From a virus (taxonomy: Duplodnaviria; Caudoviricetes): DNA of 64,000 bases. A model generated the notes under the pieces. The model saw only the letters and a program-made list of their open reading frames with translations, was not told the DNA's origin and made no database searches. Numbering within the stretch: the stretch's first letter is position 1; each line of letters opens with the position of its first letter. Location of the stretch: the IMG/VR virus record IMGVR_UViG_3300028738_000008, one strand, 5' to 3'. The position numbers and the translations under genes are program-made. Shown piece by piece: positions 1 to 64,000 of the stretch.

Positions 1-2
1 TT

Positions 3-1499
3 TTATTGATTAATAAATGTATCCAGTATCAGCTTATTTTTTTCGTAAAATGGCATCAATTGATTGAAATAGTCTTTATTAAGATTCTTAAGCTTGTTTT
101 CGCTCTTATTTCTCGTGATAGATTCCAAATGATAAGCAACCGCATCGTTTACGGTAACATTTTTCTTATCATTTAATAGACAGGTAAAATTCAACTCAAC
201 GTCTTCAAAACATTCAATATAATTCTCATTAAACTGCCCCAGAACTGTAAACAGATTTTTGTTTATCATCAAAAATGCGCCTGTATTACCAATGGAATTG
301 TAGTTGACGTGTATCGAATAATCGTTGGTCTTTTTCAAGTCAACATGCGATAAATGTAATTTGTTGTCTGTAATATGCGCCTCAATTCCACAGTGCTGTA
401 CCGAAGAATTTTCGTAATGTAGTCTTATACCAATTGTGCCTATATTAAGCCTATCGCTTCTGTATATCTCAACACATCGGCTTAAAGCATCATTCATCAA
501 CTCAATATCGTCATTACAAAAAAGAACTATTTCAGTATCAGCATTAACGTGGTTATTAACCACATCATTGTTGATTTTTGCAAAGTTATAATAATCGTAT
601 TTAACAACGCTAACTTTATCTGATAATAGTTGATCATATTTAGCTAAAACATCTGAATCGCTACCTGTATCGGCAATGATAATATTATAGTTTTTATATT
701 TAACATATTCATTCCAAGATGTTATATTATCTAACAATATATCGAAATTGTTTTTTGTTGGTATGATTACCGTTACCTTTGGGTCGTTTCCTTTTGGAAC
801 GATCTTAATTTCGTCGCAAATAGGCGGAATCGACATTGGCAAGTATTCCTTATATTTCTCGACGAATAACTGTCTATTACGTTCCCAATCGGGACTTGTC
901 TGTCCGACTGATTTATGCAGTATTCTGATCGTCGTGATAACACCAATATTAACGCCGTCCAAATAATTGTCCAAACTAAATGAAATATCATAAAAATGAA
1001 AGCCATCAAATTCTTCATTGAAGTTCGACACTAAATCAGGGTCTGCCGCCATAAATACGCCATCAACAATTACAACTTCCTTAATGTCTTTAATTGGTGC
1101 TGAAAAATTACTAACCCATGTATTAATATCGTCAGTGTGTTCGACGATACCAAACATCGTATTTTTCGCTTCCCACCATATTGCGGACTCTGAAATACTG
1201 GTTGTGCCAGCTAATCCAATTATACCATAATTATGACTGTTGAATTTGGCAAGCAATATTCTACCCCAATTCATTGTTTTGAAAATGATATCATTATGTA
1301 TAAAACAAAATATGGCATTAGTAGAATTGGTCTCAGCTAATGCCCTATTATATAGTGACGTTAATGAATATTCATTGTTATTCTCATAACAAATTATTTC
1401 ACATTTTGCACCTATAGTACTTCGTATATGTAGGTCAAATGCCTTATTATCAATGTCACTATTTTGTGACGAATACACTACTATAATTCTATTTTTCAT
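3..1499 (-). CDS. Glycosyltransferase with two tandem GT-A (family 2-like) domains
   Basis: N-half CFIHNDIIF...GIIGLAG...FHFYD; C-half VTVIIPTKN, IIIADTGSD, NFAKINN, LFCNDDIEL, CFEDVEL motifs. Confidence 0.85.
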   Translation of the reverse strand: MKNRIIVVYSSQNSDIDNKAFDLHIRSTIGAKCEIICYENNNEYSLTSLYNRALAETNSTNAIFCFIHNDIIFKTMNWGRILLAKFNSHNYGIIGLAGTTSISESAIWWEAKNTMFGIVEHTDDINTWVSNFSAPIKDIKEVVIVDGVFMAADPDLVSNFNEEFDGFHFYDISFSLDNYLDGVNIGVITTIRILHKSVGQTSPDWERNRQLFVEKYKEYLPMSIPPICDEIKIVPKGNDPKVTVIIPTKNNFDILLDNITSWNEYVKYKNYNIIIADTGSDSDVLAKYDQLLSDKVSVVKYDYYNFAKINNDVVNNHVNADTEIVLFCNDDIELMNDALSRCVEIYRSDRLNIGTIGIRLHYENSSVQHCGIEAHITDNKLHLSHVDLKKTNDYSIHVNYNSIGNTGAFLMINKNLFTVLGQFNENYIECFEDVELNFTCLLNDKKNVTVNDAVAYHLESITRNKSENKLKNLNKDYFNQLMPFYEKNKLILDTFINQ

Positions 1500-1555
1500 A
1501 TTACAACTATTGGAAATACAAAATTAGAATAATTTATTGTAACGAACAAGTAAAT

Positions 1556-1864
1556 TTAGGCATTATTAATAATAAACTGTTCGTAATCGCTTTTAGCCTT
1601 TGCAAATGGAAATGGAATTCTGATCAATTCGCCATCTGGTATATCATATTCGCTTGCAAATAAAGGATTTGCATATAGTATGAGGAAATCGTAAAAAGGA
1701 TTGCCGTAATATTTCTGAGCAAGTTTATCGTATCTATTAATCATGGGATTCCAATATTCATACTTGTCAGTCGAATTCTTTGGCATTGTGACGAAAGGCA
1801 ACATTTCAGTCACCTCATTCACAACATTTAATAAAGCATATCTATCGTAATCTTGTCTACTCAT
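1556..1864 (-). CDS. Small baseplate protein (gp53/LysM-like tail X type)
   Basis: RYDKLAQKYYGNPFYDFLILYANP...IRIP pattern; follows the large baseplate gene. Confidence 0.6.
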   Translation of the reverse strand: MSRQDYDRYALLNVVNEVTEMLPFVTMPKNSTDKYEYWNPMINRYDKLAQKYYGNPFYDFLILYANPLFASEYDIPDGELIRIPFPFAKAKSDYEQFIINNA

Positions 1865-4800
1865 TATTTCAATTTATTATCAAGAGGTGTGTTTATTTTT
1901 GATGACGCAACTAATTGACCATTCTTGCTCGCCATAGGTTTTATACTATATTGATCATGTTCAACTTGTGACGGCTTTATGTAAATATCTTTATCGGTGA
2001 ACGTTGAATTTGCATAGTAATTCATAGATAAAGCATTTTGTAGTACATCGATAGGCCCTTTTAATGATTGACCACCAATGATTTTAATTTGTAGTGTGAC
2101 CTTACACATTAAATATTGCATACCCATTCCTTCTGGATTCATATCCCAAGGCATATCATTATAGTCAATTGTTAAATTCTCTGGAATTATTTTACTGTTA
2201 ATAAAATCACCAAGTCTTAAAATAAGAATAGGCTGTCTTCCGAATATAGAATTTCTGATATCATTACCAGATTGTGTGTGCTGCGGTTCTCCCTGTCTCA
2301 TACATTGCTGTAAGAATGTTAATCGTCTATGAAAATCTTCTGGTGTCTGAGAATGAAAGCAAGGGCTATAATAATTATCGCTAATAGTTTTTGATCCAGT
2401 TGATATTTTACCATCTGTTCTATTTTCGACAGGCTTTCTTTCAGTATACACTTTTGAATATTTGTCATCGGCAGTGCTTTTTTTATTTTGAAGAAGAACA
2501 TATCGATCTAAATCGGCTTGCAATATTGCTAAACGTCTTTTTTCGTCTGAATTTAATGTTCGTGTCTTACGTGGCTCAGTAATAGCATTCTTTATTAAAG
2601 TTACCACAACCTGTCTTTCCAATTTAGCACCAAGCTCATTAATTGTGGCTGGTGTGTTATATAGATCATCTACAATACCTTTAGCATTTAGTTTATAAGT
2701 TACTTTAGCATCTGTTCCGAATAAAGCCAACATTCTAGCATCTATAAATGCTTTGGCTGCATCGACCCTTCTCTGGCTTAATGCTTTATTATATATTAAG
2801 CCTTCTTTAGCTAAATATAAAGCCGTTGTTGTGCCTACCAAATTAATGCTATAGTATTTACGATTTTCAACATTTGAAAAATTGTTAATCAGAAACGTGT
2901 TTAAAGCACATGAGCCTGTAAAACTATACATATTATCGTATAGTTTTGTATTCATAAAGCCACCACTTTCATAATTAGGGACAATACCACTAACATCATA
3001 TATACCTGTATTAAGTCCATCACTACCATTTTCATCAGCAGTATTCATTCCTTGAAATACCTCGTAACCCTTTGTGTACATGTCTTGAAATACAGACTGA
3101 ACATTACCTGTATTTGGGTAATTATTCATAAAGGACATTGATATAGTATCCGTAGATGAAATCTCTGGTGGATACTGTATAGGAAGTTTAAAGGAATCTA
3201 TTTCGAGTTGTAACTCATTAATTTTTGCCTGATAGTCTTTTTGTATAACGGAATCTGGATTTGTGTCATTCATTCCAAATGCAAAAAATTCGGCAATTGC
3301 TTTATGCTTATCAGCACCTCTAAATTTTTTATCGTTTAGTTGCTGTGGATAATCGACCAATAATGTAAATGTGAGAGTTCCACTTCTTTCAGAACCTGTG
3401 TATGAATATATTGGTTCATTTCTACCAAGCATTTGCGTTGACACGAATTTTGAAGCAGTCGTTTCATTAAACTGAATATCATAAGGCGGAAACCACATAA
3501 GTCTGCCATAGTATGGATACGAACCTATTTCAGATTTTGGAATCCAGCTACCGTCTTCGCATAATCCGCTTTCGGGTATTACCTTATATGCCAAATTCTC
3601 CAATGAAAACATTAAATTCTTATTATTTACAGATCCGTCATCGTCATTTATTGGATGAATCTTTGGCATAACCGTTTTATAGATGGTTGAATTAGGATTT
3701 CCGTTATATTTAACATTACCATTATAACGGATAGCTTTTGCATATCGATCATATTGGTCAAGCATCGTATGCTGTCTTAAACCAGATGAAACACCTATAA
3801 TTGAATCGGATGATGATTCATATACTCCTGATCCATTAAACATAGATTTACCCTTATTATCTACAAATATTTTACGATTAATATTAATTATATCTCCATT
3901 GGCAACATTCATTAAATTTTTAGTGTAATCCAATAAGCCTGTTTGAACACCAAAGTCACCGAGATAGCCTTTAGAGGTGTTATCATCACCCCATACAATT
4001 GAAGTATTCTTATTGAAGCCATCATCAGTGTTAATCCAAGGGTTTATACCCTCATTATCAGGTATAGTCTTAATAGTGTCTCCAAAATATTCTATTTTTT
4101 CACCATATTCATGACTAACATTTTTATCCCTCTCATTATTAACTGCTTCAAGACCAGTATTAATACTTGCCTCAATAGCAGAATTTGTTTGAAAACTTGG
4201 ATACCTGTTGAAATACTTATCCGAAAAATTATATTGATTATGCTTTGCTAGCTGTGTTTTAGTATTTTCGTCTTTAGCGTTTTGAAATAATTTATCATTT
4301 ATATAAATGTTCTTATTCAAATTTTTATAAAGCAAATTAATTTGCCCTGAGCCTGTATTGGCTATATAATCGTCTAATGTTGAAGATTTACTGAACGGAC
4401 TTTCTTTAACAGAATAAGAACCTGTTAAATCATTAACAAAATTTATAAAACTAGAAGGACTTTCTTTCTTTGTAATACTATAATTGAATTTCTTGGTGAC
4501 GAATTTAGTGTCCTTATTTCCGTCAAATAAATTCATTACACTGATCTTTGGAATTTCCTTTAATACCATTAAAGAAGCATTTGCTTGAAAGTTATATGCA
4601 AGCTGTTTGCCGAGCATAGCTAGTCCTATTTCGACGATTGGAGTCTTAGTTGATATAAGTCTTCCAATTACAGTATTGGATAGGTCAAATGAGCTGTAAG
4701 GCATTAATGTGCTTACTACACTGTCTATTGAATTAACTATTTTGGTTATGCTTGAAGCATTATCTAATGGATATTGATTGTTAGGGGAATACAGACTTCT

Positions 4801-4869
4801 TGTTTGAAGTGTAGTTCTTAATTCCTCTGTTGAAGTCAATAACCTTGATTTATTTAAATCATTTTCCAT
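1864..4869 (-). CDS. Large baseplate/tail-tube-initiator-like structural protein with an internal OmpA-like motif
   Basis: GRNEPIYSYTGSERSGTLTFTLLVDYP tube-initiator-like segment; YNKALSQRRVDAAKAF resembles the OmpA C-terminal signature; late motif upstream. Confidence 0.55.
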   Translation of the reverse strand: MENDLNKSRLLTSTEELRTTLQTRSLYSPNNQYPLDNASSITKIVNSIDSVVSTLMPYSSFDLSNTVIGRLISTKTPIVEIGLAMLGKQLAYNFQANASLMVLKEIPKISVMNLFDGNKDTKFVTKKFNYSITKKESPSSFINFVNDLTGSYSVKESPFSKSSTLDDYIANTGSGQINLLYKNLNKNIYINDKLFQNAKDENTKTQLAKHNQYNFSDKYFNRYPSFQTNSAIEASINTGLEAVNNERDKNVSHEYGEKIEYFGDTIKTIPDNEGINPWINTDDGFNKNTSIVWGDDNTSKGYLGDFGVQTGLLDYTKNLMNVANGDIININRKIFVDNKGKSMFNGSGVYESSSDSIIGVSSGLRQHTMLDQYDRYAKAIRYNGNVKYNGNPNSTIYKTVMPKIHPINDDDGSVNNKNLMFSLENLAYKVIPESGLCEDGSWIPKSEIGSYPYYGRLMWFPPYDIQFNETTASKFVSTQMLGRNEPIYSYTGSERSGTLTFTLLVDYPQQLNDKKFRGADKHKAIAEFFAFGMNDTNPDSVIQKDYQAKINELQLEIDSFKLPIQYPPEISSTDTISMSFMNNYPNTGNVQSVFQDMYTKGYEVFQGMNTADENGSDGLNTGIYDVSGIVPNYESGGFMNTKLYDNMYSFTGSCALNTFLINNFSNVENRKYYSINLVGTTTALYLAKEGLIYNKALSQRRVDAAKAFIDARMLALFGTDAKVTYKLNAKGIVDDLYNTPATINELGAKLERQVVVTLIKNAITEPRKTRTLNSDEKRRLAILQADLDRYVLLQNKKSTADDKYSKVYTERKPVENRTDGKISTGSKTISDNYYSPCFHSQTPEDFHRRLTFLQQCMRQGEPQHTQSGNDIRNSIFGRQPILILRLGDFINSKIIPENLTIDYNDMPWDMNPEGMGMQYLMCKVTLQIKIIGGQSLKGPIDVLQNALSMNYYANSTFTDKDIYIKPSQVEHDQYSIKPMASKNGQLVASSKINTPLDNKLK

Positions 4870-4884
4870 TAATCATTTATTTTA

Positions 4885-4892
4885 TATAAATA
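4885..4892 (-). promoter_or_regulatory. Putative late promoter motif TATTTATA (sense)
   Basis: 15 nt upstream of start 4869; both flanking genes on the minus strand. Confidence 0.6.
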
Positions 4893-5239
4893 CTAATTGA
4901 AAATTATTTCAACCCAATTGAAATCATTGTTTCGGAGAAACAGATGATGACATAACTAACCCAACATTTAAATGTTTCTTTTTAATTTGAAAAGTTAAAA
5001 AAACAAATATTTGGAAGTTTGTTTTCACGGTTGAAAATCTGAAAAAGAGGATTTTGTTTTTTCGTTTGTCTTATCGATGAGGATAAAAATGAAAGACTCG
5101 GCAAAGTTACAAAGAATTTTTGACATTATCATCATAAATTTTTCAAATATTATATAATTATTTTCAAGCATCAATAAATAAACTTTTAAATTCACTTGCG
5201 AAGGTACTAATAATAATCTATATTAGCAAGTGAATTTAA

Positions 5240-5279
5240 AAATAAAATGCTTATAAATCTAATTATAAGCATTTTATTT
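5240..5279. terminator. 17-bp perfect inverted repeat, probable terminator of the minus-strand fibre operon
   Basis: aaataaaatgcttataa / ttataagcattttattt with 6-nt loop directly after the stop at 5282. Confidence 0.65.
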
Positions 5280-5281
5280 AT

Positions 5282-6490
5282 TTATGGACATCCATAAAAT
5301 CCTGTCGAAGTTATTCCGTCTAAAACGGTTATAGGATCAACATATGTAGTTGTTGTAACTGTATAAAATACTCCAGTAGCACCCTCAACACGATATCCCG
5401 CACCAAATACCTGAATTCCAGTATAAGGGCCTGCGTAATATGTTGAGCCATCACTACAACGATCCAATTCATACCAATAATTTATTAAATTTGTAGTTGT
5501 TAAAGGTTCACCGCAGGCTAATGTTGTGAACTTATAGCATGTGGGTGTTCCAGAAGGATTACCTAAGACATATCCAGTACTACAAGTGTATCCCTGACCA
5601 TGATCACCAATTAAAACTGGTTGACCAACCTCGTCTTTACTGCTAAATATAAGATTTGTACCCATGTCGGCATAGCTTGTACAATTCATTAAATCATGTT
5701 CAGTCATATCATAAATGTCTAATCCCACAGCAGCAGCACTAACAGTATTATGTCCAATTAGTTCAATTATATGATTACCTGCCGACATTAATACTGGATA
5801 TATATACCATAGTCTAAAACTACTTTCGCCTGCATTTGGTATAGTCCATCCATTAGCTGTAAACATCGCATAAAGAGCTGCGGTATCTTGCATTAATATA
5901 GATACGCCATCTAATTTAATTTCAGCAATATTATCGCATCCTACCCCAACATAATATGTTTTCTCAACAACTGTTGTGAAATATATTGGAAATCCAATAT
6001 ATTGATTGTCTAATGTTAATGAAGACCATACAGCGTTTGTATTCATTATACCATGAATTGTATCGCCGTTTCCGCCGCTTATAATAGGATTTATCCAAAA
6101 TGATCCGCTTGTATAATGATTGAAAGCTGTACCTGTACCATTATAATTCCATCCGCCACTAAAAACGACTGTTCCAGTTGTGCCATATCTTATGTTAGTA
6201 CTTTTAACCAAATTTCTAGGGTCTGTGGGATTAGTTGGCGCAATAGTTTCCGTCTTTTCACATCCGCCAACAACAGAAGTATAACCATCTGGACAACTTA
6301 CACATTTAGTAACATCTATGGATTTAACACATCCTTCATTATCTGTTATCAACAATGTATTTGCCATTGTTATACCTGTAAAGGCATATTGACCGTATGA
6401 GGCATGCACCTGATCAGGTGCTCCACTCCCAATTAAACTAACTGTCATTGGTAAATATCCGTCTACTAATTCGTATCTAATTATTCCCAT
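5282..6490 (-). CDS. Cys-rich virion protein with PA14-like carbohydrate-binding domain
   Basis: YYVGVGCDNIAEIKLDG...AGNHIIELIG fits the PA14 pattern; flanking CxxCPDGY and GYTCSTGY segments. Confidence 0.5.
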   Translation of the reverse strand: MGIIRYELVDGYLPMTVSLIGSGAPDQVHASYGQYAFTGITMANTLLITDNEGCVKSIDVTKCVSCPDGYTSVVGGCEKTETIAPTNPTDPRNLVKSTNIRYGTTGTVVFSGGWNYNGTGTAFNHYTSGSFWINPIISGGNGDTIHGIMNTNAVWSSLTLDNQYIGFPIYFTTVVEKTYYVGVGCDNIAEIKLDGVSILMQDTAALYAMFTANGWTIPNAGESSFRLWYIYPVLMSAGNHIIELIGHNTVSAAAVGLDIYDMTEHDLMNCTSYADMGTNLIFSSKDEVGQPVLIGDHGQGYTCSTGYVLGNPSGTPTCYKFTTLACGEPLTTTNLINYWYELDRCSDGSTYYAGPYTGIQVFGAGYRVEGATGVFYTVTTTTYVDPITVLDGITSTGFYGCP

Positions 6491-6492
6491 TT

Positions 6493-6753
6493 TTAATATG
6501 TTATTTCAAGCACATTTACAATTACATTACAAATAATTGATCCGCCGCCACTAGAAATGATCGAATTTTTTACAACCCATTGATTTAAAGCATAAGTTGC
6601 TAAAAACGAAGCATCTATATTTAAATAATCAATACAATTCTGTTTCGTCATAAATTGATTTGAAGTAGGTAATGCTATTAATTGCGTAATACCACTACCC
6701 TGTGCATTTGTAAATGATACAAATTGATTATCAGCTAAGCTTCCCCAAGTCAT
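6493..6753 (-). CDS. Small hypothetical protein in fibre operon
   Basis: Tightly packed between neighbouring genes on the same strand. Confidence 0.6.
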   Translation of the reverse strand: MTWGSLADNQFVSFTNAQGSGITQLIALPTSNQFMTKQNCIDYLNIDASFLATYALNQWVVKNSIISSGGGSIICNVIVNVLEITY

Positions 6754-6755
6754 AA

Positions 6756-8771
6756 TTATTTATTTATAATTGCTTCTAATGCTATAATTCTTAATTTTAA
6801 TGCATTAATTTCAATTTTTTCTTCCTGATGCGCTTTAAAACTCATACCCATCATAGTATATTGATTAATAGCATCATTATTTTCGCCCATTAAGAAATAT
6901 TCTCTAACACTCTCAGGCACTTCATCAATAATAAATCCTAATGTTCTATCAGTTGTAGGTCTTGATTTATAATAAAAATCCCTTAATTTAAATTGACTTA
7001 TAGCATCGCTAGCAGACCCATTCCAGTCATCATTTAAATTTTTCATTAATCTTAATGAGTTAAAGCCACCACCTGCAAATGTTCCTGAACCTGCTGTCCA
7101 TAAATCACCGTTATGTGCCAATGTCATTCTTTCAATAATTGAGCCAGCACTTCTTAAAGAAAATGAATATTTAGATGATTCAGCACCTAATGTCACATCT
7201 GAGAGCATATTAGCAATGTTACCAGAATTAATACCTAATCCAGATGTGCCTAAATAAGGCATTCTCCATTCTATAGAAAGTCCATATCCAGCGGTTACAC
7301 CTAATATGTGAGCATGATCAGAATCTATTATAATGGTTCTTTTTACACCTGTTGTGTTTAGATTTAAATTAATACCTATAAGTGGTATATTATCAGACAT
7401 ACCAGCAACACCATAACTATCTACGCCCATAGAATATGCTGAAACAGCAACTCCGCCACCTGACGTAATATTTAATGATGTCATATTACCAGTTGTAATA
7501 GATACAGGCCCTGATACGTTACCGCCAGTTAATAATAAATATAACCCAGCATGATTTCCCCATCCATAAGCTGTTTGACCATTTGCTATATTTGCATGAT
7601 TATATGTTGATGTGTGCGACGACATAATACCAGCGGCTGTTCCAGCGACTTCACCACCTAAGCCTACTAATGTATAATTTGGAACATTTAAAGCACCTGA
7701 TGACGTATTATACGTAGAAGCACCAGAGTTACCAGTTGTTGTTAAACTAATTGCCGATCTAGCAGAAGTATCCGTATATTGAGTTATAGTACAATTAATT
7801 ACACCTGTTGATGATACATAATTAATTCCAGTACCAGATGAGAAAACACCTCTTGCTAAACTAGTTGAAAAATATTTATTAACGCCTTCTGGTATATTAT
7901 CAGTTGTTAGTGAAACTGCACCCATAAAACCATTAACAGAAGCAACTGCATCAGTATTATCAACTTTTCTCCAAGATGCTCCGTCAAAAATTACCCAGTC
8001 GCTTATTTTCCAATCGAATATACCATCTAAATTTGTTACGCCTGATGCTGAAACAATATAATAATATCCTTTAGTACCAACACCGCTAGCTAAAGTAGGT
8101 GAATTCGTATTAGCATTCCAAGTACCTTGAAACGAAACTCCTCCAAGTAAAGCCGTTAATTGATTCTGAACTTTACCGAATGCCGATAAAATTGAATCTG
8201 ATGATGATATTGATCCGCCGCCAACAGTGTTTAATCCTGTTAAGTATTTACCTATTACTGCTGAATTATCTAATGTAACTGATATTGAGGTTGCGCCAGT
8301 TCCAGTCGCTTCACCAGATAATGATATTGATTGATTACCAGTTAAATAAGTTGCTGTATCAATTGTCCATGTGTCAGTTGCCGTCTTTTTTAAAAAACCT
8401 GCTGTTCCTGTTGATGATGCTACTAATATAGATGTTAATCCTGTTGTAATATCTTGTTTTAGACTTAAACCATATCTTAACAGATTAACTGTCGGATATT
8501 TTATTGTGGATGTGTCGATTGTGGCATTTTCCTTGTTAGAGACATTTTCAGGAACATATCCTAAACCTCCTATTTCAATCCATGCTGATCTTGCAGCATT
8601 TAATGTATATATTCTTGATTCTGTTTCGGTACACGCCACTATTTGACCAGCATATCTTAACGGATTTGTTAAATATGTAGTTAATGCACTTGCAGTGTCA
8701 AATACAGAATCTGGATCAAGAGAATCTGAGTACTGTCTTTTAAATTGTAATGGAAATATTAATTCTGCCAT
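6756..8771 (-). CDS. Tail fibre protein with C-terminal intramolecular chaperone (peptidase S74-like)
   Basis: Gly/Thr/Ser-rich body; C-terminal NSLRLMKN...YYK...LGFIIDEV...coiled coil. Confidence 0.75.
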   Translation of the reverse strand: MAELIFPLQFKRQYSDSLDPDSVFDTASALTTYLTNPLRYAGQIVACTETESRIYTLNAARSAWIEIGGLGYVPENVSNKENATIDTSTIKYPTVNLLRYGLSLKQDITTGLTSILVASSTGTAGFLKKTATDTWTIDTATYLTGNQSISLSGEATGTGATSISVTLDNSAVIGKYLTGLNTVGGGSISSSDSILSAFGKVQNQLTALLGGVSFQGTWNANTNSPTLASGVGTKGYYYIVSASGVTNLDGIFDWKISDWVIFDGASWRKVDNTDAVASVNGFMGAVSLTTDNIPEGVNKYFSTSLARGVFSSGTGINYVSSTGVINCTITQYTDTSARSAISLTTTGNSGASTYNTSSGALNVPNYTLVGLGGEVAGTAAGIMSSHTSTYNHANIANGQTAYGWGNHAGLYLLLTGGNVSGPVSITTGNMTSLNITSGGGVAVSAYSMGVDSYGVAGMSDNIPLIGINLNLNTTGVKRTIIIDSDHAHILGVTAGYGLSIEWRMPYLGTSGLGINSGNIANMLSDVTLGAESSKYSFSLRSAGSIIERMTLAHNGDLWTAGSGTFAGGGFNSLRLMKNLNDDWNGSASDAISQFKLRDFYYKSRPTTDRTLGFIIDEVPESVREYFLMGENNDAINQYTMMGMSFKAHQEEKIEINALKLRIIALEAIINK

Positions 8772-8775
8772 AATT

Positions 8776-9864
8776 TTATATTGTTACGTTATATGTTGCC
8801 GTAGCTGAAAATGGAACTGCTGGCGTATACATGTATAATTTATAATTTGTTGTTGCATAGCCTTCAGCACCTTCAACAGCTATATCCGCTAATTTTGTAA
8901 AAATTCCCTTTACCTCTGCATTAAGACCTTCAACATATTTAACACTTGTAACATCAGTTAATGTATTTTTATATGCAAAGACAACATTTGTTGCGCCAAT
9001 AGGAATATTTATAGTAAATGTTGTCGTACTGAAACTGCTTGTTAATGATCTGATTGCAGCACTTGTGTTAGCTGGACTCGATACGCCGTAGAATGTTTTT
9101 CTTCTCCCAACTATTGTCGTTGATTTTGAATCTGTTCCAGCTGGGTATGGTACATCTGGAATATTATCATGATTTGGGTCAGAAGGCTGTCCATATGAAT
9201 CTAAAGGTTGTGCGCCAATATCATATGTAACAGAAGCATTAAAATTGTTCGATCCGTCATCTATAAGTCTAGCTGTTCTAGTTAAAGTATTTGCTGTTCC
9301 GTTTGCTGTTCCGTCAATAGTATATAGTATTGCAGCACCGCCTCTAGGATTTTGTGATAATGATGGATTCCAAATGCCTCCAGATAAGTTTCCGTTGATA
9401 GTGCCTCTATTATATGTATATATTAATACGGTATCCAAATGTGTGCCAGACTCAACATTATTACCATTATAATTAGACGTAAATGAAAATGTTGGGTCTG
9501 AGTATGTTGGGTAAAATGTTGTTACAAGTAATTTCTTAACAAATTGTGTTAAACTTGTTCCGCCACTAATTAATCTTTGTGCCCATATTCCACCGACCTC
9601 AATATTTGCCGTAACATCTTCGGTTAACAGGGGTAATTCATCTGGAGTTAAAGCTACTATTTTTATAGCCCCATCCTGATATTTTAAAGTATCACCGTTA
9701 GTCCCACCTGTTAATATTATTGGAATATCCACACCGTCGCCATGTGTTATAGATACACCGCCGACTTTATCAAAATGAGTTGATCCTGATAGTCTTAAGT
9801 CATCATTGGTATCTTGTCTAAATTGTATATCTGATAATATTGGTCTCGAATTAAAATTTGTCAT
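8776..9864 (-). CDS. Virion structural protein (fibre-associated)
   Basis: Thr/Gly-rich beta composition; first gene of fibre operon; late motif at 9878. Confidence 0.55.
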   Translation of the reverse strand: MTNFNSRPILSDIQFRQDTNDDLRLSGSTHFDKVGGVSITHGDGVDIPIILTGGTNGDTLKYQDGAIKIVALTPDELPLLTEDVTANIEVGGIWAQRLISGGTSLTQFVKKLLVTTFYPTYSDPTFSFTSNYNGNNVESGTHLDTVLIYTYNRGTINGNLSGGIWNPSLSQNPRGGAAILYTIDGTANGTANTLTRTARLIDDGSNNFNASVTYDIGAQPLDSYGQPSDPNHDNIPDVPYPAGTDSKSTTIVGRRKTFYGVSSPANTSAAIRSLTSSFSTTTFTINIPIGATNVVFAYKNTLTDVTSVKYVEGLNAEVKGIFTKLADIAVEGAEGYATTNYKLYMYTPAVPFSATATYNVTI

Positions 9865-9877
9865 GTTACGTTTATTA

Positions 9878-9885
9878 TATAAATA
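9878..9885 (-). promoter_or_regulatory. Putative late promoter motif TATTTATA (sense)
   Basis: 13 nt upstream of start 9864. Confidence 0.6.
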
Positions 9886-9897
9886 CTTTTATTAATA

Positions 9898-12471
9898 TTA
9901 TTGTCCGATCATTCCGCCACTATAACTCTTCATTCTATTAACTAATATAGGTATATTGATAGCTTTAGCTGTGAATCTTTCTCCGTCAATATCCAACGTT
10001 ATGTTTGCTTTCATAGAAACTTCTTTATCGGCAAATTCCACTTTTAGAGGGGTTTTTAATAATGTTACCAATTCAGCGAATGCTGATCCACTCTTAGTAT
10101 TCATTTTAGAGATTGCATCAACAGTTGTTGCAATTGCTGTGTAATCGTCTGCACTACCTCTCATAGCTGTGTTTATTTCTCTAAATGCTGCCCCAACTCT
10201 TTCAAGTGCAGGCGCAGAATCTGATAATAATTTTACTTTATCTAGGCTTATATTTCCACCTGAACCAGCGTTCATCACATCGGCAATTCCTTTAGCTAAA
10301 TAGCCAATTCCAGCAGAGGCTGCGCCAATTCCACCTCCAATCATAGCAAATGTAGCACCTAAAGCTAGAAGGCCTGGCATTGTGGCAGCACTAGCAGCAC
10401 CGATAGCAGCTATACTTATAGAAAATGCTGTGCCCATTGCAGTTATAGCTGGAGACATCATTAAAGCAGCACCGCCTATAGCTAATACCGTTGCAGGTAA
10501 TGCCCATATTTTTGTGGAATCTAGTTTAGCCATTGAATCAGCTAACTTAGAAATTCCAAATGCAGCTAATCCAATTCCAGCACCTACGCCCACAGCGGCT
10601 GCACCAAATCCAGCACCAGCCATCATCTTACCTTTACCAGCCATTTGAGAAGCTTTTCCAGCATTTAAAACGCTAGCACCTCTACCTTTCGGAAGAGACG
10701 GTTTATTTGAATTACCAATTGTACCTGCAAATCCAGCACCAGCTCCTCCAAATAATTGCTTGCCAGATGCATAGTAAACCACTTTAGATAATGCAGTTGC
10801 ACCACCATTAATTAAAACAGCAGCAGCAGTTAAAACACCAGCTATTTTTAAAGCAGCCATACCAATTGGATTATTAAGAATGCTTTTTATAACGTGTGAT
10901 ATGTCTTGAAAAACAGGTATAACTATTTTCATTACCTCATTAACACCTCTTAACATTGGTAATAGTAATGTTTTAAAGGAAGCCAATGTAGCTTGTAATG
11001 CTTCTTCGAATGTTAAAGCATCTTTGGCTCTTTGCTCCAAAGCTGCTTTCTGTTGTATGAACGCATTTGCTTCACTTTCGGTTAAATTTGCTATATTTTT
11101 AGCAGTTGTCCCAACCATAACCTGAAATTGTCCAGTTTTTGAATTAAATATGGCAGCACCTTCAATAGCTGATTTATCATCTTTAGATAATCCTGAACCA
11201 ATCATGTTCTTACGCATTTTCATGATATCAGCCATTCTAAGAGCCTGCTGTGTTAATTCGCCATTTTGTAAGCCTAATGATTTCTCAACAGATGCCATAC
11301 GATCTCTATCAGCAGGCGATATAAATTTTGTAAATGTTCCATCAGCTTGTTTTTGAAATGTTACAACGCCTTTAGTCATATCATTAATCTTTTCTGTGAA
11401 TTTTGCAGGATCATTACGAGAAAGGAATAACATTTCAAAAGGATCAGATTTAGCAAATTCGCCACCCATAATCTGTAGATTCGATGCTAGTTCAATAGCA
11501 CCTTCCAAAGTTTTTGCTGTGTCAATTGCATTAAAAGCCTGACTAAAATCGATATTCATTTTTGTAGCATAGGCTGACATTTCCATCATACCTTTTACAC
11601 CACCTTTAAAATTATATAGGTTTAATTTCTTAAAATTATCTGATACGTTTTTTAATGCTTTTGTTGTGTTGATACCATATTTCTCACTTGAATGAACGAA
11701 TTCATCAGTCATTTCATATGTTTTTTGTGCATCAATACCCATTAGCTCAAACTGTGAAGCCATTTTTGTGGCATTGTCAACACCTAAACCAGTTCCTTTA
11801 CCTATTGCAACGATATTAACGAGCATCTTTTCAGACATTACTCTGGAACGTCCTGTTTCATCAGCAAATCCTTGCATTACGGACTGTAAGTCCTCCAATC
11901 CGCCACCCATTTCGGCAACAGACATTGCAGAGTTTTCGAAAGAAGTTCTAATCATATCAGCCTTTAAACCAGACATGCCGAGGTTTAATGTGGTTTGTCT
12001 AATGATCTTATCTGACTGCATCAAGCCTTGTATCCAAGCTGCTTCAAGTTTAGTGTTATCTATGAGAAGCTTTTTACGGGCTTCGTATAATTCATTACTT
12101 TTCTTCTGCTTTTCTATTAAAGCATCTTGTTCCTTATTTTCTTCTTTTAAACTTTGTACTTTTTTTAATTGATTGGTATATGCAACACTGCTTTTATTAG
12201 TAATAGCATCAAGTTTTTTTAACTCAAGATCTAAAGCAGCATTTCTAGCATCTTGTGCTTTTTGAGCAATTTCAGCTTGTTTTGCGTTTCGATCCCTACT
12301 ATTAAATATACCATTAAGCAGACTTAATTCATTTTGCAGCAATGCTAAGTCTTGATTTTGTAGATCAAGAGCTTGTTTAGCATCTTTTACAGCCTGTTTT
12401 TGCTGGGTTGCTAACTGTGCTCTAGCTGCTGCCGCTGCTTGTGCTTGTGCCGACTGTGTTGGTGCTGCCAT
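9898..12471 (-). CDS. Tape measure protein
   Basis: Long helical Ala/Gly/Lys-rich protein with hydrophobic Ala-Gly stretches, directly after the tail chaperone. Confidence 0.8.
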   Translation of the reverse strand: MAAPTQSAQAQAAAAARAQLATQQKQAVKDAKQALDLQNQDLALLQNELSLLNGIFNSRDRNAKQAEIAQKAQDARNAALDLELKKLDAITNKSSVAYTNQLKKVQSLKEENKEQDALIEKQKKSNELYEARKKLLIDNTKLEAAWIQGLMQSDKIIRQTTLNLGMSGLKADMIRTSFENSAMSVAEMGGGLEDLQSVMQGFADETGRSRVMSEKMLVNIVAIGKGTGLGVDNATKMASQFELMGIDAQKTYEMTDEFVHSSEKYGINTTKALKNVSDNFKKLNLYNFKGGVKGMMEMSAYATKMNIDFSQAFNAIDTAKTLEGAIELASNLQIMGGEFAKSDPFEMLFLSRNDPAKFTEKINDMTKGVVTFQKQADGTFTKFISPADRDRMASVEKSLGLQNGELTQQALRMADIMKMRKNMIGSGLSKDDKSAIEGAAIFNSKTGQFQVMVGTTAKNIANLTESEANAFIQQKAALEQRAKDALTFEEALQATLASFKTLLLPMLRGVNEVMKIVIPVFQDISHVIKSILNNPIGMAALKIAGVLTAAAVLINGGATALSKVVYYASGKQLFGGAGAGFAGTIGNSNKPSLPKGRGASVLNAGKASQMAGKGKMMAGAGFGAAAVGVGAGIGLAAFGISKLADSMAKLDSTKIWALPATVLAIGGAALMMSPAITAMGTAFSISIAAIGAASAATMPGLLALGATFAMIGGGIGAASAGIGYLAKGIADVMNAGSGGNISLDKVKLLSDSAPALERVGAAFREINTAMRGSADDYTAIATTVDAISKMNTKSGSAFAELVTLLKTPLKVEFADKEVSMKANITLDIDGERFTAKAINIPILVNRMKSYSGGMIGQ

Positions 12472-12488
12472 AATTCATTACTATTTCA

Positions 12489-12496
12489 TATAAATA
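12489..12496 (-). promoter_or_regulatory. Putative late promoter motif TATTTATA (sense)
   Basis: Between terminator and tape measure start 12471. Confidence 0.6.
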
Positions 12497-12497
12497 C

Positions 12498-12536
12498 AAA
12501 AGGAACTAAATTATAATAACTTAGTTCCCTTTTTTT
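12498..12536 (-). terminator. Intrinsic terminator after the chaperone genes
   Basis: GGAACTAA/TTAGTTCC stem followed by TTTT on the minus strand. Confidence 0.6.
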
Positions 12537-12732
12537 ATCTATGTCTAGCAGCTTCTTGCTGCTTTTCCATTTCCTCGTTTTCTTTTTGCATTAAATGTAA
12601 GAAATATCTCCTTTTGTAAACTGGTATACCTTCCACATAATCAGCTTGAAACCTGCCATGTTTAGTTAGAATGTAGATTTCGTCATTTACCATTTTTTTA
12701 TAATCACCTGCTAGGTGTTTGGGAAAAAAAAA
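12535..12732 (-). CDS. Tail chaperone frameshift extension (GT-like), absent from the ORF track
   Basis: -1 frame open from the T9 run: FPKHLAGDYKKMVNDEIYILTKHGRFQADYVEGIPVYKRRYFLHLMQKENEEMEKQQEAARHR*; internal ATG at 12693 would give 52 aa. Confidence 0.75.
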   Translation of the reverse strand, partial: FFFPKHLAGDYKKMVNDEIYILTKHGRFQADYVEGIPVYKRRYFLHLMQKENEEMEKQQEAARHR

Positions 12733-13580
12733 TCTATACCGAGCGTTAAATTGGACTTAAATTCAAATCCATCGTCAGTGGTAAATGTATAGCTAAGGTC
12801 AACATCTGGAGATACTTCAACAATTTTTTTACGAATTGTGAAAGCATCTAAGGCAGGCATCGCATCAACAAATTTATCAATGTATCCACGATCGGTATTC
12901 CCTTCAATTGAGATAATACTTGCTTTAAGCCTAATGGTGCTGTATGAGCTATATGTTTTGCTATACGCCAATTTAATAGCCTCAGCTTTTTTAGAAATGT
13001 TATCGTCTTCACCATATGTTAATATTCTGAAAACAACATTCTTTTTTCTCATAGGAATAAACACTGTAAAATGACCATTAGCGTCTGGTATTTCTTTTAC
13101 TTCCTTATATGTCAGGTTAAGTAAATTAACAACTGTTTTAAATGCTTGACCATTTCTAGGGTCTGTGGCGACAACTGAATAATCTGCGCCATATGATGTA
13201 GTTCTTAAAAATAATATTAAAGCATTTCTATCACCTTGCAATAGATCGAACGTGTTTACATTTGGCGTTTTGACTTTCTTTTTTAACAATAAGTCTAAAA
13301 CAGTACCATTTTCAATTAACGATGGCGTTGTTAAAAGGTCTTCGTCTTTAGAAGTCATGTATTCAATACTAATTTCCGATAAATGATTTTCATAGAATAA
13401 ACCTTTTGATGGTAACTGAACTATCTCACATACCGTAATTAGGTCAGGGTCAGTTTCTTTGCTCATGACGTCATTATAGCCTGTTGTCATGGATGATACG
13501 CCAGTGCTCTGTGCCCCAGCATTTTTATTGTATCCTTGTATTGCATTCTTGATTGCTTGTGCTCCTGTTTCCTTTGCCAT
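12711..13580 (-). CDS. Tail assembly chaperone / baseplate hub assembly protein (T4 gp26-like)
   Basis: LPSKGLFY, MTSKDEDLL, GDRNALILFLR, GIDFFFP end; position upstream of tape measure. Confidence 0.7.
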   Translation of the reverse strand: MAKETGAQAIKNAIQGYNKNAGAQSTGVSSMTTGYNDVMSKETDPDLITVCEIVQLPSKGLFYENHLSEISIEYMTSKDEDLLTTPSLIENGTVLDLLLKKKVKTPNVNTFDLLQGDRNALILFLRTTSYGADYSVVATDPRNGQAFKTVVNLLNLTYKEVKEIPDANGHFTVFIPMRKKNVVFRILTYGEDDNISKKAEAIKLAYSKTYSSYSTIRLKASIISIEGNTDRGYIDKFVDAMPALDAFTIRKKIVEVSPDVDLSYTFTTDDGFEFKSNLTLGIDFFFPNT

Positions 13581-13693
13581 TTTCTATAAATATTTATAAT
13601 ATTTTATTATTTTGATTATAAATAGTGTTTTTTTTAAAAAGAATTCAAGATTTTTGCTTTTCAGTTGTATAATGTAATAAAATAATATCTCAG

Positions 13694-14470
13694 ATGGGAA
13701 AAACTAATAAAAAGCTTGAAGCTGTTAAGCTCGAAGAAAAAGAATTTATTAATATTGTTAACGGTGCTGAAAAGAACTTAGCAACTATGAAAAATGAGAT
13801 CGGAAAGATTATAACTACCGATATAAAGGTTTCTGCTAAGAATGATAGCCAGAAGAAAATTTTTGAGTCTATCAAAAATAATGAGATTACCATTTGTTCT
13901 GGGTTTGCAGGGTCTGGTAAAACATATGTGGCACTAGCTGCCGCACTCAACCTGTTAAAAAAAGGAGGCAATTCATATAAAAAGATTTATTTAATTAAAT
14001 CCGTGACGCCGCTTAAGGAAGAATCAATCGGGTATCTTAAAGGTACTATGGAAGAAAAAATGGAACCTTTCATGTGGAGTTTTAACTTTAACATTGCTAA
14101 ATTAGTTAGCGAAAATACATTTAAGATTCTATCTGAAAAAGGATACATAAAAATATTACCTCTAGCTTATTTGAGAGGAACAACATTAGACGACTGTATC
14201 ATCATATTGGATGAATGCCAAAACGTAACAGTTGATAATGCACACACCGCCATGACAAGGGTCGGTAATAATTGTAAATTGATTATCTTGGGAGACGTTG
14301 ATCAGGTTGACCTAAAATTTAAAAAGGATAGCTCTTTACACGTATTAATTAATTTATTTGAAGACGTTGAAGAAATTGGAACAATAAAAATGAATGAGAC
14401 GGATGTAAATGTTAGAAATCCTATTATCGCAAAAATTGAGGCAAAATTTAAAGAACATTATAAGAAATGA
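13694..14470 (+). CDS. phoH: PhoH-like ATPase
   Basis: GFAGSGKT Walker A, IGYLKG, AYLRGTT, ILDECQN, GDVDQVD motifs. Confidence 0.95.
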   Translation: MGKTNKKLEAVKLEEKEFINIVNGAEKNLATMKNEIGKIITTDIKVSAKNDSQKKIFESIKNNEITICSGFAGSGKTYVALAAALNLLKKGGNSYKKIYLIKSVTPLKEESIGYLKGTMEEKMEPFMWSFNFNIAKLVSENTFKILSEKGYIKILPLAYLRGTTLDDCIIILDECQNVTVDNAHTAMTRVGNNCKLIILGDVDQVDLKFKKDSSLHVLINLFEDVEEIGTIKMNETDVNVRNPIIAKIEAKFKEHYKK

Positions 14471-15204
14471 CAGAAAAAATAAAAATCGGAATCGATATTA
14501 ACGAAATCTTGCGAGCCAAATGGCTTCAGTTTGATCGTTATTATTTCAATGAGTTTGGCGCAGATGGTGTGCCAACAAATATACCCTATGTATATGACTA
14601 TTTTAACACATATAAATGGGAAGCAGTTAGCGAACAAATAAAAGTACTTAAGGACAAATTTGTTGACGATATTAGCCCTCTAAGCTACGTTACAGACGAG
14701 AATGGTGATGCGCCAGTCGATGCATACATTTCAAATGTTGAAACAGTTAATCAAACTGGACTTGAAGTGTATAATAAATTCATGCATCTTGATTATGTCT
14801 TTGAAATATCTGGCTCTGCGCCGTTTATGTATAAAGGACTTGACTTAGACCTTAAGAATTTCTTATACAAATATGGTAAGAATATTGAGGTGACAATTTT
14901 CTCCGTAGAGAATGTTCACACTATTCCGCCAACATTATTCTTCCTGAGTAGGGTAATGTCACGCTTTAGTAATTATAAATTTGTTGAGAAGTCAACAGAT
15001 ATTATTAAAGACGTTGATATTATAATTACAACAGACCCAGAGTTGCTTGATACAAAGCTTCAAGAAGGTAAAACAATTATTAAAATTGATAGACCATATA
15101 ATGTTGAAAATGGTAAACAATATACATCAGTCCTACAATTAGTGGAATTGGTCGATAACGACGAGTTCGAAAAAATGATAGGATACACAAAAACAATCGA
15201 ATAA
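14467..15204 (+). CDS. HAD-like 5'(3')-nucleotidase family protein, possibly degenerate
   Basis: KIGIDINEIL at N-terminus, IIITTDP and KIDRPYN near C-terminus. Confidence 0.5.
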   Translation: MTEKIKIGIDINEILRAKWLQFDRYYFNEFGADGVPTNIPYVYDYFNTYKWEAVSEQIKVLKDKFVDDISPLSYVTDENGDAPVDAYISNVETVNQTGLEVYNKFMHLDYVFEISGSAPFMYKGLDLDLKNFLYKYGKNIEVTIFSVENVHTIPPTLFFLSRVMSRFSNYKFVEKSTDIIKDVDIIITTDPELLDTKLQEGKTIIKIDRPYNVENGKQYTSVLQLVELVDNDEFEKMIGYTKTIE

Positions 15205-15212
15205 TTACAAAA

Positions 15213-16307
15213 ATGCTAGAAAATAACGATTTAAACAAAGAAAAGATCACTGTTTTAACAAAAGCAGTCGCAAGATTGGAAGCAAAGGAATCTAAGTTCA
15301 TATTCTGTGTTCCAGACTCTGCAGGCCCTTCCGCATCAGTATATGAGCTATATACACATGCAAATGTTTTAAAGAATATGGGATATAACGTCACAATGAT
15401 GACCGAAAGTTCTGATCTGAAAGCTCCTGAGTGGATTGAACCATCATTGACAGACATTAAACATGTATTAATTACTGATTCAAAAATAAATGTATCGCCA
15501 GATGACTTTATGATCATTCCAGAGGTGTTTACGAATATTATGGAACAAACAAAGAACTTACCATGTAAGAAAATATGTTTGTTACAGTCTTTTGATTACA
15601 TGTTAAATGGCTTAATTCCAGGCACTGACTTCGAATTGTTCGGTATTAATGATGTTATTACAACATCTGAAACACTTAGAACAATGCTTAACACATTTTA
15701 TGGTGAAAAGTATAAAGTGGAAACATATGATATTGGTATTCCAGACTACTTCAAGCCATCTGAAATGCCTCAGAAACCAGTTATCTCTATCGTAGGCAGA
15801 AATAGTAATGACATTTCAAAGGTTATTAAACTATTTTTCAGTAAGTATCCTCATTTGAAATGGGTGACATTTGATCCATTGCTAACGAACACTAAACCGC
15901 CGACACAATTGGATAGAATTGACTTCGCCGAAAGACTTAGAAATAACTTTGCGGCTGTGTGGATTGATAGAATAGCATCTTTCGGAACATTCCCAATTGA
16001 GTGTATGAAAAGTGGTGTAATTCCGATCTTTATTGTCCCAGACATTGAGCCAGAATATTTGCAAGACGCCAGCAAGAAATATGTTGAGGCAGGCATGTAT
16101 ACCAGCAATATTTATGATATTCCTGTTATGATCGGCGATTTATTAACTAAATTCATCGATGACAGTATTCCAGATCAAATCTATGAAACAATGTCAGCAA
16201 TTGCCGACAGATATACAATGGATAAATCTGAAAAACAGCTTACAGAGATTTACTCTAAATATGTTGAAGAAAGAATAAGCTTTTTGAAAAATGCATTAAA
16301 CAATTAA
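15213..16307 (+). CDS. GT-B fold glycosyltransferase (family 4-like)
   Basis: ELYTHANVLKNMGY, IIPEVF, SFGTFPIECMKSGVIP motifs. Confidence 0.75.
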   Translation: MLENNDLNKEKITVLTKAVARLEAKESKFIFCVPDSAGPSASVYELYTHANVLKNMGYNVTMMTESSDLKAPEWIEPSLTDIKHVLITDSKINVSPDDFMIIPEVFTNIMEQTKNLPCKKICLLQSFDYMLNGLIPGTDFELFGINDVITTSETLRTMLNTFYGEKYKVETYDIGIPDYFKPSEMPQKPVISIVGRNSNDISKVIKLFFSKYPHLKWVTFDPLLTNTKPPTQLDRIDFAERLRNNFAAVWIDRIASFGTFPIECMKSGVIPIFIVPDIEPEYLQDASKKYVEAGMYTSNIYDIPVMIGDLLTKFIDDSIPDQIYETMSAIADRYTMDKSEKQLTEIYSKYVEERISFLKNALNN

Positions 16308-16313
16308 TAGAAA

Positions 16314-17114
16314 ATGACACAATTAAGTATAATAATTCCAGTATCAGAATTCAATGACACTGTTAAAGAATATCTAGCTAAGGCGATTAAATCTGTTGCA
16401 GATCAGGACAATGCTCCTGATAAGCCACAGTTAGTAGTGGTATTTCCACCAAAAGCCGCACAGGTAATATTCTTTGTGAAAGAGCTAAATCTTGAAAACG
16501 TTGTAAAATTTATAACGACTACAGATGCAGCTGCCGACTATCAGTCACAAATCAATTGGGCTGTAAATGAAATTGATACTGAATATTTTTCAGTTTTAGA
16601 ATTTGATGATGAACTAGGCAAAACATACGTGAAAAACGCTACACAGTACGCAGCAGCTTATCCGCTTGTAGATATTTTCATTCTAATGATGCTTGAAGTT
16701 GATACTGAAAACAAACCAGTAAAAATTTCGAACGAAATTGCTTGGTCGCAGCATTTCGCAGGCGACATTGAAAACCTTGGGTATCTTAGCGTTGAAACCG
16801 TTAAATCTTATTCAGACTTCAAGCTTTCGGGTGCTGTGATTAAAAAATCAGACTTTGTAAAGAATGGTGGATATAAAGTTAATATAAAGTTAACATTTAT
16901 GTTTGAATACTTGCTAAGGTCATTGAATAATAACAGCAAGGCTTTCATCATTCCAAAGATCATCTACAAGCATTTGGTAGATCGCCCAGACAGCATGTTC
17001 GAAGTATATTCTAAAACAATGCCAAAACTGGAACGTAAGTTTTGGTTCGACATTGCAATGAAGGAGTACTTCTTCAATAAAGATAGAGAGTTAAATCTAT
17101 CTAGCATTAGTTAA
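16314..17114 (+). CDS. GT-A glycosyltransferase (family 2-like)
   Basis: LSIIIPV...YLAKAIKSVADQ, FSVLEFDDEL (DxD-like) motifs. Confidence 0.8.
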   Translation: MTQLSIIIPVSEFNDTVKEYLAKAIKSVADQDNAPDKPQLVVVFPPKAAQVIFFVKELNLENVVKFITTTDAAADYQSQINWAVNEIDTEYFSVLEFDDELGKTYVKNATQYAAAYPLVDIFILMMLEVDTENKPVKISNEIAWSQHFAGDIENLGYLSVETVKSYSDFKLSGAVIKKSDFVKNGGYKVNIKLTFMFEYLLRSLNNNSKAFIIPKIIYKHLVDRPDSMFEVYSKTMPKLERKFWFDIAMKEYFFNKDRELNLSSIS

Positions 17115-17128
17115 AAACGAATATTTAA

Positions 17129-17875
17129 ATGAAAAAAAAGAAATATGAGTTATACTTTGCCGAAAAAGAGGAACAAGCCATAATCGACTATATTGCGACA
17201 GATTCCGCCGAAGTTAAAAACAAAATTTATAATGAAATATTGATTGTACCATTTCGTAAAATGATACAATCAATATTACGAAAATATCCGATTTATATCG
17301 GATGCTACGACATTGCAGAGGTTGAATCCAATGCTTTGAGTCATCTTATTGAGCAAATGGTTAAGTATAAACCAGATACAATTACAAAATCTGGTAACAA
17401 GACCAAAGCTTTCAGTTATTGTCAAACAATTGTTCGTAACTATTATAAGGATCATGGTAGAAAAAGCTACACCGAAAAGAAGACTAACTTATCTTATGAG
17501 GATTATACCGATGATTTCGATAATAATTCTTCGTATGCATATGAACTTGATGGCGAAAACAGCGTTGACATACTTGATAAATTAATTCAATCTATTATAG
17601 ATGAGATTAATGATAAAATATCTCAGCCAACTATTAAGAAAAATGAACTTGTCGTTGGCGATGCCATTATAAACATTCTTAAAAATTGGGAATTACTGTT
17701 CAAAGAAGATAGCCCCGATGGTAAGTATAATAAAAAGGTTAGCAATATTTTTGCAAAGAATAAGATTTTGCTATATCTAAAGGAAATAACAAATCTGTCA
17801 ACAAAGGAAATTCGTGTGGCTATTAAGCCTTTCAAGGATTTATACTACATGAAGAAACAGAGCTTTTTCCAATAA
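17129..17875 (+). CDS. Phage RNA polymerase sigma factor (T4 gp55-like, late)
   Basis: KYKP...KAFSYCQTIVRNYY resembles sigma region 2 of gp55-type factors. Confidence 0.7.
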   Translation: MKKKKYELYFAEKEEQAIIDYIATDSAEVKNKIYNEILIVPFRKMIQSILRKYPIYIGCYDIAEVESNALSHLIEQMVKYKPDTITKSGNKTKAFSYCQTIVRNYYKDHGRKSYTEKKTNLSYEDYTDDFDNNSSYAYELDGENSVDILDKLIQSIIDEINDKISQPTIKKNELVVGDAIINILKNWELLFKEDSPDGKYNKKVSNIFAKNKILLYLKEITNLSTKEIRVAIKPFKDLYYMKKQSFFQ

Positions 17876-17889
17876 ATCATATTTTTTAG

Positions 17890-17897
17890 TATTTATA
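17890..17897 (+). promoter_or_regulatory. Putative late promoter motif TATTTATA (sense)
   Basis: 15 nt upstream of start 17913. Confidence 0.6.
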
Positions 17898-17912
17898 TGT
17901 AAAAACTATAAT

Positions 17913-18287
17913 ATGCCAAGACCAGCAAGAAAAAGATTGAGATTCGATGAAGAAAGTATGAACGATCTTCTACAGGAAATTTATGACGATTCGCTCAATA
18001 TCAAGCAAAAAGCTATACGTCTGTTTAATAAATGGGAAGTAAAGATTAAAGAAACTGGCGAAGTTGCCGCTATCGGCGATCAGCTTATCAAGCTTATTGC
18101 AGCAGAAGCCAAAAATGCTGACCAGAAATTGTTAATGTTAAAATATCTTAAAGAAGTTGTATATGACTCTAAGACAAAGACTAACGGCGATGACGAAAAG
18201 GCTGATGACATTAGCAGCGATAGCAGACAGGCTTTAATTGACATGGTTCATGACGAAATGGATAAAGAAAAAGAAAAGACGCAGTAA
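17913..18287 (+). CDS. Hypothetical helical protein
   Basis: ORF with late motif at 17890 and first of a tightly packed operon. Confidence 0.65.
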   Translation: MPRPARKRLRFDEESMNDLLQEIYDDSLNIKQKAIRLFNKWEVKIKETGEVAAIGDQLIKLIAAEAKNADQKLLMLKYLKEVVYDSKTKTNGDDEKADDISSDSRQALIDMVHDEMDKEKEKTQ

Positions 18288-18289
18288 AT

Positions 18290-19603
18290 ATGAGTATTAG
18301 CGAGAGAAAACAAAGTATATTTGCTACAATTGGGTCATTGTCTTCTTTACATGATGAAAAGGAAATTACTAAATTGAAAAGTACTTATAAATCCGTAAAG
18401 ACTAAATCCAATGACGAGATAGCATTTTTGCTCGATGTGTTAAAACAGGTCGTTGGCGGTGCTTTGTTAAAGGAAATGATCGGCGGACTTTTAACAGACT
18501 TTTTTACAAAGGTAGAATCTGAAATGAAAGAACCTTTGAAAAAACAGTTTACACAGGGTAACAGCGGCGATCAGATACCTGCGTCTTTTAAGAATGGAAT
18601 CCAAGTGCCTATTAAAAGCATTGATTCGCAGTCTAAGTTTAAGATCAAATCTGGGACTATTTCGGAAGACCTTAAATTTAATAATGTTATTCCAGATTTT
18701 GATACAAAGGTACGGTCAGCTTATTTAAATCAAGTGCCACAAGAATACTGTGGTTTGTCAATGAGTTTTGATCAGGTGACGCAATCATTAACCTTTAAAC
18801 CGACTACGGCTACTGAAAATTTTAGTATAGGTAAATGGTTTTCAGATTATATTGATGCAGCCGCTATCATAAATAAAAAAGAGGTTGTTACGAACATTTT
18901 GGATGCCATTTTTGGCACTATGGCTAAGACAGAGGATAAGAGCATAGATCAGATTATAAACGAGCTTAAATTACAGGAAACCATAAACAATATGCTCGAC
19001 GATGATAACAATCCGTTAAATCTGAATGATATCATTGATGCAGCAAATGCTTTAAAAAATGGTACTGTTGAGTATAATTTAGGATGCGGATATATCTATA
19101 ACAGTTTAACGCCAGAATTTTTCTCTGGCGCAACTACAACAATATCATCATCCAATGATCCTACTCTTGTTGGCAATGCCGTTGAATCCTGTATTACCAA
19201 TGGTGAGAATCCAGATACAATAGCTATTATTGACGAGAATTCTGCCGCCGCAAGAGATGGATATTTCGCTAGGATTATTAATATGATTAAAGAGAAAATC
19301 ATAAACGCTTTAGTTATGTCGCCTCAAATAGTTACGCTTAGGGCAATTATGGGAACATTAACATCTGGAAATCAGCCAAGCCCAAGCACAACAATTCTTG
19401 AGGAGGTCGGCGATGCAAAACAATTCATTAAATGCTTAGCACCTGTATTTGTTAATATGATGGTTGATTATATTTTGGCTATAGTGGTTTCAGAGTTATC
19501 TAAGTTATTATCGCCAATAATACAAAAGCTCGTTAAGGAAAAGACAAATCAGGTTAAAAGAATTATTCAGAGTCTTATACCAACAAAATTAGTAAAAATA
19601 TGA
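18290..19603 (+). CDS. Hypothetical protein, probably structural (baseplate operon)
   Basis: 437-aa ORF in the operon leading to the spike gene. Confidence 0.6.
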   Translation: MSISERKQSIFATIGSLSSLHDEKEITKLKSTYKSVKTKSNDEIAFLLDVLKQVVGGALLKEMIGGLLTDFFTKVESEMKEPLKKQFTQGNSGDQIPASFKNGIQVPIKSIDSQSKFKIKSGTISEDLKFNNVIPDFDTKVRSAYLNQVPQEYCGLSMSFDQVTQSLTFKPTTATENFSIGKWFSDYIDAAAIINKKEVVTNILDAIFGTMAKTEDKSIDQIINELKLQETINNMLDDDNNPLNLNDIIDAANALKNGTVEYNLGCGYIYNSLTPEFFSGATTTISSSNDPTLVGNAVESCITNGENPDTIAIIDENSAAARDGYFARIINMIKEKIINALVMSPQIVTLRAIMGTLTSGNQPSPSTTILEEVGDAKQFIKCLAPVFVNMMVDYILAIVVSELSKLLSPIIQKLVKEKTNQVKRIIQSLIPTKLVKI

Positions 19604-19989
19604 GCATAGAATCTTTAATGGACTACATATCCAAACTGTTAAACATAAATGTGAGTTCAGCTCCAACTATTCCAACGCCACTAATACTTACAGGCGTTGC
19701 TAATAGATCGGGTTTATCGCCAATAAAAATAGCATCGAGAATTATTGCTAGGAAAAGTGAGGCAGGTCTGTCTGTTGGAGTATTATCAACAGGCGAAGTC
19801 GCACCTGATGAAATCATGGAAAGAATTCGTGTTGAAGAGATAATTAGAGCATTGCAAGAGGAGGCTATCATACTGGTAGCCATACCCCCAGGAATTTTGG
19901 TGCAAGCAGCTGGAACGTCACCATCAGGCCCTGTAACAGTACTTGGGTCAACAACAAATTTATCAGGTGGTAAAGGAATAATATTATAA
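19600..19989 (+). CDS. Hypothetical protein, probably structural
   Basis: ATGA overlap with upstream gene; operon context. Confidence 0.6.
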   Translation: MSIESLMDYISKLLNINVSSAPTIPTPLILTGVANRSGLSPIKIASRIIARKSEAGLSVGVLSTGEVAPDEIMERIRVEEIIRALQEEAIILVAIPPGILVQAAGTSPSGPVTVLGSTTNLSGGKGIIL

Positions 19990-19991
19990 GC

Positions 19992-20210
19992 ATGACAGAT
20001 ATAAAAGAATTTACGCCAACTGAATTATTGCATGAGATTAACATTGTAAAAGTGTCCCATGATAATCTGAAAGACAATGTCATTGATTTAACACACATAA
20101 TTGACGATACAACGGCACTTATTAATGAGAAGCTGGATTACATAAGAGAACTTGAAAAGAAGTATATCGAATTGATTGAAGAACTTGATAACCGAAAATT
20201 AATAGAATAA
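19992..20210 (+). CDS. Small coiled-coil hypothetical protein
   Basis: Tight packing; heptad-like Leu/Ile pattern. Confidence 0.6.
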   Translation: MTDIKEFTPTELLHEINIVKVSHDNLKDNVIDLTHIIDDTTALINEKLDYIRELEKKYIELIEELDNRKLIE

Positions 20211-20211
20211 A

Positions 20212-21099
20212 ATGTACGATAGAAAAACATTACAAACGCACAGGATATTTGAAAGCGAAAGCACTGGTGGTAACACCACTCGAACCATATATTATGGCGA
20301 GGTTATATCTATAACCGATTCTACCGATGGCGGAAGAATAAGGGTAAAGATATTGGAACTTGATAATAAGAAGGACGAGAATGATTTGCCTTATTGTAGC
20401 CCAATGCTTCCAAAATATTATCACATTTACCCTAAAGTGGGCGAAGTAGTGCGTGTATTTATAATGGATACTAAATACCCTAACAGAAATAGATTTTGGA
20501 TGGGTAGCGTGATTTCACAACCCCAGAAGATTGAGTTCGATTCAGTTTATACAGCATTATCAACAACTGAGATGGGTGCAGTTCAGCCTTTAAAATCGGT
20601 GAAAACAAATCCGAACACTACTGGTGTATTTCCAGAGATTGATGATGTCGGCATTATTGGTAGAGTGAATACCGATATAATTTTAAAAAAGAATCAGGTT
20701 ATTATTCGTGCTGGCAAGCATATGAATGGCGATATTAATACGCTTAATACAAAAAATCCATCGTCATTAACAATGACATTTGAACCCATTATTAATAGCT
20801 CAGATTATTATAGTAACTCAATCCTTGTTTCAGATAAAATAGCACTACTATCGCATAATGGTAATCCTAATTTTAAATCGACAATACTTACGCCACAGGA
20901 CAGGATAAATATCTTTGAAAATGGTCACCCAATAGGTCGTGGGGACATTATTGTTTACGTTTTAAATATGTTTAGAAAAGCATTGTTGTCGCATAAACAT
21001 GGATACTCTAACACGCCGCCTTTACTCGAAACAATTTTAACTGATATCGAAAAATTCGACTTCGATAGTATTTTACAAAAGAATATTGTTACAAATTAA
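20212..21099 (+). CDS. Baseplate central spike (gp5/VgrG-like N-terminal OB fold)
   Basis: YYGEVISITDSTDGGRIRVKI...LPYC...PKVGEVVRVF; C-terminal HKHGY. Confidence 0.8.
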   Translation: MYDRKTLQTHRIFESESTGGNTTRTIYYGEVISITDSTDGGRIRVKILELDNKKDENDLPYCSPMLPKYYHIYPKVGEVVRVFIMDTKYPNRNRFWMGSVISQPQKIEFDSVYTALSTTEMGAVQPLKSVKTNPNTTGVFPEIDDVGIIGRVNTDIILKKNQVIIRAGKHMNGDINTLNTKNPSSLTMTFEPIINSSDYYSNSILVSDKIALLSHNGNPNFKSTILTPQDRINIFENGHPIGRGDIIVYVLNMFRKALLSHKHGYSNTPPLLETILTDIEKFDFDSILQKNIVTN

Positions 21100-21132
21100 A
21101 AAACCGTATATCTCTATACGGTTTTTTAATTT
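21093..21132. terminator. Bidirectional intrinsic terminator between convergent genes
   Basis: ttaaaaaaccgtata-tctc-tatacggttttttaa perfect hairpin. Confidence 0.85.
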
Positions 21133-21144
21133 TGTGTAATGCTG

Positions 21145-21633
21145 TTAAACATTCAAAATACATCTCCAAGGTTGGATTTTTACATTTACGGTAGCAAGTC
21201 CATCATCGTCATAGCTGTTTTCGCCAAAATCGATAGATGTTATCATACATTGCTCCAAGAACCATTTCTCAACCTCAACACCGACTGGATCGAGTGCCTT
21301 AAGATAAATGTTCTTTTTGTAACCAGCAGCATAACCCATACGTCCTGTTAGTGATTCGACATGCAATCTTACCCATTCCATAAGTTGCTGTGATGTTGAA
21401 GGCCCGATCACGTCAAGAAAGGTAAGGTCGAGTTCTTGCCAAGCATATGCACCTGCGACATAATTAGTCTCATTCATATACTTAATATCAACCTTATTTA
21501 TATTCAGTGATGGTCTCTTGAATTTTTGTATAGCCCATACTTCAATGCCAAGTTCGTCTGGAAATTCGGCGAAGAAACGATTAATACGTTTTGGTTCATA
21601 TGCGAATGGAATACCCCTAATTAAATCTGCCAT
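21145..21633 (-). CDS. Tail tube protein (T4 gp19-like)
   Basis: YEPKRINRF, YVAGAYAWQELDLTFLD, VEKWFLEQC, DFGENSY; follows sheath. Confidence 0.9.
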   Translation of the reverse strand: MADLIRGIPFAYEPKRINRFFAEFPDELGIEVWAIQKFKRPSLNINKVDIKYMNETNYVAGAYAWQELDLTFLDVIGPSTSQQLMEWVRLHVESLTGRMGYAAGYKKNIYLKALDPVGVEVEKWFLEQCMITSIDFGENSYDDDGLATVNVKIQPWRCILNV

Positions 21634-21647
21634 GTTGTCTTTTTTAT

Positions 21648-21655
21648 TATAAATA
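21648..21655 (-). promoter_or_regulatory. Putative late promoter motif TATTTATA (sense)
   Basis: 14 nt upstream of tail tube start 21633. Confidence 0.6.
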
Positions 21656-21707
21656 CTAATTTTTTTAAAAATTGAGCTTACATAATTTATAAGCTCAATT
21701 TATATAT

Positions 21708-24476
21708 TTAAATTTCTGAAAATGATGCTCCAGATGGTGCAATGGTAAAACCGATACCAATCTTTTCTAGTGAACGAGTCGGTTTAAGATAAATTTCACC
21801 GTATAATTCGTTTCTGTCTAAGGTTTCTGGCGTGTTGATCGTATCATCCATAACAACCTTGAATTCAAGCAAGCCTCTGTCTCTCTTAATACCGTCAAGG
21901 ATAGGATTAGTTTTTTGTTTGAACTGGTCAATTGTTGCTTGATCATTTTGTTCGAAAATCAATCTCATTGCGATATTAGAAATCAATACCTTGATTTGAA
22001 GTAACAATCTTCTTACGTTAATTCTATCAAGTGCGCTTTCTCTAACTTGTAAGGTTTTCTGACCAAATATAGCTGTTCCAGTGTTTGAAAAGTCAACCAT
22101 TGGGTTAATTCTACCTTTGTATAAAACGTCACGTGCTTCCTGACTCAATTTATATTTTGATCTTCTTGCATCGGTTACACCACGTTCAAGACCAGCAGGT
22201 GCATACCAAGGGAATTTCTTCGTATCAGTATAAGCAATTGCTTTAGCAACCTCGCCTGTGGGCGGTATATAAACATTCACATTGTTCTGAGTGTCTTTAA
22301 CCTGAATGAAAGGAAAATAAGTACAAGCGTAGCTACTGTCAATATCTGTGCTGTTTAACAAGTCAACAATATCGTTTGAAGCAACCACATCAGTATTATT
22401 ATTATCACCTATTGACATTGCTATGTCGATATTTGGTGCATCAATAATATATAAGCTATCAGTTCTTTGTTCTTCGATCATTTCAATTGTCTTTGTTACC
22501 AAAGTAGTATTGTCTGACCAGTTAATTGCTGGCGTCGCAAATAAATTGATGGTAATCTTTTCAGGATTTGAGAAAGTGTTTATAGCAGTTTCCCATGCCT
22601 GATAGTCATTAGCTGGCGTTACACCTGCGCCAACTCCGTCATAGATACCACCTTCACGATAAAGGTCGGTGTGAGTTCTGTTTGTTCTATTGATATCCCA
22701 TCCGTCGAATCCGCCAGAAAATGCTATAGTGAATTTTCTAGTTTTAATAGAATTATAAGCATTTGATGGTAATAAAACGTCCTGAATAGATTTAAAGCTA
22801 CTGATACCAACTTCAAATTCAAGTGGGTCAAGATTATCTGCAAGTACGATTGATGCGTCCACGTCCATATGAAAGCCCTTTGTTTTTGTAAATCCAGTAG
22901 GATTGCTTTCGCTATTCTTCCAGCCATTATAGTTGAAGAAATTTTGATTAACACCTATACCAACTGAATTAGCTGTATTATATGCAGTATTTGAAATACC
23001 TAAAGAGGTTTTCGCAATTTTATCTGTATAAGCGTAGCTTGTTTTGTAGAAAATCTTTGGCGTTACAGCTGTTTTAAATGTGTTAAACCAATATCCTTCA
23101 AAACCTGCTGGAAATGATTCTGGTTTAATATCTGCAGCTAGCTCAACCATAACATATTTACTTAACAGTTCATAGTTATCGTCGGTAGTACCAATTCGTT
23201 GTCCGATAAAATTTGTTTTTGACTGAATTAGAGAGCATCTTGTGAATGATTCCAAAATGTTCATATTAGCGTCAGTATCATAAAATGATCTGATAATTAC
23301 GTCAAATTCAAGCGTTTCAGGATTAATATTAACGATACTCACCTTGATTTCTTGGTTGGCATCATCACCGTCAGAAATTGATACAAATTTAAATAACCTG
23401 TCAACAATATTACCTTTTAGCTGAGATACAACCCAAGGTGTTTCAGGTGTTTTGAATTTTTCCTTACGATTAACAAAAATACCGTCGGTATTTTTAATAA
23501 TGTTATTGGAAATACCGAAAGCATATGAAGCAATACCTGATAGCATTGTTTCTGGCGTAAATGCGTCGCCATCAACGTCGAGTTTACTAATTAGATCAGG
23601 ATAAACCGCTTCAACCCAAATATGCGACTGTTTGGCTGTTGGAGTAGTGCCTAATACATTAGCTATAAAATTACTAGCATTTGGATTCATTGATACATTG
23701 TATGTAGCAGTTCCGCCATCTGATAACGAAACATATAAGGTAAATTCTCTGAAAAGATCACCAGTGCCATCATTTGTTAAATTTGAATCAAAATCAATAG
23801 CATTAACAGTGAATGTCGTTACGGAAGGAGCATCAACATTGTCAGTTACAGTTGCTTTGCTTCTCAATACAGCTAATACCATATCCTGATATTGAACATA
23901 AGGCGTACCTGTTAACGGAGTCTCTACGTAGTCAACATTTCCAGTACCACCAGAAATTGATGTTACTGTAAATGTGTAATAACTTCCAATAAAACTAACG
24001 CCATCTTCATTTTTAATAAAACCACTAAAAGCAGCACCTTCTTGACCAACAGTATAAACAGGTGTACCAAAGAAAGTATTATCAGTGAATTCACGACTAC
24101 CATCACTGGTTGTGCCACTTACAATTGTAGATGGATCAACGCCAGCATTAAGACTAATAGTCCAAGCCGAACCTGCATCATATCCTGATAAACCCAATAC
24201 TCTGGTGACCCACAGTTGATCAGACTCCTGTAAATATGCGTTAGCAACATAAGGCAATTGATATCTTAGGTTTCCATTGCTATATTTGCTTGTGTCTTGT
24301 GCTCCAAATTTATCCAAAAATTGTGGTCTGTCTTTAATATAAAATGGCTCAAATGCTGGGCCTTTAAGTGTTTCCCCAGCAAGTCCTAACGTTGTGATTC
24401 CAACATTACGTGTAACATAAGTTAAGTCACGTTCTTTAAATTTAACACCTGGCGAGGTGAATACAAATTCAGTCAT
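21708..24476 (-). CDS. Contractile tail sheath protein (T4 gp18-like)
   Basis: SPGVKFKERD N-terminus; PWYAPAGLERG, GQKTL, RINVRRLL C-terminal motifs. Confidence 0.95.
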   Translation of the reverse strand: MTEFVFTSPGVKFKERDLTYVTRNVGITTLGLAGETLKGPAFEPFYIKDRPQFLDKFGAQDTSKYSNGNLRYQLPYVANAYLQESDQLWVTRVLGLSGYDAGSAWTISLNAGVDPSTIVSGTTSDGSREFTDNTFFGTPVYTVGQEGAAFSGFIKNEDGVSFIGSYYTFTVTSISGGTGNVDYVETPLTGTPYVQYQDMVLAVLRSKATVTDNVDAPSVTTFTVNAIDFDSNLTNDGTGDLFREFTLYVSLSDGGTATYNVSMNPNASNFIANVLGTTPTAKQSHIWVEAVYPDLISKLDVDGDAFTPETMLSGIASYAFGISNNIIKNTDGIFVNRKEKFKTPETPWVVSQLKGNIVDRLFKFVSISDGDDANQEIKVSIVNINPETLEFDVIIRSFYDTDANMNILESFTRCSLIQSKTNFIGQRIGTTDDNYELLSKYVMVELAADIKPESFPAGFEGYWFNTFKTAVTPKIFYKTSYAYTDKIAKTSLGISNTAYNTANSVGIGVNQNFFNYNGWKNSESNPTGFTKTKGFHMDVDASIVLADNLDPLEFEVGISSFKSIQDVLLPSNAYNSIKTRKFTIAFSGGFDGWDINRTNRTHTDLYREGGIYDGVGAGVTPANDYQAWETAINTFSNPEKITINLFATPAINWSDNTTLVTKTIEMIEEQRTDSLYIIDAPNIDIAMSIGDNNNTDVVASNDIVDLLNSTDIDSSYACTYFPFIQVKDTQNNVNVYIPPTGEVAKAIAYTDTKKFPWYAPAGLERGVTDARRSKYKLSQEARDVLYKGRINPMVDFSNTGTAIFGQKTLQVRESALDRINVRRLLLQIKVLISNIAMRLIFEQNDQATIDQFKQKTNPILDGIKRDRGLLEFKVVMDDTINTPETLDRNELYGEIYLKPTRSLEKIGIGFTIAPSGASFSEI

Positions 24477-24637
24477 ATCTTGTTGTTTTATTTTTTATAA
24501 TTATTTTATATATAAATACTATTTTTTATCCCAAAAGATTCGATTAAGCAAAAATTGTTAACGATTTGAGCCAAAATATTATAAACCCGATTTATAAAAA
24601 AACAAAAACAAGTATTTATTCTTGTATATCACATAAT

Positions 24638-26767
24638 ATGAATAAAACGTTAGTAATTACTACAGGTACAACCAGTGAGGATAAGTATATTAAGCTTAAA
24701 TTAGAACAAGATATTGAAACATTAAACATTTTAAGCTTAAACATATCGACCAGTGACGTATATCAGGACTTCAATTCTGACTACGGTATTCTGATCGGTA
24801 GAGTTAATGGAAACGATAGTGTTGGAATACCTAATGCAAAGATTTCTATATTTATACCTCTAAGTGACGCTGATTCTCTTGATAGTGAAATCAGTGGAAT
24901 CTACCCATATACCACGCCAAGAATAAAAAATGCTGATGGTAAAAGATATAATTTATTGCCACGTATAGGTAAGAGCGATCCAATTACTGGAATTATTGCG
25001 CCAACACAGCCGTTTGGTTCATTTCCGATAAAGGAGGAAATAGTCACAAATATAGCTTTAATGAATGTTTATAAAAAATATTACAAATATACAGCTGTTA
25101 CCAATGATTCTGGCGATTATATGATATTTGGCGTGCCAATCGGTACGCAAACAGTACATATGAGCGTAGATATTACCGACATTGGAAAGTACTCAATGAC
25201 GCCTGCCGCAATGGTTGTCAATCTAGGATATTCGCCAAATTTATTTAACGCAAATAAAACAAGAATAAAAAAAAGTAATGATTTGGCGGACTTACCAAAT
25301 ATTGAAACACAAGATATTAGTGTAAATATAATATCGTTTTGGGGTGATACTGCAAATTATGAAATAGGTATAACGAGACAAGATTTTAGAATACGATCAG
25401 TGCTGGCAAATACTGTTACAATATTCGGCTCAGTATTTACTGACGGCGAATTGTCTATGTGGGGTCGTAATAGCGATAATGACAGAGCTATACGTGAATT
25501 ATATTCGCTAAAAGCATATCAAAATAATTTTGGACTGGATGCAAGTAGAATTAATGTTGGGATATCTTCAAAAAGAAGCGTAAATGTTACTGAAAAAATA
25601 TATTATTATCCCTCAAGTGTGACAGATGAATATATACTCGCTAATAATGCTATTGATATATCCGATGAAATGATATTATTAGATAAGAATGAATATTCCG
25701 TTTACAATAATAATGGCTCATTTGCCTTTATTATTAACTGTAATAGAAATAAAATTATAACAGATAAATCTGGAAATTCTATTTCTGTGCCAGATGATTA
25801 TAATGGCGGAATATATACAGAATTTAGAGGATTTGCCACATTCGAAATAAATGATGTCGATGCACCACTAAATATCGATGATTTTATTGGTGATAATACT
25901 TGGATAAAGGCATTTAGATATAAGTTAAAAGTTCCACAATTTGCTGTTGGCAATAATTCGTTTACAATGCCCGTTGGTGGCACGGAATCGCCTCAAACAA
26001 TCGCATGGAGAAAACAGGATCAAATATTTAAAGGCGGATCATATTACAGTGTTGCAAAATTTCATGGACTTGTTTATAATAACGAAGGCGATGACAATAA
26101 TCAGACCGATGAACCTAGTACAGGATATATTGCTCATGATGACGTTAATATTGGAATTCGTCAATATACAAATAATGTTGGGATCATTCAAACTGATGAT
26201 TCATTCTTTAATGACGTAACAGGACTAACAACTATTGAGAATAGTAAATATTTTCTACCTTCGAATATTGGAGCTGACACTAGTAGATATTTTGGTGGAA
26301 ACTGGCTAAATTTTTCGCTACATATGCCTCAAGTAGGATATTGTCACATTGGCTCTGGATATATTAAACATATGAAATCTACGACGAATTTTTCCAGAAA
26401 CTATCGAGACCCTTATTTTTATGAGAATAATGACCAACAAATAGCCGCTACAGATACCAATACAAAAGGGTTTGCGAGATCAGATTTACATTATACATCA
26501 TTTATTGAGGTTAATAAAGAGGATTTAAAAAAAATAGTAAGCCTAAACAACGGCTTTAAAATGTCTGATTTAACTGCTACAGGGATAACACTAACAACAA
26601 CCGATTTTAAAAATGGCTTAGCACAATGTCCATTAGATCGAAATGGTGTAAGCGGTGGTAGGATTAATTCAGATCCTTCTCAATCAATAGATACTGATAC
26701 ATATTTTTTTAAAGGATTGGGGTCATCTGATTGTTTTAAACTTCTAAGAGATATTGGCATAATTTAA
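24638..26767 (+). CDS. Hypothetical virion structural protein (start moved from 24566 to ATG 24638)
   Basis: Long ORF; GRVNGNDSVGIPNAKISIF carboxypeptidase-regulatory-like segment; AGTATTTATT upstream. Confidence 0.55.
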   Translation: MNKTLVITTGTTSEDKYIKLKLEQDIETLNILSLNISTSDVYQDFNSDYGILIGRVNGNDSVGIPNAKISIFIPLSDADSLDSEISGIYPYTTPRIKNADGKRYNLLPRIGKSDPITGIIAPTQPFGSFPIKEEIVTNIALMNVYKKYYKYTAVTNDSGDYMIFGVPIGTQTVHMSVDITDIGKYSMTPAAMVVNLGYSPNLFNANKTRIKKSNDLADLPNIETQDISVNIISFWGDTANYEIGITRQDFRIRSVLANTVTIFGSVFTDGELSMWGRNSDNDRAIRELYSLKAYQNNFGLDASRINVGISSKRSVNVTEKIYYYPSSVTDEYILANNAIDISDEMILLDKNEYSVYNNNGSFAFIINCNRNKIITDKSGNSISVPDDYNGGIYTEFRGFATFEINDVDAPLNIDDFIGDNTWIKAFRYKLKVPQFAVGNNSFTMPVGGTESPQTIAWRKQDQIFKGGSYYSVAKFHGLVYNNEGDDNNQTDEPSTGYIAHDDVNIGIRQYTNNVGIIQTDDSFFNDVTGLTTIENSKYFLPSNIGADTSRYFGGNWLNFSLHMPQVGYCHIGSGYIKHMKSTTNFSRNYRDPYFYENNDQQIAATDTNTKGFARSDLHYTSFIEVNKEDLKKIVSLNNGFKMSDLTATGITLTTTDFKNGLAQCPLDRNGVSGGRINSDPSQSIDTDTYFFKGLGSSDCFKLLRDIGII

Positions 26768-26771
26768 CGAC

Positions 26772-28001
26772 ATGGATAACAAATATAAAATATTACTAAA
26801 TAGCACTAAGAATATAGATTCTGTTAATTCAGACGTTAATATAAAAATTGAATTGGTTCGAAAAGACAATGGACTAAACGAATCAGAGCAAGACGAATTT
26901 GTTAGCTCTACCGACGTTTTTAACTCTGAGAGAGAGTCTCATAATAATTATAGAATTTATGGTTCGATAGAATACATGTCGATGCTAAATGGAATTAAAA
27001 ACGATTTAAGTGACGCTAGCAGGGATGATTATTTTATAACGGTTACTGGCGATACAAAAAGTTTATTAAATTCGTTTGAATTTTATTTATTAAGACCAAA
27101 GAATAATGACAGCTACACTGGCGTTACAACTAATAGCTATATTCGAACATTTGATATTATTGCTTATCCGTCAGATTTCGATATTTATAATGCTGGCTTT
27201 TCTAGGAATATATACGGTGACCAGAAATACTCATTTGTAATTAATAAAGACATTGATAATAATGGCTATTATGAGAGAAATAATATGCCAATTACTGATC
27301 TGTATATGTATGCTAATTATAAGCCAAACGTTGGCGAAACCATTTCTGGCATAACATGGAATTTCACTGGTGAAACAGTAACGGGTGCTACAAATATGTC
27401 GGATTATTGTACAATGGACATGACGACATATACGCAGATTGTGACGGCTTCTCAGGTTAATTATATTGATACACCATATGTTACAACAGGGGGTACTAAA
27501 TACTTCTCATGGAAGTACTTGCCAATGATACCAATAAAGATTAATTTACTAAGCGACGAGTTATTCAAGATTGGCTCTAGTCTGCAAATGTCCACAGGAG
27601 TTATTACAGGTATTACAGGACTTACAAGCTATGAATTCAATCCATTACAGCCAATTGAGTTGGGGGTTATATCTGGAAGCACTTCAGACGTTTATTCTGG
27701 CAGCACTTCTTACGATTTAGTGAACTCAATTCCAGAGTATGCTTATGATCTTGGCGATGGAAGATATATATGGCGAAACATATTACCTCAAGACTATATT
27801 AATCCGATAACAAGCGTTACTCTTAGCAATCCGTTTATGAATGGTAGCAGGTATGTTTTCACAAGCATTATTCTTGATGTGAGTGCCAATAAAGAAGTTC
27901 TTAATACTGCAAATGAATTTAGAAATATCGACTTTAGCTTCACAGTTATAAATAATAAGCCAGTTTCAGACCTTAATGATATAGGAAAGCCATGCAAATA
28001 A
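26772..28001 (+). CDS. Hypothetical virion structural protein
   Basis: 409-aa ORF, operon context. Confidence 0.55.
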   Translation: MDNKYKILLNSTKNIDSVNSDVNIKIELVRKDNGLNESEQDEFVSSTDVFNSERESHNNYRIYGSIEYMSMLNGIKNDLSDASRDDYFITVTGDTKSLLNSFEFYLLRPKNNDSYTGVTTNSYIRTFDIIAYPSDFDIYNAGFSRNIYGDQKYSFVINKDIDNNGYYERNNMPITDLYMYANYKPNVGETISGITWNFTGETVTGATNMSDYCTMDMTTYTQIVTASQVNYIDTPYVTTGGTKYFSWKYLPMIPIKINLLSDELFKIGSSLQMSTGVITGITGLTSYEFNPLQPIELGVISGSTSDVYSGSTSYDLVNSIPEYAYDLGDGRYIWRNILPQDYINPITSVTLSNPFMNGSRYVFTSIILDVSANKEVLNTANEFRNIDFSFTVINNKPVSDLNDIGKPCK

Positions 28002-28008
28002 TGCATAA

Positions 28009-28054
28009 TTGCGGCATGCATGTGTATAGTATATAATACACATGCATGCCGCAA
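28009..28054. repeat. 19-bp perfect inverted repeat with 8-nt loop
   Basis: ttgcggcatgcatgtgtat-agtatata-atacacatgcatgccgcaa. Confidence 0.95.
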
Positions 28055-28097
28055 ATATCACCTAACGTGTATTTATATGATATTAATAATGTAAACA

Positions 28098-28877
28098 ATG
28101 CAAATAAAAAAAACGATAATACTTAACGGCAACGATACGATGTTTCAAATCCCTTTGTCATCCAATTGTGATACCATTGGTTCTGATAACGATGTTAAGA
28201 AAATATCGTCAAGTATTTCGAATGATTTGATTAATCCCATTGTGGATAATGAAGTTAAGCGAATAACTTATGCGACTGGCGTCACTAACACAATTGTCTT
28301 CAATTACTATAACTATACTGGTACAACCTACAGTACATCACTTATTTATAGTAACAATTTTACGCAAGCAGAGTATGATTCGTATGACCCTAAATTGCTA
28401 AATAGCTTTTATATTTTCGATGTTTTTGATAGTCCCAATGTATTGAATCAGAATAGGATTTATCGAACATATTTATCAAAAATACATGCAGATAATGCCT
28501 TTGTTATATCCAATAGAACTAATCAGTTTAACTCGATTTTTATACCTTCTTATCTTTTAAACGCTTCTGGCAGCACGACATACTATGGCAGGTTTATGTT
28601 TTATAATGCTAAGTTGAATAAGGTTCTAACATTTAATAATCAGTTATATGTAGCCGATACTATTACCACTAGAAAAATGACTTTCGAGATCATCGTGAAC
28701 AATTTAACAAAAACATGGTATTTCGCAGATGGTAGTGCTATAAATGCTATAGAAATTGTTCAAACAAATAATAACTTTACCACAAAGGTAAACAACAGTG
28801 TAACTGGCTTCGAGGTGAAGAAACCTGAATACACTGCTGGAACTGCTTTTGATTATAAGAATATAAATTATTATTGA
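28098..28877 (+). CDS. Hypothetical virion structural protein
   Basis: 259-aa Asn/Thr/Tyr-rich ORF; late motif at 28070. Confidence 0.55.
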   Translation: MQIKKTIILNGNDTMFQIPLSSNCDTIGSDNDVKKISSSISNDLINPIVDNEVKRITYATGVTNTIVFNYYNYTGTTYSTSLIYSNNFTQAEYDSYDPKLLNSFYIFDVFDSPNVLNQNRIYRTYLSKIHADNAFVISNRTNQFNSIFIPSYLLNASGSTTYYGRFMFYNAKLNKVLTFNNQLYVADTITTRKMTFEIIVNNLTKTWYFADGSAINAIEIVQTNNNFTTKVNNSVTGFEVKKPEYTAGTAFDYKNINYY

Positions 28878-29632
28878 AAACTGACGCCAATTCTCGTAGT
28901 TCTTTTAGACTTAGTTATCTCAAAATCCTTTTCATCCTGAATAAAGCCCATTAGCTTTACAGTATATTTTGTGACAAATAATCTGTCGCCATCAATATTC
29001 TCAATGGGATTGTTTTCGGCAACGTCTTCAAATACCAGTGGCATCGGGTAATTCTTCACGAATACGAATGCCTGACTAGATGCAAATGCTTTCAATGTTT
29101 GTTCATCGAATAAATTTATGTCAACACGATATTTGGTAAATAACGAAATCTCAAATTTTAAATCGACGTTAATAGGCTCAGGTGTTTTAAATATCAGATG
29201 CACTAATTCGCCAGCGTCCATTATAGGTACTTCATAATATCTAAATTTCTTCAATTGGGGTATTAAGTATTTTACTGCGCCAAGTCTTGTTCCCTTACTC
29301 TTTTCTGTACGTCTTACGGTAATATATGGCGTTGCGACATTTTTATCAGCATCACTAAACTTCCATGTTTTTGAAAACTCGCCCCATCTATCATTATCAA
29401 GATAAAACGTAGGCACAATTACGCCATCAATAACAAGTTTCATTTTCTCACTATTGACAAAGTCTAAAATGGCTTGATCCAAGTCCTCAATCTGAATTGT
29501 TCGTGGTAAATATTTCGTATTTAACTTTGTATCATTCATTAATTTTTCGATTCTTTCCATGCCATAATGCATATAATCGTTTCCAACTATTGGCGGATTT
29601 GTATCGATAATTATTTTTTTTGGTAATGACAT
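28871..29632 (-). CDS. Putative tail completion/terminator protein (gp15-like)
   Basis: IEDLDQAILDFV...PYITVRR...PEPINVDLKFEISL pattern; late motif at 29643. Confidence 0.5.
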   Translation of the reverse strand: MSLPKKIIIDTNPPIVGNDYMHYGMERIEKLMNDTKLNTKYLPRTIQIEDLDQAILDFVNSEKMKLVIDGVIVPTFYLDNDRWGEFSKTWKFSDADKNVATPYITVRRTEKSKGTRLGAVKYLIPQLKKFRYYEVPIMDAGELVHLIFKTPEPINVDLKFEISLFTKYRVDINLFDEQTLKAFASSQAFVFVKNYPMPLVFEDVAENNPIENIDGDRLFVTKYTVKLMGFIQDEKDFEITKSKRTTRIGVSFQ

Positions 29633-29651
29633 ACTTTTTTAATATAAATAC

Positions 29652-29682
29652 TTGCATTTTATTATAGATATTAATACCTTTG
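29652..29682 (+). promoter_or_regulatory. Bacteroidota sigmaA-type promoter
   Basis: TTG at 29652, 20-nt spacer, TACCTTTG at 29675-29682 (consensus TTTG-N19-21-TAnnTTTG), 12 nt before ATG 29695. Confidence 0.6.
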
Positions 29683-29694
29683 CAAGAAAAATAT

Positions 29695-30045
29695 ATGCTA
29701 ATTACTAGAAAGGAAAAATTAAACGATGACGGTTCAATAGGATATATTGAATCCGTCTTCAATTCGGGAAATGTAATGAAGACAACATACTTTCCAGCTA
29801 TGGATAAGCTCTATATAGCGTTCAATCGTGGCGAAACATACAGTTATGCCAATGTGACGACGGAACTCTATAATACATTCGAAAAGGCTGACTCGCAAGG
29901 CGTATTCTTCTTCAAGACGTTTAATAAAAATTCAAAATACCCTGCTAGGAAGGAATTCACCCTTTACCCAACAGAAGTAAAGGAGATTAAGGACAGCATA
30001 AAAGACGGCATGAAACTTATTGAGAATGAAGATGGAGGAGAATAA
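29695..30045 (+). CDS. KTSC domain protein
   Basis: FNSGNVMKTTY...LYIAFNRGETYSYANV...YNTFEKADSQGVFF. Confidence 0.8.
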   Translation: MLITRKEKLNDDGSIGYIESVFNSGNVMKTTYFPAMDKLYIAFNRGETYSYANVTTELYNTFEKADSQGVFFFKTFNKNSKYPARKEFTLYPTEVKEIKDSIKDGMKLIENEDGGE

Positions 30046-30364
30046 ATTGGACTGGAAAGCGTTGGGTTTATTGAACGGGGTTGCTCCTGAAATGGAGAAA
30101 TATACCATTAATGTCTTTGAATTTGCCTTAGATTATATGAACATCCGTTTTGGCTATGCATCAAATGGATTGATATTTTCAGTGATTCTACAAATTATTA
30201 AGAATTATGCGCCGATTAAGAGTGAGATTATCGATATTATTGAAGAAGTGTCAGCGGAAGGCTGTTATGATCGTTCAAAATATACATGCTATAACGAAAT
30301 TGATTGTGAAGCACAATTCGTTAGCGAATACTGCGAAAATAAACTTAAACAATTAAACAATTAA
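30020..30364 (+). CDS. Small protein with N-terminus similar to the MCP N-terminus (start probably 30026 or 30032)
   Basis: DWKALGLLNGVAPEMEKYTINVFE aligns without gaps to MCP RWEKIGLLKGLDGHVKENCAQLFE. Confidence 0.6.
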   Translation: MRMKMEENKLDWKALGLLNGVAPEMEKYTINVFEFALDYMNIRFGYASNGLIFSVILQIIKNYAPIKSEIIDIIEEVSAEGCYDRSKYTCYNEIDCEAQFVSEYCENKLKQLNN

Positions 30365-30374
30365 AAAACATAAA

Positions 30375-30704
30375 ATGATAAACTATTTAAAACAAATCGA
30401 TTACGAGGATATAACCGAAAACAATATTGTTGACAAGCAATATGTTTTTAGAAAGAGTAATTCCGAGAAATGTAAACGAGTTCTTTTCGGCGAATTACCT
30501 GCCGAACTTTTAGACATTATTAATCATAATGATACACACATCGTAACATTGCCGTTTTGTCAATATAATGGTATTGGCTACACTGTTGACGACATTTCAT
30601 TAAATGACATGAAATTAGCTTTATATGAAAATAAGCGTATATTTCTTTACGACTGTTACGACACCCAATTTAAAAATTTTAGAGGACTAATTTTCAGTAA
30701 ATAA
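30375..30704 (+). CDS. Hypothetical protein
   Basis: ORF in operon, A-rich start context. Confidence 0.6.
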   Translation: MINYLKQIDYEDITENNIVDKQYVFRKSNSEKCKRVLFGELPAELLDIINHNDTHIVTLPFCQYNGIGYTVDDISLNDMKLALYENKRIFLYDCYDTQFKNFRGLIFSK

Positions 30705-30707
30705 CAT

Positions 30708-31187
30708 ATGAAAGCAAAAATTTATATCAAGTACCACAATCCAAATTGTAAACTGGAATCTCATGGCAATTGGATTGATTTAAAATCAGCTGAAACAGTC
30801 GTCATGCCAAAGGCATCACACCGACTAATTGATTTAGGCTTCTCGTGTCAGTTGCCAAAGTATTATCAGGCGAATATAGTTCCAAGGTCTTCAACATATA
30901 ATAAATTTGGCTTAATACAAGCTAATCATTATGGAGTGGTTGATGGCCCTGATGCAAACGGCGACGGATATTCTGGAAATGACGATCATTGGAAATTCAG
31001 TGCAATATCGTTGGGAACTGCAAAGGTCGATGAAGGTGATAGAATCTGCCAATTTGAAATCAAGCCAACAATGTTTGCGCCTTGGTATGTAAAGCTTAAG
31101 TGGCTATTTACCAACGATATTGAATTCATTGAAGTTAATGATTTAAAATCTGAAAATAGAGGCGGTCATGGATCAACAGGTAAATAG
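30708..31187 (+). CDS. dut: Trimeric dUTPase
   Basis: WIDLKS, IVPRSS, GVVDGPD, GDRICQF, RGGHGSTG motifs. Confidence 0.92.
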   Translation: MKAKIYIKYHNPNCKLESHGNWIDLKSAETVVMPKASHRLIDLGFSCQLPKYYQANIVPRSSTYNKFGLIQANHYGVVDGPDANGDGYSGNDDHWKFSAISLGTAKVDEGDRICQFEIKPTMFAPWYVKLKWLFTNDIEFIEVNDLKSENRGGHGSTGK

Positions 31188-31338
31188 TACCCAGTTAATT
31201 GAAACTAAGGAAGAAGCCATAAAAAGATGGGAAGCTTCGGGTCTTTTGGAAGGTCTTACTGGACTTATTACCGATGGATCGATGGATATGTATAAATGCT
31301 GTCCAGAATCATATATAATTGACGAAAATAATGAATAA
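31168..31338 (+). CDS. 56-aa protein with MCP N-terminal motif, absent from the ORF track
   Basis: MDQQVNSTQLIETKEEAIKRWEASGLLEGLTGLITDGSMDMYKCCPESYIIDENNE*; translated by hand. Confidence 0.6.
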   Translation: MDQQVNSTQLIETKEEAIKRWEASGLLEGLTGLITDGSMDMYKCCPESYIIDENNE

Positions 31339-31738
31339 AATTATGTATACATGGGATTATAGAAGACCTGATAATTTTAGTGCCGACATGCAAAATGATT
31401 GGAATCAAACAATAATGGTTGCATTCAATCATTTTGCTGTTAAACATGCTAAACATCTTAAGACGAATGTTAAGATGTATGTGCCTTAGAAATATAGAGA
31501 TATTATCGAATCGCTGTATTTTTACAGTCCTAAAGAGTCTGAGCTAATGAGTTCGTTTCTTAAAGGAGTATACCTTGTCGAATTTTATGATGGTAGTGTT
31601 GACCCGAAATGTCATCAAAAGGACGCTATTTTATTTGAAACAACACGTGACTGCTCAAAACGTTGTACAAGTGCTTGTAAGTGTAACGAGATCAAGACAT
31701 TTCCAGTCGAATTATTAATTTTTAATCATAACAAGTAA
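31331..31738 (+). pseudogene. MCP-internal-fragment homologue interrupted by an in-frame TAG at 31487-31489 (pseudogene or readthrough)
   Basis: WDY...QNDWNQTIMVAFN...VP*KYRDIIESLYF...YLV aligns to MCP WDY...QKDWNQTLLTKIN...SPEVSAVMDDLEYF...YLV; frame continues into track ORF 31547..31738. Confidence 0.65.
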
Positions 31739-31745
31739 TAAATAT

Positions 31746-32285
31746 ATGAGAATTGAATTAGGTAAAATAACAGAATACCAAGATAAACAATGTGAGTTGT
31801 TTTCTAATTATAGCGTTTCATCTTCTTTGGATGAATATGAAAAAAGAAATCAATTTAATAAAGATAAAATAATAAACGATATTTATAACGGCAAAAAGGC
31901 GGAGTTTTTAGTTTACAACTTATTAATATCAAGAAAAAAAGAACTAAATTCCCCTGATTTAAATATATACGAAAAATACAATAAATCTTATGATGCTGAT
32001 TTAGTATTAAATTCTTATGATGCTGAATCAGTATTAAAGGCTTTAAATATACACGTTAAAAGTCATAATGTAAATGGTATATTTCCTATTTCTTGGGTGT
32101 TCCAAAAAAATGACCCTTTATTGACTGAACAAAAAGATAATAATTTTTTAGCTTTAGTTGTTATGAATGAAGAAATAAACTATATGTATATGAAAAAAAT
32201 ATCAGAAGTAGATTTTAAGCCACCATTAAAAGAAAGTCTAAGAATGACAAAGGTTTGTGTATACGAAGCTGATTTAAAGGATTAA
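31746..32285 (+). CDS. Hypothetical protein, possible PD-(D/E)xK nuclease fold
   Basis: GKKAEFLV...PDL...DADL...IHVKS pattern. Confidence 0.45.
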   Translation: MRIELGKITEYQDKQCELFSNYSVSSSLDEYEKRNQFNKDKIINDIYNGKKAEFLVYNLLISRKKELNSPDLNIYEKYNKSYDADLVLNSYDAESVLKALNIHVKSHNVNGIFPISWVFQKNDPLLTEQKDNNFLALVVMNEEINYMYMKKISEVDFKPPLKESLRMTKVCVYEADLKD

Positions 32286-32327
32286 TTACATGAGCAGTGG
32301 CTATATAACAATTAATAATTACAATAA

Positions 32328-33482
32328 ATGAAAAGTTATCAAAAGGTTTTGAAAAAGATCATCGCTAAGGGCGTTGAAAAAGAAAGTGGCAGAGCCAATA
32401 TGCCTAATACAATTGGCATATCGCATGCGGTTATAAAAATGGACTTGCAAAAGGGCTTTCCATTGCTAACGACAAAGAAAATGCATTGGAAAGGCATTAT
32501 TCATGAATTGCTATGGTTTCTACGTGGCGAAACAAACATTAAATATCTTATTGATAACAATTGCAATATCTGGAATAGTGATGCATATCGTTGGTATTTA
32601 AAGTATGTCGGCACAATGGTTGAGCCTGATTACGACTATTTGATGGACGACCCAATTGAAAATAAGACCAGACCATTCACATCCGAAGAATTCGTTGAGA
32701 GAATTAAATTAAATCAGCTTGGTGATGATTTATCATATAAATTAGGCGATCTTGGTAAAGTTTATGGTTATCAATGGAGAAATCAAAATGGTGTTGATCA
32801 GGTTGCCGAGGTATTAGACGGCTTGAAAAATAATCCATACTCACGCTATCATATTATTGATGCATGGAACAAAGCCGAGTTCAAAGAAATGGCCCTTCCA
32901 CCATGTCATTTGTTATATCAGTTTATCGTCAGACCTATAAGTATTGAGAAAAGGGTGAAAATGTATTATGACAATGGTGAAATGGTTCATGTTATATTGG
33001 GCAATGCTGTTTACGATATTGATAGTACGTATACAAGCGAAAATGATATACATGGCGACAATTGTCCCGATCCGATTGGTATAGAATACTCAAAAGAAAA
33101 TATTGAATATCTTGATAAACAGAACATACCAAAGTTCTATCTTGACCTAAACATGTATCAAAGATCGGCAGATTCTGCGCTTGGAATTCCATTTAATTTA
33201 GCGTCAATGTCTTTATTATTGATGTTGTTTGCAAAAGCAAATAATATGATAGCTGGAATATCAACATGGATTGGTGGAGATACACATCTATATGTTAATC
33301 ATGTTGAAACAGCTAAAGAACAGCTTACTAGAACTCCGTTAGGCTTGCCTGAAATGAAAATTAACAAAGAATTGAATAATCTTGATGATATTTTATCATT
33401 AGATATAAATGATTTTGAGTTGGTTGGATACGAGTCATACCCAAAAATAAACTATGAATTATTTGTGGGACTTGCGAAATAA
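32328..33482 (+). CDS. thyA: Thymidylate synthase with two insertions
   Basis: FPLLTTKK, ELLWFL, YGYQWR, MALPPCH, YQRSAD, GIPFN, GDTHLY motifs. Confidence 0.95.
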   Translation: MKSYQKVLKKIIAKGVEKESGRANMPNTIGISHAVIKMDLQKGFPLLTTKKMHWKGIIHELLWFLRGETNIKYLIDNNCNIWNSDAYRWYLKYVGTMVEPDYDYLMDDPIENKTRPFTSEEFVERIKLNQLGDDLSYKLGDLGKVYGYQWRNQNGVDQVAEVLDGLKNNPYSRYHIIDAWNKAEFKEMALPPCHLLYQFIVRPISIEKRVKMYYDNGEMVHVILGNAVYDIDSTYTSENDIHGDNCPDPIGIEYSKENIEYLDKQNIPKFYLDLNMYQRSADSALGIPFNLASMSLLLMLFAKANNMIAGISTWIGGDTHLYVNHVETAKEQLTRTPLGLPEMKINKELNNLDDILSLDINDFELVGYESYPKINYELFVGLAK

Positions 33483-33517
33483 TTTTCGGTGTGCCTTTTA
33501 AGTTTTGGTTTTCATAG

Positions 33518-33525
33518 TATTTATA
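33518..33525 (+). promoter_or_regulatory. Putative late promoter motif TATTTATA (sense)
   Basis: 13 nt upstream of GIY-YIG start 33539. Confidence 0.55.
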
Positions 33526-33538
33526 AGAAATAGATACT

Positions 33539-34273
33539 ATGAAAACTGGAATTTATCGAATTCGAAATACCATTACCAATGACAGCTATATTGGCTCTGC
33601 TAAGAATATCATAAGAAGATGGCAAAGACATAAAAGCGGATTGATACATAATAAGCATGAAAATGCTCATTTACAAAGAGCGTGGAATAAATATGGCGGC
33701 GATAACTTTGTTTTTGAAATTGTTAAAGAATGTATGTTCGATGATTTGCTTGAGATTGAGCAAAAATATTTAGACTTGAAGCCTGAATATAATATTGGCA
33801 TAATATCTAGTGGTGGAGATAATTTAACGAACAATCCGAATAGAGACGATATTATTCGACGAATGAAAATTAGCTTGCGTGAGACAATTCTTAATATGAG
33901 CGATGACTGTCGTAAAACAAAATATTCGAGACCGATGGAGTTAAACCCTAATTGGAAGGGTGGTATAAATATTAAGTATTGTAAATGTGGTAACGTTATG
34001 AGTTATTCAGCTAAAACTTGTAGAAAATGTTCGGATAAGTCTGGCGATGGAAATTCATTTTTTGGAAAACATCACAGTAATGTTACAAGAGAGGCTTTAT
34101 CTAATAGCATGACTGGAAAATATAATGGCGAACAAAACATTTCAATTATAGTTAATGATATTGAATATCGATCAGCTGGTGAGGCTTCAAAAGTATTATG
34201 TATTCCAATGGCTACCATAAGGTGGCGAGTTATGAGTAAAAATAATAAATTTAGCAATTATAAATACAAATGA
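33539..34273 (+). mobile_element. Free-standing GIY-YIG homing endonuclease (I-TevI-like)
   Basis: TGIYRIRN...YIGSA...RW..H; CKC...CRKC Zn finger; NSFFGKHHS NUMOD3-like motif. Confidence 0.9.
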
Positions 34274-34524
34274 GAAGACGAAGAAAACTAGAAGTAGGAA
34301 CAGAAGTGATTATTATTAAAATTGGTCTTGAGGTTGCTAAGGATATGATATTCCTAGCAACCAAATATAGCGATGATACTTTAATTCAAGCTATGGATAG
34401 TTTTATTAATGAACTTAAAGGCAAGAATGTTGAGATATTTCTCAGAGAGAAGAACATAATTATAACTGAAAATGGATATTACATATCAGTGTATCCCAAA
34501 GATTTAGTTGAGGTAAAAGAATGA
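34270..34524 (+). CDS. Hypothetical protein
   Basis: ATGA overlap with upstream gene. Confidence 0.55.
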   Translation: MRRRRKLEVGTEVIIIKIGLEVAKDMIFLATKYSDDTLIQAMDSFINELKGKNVEIFLREKNIIITENGYYISVYPKDLVEVKE

Positions 34525-34760
34525 TAAACATTATAATATTAATATTAGCGATAATAATATTATTCCTAGTATTAATATTATTTGTATTATCGAAAAGATT
34601 CTTAATACTATCCAGCAAAGAAAAGGATTTCATTAAATTTGCTTTCGATATATTCATAGACTACGGCGATACGCTGGGAATCCAGTCCGAAGACCAACGA
34701 AAACTGATTACATCCGAACTCGAAAAGATAAAAAGGAAATTAGACAAAAATGTCCAGTGA
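34521..34760 (+). CDS. Small protein with N-terminal transmembrane helix
   Basis: MINIIILILAIIILFLVLILFVLSKR hydrophobic stretch; ATGA overlap. Confidence 0.65.
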   Translation: MINIIILILAIIILFLVLILFVLSKRFLILSSKEKDFIKFAFDIFIDYGDTLGIQSEDQRKLITSELEKIKRKLDKNVQ

Positions 34761-34785
34761 ATACGATTATTTGCTGGACATTTTT
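34746..34785. terminator. Hairpin at convergent gene junction
   Basis: aaaaatgtccag / ctggacattttt 12-bp inverted repeat with T-tail. Confidence 0.6.
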
Positions 34786-34864
34786 TGCTGCTATAGCGGT
34801 AAAGATTAGTATTTTACAGCCATCCACCTATGGCGATCAGTCGATATAGGTGCTATAGCGGTAA

Positions 34865-35398
34865 TTACTCAATGTTTATTACATCACCCTTGACAGGTAC
34901 ACACTTCACAGTTTTGAAGTAGGGTTTGAATCCGCCTATACTTTTCTTGGTTGTGTCAGTTACATTATTTGCGTTTTCAACCTCGTAGAATCGGCTCTTT
35001 TCGCCACTAAAGTTATATTCAATGATGTCGCCTCTAGCTATATCGGCGTTCTTTTCTTCAAGTTCTTGAAGATACACTCCGAAGCTTAAAATACCTGAAT
35101 CATCACGAGCAATTCCGCCTGAACCATCACCATAATTTACCTGTGTTCCATCTTCAACGCCAACCATAACATTTAGTCTGATCGGTGGAAAAAATTTCTT
35201 ATCAATGCTTTTTGCTTGACCGTATAAACTATGGGTTTTTGTTTCAATGATATTAATTTTATGGAATGTTACAAATTGAACGTTATCGGTTTTCAGATAT
35301 TGTCTACCATAAAATATGTCAAGATCAAACGAACTGTCCGTCATGAACAATCCGTATCTCTCGTCTTCCAAATTAATTCTATTTGCTTTCTTTTTCAT
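34865..35398 (-). CDS. Neck/head-closure protein (T4 gp14-like)
   Basis: SLYGQAK, GDIIEY...FYEV motifs; follows the gp13-like gene. Confidence 0.65.
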   Translation of the reverse strand: MKKKANRINLEDERYGLFMTDSSFDLDIFYGRQYLKTDNVQFVTFHKINIIETKTHSLYGQAKSIDKKFFPPIRLNVMVGVEDGTQVNYGDGSGGIARDDSGILSFGVYLQELEEKNADIARGDIIEYNFSGEKSRFYEVENANNVTDTTKKSIGGFKPYFKTVKCVPVKGDVINIE

Positions 35399-35399
35399 A

Positions 35400-36527
35400 T
35401 TAAATAGCGATTATTGGGAACATAATAGGTTGAAAACCTCTTTCCTTGTTAATATTCTCTGCAATTGTTGCTCTTTCCAATGTTAAATTAGCCTGAGACA
35501 TTTTTTCCAATGCGTCGATAATGACTTTTTCAGTGTCTTCTTTTAATTTTATGCCTTCATCAAGTAAATGACGATAGTCCATAACAAGTGCCTTTTCAGC
35601 CACGCCTAGTTCACCAGTAAAGAAACCTCTAATACCGCCGACAACCATTTTCACCTTTGCAATTAAGAGATTTCTTATTTGCTGCTTTGCAACATCATTA
35701 AGATTATCCCATTGTAAAACTTCTGTCGGCGCATCTGATGGTAATCTAACGATATCCGAATTCTTTTTTAAGCATTTCTTAACGTCTTTTGAAGACGAGA
35801 ACATTGTATCGTAATACCAATACCAAACCTTTCTACCAGCATAATGTTTACCCCAACCATAGGCAATTTCATGGCGACCCCCAGGAATTGGGTATAAATG
35901 AAGCATCTTTTCGCCTGTCTCTAAGCCAGTTATGCGATAAGTCAAAATCGATTGAAGTACCCTTTGTTTCATACTTCTGTCCTGTGCTGATAATATTGCA
36001 GAATATGTTGGCTGCACATACATAGACGGACGACCAAGATATGACCACCCTGCCATGCCTGGCGTAAACGTGTTAAGTGCCATAGGATCAATGAGTCCAG
36101 CGTCTACTTCTGGAGGAGTTTCCCACAAAACTTCATTAACTTCTCTGCCAGCAGGTATTAAATAATGTTGTGTATTTTCGGTAGTTAGAATGAAGTCACG
36201 TTTAAGTTCCCAGCCTGCTCCAGCTGGTGCATTTGTACCCAACCCAACTTGTTTTGAATAAGCATAGGTGAATGACTTCATGTAGTTGTTAGACTTGGTT
36301 GTAAAAGCCGAAAGAAAGTCACCGCCAGTCTTATCCATGCCCTCTAAGTTAATCCAGTTCTGATGTATCAACCATGCGTTGACAAACGATGAATAGTCCT
36401 CTATAACCATTTCAAGGTATGACATCATCATATCATCTTTGATTTCAAAAGGTCTTAATGGATAACCCATTTCATGCTTAACATGAAGAAATAATTTATT
36501 TTTATTTGTGCTTGTTATTATCGCCAT
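35400..36527 (-). CDS. Neck/head-tail adaptor protein (T4 gp13-like)
   Basis: VKHEMGYPL...EIKDDMM, KMLHLYPIP, KMVVGGIRGFF...LVMDY...LLDEG pattern. Confidence 0.7.
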   Translation of the reverse strand: MAIITSTNKNKLFLHVKHEMGYPLRPFEIKDDMMMSYLEMVIEDYSSFVNAWLIHQNWINLEGMDKTGGDFLSAFTTKSNNYMKSFTYAYSKQVGLGTNAPAGAGWELKRDFILTTENTQHYLIPAGREVNEVLWETPPEVDAGLIDPMALNTFTPGMAGWSYLGRPSMYVQPTYSAILSAQDRSMKQRVLQSILTYRITGLETGEKMLHLYPIPGGRHEIAYGWGKHYAGRKVWYWYYDTMFSSSKDVKKCLKKNSDIVRLPSDAPTEVLQWDNLNDVAKQQIRNLLIAKVKMVVGGIRGFFTGELGVAEKALVMDYRHLLDEGIKLKEDTEKVIIDALEKMSQANLTLERATIAENINKERGFQPIMFPIIAI

Positions 36528-36573
36528 AATTTAGTATTTTTGTACCTAAATATAAATACTAAAAAATTGGAAT

Positions 36574-37050
36574 ATGATAAAGATTGAATACGACATTAAA
36601 TTGAATGATGAAACTGGTATGCCGTACATAGATTTACCTGTAGACTATGTGATGAAGCCAGAGGATAAATTCTTCGCTTTTGAGATTGTGAGGTATATTT
36701 TGAATGGAATGATCGCTAGTAAGAATTATAGTGTAAATCCAGTTTTACAACAGTTGCTTGAAGATAATTATGCATTTATTAGCGATATATCAGCAGAAGT
36801 TGGCGAATTAATACTAGGTCAAATGAAAACAAATGCTGAAATAAGCAGAGCATTTGACTTGTTTTACAATTTCAAGGTTGATACGATTGACGATTTATTA
36901 AACAAGGATAAATTTCAATATGACGATAAGCTTTTTTTACTTGATGATGGTTTGCTCGTATATGTGATCGACGAAAAGGAAGTTTACGAGTATAAAGTAG
37001 ACGAAGTTACAAACCTTTCATCTTGGGTAAGAAAGGACGGGGTTTTTTAA
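36574..37050 (+). CDS. Hypothetical protein
   Basis: 158-aa acidic ORF, divergent from the neck operon. Confidence 0.6.
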   Translation: MIKIEYDIKLNDETGMPYIDLPVDYVMKPEDKFFAFEIVRYILNGMIASKNYSVNPVLQQLLEDNYAFISDISAEVGELILGQMKTNAEISRAFDLFYNFKVDTIDDLLNKDKFQYDDKLFLLDDGLLVYVIDEKEVYEYKVDEVTNLSSWVRKDGVF

Positions 37051-38546
37051 TGAAAATGATACCCACAGCAGAACAGAAAACAATTTTTAAATTTGTTAAA
37101 GATAGATCAGAGAATATTCTAATTGAAGCATTTGCTGGCGCAGGTAAAACCACCACAATTGTCGAGGCAGTTAAATTATTACCTTCATCATTAGCTATAA
37201 CATTTTTAGCATTTAATAAACATATTAAAGAAGAACTTTCTTTAAAGCTTCCAGAGCATGTGAAATGCTATACAACCTATGGATTAGGCTATTCAGCAAT
37301 TATGCGCAAATATAAGGGTAAGATCAAATTTGACGAATTGAAAATCGATAAGATAATTCAGAAAAAAGCAAAATCATGGTCTTATTCGGACAACATAAAG
37401 AACGAGTCCGATAAATACGTATATTTCGGACAAATAAAACGCTTAGTGGACGCTTGTCGTTTAACTTTAACGCTAAAGCCTGAATATGTTCCATATATAT
37501 CGGACAGATATGATATCGGTCTGAATAAACCAGAGGACATAAAAAGGGCACTCAAAGTTTTGGATACTGCCACCAATGATCGCACGACATTTGACTATAC
37601 CGACATGGTATACTTACCTGCTGTCGATAACTCAATATGGATGTTTCCACAGGACGTTGTTTTTGTTGACGAGGTTCAAGACGTAAACAGATGCCAGATT
37701 CGCATTATTGAAAAGATTTTGAAAAAAGATAAGGTGACTGGTAAGACAGTTGGAAGGCTTATTGCAGTTGGTGATTATTTTCAAGGCATTTACGGGTTTA
37801 ACTATTCCGATGATAAGTCATTCCAATGGTTTCGGGATTATAAGAATACTGAAACATTAAAACTATCATATTCTTTCAGATGTGCAAAAAATGTCATACT
37901 TAAAGCCAATGAGATTGTTCCAGATATAAAAGCATTGGAGAATGCTCCTGACGGCGTAGTGAGAGAGGGTTCAATTTTAAAAGAAGCTGAAAGCGGTGAC
38001 TTTGTTTTATGTAGAACAACAGCACCTTTGATTAGACTGTTCTTTGAACTACTTGTTCAACATAAGAAAGCTGTTATTAAAGGTACAGATATCGGATTAG
38101 GCTTAATTGAAATGATCAAGGATCATAAGACTATCGATAAAATGATTTACTATTGGGAGACAAAACTATTTATGATGAAGAAGGACTTAGCAGCAACGCA
38201 AATGCTAAACCCTGAAAAACATAGTGGCTATGTTGCTTTGGAAGACAAGGTTTTAACTTTATCATTTCTGGGGAGATTGTCACAAGATGTTCTCGATCTA
38301 AAGGCAAAAATATCTATGATCTTTAGTGATGATAATGGTGACGGCATTATATTGTCTACCATACATAAAGCAAAGGGTAGCGAAGCTAATCGTGTTTTTA
38401 TTGCTCGTCCAGATTTAATGCCGCTGCCTTGTTCGAGAGGCTGGCAGATGGCACAAGAAAAGAATTTGGAATATGTTGCGATTACTAGAGCTAAGCATGA
38501 GTTAATATTTGACCATGAATGGACTGATGAAAAAATGGAGGATTAA
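37050..38546 (+). CDS. UvrD/Rep-like superfamily 1 helicase (start moved to ATG 37050)
   Basis: AFAGAGKTT, VDEVQD, VGDYFQGIYGF, SFRC, STIHKAKGSE, YVAITRAK motifs. Confidence 0.93.
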   Translation: MKMIPTAEQKTIFKFVKDRSENILIEAFAGAGKTTTIVEAVKLLPSSLAITFLAFNKHIKEELSLKLPEHVKCYTTYGLGYSAIMRKYKGKIKFDELKIDKIIQKKAKSWSYSDNIKNESDKYVYFGQIKRLVDACRLTLTLKPEYVPYISDRYDIGLNKPEDIKRALKVLDTATNDRTTFDYTDMVYLPAVDNSIWMFPQDVVFVDEVQDVNRCQIRIIEKILKKDKVTGKTVGRLIAVGDYFQGIYGFNYSDDKSFQWFRDYKNTETLKLSYSFRCAKNVILKANEIVPDIKALENAPDGVVREGSILKEAESGDFVLCRTTAPLIRLFFELLVQHKKAVIKGTDIGLGLIEMIKDHKTIDKMIYYWETKLFMMKKDLAATQMLNPEKHSGYVALEDKVLTLSFLGRLSQDVLDLKAKISMIFSDDNGDGIILSTIHKAKGSEANRVFIARPDLMPLPCSRGWQMAQEKNLEYVAITRAKHELIFDHEWTDEKMED

Positions 38547-38549
38547 AAT

Positions 38550-38858
38550 ATGAAATGGTATGTAAAAATCGAAAACAAGCCTAACTTGCGCATAGCCGTA
38601 ACTTATGATGGGCTTACAAATACTCTTATCTTTACTGGCGAATACAAAGAAAAGAATCTTCTATGGATTCCGATAACCAGAAATGAGGTTAAGTATTCAA
38701 ATGAGACATTTGAGATAATCTCAGAAATTCTGTATAACGTCCATATAAAGATGGCGGCAGTCGTTGACAATATAAATTATATCGCTAATCAGTTCGAAAG
38801 CATAAAACTGATTGAAGTGGTTGACGATGCCGAAAATACTATAGGCGAAATAGATTAG
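38550..38858 (+). CDS. Hypothetical protein
   Basis: ORF 3 nt after helicase stop. Confidence 0.6.
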   Translation: MKWYVKIENKPNLRIAVTYDGLTNTLIFTGEYKEKNLLWIPITRNEVKYSNETFEIISEILYNVHIKMAAVVDNINYIANQFESIKLIEVVDDAENTIGEID

Positions 38859-38878
38859 TAAATGGCTTTAAATGGTGA

Positions 38879-40375
38879 TCAATATGACCATTTAAAGCCA
38901 TTCATTGTTTTATTATCTTTACACCATCTTGATATTGTAGACTGATTAACACCCTCAGACTTAGAAGCTATTAATGTGGACTCATATGTATTTATTATGA
39001 TGTTATTTAGATTTCTTTTGTAAACTGTTTTACATAATACTTCCTTCTGTTTATCAGATATACCATTTTTTAATTTAGTTTGACTTATTTTATCCTTTGT
39101 GGTCTGATCTCTTTCTTTACCGAGCCAGAATTTTGGAGAATTTATGCTCAATTCTGTTTTTTCATCATCTGTCTTTGCTTTGCCGTATTTTTTTGCGTTA
39201 TCAGACCCAGCAAGAGATATTCGCTTATTTATCCATTCAGTGCTTTGCTTAATTCCTAAATGTGATCTTGACATTTTCTCAAGAGTTTCTGTAGATGGAA
39301 TTGAATTACATCCGCCAGATTCTATGTTATATCCAAATTTTCGATCATTTGATTTATATTTCGAAATGTAATAGATTTCTTTTTCATTTAGTTCGGTTAT
39401 ATTTGTGGCACTATCAATCATGGTGAATTCAAATGCATCCCAGCCATATTTATTAAATGAGTTTAATAAATATTGATTATAAAATGCACCTTTATTATAT
39501 GCACTTTTATACTCCCATATTCTTTTATTAAGTGTTCGAGTTGTTTGACCTATATAGATTTTACCGTTTAATGCATTAGTTATTTTATATATATAACCAA
39601 AAATAACCATATTATTCTCATTCAATCTGATAACGTATCGTAATTTACCACAGTTCCACACCCTTTTAGAATCATCCCTTATCATACTTTTTTGTATGTC
39701 GCTAATTTCATTGTTTCTAAAAAATTTAGTGCCGTAAGTAAATTTATGATATAAAATATTTGAACTTTTTAATAAAATCTTGTAATCTGGTTGAATAACT
39801 TTATTCAGATAAAAATTATTTGAATCATATATATTTTTATCTTTATTTGTATAATTTAGATCGGCGTATGATGTTATTTTTAATGGCTTATAATCGTTTA
39901 TGAATTGTTTTAAAATCTTAGAAAAAACTCCAACGACAATATGTCCTAAACTTATCGAAAATCTTGACAAATCAAATTCATTATCATTTTGTTTGCCGTT
40001 CATTTTTGATTTATTATCGAAAGTCATGACAGCAATCAGCTCCTCATTTTTATAAGCACCGTAAAAAATTTGAGACTTATCAGTTCCTTGTATGTGATTT
40101 ACATTTAAAAAATCATTTTTTACAGTATTTTCAATGTGTCGTATTTTACATTCTCTAGCATTAATTCTTATTTGATCTCTAAAATTCAACTTATTTATCT
40201 TATCTTTTATGATGTTTTTATGATGTTTTAAATCATGATAATTATAAATTATACAGTTTTCATAAGATGTTAAATAATTTTCTTTAATTTTTTTTAAATC
40301 CCCTCTGTTCATCGTGATCATATCATCGATGCTTAGAAATAGGATTATAGTTTTATTATAAACCAGATTCCTCAT
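38879..40375 (-). mobile_element. Chimeric homing endonuclease: Hef-like/GNAT-like N-half fused to GIY-YIG
   Basis: INARECKI...NHIQG...AVMTF...LSRF...SYAD...VWNCGKLRY, then GYIYKITNALNGKIYIGQT and NUMOD-like repeats. Confidence 0.75.
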
Positions 40376-40727
40376 ATATTCTATGTATTAGCGTTTGTGA
40401 TCTTTTTGAGGGTGCTTTTGTTAAAAATGCTGAATATCTTGACTCATTATAATTGATATCAAAATCATATTGATTTTTTGTAATATCTATGATTGTGCCA
40501 TCAAGTTTATTTTTTAAAAACCAGTGAGTATCGTTATTTATTTTTAATATTGATGGACAATAAATTTCCTTTTCGTCATCATCTAATAAATGATATAACG
40601 TTTCAGTTGCAACATAACAGTGACCTGTATATTTGTTTCTGAATGGCATTTTTCTGTATTTAGGCTTTAATAAGCTGTCATCCAGATTTTCGATTATTAA
40701 TTTAATTAATTCTTTCATATTTTTCAC
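40356..40727 (-). CDS. Small protein with putative Cys-His-Asp (transglutaminase/papain-like) triad
   Basis: GHCYVATETLYHLL...THWFLK...IIDIT...QY. Confidence 0.5.
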   Translation of the reverse strand: MKNMKELIKLIIENLDDSLLKPKYRKMPFRNKYTGHCYVATETLYHLLDDDEKEIYCPSILKINNDTHWFLKNKLDGTIIDITKNQYDFDINYNESRYSAFLTKAPSKRSQTLIHRIYEESGL

Positions 40728-40757
40728 GCATCTTATTTACTAATGCGATGCAAAGAT

Positions 40758-40792
40758 AAAAAAAAGGACTCACAAATGCAAGTCCTTTTTTA
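40758..40792 (-). terminator. Intrinsic terminator downstream of MCP
   Basis: aaaaaaaggact...agtcctttttt hairpin flanked by A/T runs. Confidence 0.75.
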
Positions 40793-40805
40793 AATATATT
40801 TACGA

Positions 40806-42449
40806 CTAGTTTAAATCGCCGATTCCGAATGTCTGTAGACCATCGCAGAAGATTCTACCGAAGTAACGGTTAAGAACCATTTTCTTAGCATAACGAGTGA
40901 TGATACCACGTATTGGTGTGAAATCAAAAGGGTTATACATTACAGGTGTTAACTGCATGGGAACGTAGGGAGCATAAATGTAACCGGTTTCTAGGATACT
41001 TGTTCCTTTGTGACCGATAAGGATCGTGTTTGCTGGTGCATATGGGTCACGATACACAAGGTAACGTGCTGATAATGTACCTACTTTTTCGATACCCATG
41101 TTATATTTATCCTGTTCTGGGTCTGCATTAGACACGTGGAAATACTCTAAGTCATCCATTACGGCACTAACTTCTGGAGAAACAACGATCCAAGATGCGC
41201 CACCACGAAGGGTAGATTTGTGAATCTGAGCACTGATCTGGTTGATCTTGGTTAACAAGGTCTGATTCCAGTCTTTCTGTGTACCCATGTAGGCAGTAGT
41301 CTGACGTCTAAGACCGTTATAGTCCCAACGTGCTGTCCAAGCTGCACCTCTACGTAAGTCACGTAAGATTTCTCTGTCGATTTCAGCTGCCATTTGTTCT
41401 GACAATAAAGCAGTCAATTCAGCTTCTGCATCGATGTTGTGGAATGCGCTAACGTCCTGTGCAAGTTCTGGAGTCCACTGTGATCTCATTTTACGAGTTT
41501 CAACAGAAACAGTTACCTGATCAAGAACGAAAGTTACCTCAGCCATGTGAGAATCTTCTTCAAGATCGCTGTATGTTCTGTAAGTATAGTTGAAAGTTAC
41601 GCCAGAAGTTGCAGCTGATAATGGTTGGTAACCATCTGCGCCTGGGTATGTTAGGTCAACGATCAATTCAATAACGCCAGCTGTATTGACAATTGCTTGT
41701 CCGTATTTCTGAACCTTAACATTGAAAGGAAGAGTTGCTCCAGCAAGAATGCTTTCAGTTGCAAAAGCAGCTGGTGCATTGAAGGCTGTGTTGGAAGTGA
41801 TTTTCAAACCTGCAAGGAATGATTCAGTATCCTGAGCAGCACCCTTAGGCCCGATCAATTTACCTTGTTCTGTTGCAGTGAAACCACTGAATTTTACACT
41901 TACATACTTGTCACCAACAACATATGTTGAAACAGTTGTACCTGTGTTAGTGGTAATTTCCCCTTTAGAGTTGTCGAACAATGAAGTTCCTTCGTCGTTG
42001 TAGCTCTGAGCATAGAATGCATCATACAATGAACGTGATTCGTACTGAGTACCAGCATCTGGTTGATTGTCAGCAGCATTTCCATAAGCACCACGAGGGG
42101 CCGTATGAGGAGCAGTACTAGTTTTAGGGTTGATGTAATACAATTTACCGATAGGTAAATTCAACGCCTGAACACTAACGATATCGTTGGCAAGCAATTT
42201 TGCGAATACCCTACGAATTACAGGGAACGCAACAGTCTCAAACTGACCTGATGATGCTGAATCGGTTGATTCATTGATCATATAAGATAACTGGTTTTCG
42301 AAAAGCTGTGCGCAGTTTTCTTTTACATGTCCGTCAAGACCTTTAAGCAAACCGATTTTTTCCCAACGGTTTGTAGTTATTTCTCTTTGTTCACGAAGTT
42401 GTTTAAGACCAATGTTTCCTACTTCGTTACTTTCTGTTAAAAATCCCAT
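40806..42449 (-). CDS. Major capsid protein (T4 gp23-like)
   Basis: RRVFAKLLANDIVSVQAL, TRKMRSQWTPELAQD, AEAELTALLSEQMAAEIDREI, YAPYVP, TRYAK motifs. Confidence 0.97.
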   Translation of the reverse strand: MGFLTESNEVGNIGLKQLREQREITTNRWEKIGLLKGLDGHVKENCAQLFENQLSYMINESTDSASSGQFETVAFPVIRRVFAKLLANDIVSVQALNLPIGKLYYINPKTSTAPHTAPRGAYGNAADNQPDAGTQYESRSLYDAFYAQSYNDEGTSLFDNSKGEITTNTGTTVSTYVVGDKYVSVKFSGFTATEQGKLIGPKGAAQDTESFLAGLKITSNTAFNAPAAFATESILAGATLPFNVKVQKYGQAIVNTAGVIELIVDLTYPGADGYQPLSAATSGVTFNYTYRTYSDLEEDSHMAEVTFVLDQVTVSVETRKMRSQWTPELAQDVSAFHNIDAEAELTALLSEQMAAEIDREILRDLRRGAAWTARWDYNGLRRQTTAYMGTQKDWNQTLLTKINQISAQIHKSTLRGGASWIVVSPEVSAVMDDLEYFHVSNADPEQDKYNMGIEKVGTLSARYLVYRDPYAPANTILIGHKGTSILETGYIYAPYVPMQLTPVMYNPFDFTPIRGIITRYAKKMVLNRYFGRIFCDGLQTFGIGDLN

Positions 42450-42492
42450 AGTTTTTTTAATTTTTATTCTTTATTTCTTATGTTTGCCTAAA

Positions 42493-43836
42493 TTATCTTT
42501 TTTCAACGTAGTCAATAACCTTCTGCATTCTTCTCATGTGCTCGTTATTGATGTAAGTAGTTTTTTCGCTCACTTCATCTAATTTTTGTTTTGAAGACGG
42601 CTGTATAGAGGCTGATACTTTCGCTTCAAGACTTTCAGTGATAGGTTTCTTTCCTTTTTTCATTTCTGAAATAACGGATTTGTACTTATTCTGTGATTCG
42701 GTGATATCATTAATGTTTTTGAATTCATTAATAACTTTTAATTTTTCTTGTTGAGTCAATGCTAATTCTTCATTTATCAAGATATTGTTAACATGTGCAA
42801 GGTTGGTATTAAATACAGCCATTTCTTTTAACTGAGTTCTGTATTTTCCCAAGGCAGTTTTGTATTTGTCGATAATTGCCGTAGCTTCTTCGTTCAACTT
42901 AATAGTAGCATTCAATTTCTTGGTTACTGCTTTGTTTTCGTTGATAAGTCCAGCTACTTTCTTTTTAGACTCTTGCATAAAGGCTGGAGACTGATCCTTT
43001 TCGCCTGCGCTAAGATATTCATTGTTTGGGGTATGTCTGCCAGTGTTGTTACGTCTAGCAGTATAAGACAAACCATGAGATTCATCAACTTCGGGTTCAT
43101 TTGAAAATTCTTCTTCCTGTAATGCACTGTCGATTTCGTCGTCAGATGGAAGTTCGATTTCATATACAGAATCAAGACCTTCTTCCGCACCTGCTTCTGT
43201 TGAATCGTCAAATGATGTTTCTGCACCTGCTTCTGTGTCACCTGTGACATCAGTTTCTGGTTCAGTACCTTCAAGACCCATTGCAGCTATAATGCTATCC
43301 AATTTATTTCTTAATTCGATTAATTCGTTTCCAACACTTTCGTCGTCGCCAACTTCTTCGCCTGCGGCTTTTTCACCTGCTTCTTCACCTTCTGGTTCAT
43401 TGCCTTCAATTCCGCCATCTGGAGCTTCTTCGCCTGTGTCGCTCATGTTATCAAATTCTGATAATTCCCTTTCAATGTCTTCCATTGTCAGAGACATGCC
43501 ACCAGCATTTGCGTCACCTTCTGTTTGATCAAATTCTTCTTTGATTACATCCTTTGCTGGGATGTCTTTACCTTTAACTTTTTTCTCGGTCTCTTTGGTT
43601 TTCATAACAGAATCTTTGTTTTTTTTATCGTCCGATTCTTCGGACTCTTTATTTTTGTCAACATCATCCTTGTCGGATTCTTCTGTTGATTTTTTATTTT
43701 TCTTAAATTCTTCCTTGATCAATTCGCTGATCTTAGCAGGGTATTCTTCAGCCAACAAATTTTTAGCTCTTGCCGTAGCAGCTTCTTTCAATTGGTTGTA
43801 CTCTATTAAGGCTTCTTTTAATTTATTCTTTTCCAT
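42493..43836 (-). CDS. Prohead core scaffold protein (gp22-like)
   Basis: Acidic/coiled-coil, many L/I-x-E sites, between protease and MCP. Confidence 0.8.
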   Translation of the reverse strand: MEKNKLKEALIEYNQLKEAATARAKNLLAEEYPAKISELIKEEFKKNKKSTEESDKDDVDKNKESEESDDKKNKDSVMKTKETEKKVKGKDIPAKDVIKEEFDQTEGDANAGGMSLTMEDIERELSEFDNMSDTGEEAPDGGIEGNEPEGEEAGEKAAGEEVGDDESVGNELIELRNKLDSIIAAMGLEGTEPETDVTGDTEAGAETSFDDSTEAGAEEGLDSVYEIELPSDDEIDSALQEEEFSNEPEVDESHGLSYTARRNNTGRHTPNNEYLSAGEKDQSPAFMQESKKKVAGLINENKAVTKKLNATIKLNEEATAIIDKYKTALGKYRTQLKEMAVFNTNLAHVNNILINEELALTQQEKLKVINEFKNINDITESQNKYKSVISEMKKGKKPITESLEAKVSASIQPSSKQKLDEVSEKTTYINNEHMRRMQKVIDYVEKR

Positions 43837-43921
43837 ATTAATAATCGTAATTAATTTAATATTTTACTAATAAATACATTTCATTTGTAAAAAAGTATAT
43901 ATTTTTAATAAAATAATTTAT

Positions 43922-44602
43922 TTATAGTAAAAATTTATCGAGTGCATTTAACATCTTATCCTCGCTCTCACTCAGCTTTTTAGTTGCAACAATTGGTTTT
44001 TCACCGTTATCTGGAAACAAAAAGGCCCCAGGCGTACTAGGTGAACTAACTAAGTCAAAGCTAATTAGCTCGAAATCGTCTTGCACATAATTCTCGCCTC
44101 TGATCTCTTTTAATGTTCCAACGCCTCTAGAAGAAATCCCTAATTTGATCTTATTCATAATGTATAAAAGTATCTTATCGCCTATAACAGATACAACGCC
44201 ACTTCTTATGAAACCTGGGCTGACGATCAATTTTAGCTTACCATATAAAGTATTTTCGTTATCATCAGTGCCCCACCACATCTTTGTGATCATATGTGAT
44301 ATGTTTTGTAATGATATAACAGAACTATCTGGATGGTCTGTTTCGCCCATAGCCTGATTGTTATCTACCAGCTTTTGGTATTCCAAAATTTGCGGCAATA
44401 ACACTTCCTTGGAATATATTCTACCGTTCTTATTTTTTACACCCCATTTCTGCAAAATACACGTAATCATCACTGGTTCATTTTCTTTAAACTGAAAACT
44501 TTCCGTAATGAGTTCTTGATTTAGTTCTGCTGATATGTAGCCTGAATCAGATTCAATCAATATCCCGAATCCACACTCGCCTTTTTTTAATATATTGCTC
44601 AT
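43922..44602 (-). CDS. Prohead maturation protease (gp21-like)
   Basis: KNKNGRIYS, GETDHPD, GISSRGVGT, FDLVSSPSTPGA motifs. Confidence 0.95.
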   Translation of the reverse strand: MSNILKKGECGFGILIESDSGYISAELNQELITESFQFKENEPVMITCILQKWGVKNKNGRIYSKEVLLPQILEYQKLVDNNQAMGETDHPDSSVISLQNISHMITKMWWGTDDNENTLYGKLKLIVSPGFIRSGVVSVIGDKILLYIMNKIKLGISSRGVGTLKEIRGENYVQDDFELISFDLVSSPSTPGAFLFPDNGEKPIVATKKLSESEDKMLNALDKFLL

Positions 44603-44688
44603 CTAATGTGTTATTTTCTATATAAATAGTTGAGATTAAATATAAAGTAGTATTTTTGTTTATTAACTATTTATTTTAAACTTATACA

Positions 44689-47600
44689 ATGGCTGTCAAT
44701 TTAATCGATCCTAATGAAATAAATAATGAGAATGTTATTAATGGTGCTCCACAGTATCAAGACATGCATATTTTCGCCAAATTAACAGCCACTGCAAAGG
44801 ATAGAACTGTTATAACTATTAATGGCAACTCTGCCAAAGTGAAGACAGAAAGTGGATCAGATTTTGAAACCAATTTTCTAGGTGGAAATAAGAACCTTGA
44901 CTTTACCACAAATTGGTATGACGGAAGTACACCGAATACTCAGGAAGCATTTGGTATTACGTCTATAAAAACTGTTATTAATTCGTCCTTCATACCGCAG
45001 GTGAATATCAAATTTGCTGACATTCGAGGATTATCATTCTTTAATAATGCCGAATCACCATATAGAATATTATTTGACTTTCCGCCTCCAACATTTGAGC
45101 TGACCATAAAAGGATTTTATGGAAAGGCTCTTACATATAAATTACATTTAGTTAAATATACTAGTGAGTTTCAGTCAGAAACTGGCAACTTTGTTATTGA
45201 TGCAGACTTTGTAGCTATGACTTATGCACCATTAAGCGATGTCTTGCTTCAATATTCGGCTCATACAGCATTTATAGGTAAAGGCGAAACGCTTAGCACC
45301 AATGTTGGTGTTAGACCTACTAATACGCTTGATCTTATCGAAAAGATTAAGAATTTGTATTCGGTTTTACCAAACAAAATAAAAAATGATGTTAACAGTG
45401 GCGTATTAACAAAGTCAATTACAGGTATTGAAAATAATTCAGAAGCCTTTACATTCCTTTCGTCATTCAAAGAAGACGAATACTTAAGAGTAGGTAGTCC
45501 TGAGATATATACACTGACAACCGATGCCGCTAAGACAGATAATGAGCAATTGGTACTAATTCCATCCTTTAACAGCTATAGAAGCAAATATAAGGACTAT
45601 AATTATGTCACTAAGAATTCACCAAAGCCAGCCTTATTAATAGGATTTGAAACAGGTGTTTTGGCTGGAACTACAACTATTACCCCAACGCAAGTTTTTA
45701 CAACTGTAACTGACAGCACTACCAATATGTTGATAAATGCTTTGAAGAATTATACTACAGAAGTTATTAAAAGGTTTGATCTTTTATTCTCTGGCGATGC
45801 TCTATCTTTTACAGGTACTATAAAATCGCCTAAAATAATTAACAATATGAGCAGAAACGGCAATAGAATCGTTGAATATGTTTGTATTGATATTACTGAT
45901 ATGTATAACTTATTGCGTAGCCAAAGTGCTAAGTCCACAAATTCAAAAAATAAAGCTAGCGATGACTTAACTACGAATATAAATAAAATGGTATATGACA
46001 TTCTGGGTATGAACCCTACCATATATAATATATTCGAAATATTGTTAGATGATGTTGACACATTTTTCGATGCTCTAAGATATACCGCAAATAAGGCACA
46101 GAATGAACATACTATTGATAAGGGTTTATTTGTAGCTGATAAGGCGTATACTAATGGAGAGCAGCAGAATACAGATGTAATCTATTCGTTTCCATTGATT
46201 ATCGAAAACAATAAAAGAGAGTCGCCTATAGACCTGCGTGAGAGAATGGGTATTAAATTTCCAGAATTAGACTTTATTGACGATTATATTGCAACTTACT
46301 TAAAATATAAGAAAGAGCTAAAAAAATTACACAGTAAAGATAATGCAAATACAAACGGCGACAATGTTTGGATTCCATTCACGCCAGCCGATTCAGTGTT
46401 TGCCACCAGTCATTCAACTGGCAGTATGACACCATATGATAATCCTAGGGATGCTGGCTATACATATGGTAAACTAATTGAAAGATATAACGTATTGACT
46501 AATACTGTACGCAATGCTGTTCTTAACAACGAATTATATACGCAAATGTATAGTAATTCTGAGGCTATTAATTTAGCAAATTCAATTCAGGATTCTGTTG
46601 TTGTTGATATGATGATCACTCAATCAGATAAATACGCTTCGGATATCAGTTCTTTTCTAACATATGCAAAAAATGAATTATCATCACTATATAATTTCGA
46701 GGACGCATCAGCCAATTTAAATGGCGTTGATTTTTATACGTCACGCGAAAATGATAACTACGTCGGGTTTGAGATTAATAATAAGCTAGACATAACGCCA
46801 AAATCTGACGTAACAGACGAAAGCGATCCATTAAATGCTGCCATAAAGAAAATGAGACCGCCAGTATGGGCATTCATTGATACAGACTATTATGGAAAGA
46901 AATACTTTTACTCAAAGGAAAATGTTTTAGTTATTAAAGACACTAATAATACGCCTGACATGCCTTTCACCGCTACAAAATTCTTGTGTGGACATGGTGA
47001 CGCAACATCGCACACAATTGATCAATTGTTTAACAGTGGAAATATTCTATACGACTCATTGGTAGACAAGGTTACTGCCTTTGAGTTGAAAAATGCAGGC
47101 GACTTTATAGACATATGGTCAACATTTTTGGGCGCACATGCTAAAACGTTATTTGACACTTATGGCATGACAACATTGAATGATCCAGAAATGTTATCTT
47201 TATTTTATTTGTCCAGCTTTGGAAATACATGCTCAATGTTTAACAAAGCACCAAATTATCTTAATGAGTCAACATTTTCATTTGCATCTATTGTGGAAAT
47301 GCCAGAATTTATGCCAGCATACATTGGAGCAATATTGAGGGTATCATCATCGTCATTTAAAGTTGATGCAATGAAAGAATTATTTAGTAATATAGCTAAT
47401 GTGCATTTATTTGCTGATATGCATGACTGTAACAAATATTTGAGCAAGAATGATAAAGCCGCATTTATTGCGCAATATAACGATTTTATGGCTAGCCGTT
47501 TTCCACAGCTAAGACTTGCGATGGCTAATATGTATACAGTTGCTTTAAATAGAGACGTACTTAATCGTACTAAATATTACGAAGAAGCTATTACTAGCGC

Positions 47601-49764
47601 AGGTATTGATAAATTGATGATGAATAGGATTTATCTGATAAATTATAACGAGATTACATTTAAAATGACTCCAGATAATGACAAGTATACATCATTAGCT
47701 ACTATTGTAACATCACCAGCCTCAAACAAAGCTGTCGGCGACTTCTTCACAACCTTCTTTAAAAAACTTGGCAGTGAATTGAGATTTAGAAAGAAAGCAA
47801 TTGTTGACGATGATAATGCCTTTAAAAGCATGTCACAGGATAAGGATGTTATAAATCAAATGTATTATTCATTTAAAAATATAAATGATAAATGGATTTC
47901 AGGAACAAGCCCAACAATTATAGGTTATCCATTTAATTTAAGTGGAAATAGGCTTATTGATATGTTTGCGTTTGTTGATCGTAGCATGAATCCTATTGGC
48001 GACACAATGATAAATCCTGAAATGCTTGTTAATTTGTTTGAGAGTGATGAAACAAGTATATTCACAGTTCTAAGTACACTATTATCTGTCAACGGATTCG
48101 AATTCTTTCCAATTCAGAATTTTATGACCGTAAAAGGCTCTGAGAATTGGAAAGACTGTTTTAGAATTAACACAGGTACAATTATAAATACCAGTCCAAT
48201 GTATGTCTGCATGTATGTCGGCGGTTCGTCAAATTATCTGTCAAATAGTAACAACAATTACTTTAATGACGGTATTGAAAACTTGGACAAGGAATCACAG
48301 GTCTTTAACGACAAAGCATTTATTTTTGAGAGTGCTGGCGAAAACCTGAATCAAATGAACAATAAAAATGTAGACTGGAGCAATGTGAATGCGTTCAAGA
48401 TTAAATTCGGTGCGCAGAATCAAAGCATGTTTAAAGACATTAAAATTGATAGCAAAGAATTCCCTGAAACAAATGAATCATTGCAAATTTTATCAAGATT
48501 AGCTGGAGACAATTCTAAACAAGCACCGACGCCAAAAGGTCAGAATCTTTTCAATCTTTATGAGAATAGAGCATATAAGGCTACAGTAACAGGACTTGGA
48601 AATGCAATGATTCAACCGACACAGTATTTTCAATTGGAAAACGTTCCCATGTATAATGGCGTGTATTTGATATTGGGCGTTGAGCATAACATCAGTGAAA
48701 ACCATATGACAACCTCTTTCAATGGTACAAAGATATTGAAATATCCTATACCAAGAGTAATCGAGTCATCAGTAGCATTCGGATACGGCGGAAGTAGTTC
48801 GCATGTGTCAAATAATGACGATAACACAGTGGCAGAGATAAAGACTCCAATCGGAGATATGGGTAGGGTTAAATCAATGTATGAACATAAGATCGGTGGG
48901 GCATTTGTTAAATTGACAAGCAAAGGTGAAGACTTTATTAAATCAGTGTGTGCAAGTTATCATCACAATGAATTATTCTCAAAAACCGCTTATTATAATG
49001 GTATACAGAGAACATGGGTAGCAACGCCGTCATACACACACCGAACAATGGACGCAAATGGTAATGTACTTTCAGAAACTCCTAATGTTGTAATGACAAA
49101 TAGCAATTATGCTGAGGCAATTATCTCGATGATTAATTACTATTCAGCTAAATATAATTTGAATGCAAACATTATAGCGGCTGAGGAATATAAAGAATCT
49201 GGATATAGAACTGCAAACTATTCGTATAATAAAGACAGAACGGTTGCAGCTATGGGCATGTCACAATTTATAACTGAAACAGCTATACGTGCTATATTAA
49301 AATCATCTGAATTTACATCAACCGAAAAGAATAGCTTACTTAAAGGCATGAGTACTAATGATACAGCTATGCTTTTAAGTCCATTTAAGAGTAATTCTGA
49401 AATTAAGTACGAAAGAAATATCATGAAATCCGACACCAATTTGCCTATATTCATGCAAAACGTATTTGATAATCCAGAAATAATGATAAAAGCTCACTGT
49501 TCACTAATTGAATCGATTGAGAGACAGTGTAATGGACTTGCATCTAGTAGTATCTTCTGTTATTATCATGGATCACATTATGCAAAAAACTATGCCGCCA
49601 CAATCGAAAGAGCTAGGATGAATGGCATAAGTGAGGCGGATATATCTACAGGTGTAAAATATGTATATGGTATTTTTGATACGTTGAATAAGTCGTTCTA
49701 TGCAGCAAACATTCTGAAAATGGACGAGCTAGCCTTGGACGATCATAGTACACATTTAGCATAA
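44689..49764 (+). CDS. Large baseplate hub protein with C-terminal lytic transglycosylase-like domain
   Basis: FGITSIK...PQVNIKFADIRG...PPPTFELTIKGFYG; YKATVTGLGNAMIQPTQYF hub motif; IIAAEEYKESGY...AMGMSQF SLT motif. Confidence 0.75.
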   Translation: MAVNLIDPNEINNENVINGAPQYQDMHIFAKLTATAKDRTVITINGNSAKVKTESGSDFETNFLGGNKNLDFTTNWYDGSTPNTQEAFGITSIKTVINSSFIPQVNIKFADIRGLSFFNNAESPYRILFDFPPPTFELTIKGFYGKALTYKLHLVKYTSEFQSETGNFVIDADFVAMTYAPLSDVLLQYSAHTAFIGKGETLSTNVGVRPTNTLDLIEKIKNLYSVLPNKIKNDVNSGVLTKSITGIENNSEAFTFLSSFKEDEYLRVGSPEIYTLTTDAAKTDNEQLVLIPSFNSYRSKYKDYNYVTKNSPKPALLIGFETGVLAGTTTITPTQVFTTVTDSTTNMLINALKNYTTEVIKRFDLLFSGDALSFTGTIKSPKIINNMSRNGNRIVEYVCIDITDMYNLLRSQSAKSTNSKNKASDDLTTNINKMVYDILGMNPTIYNIFEILLDDVDTFFDALRYTANKAQNEHTIDKGLFVADKAYTNGEQQNTDVIYSFPLIIENNKRESPIDLRERMGIKFPELDFIDDYIATYLKYKKELKKLHSKDNANTNGDNVWIPFTPADSVFATSHSTGSMTPYDNPRDAGYTYGKLIERYNVLTNTVRNAVLNNELYTQMYSNSEAINLANSIQDSVVVDMMITQSDKYASDISSFLTYAKNELSSLYNFEDASANLNGVDFYTSRENDNYVGFEINNKLDITPKSDVTDESDPLNAAIKKMRPPVWAFIDTDYYGKKYFYSKENVLVIKDTNNTPDMPFTATKFLCGHGDATSHTIDQLFNSGNILYDSLVDKVTAFELKNAGDFIDIWSTFLGAHAKTLFDTYGMTTLNDPEMLSLFYLSSFGNTCSMFNKAPNYLNESTFSFASIVEMPEFMPAYIGAILRVSSSSFKVDAMKELFSNIANVHLFADMHDCNKYLSKNDKAAFIAQYNDFMASRFPQLRLAMANMYTVALNRDVLNRTKYYEEAITSAGIDKLMMNRIYLINYNEITFKMTPDNDKYTSLATIVTSPASNKAVGDFFTTFFKKLGSELRFRKKAIVDDDNAFKSMSQDKDVINQMYYSFKNINDKWISGTSPTIIGYPFNLSGNRLIDMFAFVDRSMNPIGDTMINPEMLVNLFESDETSIFTVLSTLLSVNGFEFFPIQNFMTVKGSENWKDCFRINTGTIINTSPMYVCMYVGGSSNYLSNSNNNYFNDGIENLDKESQVFNDKAFIFESAGENLNQMNNKNVDWSNVNAFKIKFGAQNQSMFKDIKIDSKEFPETNESLQILSRLAGDNSKQAPTPKGQNLFNLYENRAYKATVTGLGNAMIQPTQYFQLENVPMYNGVYLILGVEHNISENHMTTSFNGTKILKYPIPRVIESSVAFGYGGSSSHVSNNDDNTVAEIKTPIGDMGRVKSMYEHKIGGAFVKLTSKGEDFIKSVCASYHHNELFSKTAYYNGIQRTWVATPSYTHRTMDANGNVLSETPNVVMTNSNYAEAIISMINYYSAKYNLNANIIAAEEYKESGYRTANYSYNKDRTVAAMGMSQFITETAIRAILKSSEFTSTEKNSLLKGMSTNDTAMLLSPFKSNSEIKYERNIMKSDTNLPIFMQNVFDNPEIMIKAHCSLIESIERQCNGLASSSIFCYYHGSHYAKNYAATIERARMNGISEADISTGVKYVYGIFDTLNKSFYAANILKMDELALDDHSTHLA

Positions 49765-49796
49765 AAAAAGCCTCTGAAATTCAGAGGCTTTTTTTT
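49763..49796. terminator. Bidirectional intrinsic terminator
   Basis: A7-gcctctga-aat-tcagaggc-T8 between convergent genes. Confidence 0.9.
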
Positions 49797-50553
49797 AAAG
49801 TATTCCCATTTTTAAATCGTATAGCTTTAGAATATCGTCGTCGAACGTTTGTTCCGAGTATTTCATTTCATTTATGCGATCAATGGTTTTAGTTATTTTG
49901 CCTTCAATTTTTCCGTCATTGATGTTTTTCAATAGTAAGATATTTTCAGATATTAATTCATTAAACATTTCTTCTTTGTCTGTACAGTTGATAACTTTTC
50001 TTAAAAATTCGGTTTCAGATTCGTTTAGCTCGGAATATGTTTCATTAAATCTATTCATAGCTATTTCAATAACTTCGTCGTCATACAATTCTTCCACAGC
50101 TTTGCTTTCGCTGATCTTACCTTTCTTTATATGATCAATAACGAAATCCAAAGATTCGTGAATTATGTTTACGTCCACATCAGTACTAATTTTCAATGAT
50201 TCTTGAACTAGGTTTCCAATTGATTCGTATAATTTCAATCTATATTTATCAATTTTTTTAACATCTTCTTTTTTTATGAATCTTTTCAGTTTAGCATGTT
50301 CCGCATCCAACTCTCGCATCGTATAGGTTTCAAACAATTTAACATTGTTGTCAACATATCTCATTGCCTTAATATCTTCTGATATTGTCTTATTTTCAAT
50401 ATTGTCAAATACATTAAATTCAAGCTGTAACAGTTCCGAGCCGTTTAATATTTCAAAAATCTCGGAGACCATGCCAACGCCCTCATTCAAGCTGTTTTCG
50501 ATAATCTTATTTGATATTACTAAATTAGCAATTCCGATATTGATATTGTTCAT
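49795..50553 (-). CDS. Hypothetical protein, probable prohead core component
   Basis: Adjacent to portal; many L/I-x-E-S motifs (SLNEG, LVQES, IIHES, LNESE); late motif at 50574. Confidence 0.55.
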   Translation of the reverse strand: MNNINIGIANLVISNKIIENSLNEGVGMVSEIFEILNGSELLQLEFNVFDNIENKTISEDIKAMRYVDNNVKLFETYTMRELDAEHAKLKRFIKKEDVKKIDKYRLKLYESIGNLVQESLKISTDVDVNIIHESLDFVIDHIKKGKISESKAVEELYDDEVIEIAMNRFNETYSELNESETEFLRKVINCTDKEEMFNELISENILLLKNINDGKIEGKITKTIDRINEMKYSEQTFDDDILKLYDLKMGIL

Positions 50554-50632
50554 AATTGGATATTTAATTTGTATATAAATACTATCACTAAATCATTTGT
50601 TGTATTTATTTATCATTTATTATAACACTTAG

Positions 50633-52570
50633 TTATTTACCATCTGGCAACTTTATATTTTTGGCGAATTCGCCAACATCATTAAGATCACCGTTAATCA
50701 GTTCGTCAATTTCGTTAATCATTTCAATTGCATTATTGTTAGACTCATTCAATTCGTTTTCATAAAGAACCTGTGGATTTGATTCGCTTTTTAGCTTATG
50801 TCCATATACAAGCTTCTCAACTCTTTCATCAAATTCTGTTTCAGACATTAATTTCCTTTTACCAACACTTTCAGCTTCAATCGGTGGAAGTTCTGCAGGT
50901 GTTTGATTCGGTAAACCTGCTGCTGGTGGCGGCATTTCGCCTTCACCGCCGCCCATATCATTCATATTGATTGGTGGCATACCACCGCCGCCAGCTGGTG
51001 CTCCACCTTGCTCGGTGTTGCCGCTAGCGACTGATGCTATTGCAGTTGGGTCACCATATCGTTTATCAATGTCTGCAAATAAACCTGATTTCTTAATCGT
51101 AACAGGAGCATCAGCAAATTCTTGCATGATAACCTTCTCCATTTTCTGTTGTTTCAAATCTTCAACGATTTCTCTGTCAGTCATATTGAACAACATTCTC
51201 TTTGCGCCTGTATGTGACATTGCTGCGATACCACCTTCTGACCTTGTAAGTTCAGTATATGTTTGAGACTTTTCTCTTAGTAATTCAGATTTCTGAATAT
51301 CTAATTGAGTTGATGGATTTGTTAGCGTTAATGTGAAATCATTAAAATCTTCGGTGCTATAACCTAAAAGATATAAATGAATCATACCCATTTTGGTTAA
51401 CTCTTGAACCATTGCCTGCTGAATTCTATTTACCTTTTTAGCAAATCTAATATCAAACTGTGATACGTTTTTACCGCCGCCACTAGCATCCTGAAATGAT
51501 AGAAATGGTTTTGGAACGCCAAGTCCCATGAATAAATTATCTCTCAGATATTCGATATCATGAATATCATTAAGGTTTGTGGCCCCTGGTAATGTGTCAA
51601 TTCCAGTCTGAGTGTTAGCGTTTCTAACAGGTAAAAAGTAATCTTCATCGTTACCTAGAATGTTGAATCTATAGTCAATTTGACCATCATTGGGAGAAAC
51701 CTGCTGTACCTTTTTAAATTTGGTAGCAACTTTATACATATATTCTTCAATATCGTCGTCATCAATGTTTCCGACGTCGATTTTAAATACCTTTTTTTCA
51801 CCTGCACGAATGATTCTATATGTAAGCATGGCATCCTCTGCCATTATAAGCTGTCTAAAAACTCTTCTAACTTTGTTTAGTAGTGATGAACCATACGGAA
51901 TATATTTGTCGTCTCCAAGCAGTCTAAAGTGCGCTATTTCAAATGCATTGAATTCATCGCCAGTCATTCTTTCTTTGAAAAGAATACTAGATTTGCCATT
52001 GATAATTCTTTCAGTTCTTTCTATTTCAAAATTTACCATTTGCTTGATCGCTGTGATACCCTTTTTTCTTTCGCCCAGCATTAATACGAAATTGTCGCCA
52101 TATTTACAAGTATTTCTTGTCCAGAATGGAAGATTCGTGTTAACGTTTAGAATATTGTAGTAGAAATCCTCTAAAAGGTATTTAATACGATCCTTATTCG
52201 AATAAATGTTTAGCATTTTACCATCCAAGCCTATTGTGGTTGCTTCTTCCATAAATAAATCAAGTGCACTTGAAATAATTGGGTAATATTCCATACCCTC
52301 ATAGTCCATATATGCTGGCAACCTAGCTGATTCATATTGTAAAGCTTTCTGATAGTTTCTATCAGTCGTTTTTGTGAATTTATTTATAAGACTTCTCTTC
52401 TGTTCAAGCTCAAGTCCCTTTCTTTGAACCTCTTCTGGCGAATTACCCTTTATAATTACTTTATTGTTCTTTACATCACGCTCAACACCTGTGGTAATAC
52501 CAAAACCGTCAAAATTGAAGATACCATTTAGCTTTTGATATACTGTTCCTTTGTCCTTATCTTTTTCCAT
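50633..52570 (-). CDS. Portal protein (T4 gp20-like)
   Basis: YPIISSALD, CKYGDNF, IAHFRL, YRIIRAGEKKVFKIDVGN, EDYFLP, LPGA, FAKKVNRIQ motifs. Confidence 0.95.
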   Translation of the reverse strand: MEKDKDKGTVYQKLNGIFNFDGFGITTGVERDVKNNKVIIKGNSPEEVQRKGLELEQKRSLINKFTKTTDRNYQKALQYESARLPAYMDYEGMEYYPIISSALDLFMEEATTIGLDGKMLNIYSNKDRIKYLLEDFYYNILNVNTNLPFWTRNTCKYGDNFVLMLGERKKGITAIKQMVNFEIERTERIINGKSSILFKERMTGDEFNAFEIAHFRLLGDDKYIPYGSSLLNKVRRVFRQLIMAEDAMLTYRIIRAGEKKVFKIDVGNIDDDDIEEYMYKVATKFKKVQQVSPNDGQIDYRFNILGNDEDYFLPVRNANTQTGIDTLPGATNLNDIHDIEYLRDNLFMGLGVPKPFLSFQDASGGGKNVSQFDIRFAKKVNRIQQAMVQELTKMGMIHLYLLGYSTEDFNDFTLTLTNPSTQLDIQKSELLREKSQTYTELTRSEGGIAAMSHTGAKRMLFNMTDREIVEDLKQQKMEKVIMQEFADAPVTIKKSGLFADIDKRYGDPTAIASVASGNTEQGGAPAGGGGMPPINMNDMGGGEGEMPPPAAGLPNQTPAELPPIEAESVGKRKLMSETEFDERVEKLVYGHKLKSESNPQVLYENELNESNNNAIEMINEIDELINGDLNDVGEFAKNIKLPDGK

Positions 52571-52593
52571 TTTTATAAAATATTATAATTTTC

Positions 52594-52601
52594 TATAAAT
52601 A
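52594..52601 (-). promoter_or_regulatory. Putative late promoter motif TATTTATA (sense)
   Basis: 23 nt upstream of portal start 52570. Confidence 0.6.
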
Positions 52602-52646
52602 CTTGAATTTATCGTAAAGTATCAATATATAAATAGTATTTCTTTT

Positions 52647-55142
52647 TTATTTTTGTTTTATGCCGCTAAATAGCCATGCATTTACAATATAAGGATTTAA
52701 GGGCGATGAACTATTCGGAGATATCTTTGGCACAGGCTTCTCACCTCTTTGTTCGCTAATAACCTTTATATCATTGGCAGACAAAATAGATTTTAACATT
52801 TGCTCAGTCGTGCTATTACTTTGTTTAAATCTAGCCATATCAAAGTTGATAACATATAGTCCAATTGACAGTCCCATAATTGAGTCATCGTGAAATGATC
52901 TCTTATGGTCTGCAACACGATTTCCAGCAACAGTAACAAATGTCTTCAATTCCATTAATAATCTTGTTGATCTGATTATAATATCCTCTAAGTGAATCGA
53001 TCTTTGAAGCTCTAATAGCACTGATGCTCTGTTATTTCCTATGAAAAAACCTGGAATTAAGTCAACATAAATAACAGCACCATCTGTCATAGATTTCTGA
53101 CCTTTCTTAATGTATCCCTGTAAACGATCTCTCGACGGTTTATGAGATACTTCGGCATAGTGTACATTGTCATAGCCAATCTCCAATAATTTTTCAACAG
53201 CTTGCACACCATAGCCACCAGTTATATCCACGACAACATAAGCATTATTATAAGCCTTTCCATATTGGTATACGATTTCTGCAAGACCTTGCGGCACTAT
53301 TTTACCATAATATTCGGCAACCTGTTCTATTTTAAATTTCTTTAACTTGACTTCCTTTGTCTTACCATTTTTTGTGATCATTTTCTTTTCAATATATTCA
53401 TTACGTTTAAGTATATTGATTGTTGAATTATCCTCTCCATGGCCTGGCGATGCATCGACAGCTAGAACATATTGTTCCTCTGGAATAGGATCTTCAAATA
53501 TCCACATATTCTTATCGGTATATTCCTGACGTATTGGAACTCTAACCTCATGATCCTGTATTCTTTTTAGATATTCTTCGTCAATAAAGTTATCGCCAGA
53601 ACCTAAGAATGAACAATTATGATTTGAAATATTGTTGGCAAAATATTCACATCCCTCTGAATCAATAATATCATAAAACTCTGTTTCATCGCACGGCTCA
53701 ATCGATTTTACGAATGAATCTTCATAAATAGTAGTAAGATATGACACATCTGGTATTAATGAATTTAATGGCATATTCTTACCATTAGCTAGAAATATAT
53801 GATCCTCACTCACTACAATCTGATCATCGGTCGCCAATGAAACTTTAAATCCGTTGTTTTTATATTTTTTATCAACGCCATAAAATTTCGAATATCCATT
53901 TGTGGTGAAAATTTCAAGTCTGCTGTTTATATTTATACTTGACGTTAAATGAGGCAAATTGTTATATAACTCGGAAATGCTTAAATTAATCACATCCAAG
54001 GTTGCAACATCTCTTATGGTTACAATTGAATCTTTCCCAACACATAAAATTTCCTGAGCAATTTTTTTCATGTCACCGTTGGCGTCTCTTACCTGTTCCT
54101 CAAACCAAGGTGATGAAGCTTCCCAGCCGTCATCCATTAATTTGATTCGATAGTCGTCAGCCCAATTATCGTCAACTAGCTTAATCTCAGTATCCTTGTT
54201 CTTGTTTTTCAGCCAAACAAGGTCTTTATTATATCGTGGATCATTATACCACCATAATTCAATTGCATTAAAGTTATTTTTTTCTTCCTTTTTTCTAGCA
54301 CCCTCAAATGTTTTATAGAAAACGGGGTCTAAGCCAGATGGCGTGCTTACCATAATAGTACTACCCCCTGTACTCATAGTAGGTCTGGCAGCAGTCCAAA
54401 ATTTATCAGATTTTTCAGTCCAAGCAGTTTCATCCCAAAACAATAGTGTTGGAGTTGTACCACGAAGTCCACTCTTAGCTGAAAATGCACCCAATGCGGA
54501 GTTATTATCATAACGTTTTAACTTCTGAGTATCTTTGTAGTTCTTTTCAGCACCAGCCATTTTACCTGTTTTCGGTCTAAGCCAGTCAGGACAGCCGTCA
54601 ATGAATTCAACAACGTCATTCATTAACTCGTCACGAGCAGTTTCAAGTTTATCGGCAACAATCGCTGCCGTTCTATTACTATTAAACATCACATACCAAG
54701 CAATGAATGCACATGTTGCTGTAGAAATACCTGCCTGTCTATATTTATTAGCAATATTATATCGGAATGATAAATATGCTTTAATTAATTTACGCTGAAA
54801 AGGAAATAATTTAAAAGGAACAATTCGACCAGCAAGCCCTTGCGTCTGGTCAAAAATTGTTAAATAGGTCTCAATAAAATAGGCTGGGTCAGAAGTACAT
54901 CTTACGATTTCGCATTTCTTTTCAGCCATATTAAGTTCACTGGCTTTTTTTATTGTTCCGTTTGTTGTTATGATAACTGGTTCAACCTTACCGCCAGATT
55001 TTCTTAGCTCCTTGGCTAATTTTCTTAATTCGTCTTTTTTTATCTGTTCGCTAGCACTTGATAAAGCGACAGCTGGTATATGGTCTGGGAACTGATTATT
55101 ATCAATTTCCGAATTATCATCATTATTTCTTTTTGTAGCCAT
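52647..55142 (-). CDS. terL: Terminase large subunit containing an intein
   Basis: NKYRQAGIST, LLFWDETAW, VSTPSG, LAVDASPG, HDDSIMG motifs. Confidence 0.95.
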   Translation of the reverse strand: MATKRNNDDNSEIDNNQFPDHIPAVALSSASEQIKKDELRKLAKELRKSGGKVEPVIITTNGTIKKASELNMAEKKCEIVRCTSDPAYFIETYLTIFDQTQGLAGRIVPFKLFPFQRKLIKAYLSFRYNIANKYRQAGISTATCAFIAWYVMFNSNRTAAIVADKLETARDELMNDVVEFIDGCPDWLRPKTGKMAGAEKNYKDTQKLKRYDNNSALGAFSAKSGLRGTTPTLLFWDETAWTEKSDKFWTAARPTMSTGGSTIMVSTPSGLDPVFYKTFEGARKKEEKNNFNAIELWWYNDPRYNKDLVWLKNKNKDTEIKLVDDNWADDYRIKLMDDGWEASSPWFEEQVRDANGDMKKIAQEILCVGKDSIVTIRDVATLDVINLSISELYNNLPHLTSSININSRLEIFTTNGYSKFYGVDKKYKNNGFKVSLATDDQIVVSEDHIFLANGKNMPLNSLIPDVSYLTTIYEDSFVKSIEPCDETEFYDIIDSEGCEYFANNISNHNCSFLGSGDNFIDEEYLKRIQDHEVRVPIRQEYTDKNMWIFEDPIPEEQYVLAVDASPGHGEDNSTINILKRNEYIEKKMITKNGKTKEVKLKKFKIEQVAEYYGKIVPQGLAEIVYQYGKAYNNAYVVVDITGGYGVQAVEKLLEIGYDNVHYAEVSHKPSRDRLQGYIKKGQKSMTDGAVIYVDLIPGFFIGNNRASVLLELQRSIHLEDIIIRSTRLLMELKTFVTVAGNRVADHKRSFHDDSIMGLSIGLYVINFDMARFKQSNSTTEQMLKSILSANDIKVISEQRGEKPVPKISPNSSSPLNPYIVNAWLFSGIKQK
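53616..54044 (-). mobile_element. 143-aa mini-intein in TerL
   Basis: Begins CVGKDSIV, has SEDHIF (block B), FYDI (block F), ends NHN; +1 residue Cys; exteins rejoin as QEIL|CSFLGSG. Confidence 0.92.
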
Positions 55143-55151
55143 GCCGATTGT

Positions 55152-55634
55152 TTAAAATTTGATTGATGACACCTCAACAAAATTATCGTTCCGTAAGATT
55201 ATTTTTCTGGCACTGAATATTTCTTTTACTCTGGCTAAAGTCATTCCATAATGAAATACCAACAATGGCTGATCTTCGTCATCTTCCATCAATTTTTCAA
55301 ATTGGGTATAACCATTATCACTTGTTCGTTCGGTTTCATATGCTAATGCGTGAATTGTATGAACACCATGCATATATTCTCTGGTAACGTCTTCATGTAA
55401 ACAGAATAAGTCAAACGTTGACGTTTTTAAGCCTATTACAGCCCCGATATAGTCTTCGGTAGGTGGTATTGCATTATCGTAGGCTGGAATCAAATCCCAA
55501 CACCATTCCTTAATATTAATATTCGTAGGATCATTGGAGAAAATAAACTCGAACATTCCTTCGTCTTTCGAATTATATCCGATTTTCAATACATAGATTA
55601 ATTTAAGACCTTCTTCGTCATATACAGTTGCCAT
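55152..55634 (-). CDS. Hypothetical protein directly upstream of terL
   Basis: 160-aa ORF 9 nt before the terL start. Confidence 0.65.
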   Translation of the reverse strand: MATVYDEEGLKLIYVLKIGYNSKDEGMFEFIFSNDPTNINIKEWCWDLIPAYDNAIPPTEDYIGAVIGLKTSTFDLFCLHEDVTREYMHGVHTIHALAYETERTSDNGYTQFEKLMEDDEDQPLLVFHYGMTLARVKEIFSARKIILRNDNFVEVSSIKF

Positions 55635-55690
55635 AAGATTACTTTTATATTAAATAGTATTAAATTCATTTTATTACAATTTTTTATAAA

Positions 55691-55723
55691 AAACAAATGC
55701 CTCTATATAAGAGGCATTTGTTT
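55691..55723. terminator. Intrinsic terminator
   Basis: aaacaaatgcctct-atata-agaggcatttgttt perfect hairpin after the stop at 55741. Confidence 0.85.
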
Positions 55724-55740
55724 AAAACATATACGATTTG

Positions 55741-58092
55741 TTATTTTATACTAAGCTTTTTAAAATCCGCATACTGACTTTCGATCAGTTTGTCTAATTG
55801 TTTCAATTTTGGAGATTTAGCACTTTCGTTTAGAGTAGCTTTTTTCAAACCAGCAATTTCGAGTAAATGATTTTTAACATATTTTCTCAATTTTGTTTCT
55901 GATTCGCTCATAGATACTTTACCTTTAGCTAAAGCTGCCGCTACAATTGATGCGGAGTTTCCTTTTTCGCCGCCATTTGGTGTTTTAGCTACGCTTGTAA
56001 CTGCCCCAGCTTTCTTAGCAGTTCCTTTTGCTAATGAGGATGCTACAACAGATGCTGAATTTCCCTTTTCACCGCCAGCTGGTGTTTTAGCCACGCTTGT
56101 TACAGGAGTTGTTTTCTTAGCAGTTCCTTTAGCCAATGCTGCTTTAACATCCGATGCGTCTTCGGAAATTTCTTCTTTTTCGCCATCCTTTTTACCGAAA
56201 TCTGGTTTCTGACCTTTAACAAATGTAGGTTTCGCACCCTTTTTTTCATCTTTAGGTTTATCATCCTTTTTACCAAAGTCTGGTTTTTGACCTTTAATGA
56301 ATGTAGGCTTTTTACCTTCATTCATTTTTACATTAACAGTTTTTGACTGAGCATTAACATCAACAACAACGCCAGTTTCAGCACCCATTGAAATAGGTTC
56401 TGTTGTAGCCATTGGTGATGGATTAACTGCTCCCAATGATTGAGAATCAGTTGCGAACATACTATCCTCAGCAGGAGTTTCAATAGGTGCGCCACTTGTA
56501 ACAGCAGTAACATCATCAACATCGTCTACGTTTGCATCGGTATCGCCTTCTGCACCCAAATCAAGATCGCCAAGCGCACTAAGATCATCAATGTTATCAT
56601 TATCATTTTCAACTTCGTCGTCTTCGGTTTCATTGATTTTTTTTGGTTCGGCTACAACCACGTAACCAGCATCATTTCCAAATACATGGTTTACGCCAGC
56701 ATTCATCTTTTTAGCATAGGCATCGGCTTCATCCTTTGTAAGGAAAGATTTCTTCAATGTACCTTTATCTTCTGTCTTAAATTTGTCTTTTTTGAAATAT
56801 ACTTTAAATTTCTGATCGTTTTCTTCTTTGATTAAAGTATTTCCAGTGCTAACGGCGGCTTTCTTACCAATTTTTGCAACTTTCCAACTTTCAGCAATCT
56901 TTAATTGTTTGTCTTCGTCAGTGGCTTCGCTTAGTTTCATGATTTCTGGTTTCAGAACCTCATTAACATAATCCTCATGACCATATTCTTCGACTAATGA
57001 TTCATTAACCTTTGGATTGGTATATAAAGACACTGTTTCAGCATCACCGTTATTTTTACCTTCTTTATGTGCATTAGCATAACCAGAAATAAGACTTCCC
57101 ATTTCGTCGTCGCCGCATTCCATAATGCTTTCCTGTGTATAACCACGAGATTCAGCGTACTGTGTAAATCCACCGCATTCTGAGCAAGTTTCTTCGCCAA
57201 CTTCGGCAGTTTCGTCAACCTCAGTTTCGTCTGGCATACTATCTTCAAGGTCTTTTTCACCTGAGTCATTAATTTTCATTAACTTGTTGGCAAGTTCTTT
57301 TCTATCTTCAACCTCAATTTCGGGTAGTTTTTCTTTAAACGATGAAATCAATGAAGCTAAAAATGATTTGCTTTCTTCTGGAGTCATATCGGCTTTTCTA
57401 ATAGTATTGGTTAATTTGCCAATTGCTTTTTCAATTGCTTTGTTACCATCAACGCCAACTTCATCACCTTCTGCACCAGCAGGTTCATCACCTATTTCGC
57501 TTCCGTCACCCATGTCATCGCCCATTTCGCCGCCAGCACCCATATCACCAGTACCAGTGTTCATATCGTCGCCCATACCAGCTTCGCTTCCGTCACCCAT
57601 ATCGCCAGCACCCATGTTGCCGCCATCATTTGCTGTGATCTCTGGTGAGCTTTTTTCAGCAGCCGTAGCAGCTTCTAAAGTGTCCAAAGAAGCTTCGGCA
57701 TTCTTAATATGTTCGCCAGCAACATCTTCGCTTATAATCATTTTACTTACAGATGCGTTGACGCGAATACCAGCTGACTGATTCATTTCAGCGATCATAT
57801 AGTTTCTTTGTTTTTCAGATTCAGCAAGAGTATGAAACTGATATGATGTGATATTCTCAAGACCACCGATATAGCAAAAGTCTGATGCGTCAAGGTTTTG
57901 TTTAGTTCCGCCTCTTTTAATATAATAATTGTGGTTTTCCTTTACAATACCAAAAGCGACGCCGTCGCTGTTTCTCTCAATGTCAATTAGTGTACCGATA
58001 TTTCTGTCGTTAGATTTTGATTTAAAATCCTTAATATCAGATAATTCTTGGAGTCTGTTGCAAAACGCCTCTTTAGATGTATTTTTTTTCAT
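55741..58092 (-). CDS. Large acidic, low-complexity protein with internal repeats; probable internal head protein
   Basis: Globular N-terminus (FGIVKENHNYYIK), Gly/Met/Asp tract, 26- and 34-aa repeats, many L/I-x-E sites. Confidence 0.6.
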   Translation of the reverse strand: MKKNTSKEAFCNRLQELSDIKDFKSKSNDRNIGTLIDIERNSDGVAFGIVKENHNYYIKRGGTKQNLDASDFCYIGGLENITSYQFHTLAESEKQRNYMIAEMNQSAGIRVNASVSKMIISEDVAGEHIKNAEASLDTLEAATAAEKSSPEITANDGGNMGAGDMGDGSEAGMGDDMNTGTGDMGAGGEMGDDMGDGSEIGDEPAGAEGDEVGVDGNKAIEKAIGKLTNTIRKADMTPEESKSFLASLISSFKEKLPEIEVEDRKELANKLMKINDSGEKDLEDSMPDETEVDETAEVGEETCSECGGFTQYAESRGYTQESIMECGDDEMGSLISGYANAHKEGKNNGDAETVSLYTNPKVNESLVEEYGHEDYVNEVLKPEIMKLSEATDEDKQLKIAESWKVAKIGKKAAVSTGNTLIKEENDQKFKVYFKKDKFKTEDKGTLKKSFLTKDEADAYAKKMNAGVNHVFGNDAGYVVVAEPKKINETEDDEVENDNDNIDDLSALGDLDLGAEGDTDANVDDVDDVTAVTSGAPIETPAEDSMFATDSQSLGAVNPSPMATTEPISMGAETGVVVDVNAQSKTVNVKMNEGKKPTFIKGQKPDFGKKDDKPKDEKKGAKPTFVKGQKPDFGKKDGEKEEISEDASDVKAALAKGTAKKTTPVTSVAKTPAGGEKGNSASVVASSLAKGTAKKAGAVTSVAKTPNGGEKGNSASIVAAALAKGKVSMSESETKLRKYVKNHLLEIAGLKKATLNESAKSPKLKQLDKLIESQYADFKKLSIK
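55920..56310 (-). repeat. Two coding repeat families (102-bp and 78-bp periods)
   Basis: LAKGTAKK...SVAKTP.GGEKGNSAS twice plus a partial third; KPTF.KGQKPDFGKKD twice. Confidence 0.9.
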
Positions 58093-58187
58093 TATAAAAT
58101 TTTTATCGTTTTTATTTCTTATTTACTAAGTTTCTTATAAATAGTTTATTTTTTAGTAAAATAAACATTATTTTTATATTATTTATT

Positions 58188-58955
58188 TTACTGATCTAAA
58201 GTGAGTTCGTAATCAATACGTTTATTTTTTTCATCGATTAGTTTTTTCAGATAACCATTATTTCTCAAAATCTTGAAGACCAGATTTTCCACAGAGTACT
58301 CGCCATTAGTATCTAAGCCTGCCTGTCTATAGTTTTTTAGCTTATGCAAGAACTTAGTATAGGTTTTATAGAATAGTTCATTATCCTTTATATTGCCAAG
58401 TTCGTCAATTGCTTGCATTATATCGTTGGCTTTAGTCATAACTGTTTTAGTATCAATATTCACAATTTTCTTCAACGGTTTAGCAATCCATTCGTTTTTG
58501 ATCAGAGAATACATTCCAGTTGATTTGTGAGGTTCATCAGTATCTTGAACATAAATCTCAACGTCGTATCCTTTAATAGTAATGTCATGTTTATTAGCCC
58601 ACAAGTCTTTTTTTAATTTAAAATAGTCTCTGACGAATTCCTCATTATCAGAGATTTGATCAAAATCTAGTACGATATGAATATCAATATCCGAAGTAGC
58701 ATTATAATTAAAATTTGCCATACTACCTGTGAGAATAATATCATTATATTTCATTGACTCAATATCACAGAACTCAATAAATCGTCTGGCATTCAATAAT
58801 AACTGTTTTCTAATCTCTGGTCGTAAAGCACCTCTCTCATCCCATATCACAGGATTTAGAGTTGTTTGCATTTTTAAGGAGTTGATATTTACCTCTTCTG
58901 GCTCTAATACTTCCTTAATTAATTCTGTAACATTATCCTTATTAATACGATTCAT
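58188..58955 (-). CDS. Pol-beta-superfamily nucleotidyltransferase
   Basis: IILTGSMANFNY..SDIDIHIV (GS + DxD) and third acid in DVEIYVQD. Confidence 0.85.
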   Translation of the reverse strand: MNRINKDNVTELIKEVLEPEEVNINSLKMQTTLNPVIWDERGALRPEIRKQLLLNARRFIEFCDIESMKYNDIILTGSMANFNYNATSDIDIHIVLDFDQISDNEEFVRDYFKLKKDLWANKHDITIKGYDVEIYVQDTDEPHKSTGMYSLIKNEWIAKPLKKIVNIDTKTVMTKANDIMQAIDELGNIKDNELFYKTYTKFLHKLKNYRQAGLDTNGEYSVENLVFKILRNNGYLKKLIDEKNKRIDYELTLDQ

Positions 58956-58997
58956 ATCAAAATATTTATTGTTTGGTTTCTCAACGTAATTTTTTAT

Positions 58998-59037
58998 TAT
59001 AAATACTGTCCCACAATATAATAAATTAGTATTTATA
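58998..59037. promoter_or_regulatory. Back-to-back pair of late motifs at a divergent junction
   Basis: TATAAATA at 58998-59005 and TATTTATA at 59030-59037 between starts 58955(-) and 59062(+). Confidence 0.6.
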
Positions 59038-59061
59038 TATTAAATACATTTAAGCAATAAA

Positions 59062-60762
59062 ATGGATATAAATAGAGAGTTGGTAAACAGTTTAGCTGTG
59101 AATATAGATATCTGCGATAGCGGATCATGGAACTTCGGTAATGAATACATTATTAAGAGTATTAATGGCTTAAGTAATGTAACTGTAAATGCATTAACTT
59201 TACCTGATTTTGGCTTAACTGCAATCGACAATGGTAGAGTTTCACATATTGGCGATGGTTTCTACATTGATCCGTCAGACAATAAAATGATTATGGATCG
59301 TGTTGGGTATTATTCAGTATCTGGCGATAGTATTAACTATGACGGTTACGAGTTAAATGCCGTAACAGGAACATCTGTTGGTAACTACATGAGCTTGGTA
59401 AACGGCTATTTTCAAGGCTTTTTCAAGCTGGACGGCTATGACTACGAATTACTTCCATCGAGATATAATGATGGCATCACAATTGAAACGCTAATCGAAA
59501 TACTTCCCCAAAGTGCTGGCATATTTTACCTAATGGGCTTAAGAGCAGAGGATAAATATTCACAGGCATATTTCGGAGAAACTATAACCGTTAGTGGCAC
59601 GACAATACTATACAACGCAAAAGAAACTGGCTATACCTATACTTTATCTGGTATAACTACATCCAAATTACATTATCTTGCTGGATATGATAAGCTTGAC
59701 GCAACATACACATCATTTAGACAGCCAGAAGAATACGCTGTCGTTGTTGATATTGACACAATGCAAATTGATAACATCAAGAATAATATAATTGCTTTCG
59801 AAATTACTTCTGATAAACGAATCGGAATACGATATGTCAATGCACAGGGCAATGTGATGTATGTTGTATCACCGAATATTATTAGCAGAATCGGATGGTC
59901 TTTAATAGATATCGTCTTCACTCCTGATAGCATAATTCAGAATTATGATCCGAATAAAGCACAATGCTATGCTCAAAGAAAGGGAACGTTAAGCATTTAT
60001 ATCAATGGTGGCTTATTCTGGGGAATATCTGATTTCGATGAATTCTATTTTAGAGGATTGAAAAATGACGATGAAAAACAATTGGGTGTACCATATAATA
60101 TAAGCTGGGGTGGCGGATCATTCGGATTGAAACATTCGTTACATTATACTGACTTTGATAAGACTTCTTTAACTCTTGACCCATCGAAATACGATCAACT
60201 TATCGAACACAATTTCAATAGTTCTTATATCGGTAATATTCAGAAGCTTAGAATTTATAATAAGGCATTAGCAAATAATGAGGTTAGACAAAATGCCATT
60301 ATTTTAGCGTTATCCAATTCGGCTTATGATCTCTCTGTAATAAATGGCGGTAGATTAATCAGACGATTAAATCAGCCAGTAACATTTACACAGATAAATG
60401 CAGGCTCAGATATTAGAAAGTCTATAAAATACAGGAATATTGACGGTACATATAAAAATTTATCGGATATGCTTGATATAAAGGTCGTAATTAAGAGTAG
60501 AAATAACCCAAGCGTTGAGTTGGCTAAATATAAGAAAGCTTCTGAGGCTGGATGGAGACCATTAATATATGTTAATGATTTCATCTATGACTTTATTGTT
60601 CCGAATGAGATCACGTCGCCGCATAGCAATGAGATATTGTTCGCAGAGATAAAATTTCAATGGACAGATATTAGCGATATTGATGATGGTATATTTGATA
60701 GAATATTTGTTATTAATATTACAAATATAGAATTAAACGATAACAGTGTTAAAAATTATTAA
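59062..60762 (+). CDS. Virion structural protein with LamG/ConA-like domain
   Basis: GWSLIDIVF...LSIYING...GNIQKLRIYNKAL..EVRQN. Confidence 0.6.
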   Translation: MDINRELVNSLAVNIDICDSGSWNFGNEYIIKSINGLSNVTVNALTLPDFGLTAIDNGRVSHIGDGFYIDPSDNKMIMDRVGYYSVSGDSINYDGYELNAVTGTSVGNYMSLVNGYFQGFFKLDGYDYELLPSRYNDGITIETLIEILPQSAGIFYLMGLRAEDKYSQAYFGETITVSGTTILYNAKETGYTYTLSGITTSKLHYLAGYDKLDATYTSFRQPEEYAVVVDIDTMQIDNIKNNIIAFEITSDKRIGIRYVNAQGNVMYVVSPNIISRIGWSLIDIVFTPDSIIQNYDPNKAQCYAQRKGTLSIYINGGLFWGISDFDEFYFRGLKNDDEKQLGVPYNISWGGGSFGLKHSLHYTDFDKTSLTLDPSKYDQLIEHNFNSSYIGNIQKLRIYNKALANNEVRQNAIILALSNSAYDLSVINGGRLIRRLNQPVTFTQINAGSDIRKSIKYRNIDGTYKNLSDMLDIKVVIKSRNNPSVELAKYKKASEAGWRPLIYVNDFIYDFIVPNEITSPHSNEILFAEIKFQWTDISDIDDGIFDRIFVINITNIELNDNSVKNY

Positions 60763-60765
60763 ATT

Positions 60766-61116
60766 ATGGGAACTATGTCTGGAGATTTAATATTGAGTGA
60801 TAGTCATGAGAATGTATTAGAGTTTGTTGATATTATGCCAGTATCTTCTGGTATGCGTGACGGAAATTCAGGTATTATTATTATTAGTAATAGCCCAAAT
60901 ACAGAAATGCAAATAAGTCCAGTGCATTATTTCAGATTTGAACAAAGTATTCCCTCAGATATCTGGCACATATTGCATACTATGAATAAAAAGCCATCGG
61001 TAACAATCACAGATAGTGCTGGATCAGTTGTTGAGGGAGCTATACAATATATTGATAATTATAATATTATCGTAACATTTTCAGCTGGTTTCAGTGGATT
61101 TGCTGAACTAAATTAA
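60766..61116 (+). CDS. Small tail/fibre-associated protein
   Basis: WHILHTMNKKPSVTITDSAG...VTFSAGFSG.A.LN pattern seen in phage tail proteins. Confidence 0.6.
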   Translation: MGTMSGDLILSDSHENVLEFVDIMPVSSGMRDGNSGIIIISNSPNTEMQISPVHYFRFEQSIPSDIWHILHTMNKKPSVTITDSAGSVVEGAIQYIDNYNIIVTFSAGFSGFAELN

Positions 61117-61151
61117 AAATAATACATGAAAAAATAAAACAAGAAATACTT

Positions 61152-62435
61152 ATGGCAAAAAGAGATTATCTATTTGATATTGATTTAAATAAAAATCAAT
61201 TATTGAATCTCAAATTACAAAATTTAGCTACGCACCCAACATTAACTATTAATGATGCTGGCTTTACCTACTGGAATACAGCTGATAAATTGGCATATAA
61301 TTGGACTGGCACTGCATGGATCGCTGGTGGTACAGGCACAAATCTTACAAATACGCCGACGCCAACAGGTATCACTATTAATAGTAGTACTGGCTCTGGC
61401 ACTGTGTTGCCTGTTGCTGATACCATAAATGCTGGATTATTATCTAAAGCATTGTATGATAGATTAATGGGCACAGTTCTATCTAATGATTATGGTGCAT
61501 ACTCAGTTTTGGCGAAACAGGCTGCGAGTATGAGTGCTATCACATTACCTGTAAATAGCATATTGGGTAGAATTGCTGGAGATATTCAAGCCATTTTAAT
61601 TGATTCGGATTTAACAACTGTTAGTGCTAGTGATGACACTTTAGCAACAGCTAAAGCAATTAAAACTTATATAGATAGTGTTGTGACTGGTGCGTTAGTC
61701 TATCAGTCAGGATACGATGCTGCCGCCAACTCCCCAATGCTCGACTCAACTCCAATAACAGGGATAACTAAAGGCTGGACATATACTGTTACAACCAATG
61801 GCACATTTTTTACTGAGCCTGTTCAGGTCGGCGATATGATCATTGCTGAAGTGAATTCTCCCACAACATTATCCGATTGGACATTGGTAAATAAAAATAT
61901 ACCTGACATTGTATCAGCAAGTGAAGGTGCTCAAGGTATTATTGCGATTGCTACGGCTTTAGAGGTCGCTGCTGCTGTTGATACATCAAAAGCAATAGTT
62001 CCATCAAAACTTAGCAGCGTTTCAACTCTAGGTACTATAACAACAGGTACGTGGCATGGTACTATTATTGATCCTACCTATGGCGGCACAGGTATTAATA
62101 ATGGTGCAAAAACTATAACTGTTAAAGGAAATCTAACTTTAAGTGGATCGTCAGACACTATTATTAATACCACAGATACTACAAATATAACATTACCGAC
62201 AGCAGGTATATTAACAGCAAAATATGCAACAACCATTTCTGGCAATAATGTGACAACAACATTTACCATAACGCATGGCTTAAAAACCTTAGATATTGTT
62301 GCATCCGTTTTAAATGCATCCACATTGGCTAAAGTTGAGGTGAGTGAAACAATTACAGATTTAAACACATTGACGCTTAATTTTAATAATGCACCTTTGA
62401 ATGGGGTTGCTTATAGGGTTATCGTTGTTGGATAA
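61152..62435 (+). CDS. Tail fibre-like protein
   Basis: Thr/Gly-rich; YQSGYDAAANSP...VGDMIIA module; LGTITTGTWHGT motif; C-terminal FTITHGL. Confidence 0.7.
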   Translation: MAKRDYLFDIDLNKNQLLNLKLQNLATHPTLTINDAGFTYWNTADKLAYNWTGTAWIAGGTGTNLTNTPTPTGITINSSTGSGTVLPVADTINAGLLSKALYDRLMGTVLSNDYGAYSVLAKQAASMSAITLPVNSILGRIAGDIQAILIDSDLTTVSASDDTLATAKAIKTYIDSVVTGALVYQSGYDAAANSPMLDSTPITGITKGWTYTVTTNGTFFTEPVQVGDMIIAEVNSPTTLSDWTLVNKNIPDIVSASEGAQGIIAIATALEVAAAVDTSKAIVPSKLSSVSTLGTITTGTWHGTIIDPTYGGTGINNGAKTITVKGNLTLSGSSDTIINTTDTTNITLPTAGILTAKYATTISGNNVTTTFTITHGLKTLDIVASVLNASTLAKVEVSETITDLNTLTLNFNNAPLNGVAYRVIVVG

Positions 62436-62458
62436 TATCAGTATTTATTTTTAAAACT

Positions 62459-62656
62459 ATGAGCGAGAAACAAATATTTGAAGACCTGAATATTGACGGA
62501 GACGTTAAGAGTGATAATTTCATTCGAAAAAATGGAACGGCTTCACAGTTTTTAAAGGCTGACGGTAGTATAGATGATAACACATATCTTACAGCTGGCA
62601 GCGGATCGGGAATTAGCGAAACATTAGCAATTGCTTACAGCATTGCATTGGGATAA
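62459..62656 (+). CDS. Small fibre-related protein
   Basis: GTASQFLKADGS motif of fibre repeats; AGTATTTATT upstream. Confidence 0.55.
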   Translation: MSEKQIFEDLNIDGDVKSDNFIRKNGTASQFLKADGSIDDNTYLTAGSGSGISETLAIAYSIALG

Positions 62657-62668
62657 AACACATTATAA

Positions 62669-63235
62669 ATGAAACTACGTATAGATAATTATTTATTTGA
62701 TAAAAATGCAAAAACAATAACATTTACAGACTATGCATCTGTGGATATAAGCGGAATATTATTGATAACAAATGTTGTTGATAACATTATTATTTATAAC
62801 TTTGCCAATAACTTGCTTGGAGGCACTGTTGTAAATAATGTTTTAACATTAACATATAACACATCTGGAATGTCTAACACCGATAGTTTGCAGATTTTTT
62901 ATGATGATGGGAATTCAGCTGCATTGGCGGCATTGCAATTAACATTGAATACAATGCTGGATAATGATAATGCTCTTGCAAGACAAATACTTCAGCTACT
63001 CAGACCATTAGGCGTTACAGTTGGGGGTACTGGACGATTGAGTTTAGATGTGTTCAGTATAGGAACATTGCCAACATTAACAAATGTTACGACAGTCGGA
63101 ACTGTAACCAATTTAGGCGCAAGTGCAACATTAGCAACATTAACAAATCAAACCAATATTGGTGGATTAAATGCTTTAGACCAACAATTTAACATAGCAC
63201 ATATAGCATTTAATACATTGAGAAATTTAGTATAA
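62669..63235 (+). CDS. Hypothetical virion protein
   Basis: FDKNAKTITF...LLITNV..NIIIYNF...LTLTYNT...DSLQIFYD; operon context. Confidence 0.6.
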   Translation: MKLRIDNYLFDKNAKTITFTDYASVDISGILLITNVVDNIIIYNFANNLLGGTVVNNVLTLTYNTSGMSNTDSLQIFYDDGNSAALAALQLTLNTMLDNDNALARQILQLLRPLGVTVGGTGRLSLDVFSIGTLPTLTNVTTVGTVTNLGASATLATLTNQTNIGGLNALDQQFNIAHIAFNTLRNLV

Positions 63236-63250
63236 ATAAAAAATATAATT

Positions 63251-64000
63251 ATGACAATAAAAAAAGTTTGGGATACTCCATTATGGCTTCCGACTGCTCA
63301 ATTTAGAACAGCAACAAGTGCAACATCTTCGATGACGGTATCTAAAGATACGCTTGGAAGATATATATATTATCTTGCTGGCACATTATTTTATAAATAT
63401 GACACATGGAAAGATACTCATATTAAATTGGCTTCGCCACCTATCGCAGCTGTAACCGCATCATGTATTAAATTTACAGCCGATGATGGTTATAGAGGTA
63501 ATTGCTTATCTGGCGGTACAAATGTTATGAAAATTGCTGGATTAAATGGCGATATATTGGTGGGCGAAACTATAAAAATAATGCAAGGCAAAGGTGTTGG
63601 TCAGGAGAGAACTATAACTAATTCCACAGGTGTTAAGGTTGAAAAATCTGGCATTGTGACATCAGCTTCCGCAACATCTATAGGAGACACAACAAAAAAA
63701 TGGGAAATAAATCAATGGATCGGATATCAAGTACGAATCGTTGCAAATACTGGTTTGAGTCAGATTAGAAAGGTTTTATATAATGACGCAAGCACGTTGT
63801 ATTTTCAAGACCCGAATTATCAGCAGCTTGAAGTTTGGAATAATACAGCATTTTCAGCAACAGCACCTTACGCTTTACCTGCTTCAACGGCTGGTTCGCA
63901 ATCAAACTATTATATAGAATCATCTATTATCACAGTTGATTCTGACTGGACAGTTGTACCTGATGCGTCGTCATCTTATGTAGTAAAGGGTGGCGGAGTT
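63251..64000 (+). CDS. Virion protein, possibly beta-propeller, truncated by the window edge; absent from the ORF track
   Basis: Hand translation MTIKKVWDTPLWLPTAQFRT...RYIYYLAGTLFYKYDTW... open to position 64000. Confidence 0.8.
   Translation, partial: MTIKKVWDTPLWLPTAQFRTATSATSSMTVSKDTLGRYIYYLAGTLFYKYDTWKDTHIKLASPPIAAVTASCIKFTADDGYRGNCLSGGTNVMKIAGLNGDILVGETIKIMQGKGVGQERTITNSTGVKVEKSGIVTSASATSIGDTTKKWEINQWIGYQVRIVANTGLSQIRKVLYNDASTLYFQDPNYQQLEVWNNTAFSATAPYALPASTAGSQSNYYIESSIITVDSDWTVVPDASSSYVVKGGGV

Follow-up and report, generated by a model that had tools for sequence, protein, structure and literature searches.

Why would a giant phage carry, among its nucleotide-metabolism genes, small genes that resemble pieces of its major capsid protein (MCP)? 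The locus lies in a 64,000-nt stretch of phage DNA, the whole of which was analysed and is called the window here. On its plus strand, an operon runs from a T4-late-promoter-like motif, TATAAATA (29643..29650), through a KTSC-domain gene that serves as context only (29680..30045; Pfam KTSC, 1.1e-9), gene A (30020..30364), the gene g30375 (30375..30704), the dUTPase gene dut, so identified from the outset (30708..31187; PHROG 135, 4.2e-17), gene B (31168..31338) and the interrupted gene C-D (31331..31738), and onward. The start of B overlaps the end of dut, with GAGG 6 nt upstream of B. The neighbours are KTSC, dut and thyA, and a GIY-YIG endonuclease gene also adjoins; A and B stand outside the head module. 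In the nearest relative (L003) the KTSC protein is 82% identical to that of the window, and dut is 86% identical there and in L008. The phage itself is uncultured, a giant peat-soil phage for which the source data are peat metagenomes only.

The first-pass annotation had placed these genes behind a host-type promoter, had seen no late motif upstream and had taken them to be expressed early. We found no sigma-70-like site on the plus strand of the intergenic space 29633-29679, where TATAAATA lies. The window has more copies of this motif than expected (40 vs 14.9 ± 4.2), and a counterpart, TATAAATACTT, stands at the same place in three relatives (L003, L004 and L095); the proteins encoded by the genes flanking it are 48-87% identical to those of the window in L003 and L004, L095 being outside that comparison. 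Since the operon carries this conserved motif, the "early, no late motif" description is wrong, and the operon looks late rather than early. The small genes follow the motif at a distance of 380 nt to 1.5 kb, co-transcription being assumed.

That three small genes near dut resemble parts of the MCP was borne out. The MCP (P0001; 40806-42449, minus strand) is a gp23-type coat protein, and its nearest cultured relatives are the MCPs of Flavobacterium phage immuto and Microcystis phage Mel-JY01. By pairwise BLASTP, A residues 1-61 match MCP 18-79 (E 3e-5), B residues 9-56 match MCP 17-63 (E 2e-7) and C residues 12-42 match MCP 375-408 (E 5e-6). Profile comparisons gave stronger results. With hhalign, the first ~62 residues of the A family aligned with MCP 27-88 at 96.7% probability (E 4.5e-10), and C-D with its ortholog aligned with MCP 370-438, an internal segment, at 97.5% (E 5.6e-12); an HMM of the MCP N-terminus matched B at 2.3e-4, and the A-family HMM, run over 32,114 ORFs, picked up all MCPs of the clade at about 1e-10. 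A six-frame search of the full 82,065-bp contig found the N-terminal motif W-x3-G-L-L-x-G, reported earlier as common to A and B, at three places only: in the MCP, in A and in B. The part copied in A and B corresponds to MCP codons 1-88 (42186..42449, minus strand), which encode the propeptide and the first N-arm helix; the part copied in C and in the C-D ortholog corresponds to codons 370-438 (41136..41342, minus strand). A, B, C-D and the ortholog of C-D had no match in Pfam or PHROGs, and a search for a full HK97-fold body gave no Pfam Gp23 match to any of them even at E 10. The whole locus, and also an A homolog and a B-type module used as queries, found no match among deposited phages by blastn and tblastn.

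The segment copied in A and B faces the scaffold in T4. The N-terminal 65 residues of T4 gp23 are removed and probably touch the scaffold core, and gp21 cleaves at L/I-x-E (PMC9026906, PMC9546572). A gp21-type prohead core serine protease is encoded in the window (43922..44602, minus strand; Pfam Peptidase_S77, 7.6e-17), and between it and the MCP gene lies a putative scaffold gene in the gp22 position (42493..43836, minus strand), acidic and coiled-coil-like, assigned by position and composition; its product had no Pfam match. Cleavage of the MCP would fall after I58-N59-E60, the motif Trp being W29. A and B share W-x3-(G)LL-E-G with the T4 gp23 propeptide and N-arm; B adds the FE-NQ stretch along with the cleavage context around I-x-E, and A adds an FP-x-I-R-R helix aligning with gp23* residues 25-64, which align with MCP 69-108. 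They differ from T4 gp23 in having no HK97-fold body and forming no shell, and are accessory genes rather than MCP alleles or a gp24-type vertex paralog.

Gene B (56 aa) is a stand-alone paralog of the MCP propeptide. It carries W-x3-GLLEGL and then, three residues before its end, an I-D-E protease-type site; cleavage there would leave three residues, hence no cargo. We retrieved 24 carriers of this module with a B-type profile. The module, 50-60 residues long, with its conservation focused on a few motif positions and the site spacing, stands alone in P0172 (65 aa), is fused behind an A domain (L095/P0015) or in front of one (P0045/P0156), bears a 54-aa tail (L050/P0161), or forms part of an X-module-Z family (P0162-P0171) or of a Y-family protein (L056/P0164/P0179). 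Across this clade (phages of ~320-360 kb) it acts like a portable unit, carried N-terminally, internally or C-terminally by unrelated small accessory proteins. [IV]-x-E starts exactly 29 residues past the Trp, the same spacing as in the MCP, in 16 of 26 B-type modules and at Trp +30 in two more, window B among them, a count that is somewhat circular because the retrieval profile took in the site columns. The Ile column of the site is at least 90% conserved, and four carriers end at the site Glu. The second half of a 181-aa protein of L056, tried as an MCP 366-405-like segment, gave a domain E of 110 and is its own family's conserved domain; the C-terminus of a 172-aa ORF of L095 was not significantly similar to MCP 76-105 (E 0.64).

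The first-pass annotation had regarded the small genes as fragments of this phage's own MCP. They are instead members of older, widespread families and not copies of the resident coat gene; B is nearer to the module of another phage (about 47% identity by eye; both have an MY-x-CCP signature) than to the resident MCP (35%). A and B are selectively maintained and non-random, in addition to being undescribed in Pfam and PHROGs.

We tentatively favour, at somewhat less than even odds, the reading that the MCP propeptide is a portable module for prohead targeting and processing, much like the T4 capsid targeting sequence (CTS). The reading builds on the homology, the conserved spacing of the site, the reuse of the module on different proteins, the encoded protease and a distribution that is patchy and fast-evolving; it would entail late timing, docking, packaging and cleavage. 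Module proteins would be made late from the TATAAATA-headed operon and would dock on the scaffold core inside the assembling prohead, at the docking place of the MCP N-terminus, with the gp22-position protein as the presumed scaffold and partner. Once docked on the core, they would be enclosed in the head, where the S77 protease, the likely processing enzyme of module-bearing proteins, would cut them at I-x-E, just as the CTS directs the trimming of T4 internal proteins. Targeting and processing are preferred to the decoy role suggested earlier because the part that was copied is a cleavable propeptide with a protease site at a conserved spacing.

Variable internal proteins are known to be loaded via CTS propeptides (PMC9026906, PMC9546572). 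The likeness to T4 IPI/IPII/IPIII and Alt is that a short N-terminal propeptide brings non-essential, hypervariable proteins into the scaffold core, the tag ending at an L/I-x-E cut by gp21 and the cargo differing between related phages; the module carriers are diverse too, and B combines an I-D-E site with an encoded gp21-type protease. The differences are as plain. T4 tags are 10-19 residues of the MKTYQEFIAE type, whereas the module here is a 50-60-residue MCP-propeptide paralog; no N-terminal 10-19-residue tag like that of IPIII was found, and PHROGs gave no internal-protein match. The module is C-terminal in several carriers, unlike the T4 CTS, and can lie at either end or in the middle; B has no cargo, A has neither site nor cargo domain, and the genes are outside the head module. 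Satellites practise capsid-assembly mimicry, SaPI CpmB and P4 Sid redirecting assembly. As in these and in encapsulin cargo-loading peptides, a small module imitates or targets a capsid/scaffold interface and would thereby enter or redirect an HK97-fold shell; those known modules differ in copying the scaffold's MCP-binding helix or binding the shell interior, whereas here the scaffold-facing end of the MCP is copied, and by the phage itself.

Gene A fits this reading less easily. Its start is probably the ATG at 30032, as in the database homolog P0010, and in MCP terms its residues 1 to ~62 span the latter half of the propeptide and run on through the first helix of the mature N-arm. It belongs to a large, uncharacterised phage family (at least 540 clusters at 50% identity). 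[IV]-x-E stands at the module-site position in just 17 of 77 A-family proteins, and since A lacks both a conserved protease site and a cargo domain of its own, "tag plus cargo" suits it poorly. The family is patchy, fast-evolving, yet constrained. It is present in two of five complete clade genomes and absent from three, at genomic positions that vary between genomes. The orthologs of A (112-114 aa) keep the frame open at 37-62% identity, vs 82-87% for the neighbours, and the A protein has diverged 2.5-5 times faster than those of neighbouring genes. A dN/dS check had been proposed; because synonymous sites were saturated (pS 0.62-0.80), it was replaced by a comparison limited to pN vs pS. A gave pN 0.20-0.39 against a saturated pS of 0.73-0.79, dut and KTSC giving pN 0.08-0.09.

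Patchiness, variable positions, rapid divergence and the lack of cargo and conserved cleavage site in A would all suit a role in conflict, with A and B as soluble mimics of the N-terminal quarter of the MCP that compete with the nascent coat protein for whatever recognises it: a host factor, an EF-Tu/Gol-Lit-like or CapRel-like sensor, or the scaffold of a co-infecting relative, which they would poison in a dominant-negative manner. The first quarter of T4 gp23 binds EF-Tu and licenses Lit (PMC3014915), and A (MCP 27-88) takes in the start of the segment aligned with gp23* 25-64, the most conserved gp23 region. As in Gol-Lit and CapRel, an MCP segment would be what is recognised, and Gol, in the first quarter of gp23, partly overlaps the A-like part of the MCP; the difference is that no partner of that kind (sensor, protease or toxin) is present in this locus. 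Copying an activating trigger would normally set off a sensor, not silence it; Pfam and PHROGs returned no defence-related or anti-defence family, and the locus has KTSC, dut and thyA for neighbours rather than a defence-evasion linkage; the operon looks late, not early; and the spacing of the protease site in B-type modules would be left unexplained. We consider conflict mimicry unlikely, and very unlikely in the form in which the A family and the free propeptide B, as soluble look-alikes of the coat protein's first quarter, vie with the nascent MCP for EF-Tu, a CapRel-like sensor or a rival scaffold.

The same homology could serve assembly itself. A and B might compete with the MCP N-terminus for the scaffold core or the prohead protease and so tune the timing, size or fidelity of the very large capsid without being cargo, a logic similar to that by which SaPI CpmB and P4 Sid redirect assembly. 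They resemble the MCP only in its scaffold-facing N-terminal region, where the T4 length-determining mutations A66D, A94V and G97S of gp23 are situated (PMC9546572); B is essentially propeptide alone, tandem A-A proteins exist (P0040, P0075 and P0087), and the operon has its late-type motif. Against regulation of this kind, three of the five complete genomes do without A-family genes, which are thus dispensable for the same capsid, and rapid divergence is unusual where a fit to a conserved MCP (75-98% identity within the clade) is needed. We regard such a regulatory role, one of those put forward in the first-pass annotation, as viable but unlikely.

The third gene tells another story. C (31331..31489) and D (31490..31738, in the same frame, with an ATG of its own at 31547) are one gene split by a single in-frame TAG at 31487-31489: C is the 5' part, and D aligns with the C-terminal half of the intact 154-aa ortholog in L003 (P0007). 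D (31547-31738) gave no direct match to the MCP by pairwise BLASTP (E 0.31). Contigs from three peat runs other than the source run carry the TAG unchanged. D is weakly constrained, since its pN is 0.52 against a pS of 0.65 (pN/pS about 0.8); C-D carries deletions of the best-conserved MCP motif, and the same slot in L008 holds rearranged 66-aa and 39-aa pieces. C-D is probably a decaying copy of an MCP A-domain segment. Of the three fragment genes of the first-pass annotation, A and B are constrained, and C is half of an interrupted gene under weak constraint. Readthrough of the TAG by the lineage's amber-suppressor tRNA(CUA) could occur and would give a 135-aa product; scanning found no tRNA in either the window or the 82-kb contig, so this tRNA was checked in the nearest relative only.

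The decay of C-D and the rearranged pieces in L008 raise the possibility that none of the small ORFs is functional and that all were left behind when the MCP gene took part in ectopic recombination, perhaps aided by the GIY-YIG endonuclease. Some carriers, P0175 and L058 among them, appear by eye highly similar to the MCP N-terminus and look like very recent captures. Such debris would not be expected to form families as large as those of A and B, with many diverged full-length open members, nor to concentrate conservation on motif positions and site spacing; the MCP-like pieces occur only in-frame and in sense, and A is predicted to fold confidently, its AF2 model consisting of four helices (pLDDT 82, pTM 0.78). 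For A and B together with C-D, an origin as debris alone appears very unlikely.

If the propeptide is a head-entry tag, as we tentatively favour, a simple rule (W-x3-GLLEGL followed, after some 20 residues, by I-x-E at W+29) would predict which proteins are packed by giant T4-like phages and delivered along with the DNA, proteins otherwise invisible in metagenomes. New internal proteins would then be recruited as genes recombine with the capsid gene at its 5' end, and the module would offer a natural tag for trial protein loading into T4-like heads. If mimicry were true instead, the genes would be of a new kind, serving counter-defence or competition between phages, and giant phages would have a dedicated, rapidly evolving class of self-capsid mimics. 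A large unannotated family can be named as a capsid N-terminal domain paralog.

Structural comparison adds a few leads on A. A fold search of its model against PDB and BFVD gave no match at E <= 0.001, an Atlas shape search gave generic helical matches only, and a search for related loci with A alone as query found none. DUF7841, proposed for A by an Atlas feature search (0.85), was unconfirmed by hmmscan against Pfam. The C-terminal helix of A scored best against the MCP spine helix 334-357 (E 0.007-0.02, probability 2-6%), a likeness that is suggestive only, and the Atlas model of the A homolog P0012 aligned to a Gp23-family cluster with a TM of 0.57, a weak lead. The neighbouring g30375, considered as a fourth MCP fragment, was rejected because hhalign against the MCP gave E 0.29. 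It follows A in L003 and L008 as well and is co-conserved with it, and P0098 joins a domain resembling g30375 to an A domain (hhalign E 4.8e-4, weak); g30375 may be a functional partner of A.

The likeness to the phage's own major capsid protein (MCP) that had been claimed for A, B and C, three small plus-strand genes around the dUTPase gene dut (30708-31187), proved to be real. In BLASTP, A (30020-30364), B (31168-31338, overlapping the end of dut) and C (31331-31489, overlapping the end of B) matched the MCP with E values of 3e-5, 2e-7 and 5e-6, and in a six-frame translation of the whole contig the W-x3-GLL-x-G motif occurred only in MCP, A and B; together, these results place the resemblance above chance. 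The plus-strand ORF D (31547-31738) gave no BLASTP match to the MCP, and a further plus-strand ORF, g30375, lies between A and dut. The observation of MCP-like small genes is thus confirmed, and it is extended below.

The window belongs to an 82,065-bp IMG/VR contig (estimated completeness 25%), and its DNA is present in 24 peat metagenome runs. The MCP (547 aa; 40806-42449, minus strand) matches T4 gp23 structures (E 3e-21) and the PHROG 'major head protein' (3e-67). Its identity to the closest deposited phages, Microcystis phage Mel-JY01 and Flavobacterium phage immuto, is only ~40%; MCPs 74-98% identical to it occur in 80 related IMG/VR loci, several on complete genomes of 320-365 kb. Directly upstream of the MCP lie genes for a gp21-type prohead protease (Peptidase_S77) and for an acidic protein resembling a scaffold. 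Immediately downstream (38879-40727, minus strand) lie a gene for a 498-aa GIY-YIG homing-endonuclease-like protein and a 123-aa YunG-like ORF, both missing from the related locus L003, which has just 66 nt between its MCP gene and the next; the segment resembles a mobile insertion.

The match of B to the MCP spans MCP residues 17-63, the propeptide as far as the S-Y-M-I-N-E position, where B reads S-Y-I-I-D-E followed by three residues and a stop. A profile search of ORFs had been proposed as a check, and an HMM of the MCP N-terminus recovered B at 2.3e-4 among 32,031 ORFs. The first-pass annotation's idea that B is a copied piece of this phage's MCP did not hold, since B carries a MY-x-CCP signature that has no counterpart in the MCP and is shared with the C-terminal region of a 177-aa protein encoded directly behind dut in L095 and with a stand-alone 65-aa protein, P0172. 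B is therefore a member of its own lineage rather than a recent scrap of the MCP. Such propeptide-like segments (B-type modules) stand ahead of A domains in P0045 and P0156, with S-Y-K-I-N-E and S-Y-I-I-N-E between the parts, behind A domains in L095 and P0015, and also on unrelated small proteins; one carrier family, whose genes lie shortly behind the MCP gene, shows N-domain, module and C-domain in all combinations. In 16 of 26 B-type modules an [IV]-x-E site begins exactly 29 residues past the Trp, just where the MCP has it (W29, I58-N59-E60); in two more, including B itself, it begins at +30, and four module proteins terminate at the site's Glu.

In T4, L/I-x-E is the site behind which gp21 cleaves. 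The gp23 propeptide (65 residues), which is removed, probably touches the scaffold core, and variable internal proteins enter this core by way of short propeptides, the capsid targeting sequences (CTS; PMC9026906, PMC9546572). The MCP-propeptide paralog could be a portable prohead-targeting and processing tag, a reading to which we give not quite an even chance. It would act on the CTS principle, but would be built from a paralog of the MCP propeptide. This reading draws on the part of the MCP that was copied, its cleavable, core-facing end, on the coincidence of the segment's boundary with the protease site, on the shuffling of the module onto unrelated accessory proteins and on the dispensable, fast-evolving nature of its carriers. 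The tag reading suits the B-type modules well, and would make them a further form of the capsid-targeting propeptides and internal proteins already known.

It suits A less well, as A has no conserved site and no separate cargo: [IV]-x-E is at background level in the A family (17 of 77 proteins). Over A columns 12-74 and MCP 27-88, an eight-sequence A profile matched the MCP-family profile (probability 96.7%, E 4.5e-10). The A-family HMM hit every clade MCP at ~1e-10 among 32,114 ORFs, and the MCP N-terminus at ~4e-12 in whole-genome six-frame searches. The consensus of 137 members, EKWE..GLLEGLPEERKE ... ETLIFPII.RI ... ID.EAEF, parallels RWEKIGLLEGLEGNVKEN ... FETVAFPVIRRV of the MCP. Against 1.84 billion representatives, the profile found 540 clusters at E <= 1e-3 and 88 at E <= 1e-10; nearly all of the 150 matches listed were 105-150 aa long and aligned end to end. 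Neither Pfam nor PHROGs covers this large family of MCP N-domain paralogs, which has thus gone without annotation.

Orthologs of A occupy the equivalent position in the two closest relatives, L003 (37% identity) and L008 (62%); for the genes on either side, KTSC and dut, identity is 82-87%. Other members were found in L095, in L055 and at unrelated positions in two complete genomes; with the family limited to 2 of 5 complete genomes, A is an accessory gene. L008 has a second, diverged member behind thyA (2736-3089; HMM E 6e-14), so that some phages have two copies. A diverges 2.5-5x faster than its neighbours (pN 0.20-0.39 vs 0.08-0.09). Neutral evolution of the fragments had been named as an outcome that would refute the proposal; for A, a pN far below the saturated pS and a frame kept open over 112-114 codons show a constrained gene.

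AlphaFold2 gave A a confident 4-helix domain (pLDDT 82, pTM 0.78), for which a search for solved or viral structural neighbours found none. A is predicted to fold as a mimic of the N-terminal domain of the MCP. It might associate with the core, modulate assembly or imitate the MCP's first quarter towards whatever molecule reads that part. The third possibility is a narrower form of the decoy proposed by the first-pass annotation, which as such was not supported: mechanistically, a generic decoy sits awkwardly with a trigger that activates, and the locus holds no pointer to defence. For A, the narrower form keeps a low probability. MCP 69-108, the counterpart of gp23* 25-64, overlaps the C-terminal end of the A/MCP alignment (we take the Gol segment to be gp23 residues 93-122). 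In T4, EF-Tu is bound by the first quarter of gp23, which also licenses Lit (PMC3014915).

C's likeness to the MCP stood, but its status as a separate gene did not. C and D share one frame, interrupted by a single TAG (31487-31489); read through, the 135 residues align full-length (28% identity) with P0007, an intact 154-aa ORF between dut and thyA in L003 that matches MCP 375-438 (E 2e-14). The two-sequence profile matched MCP 370-438 (probability 97.5%, E 5.6e-12), and we found ORFs resembling this segment in no loci other than the window's closest relatives. The TAG is genuine and no artefact of assembly, as the region is identical in contigs of three non-source runs. Readthrough is possible, since the nearest relative encodes, within tRNA arrays, a tRNA with anticodon CTA (amber suppressor; G001:68159-68233 = L121:8159-8233). 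In the window copy R-G-G-A, the best-conserved stretch, is gone, the D part has a pN of 0.52 vs a pS of 0.65, and the L008 slot holds 66-aa and 39-aa pieces in rearranged order; all told, C-D seems to be a gene in decay. The stop codon of dut is likewise a TAG, suppression of which would add 4 residues. The closest relative (L120-L122, G001:58181-87868) has >30 tRNA genes in several arrays, two left unassigned by ARAGORN (2-letter anticodons).

Early expression from a host-type promoter had been proposed for the cluster. The plus-strand operon begins with the KTSC-domain gene, and in the spacer between it and the divergent upstream gene we found no sigma-70-like site on the plus strand; the spacer holds the late-type motif TATAAATA (29643-29650), conserved as TATAAATACTT in L003, L004 and L095. 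This contradicts early expression, and A, B and C-D are probably transcribed late, possibly among other times, with co-transcription assumed from their tight or overlapping spacing. TATAAATA occurs 40 times in the window vs 15 expected (2.7-fold), for example at 24511, 29643, 36551, 43919 (minus strand) and 44621, and often lies 30-90 nt upstream of gene starts, including the scaffold gene's. The 43-nt spacer upstream of the MCP gene has none, and this gene is probably co-transcribed with the scaffold gene.

The region around dut is a variable slot: A, B and C-D are all missing from the more distant L004-L007, though dut and thyA are present. A 179-aa ORF ahead of thyA (31746-32285) has no family match and no L003 counterpart. 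ThyA (32328-33482) has a variable internal insertion (384 aa; 395 aa in L003), and the thyA slot of L008 (1613-2443) holds a different, 276-aa thymidylate synthase, apparently a non-orthologous replacement. In L095, a 172-aa ORF (5963-6481) between the A+B fusion gene and thyA has a C-terminal stretch, …VTVQPLSPPTGKIYF, resembling the conserved gp23 N-arm motif (MCP 76-105) at a non-significant E of 0.64. Another family of B-type-module carriers includes P0179, a 181-aa protein of a metagenomic relative with the module at its start; its residues 21-91 match positions 170-238 of Pfam Portal_T4 (above the curated cut-off; E 5.7e-6), suggesting that a second head gene may also be reused piecewise in small proteins of the clade.
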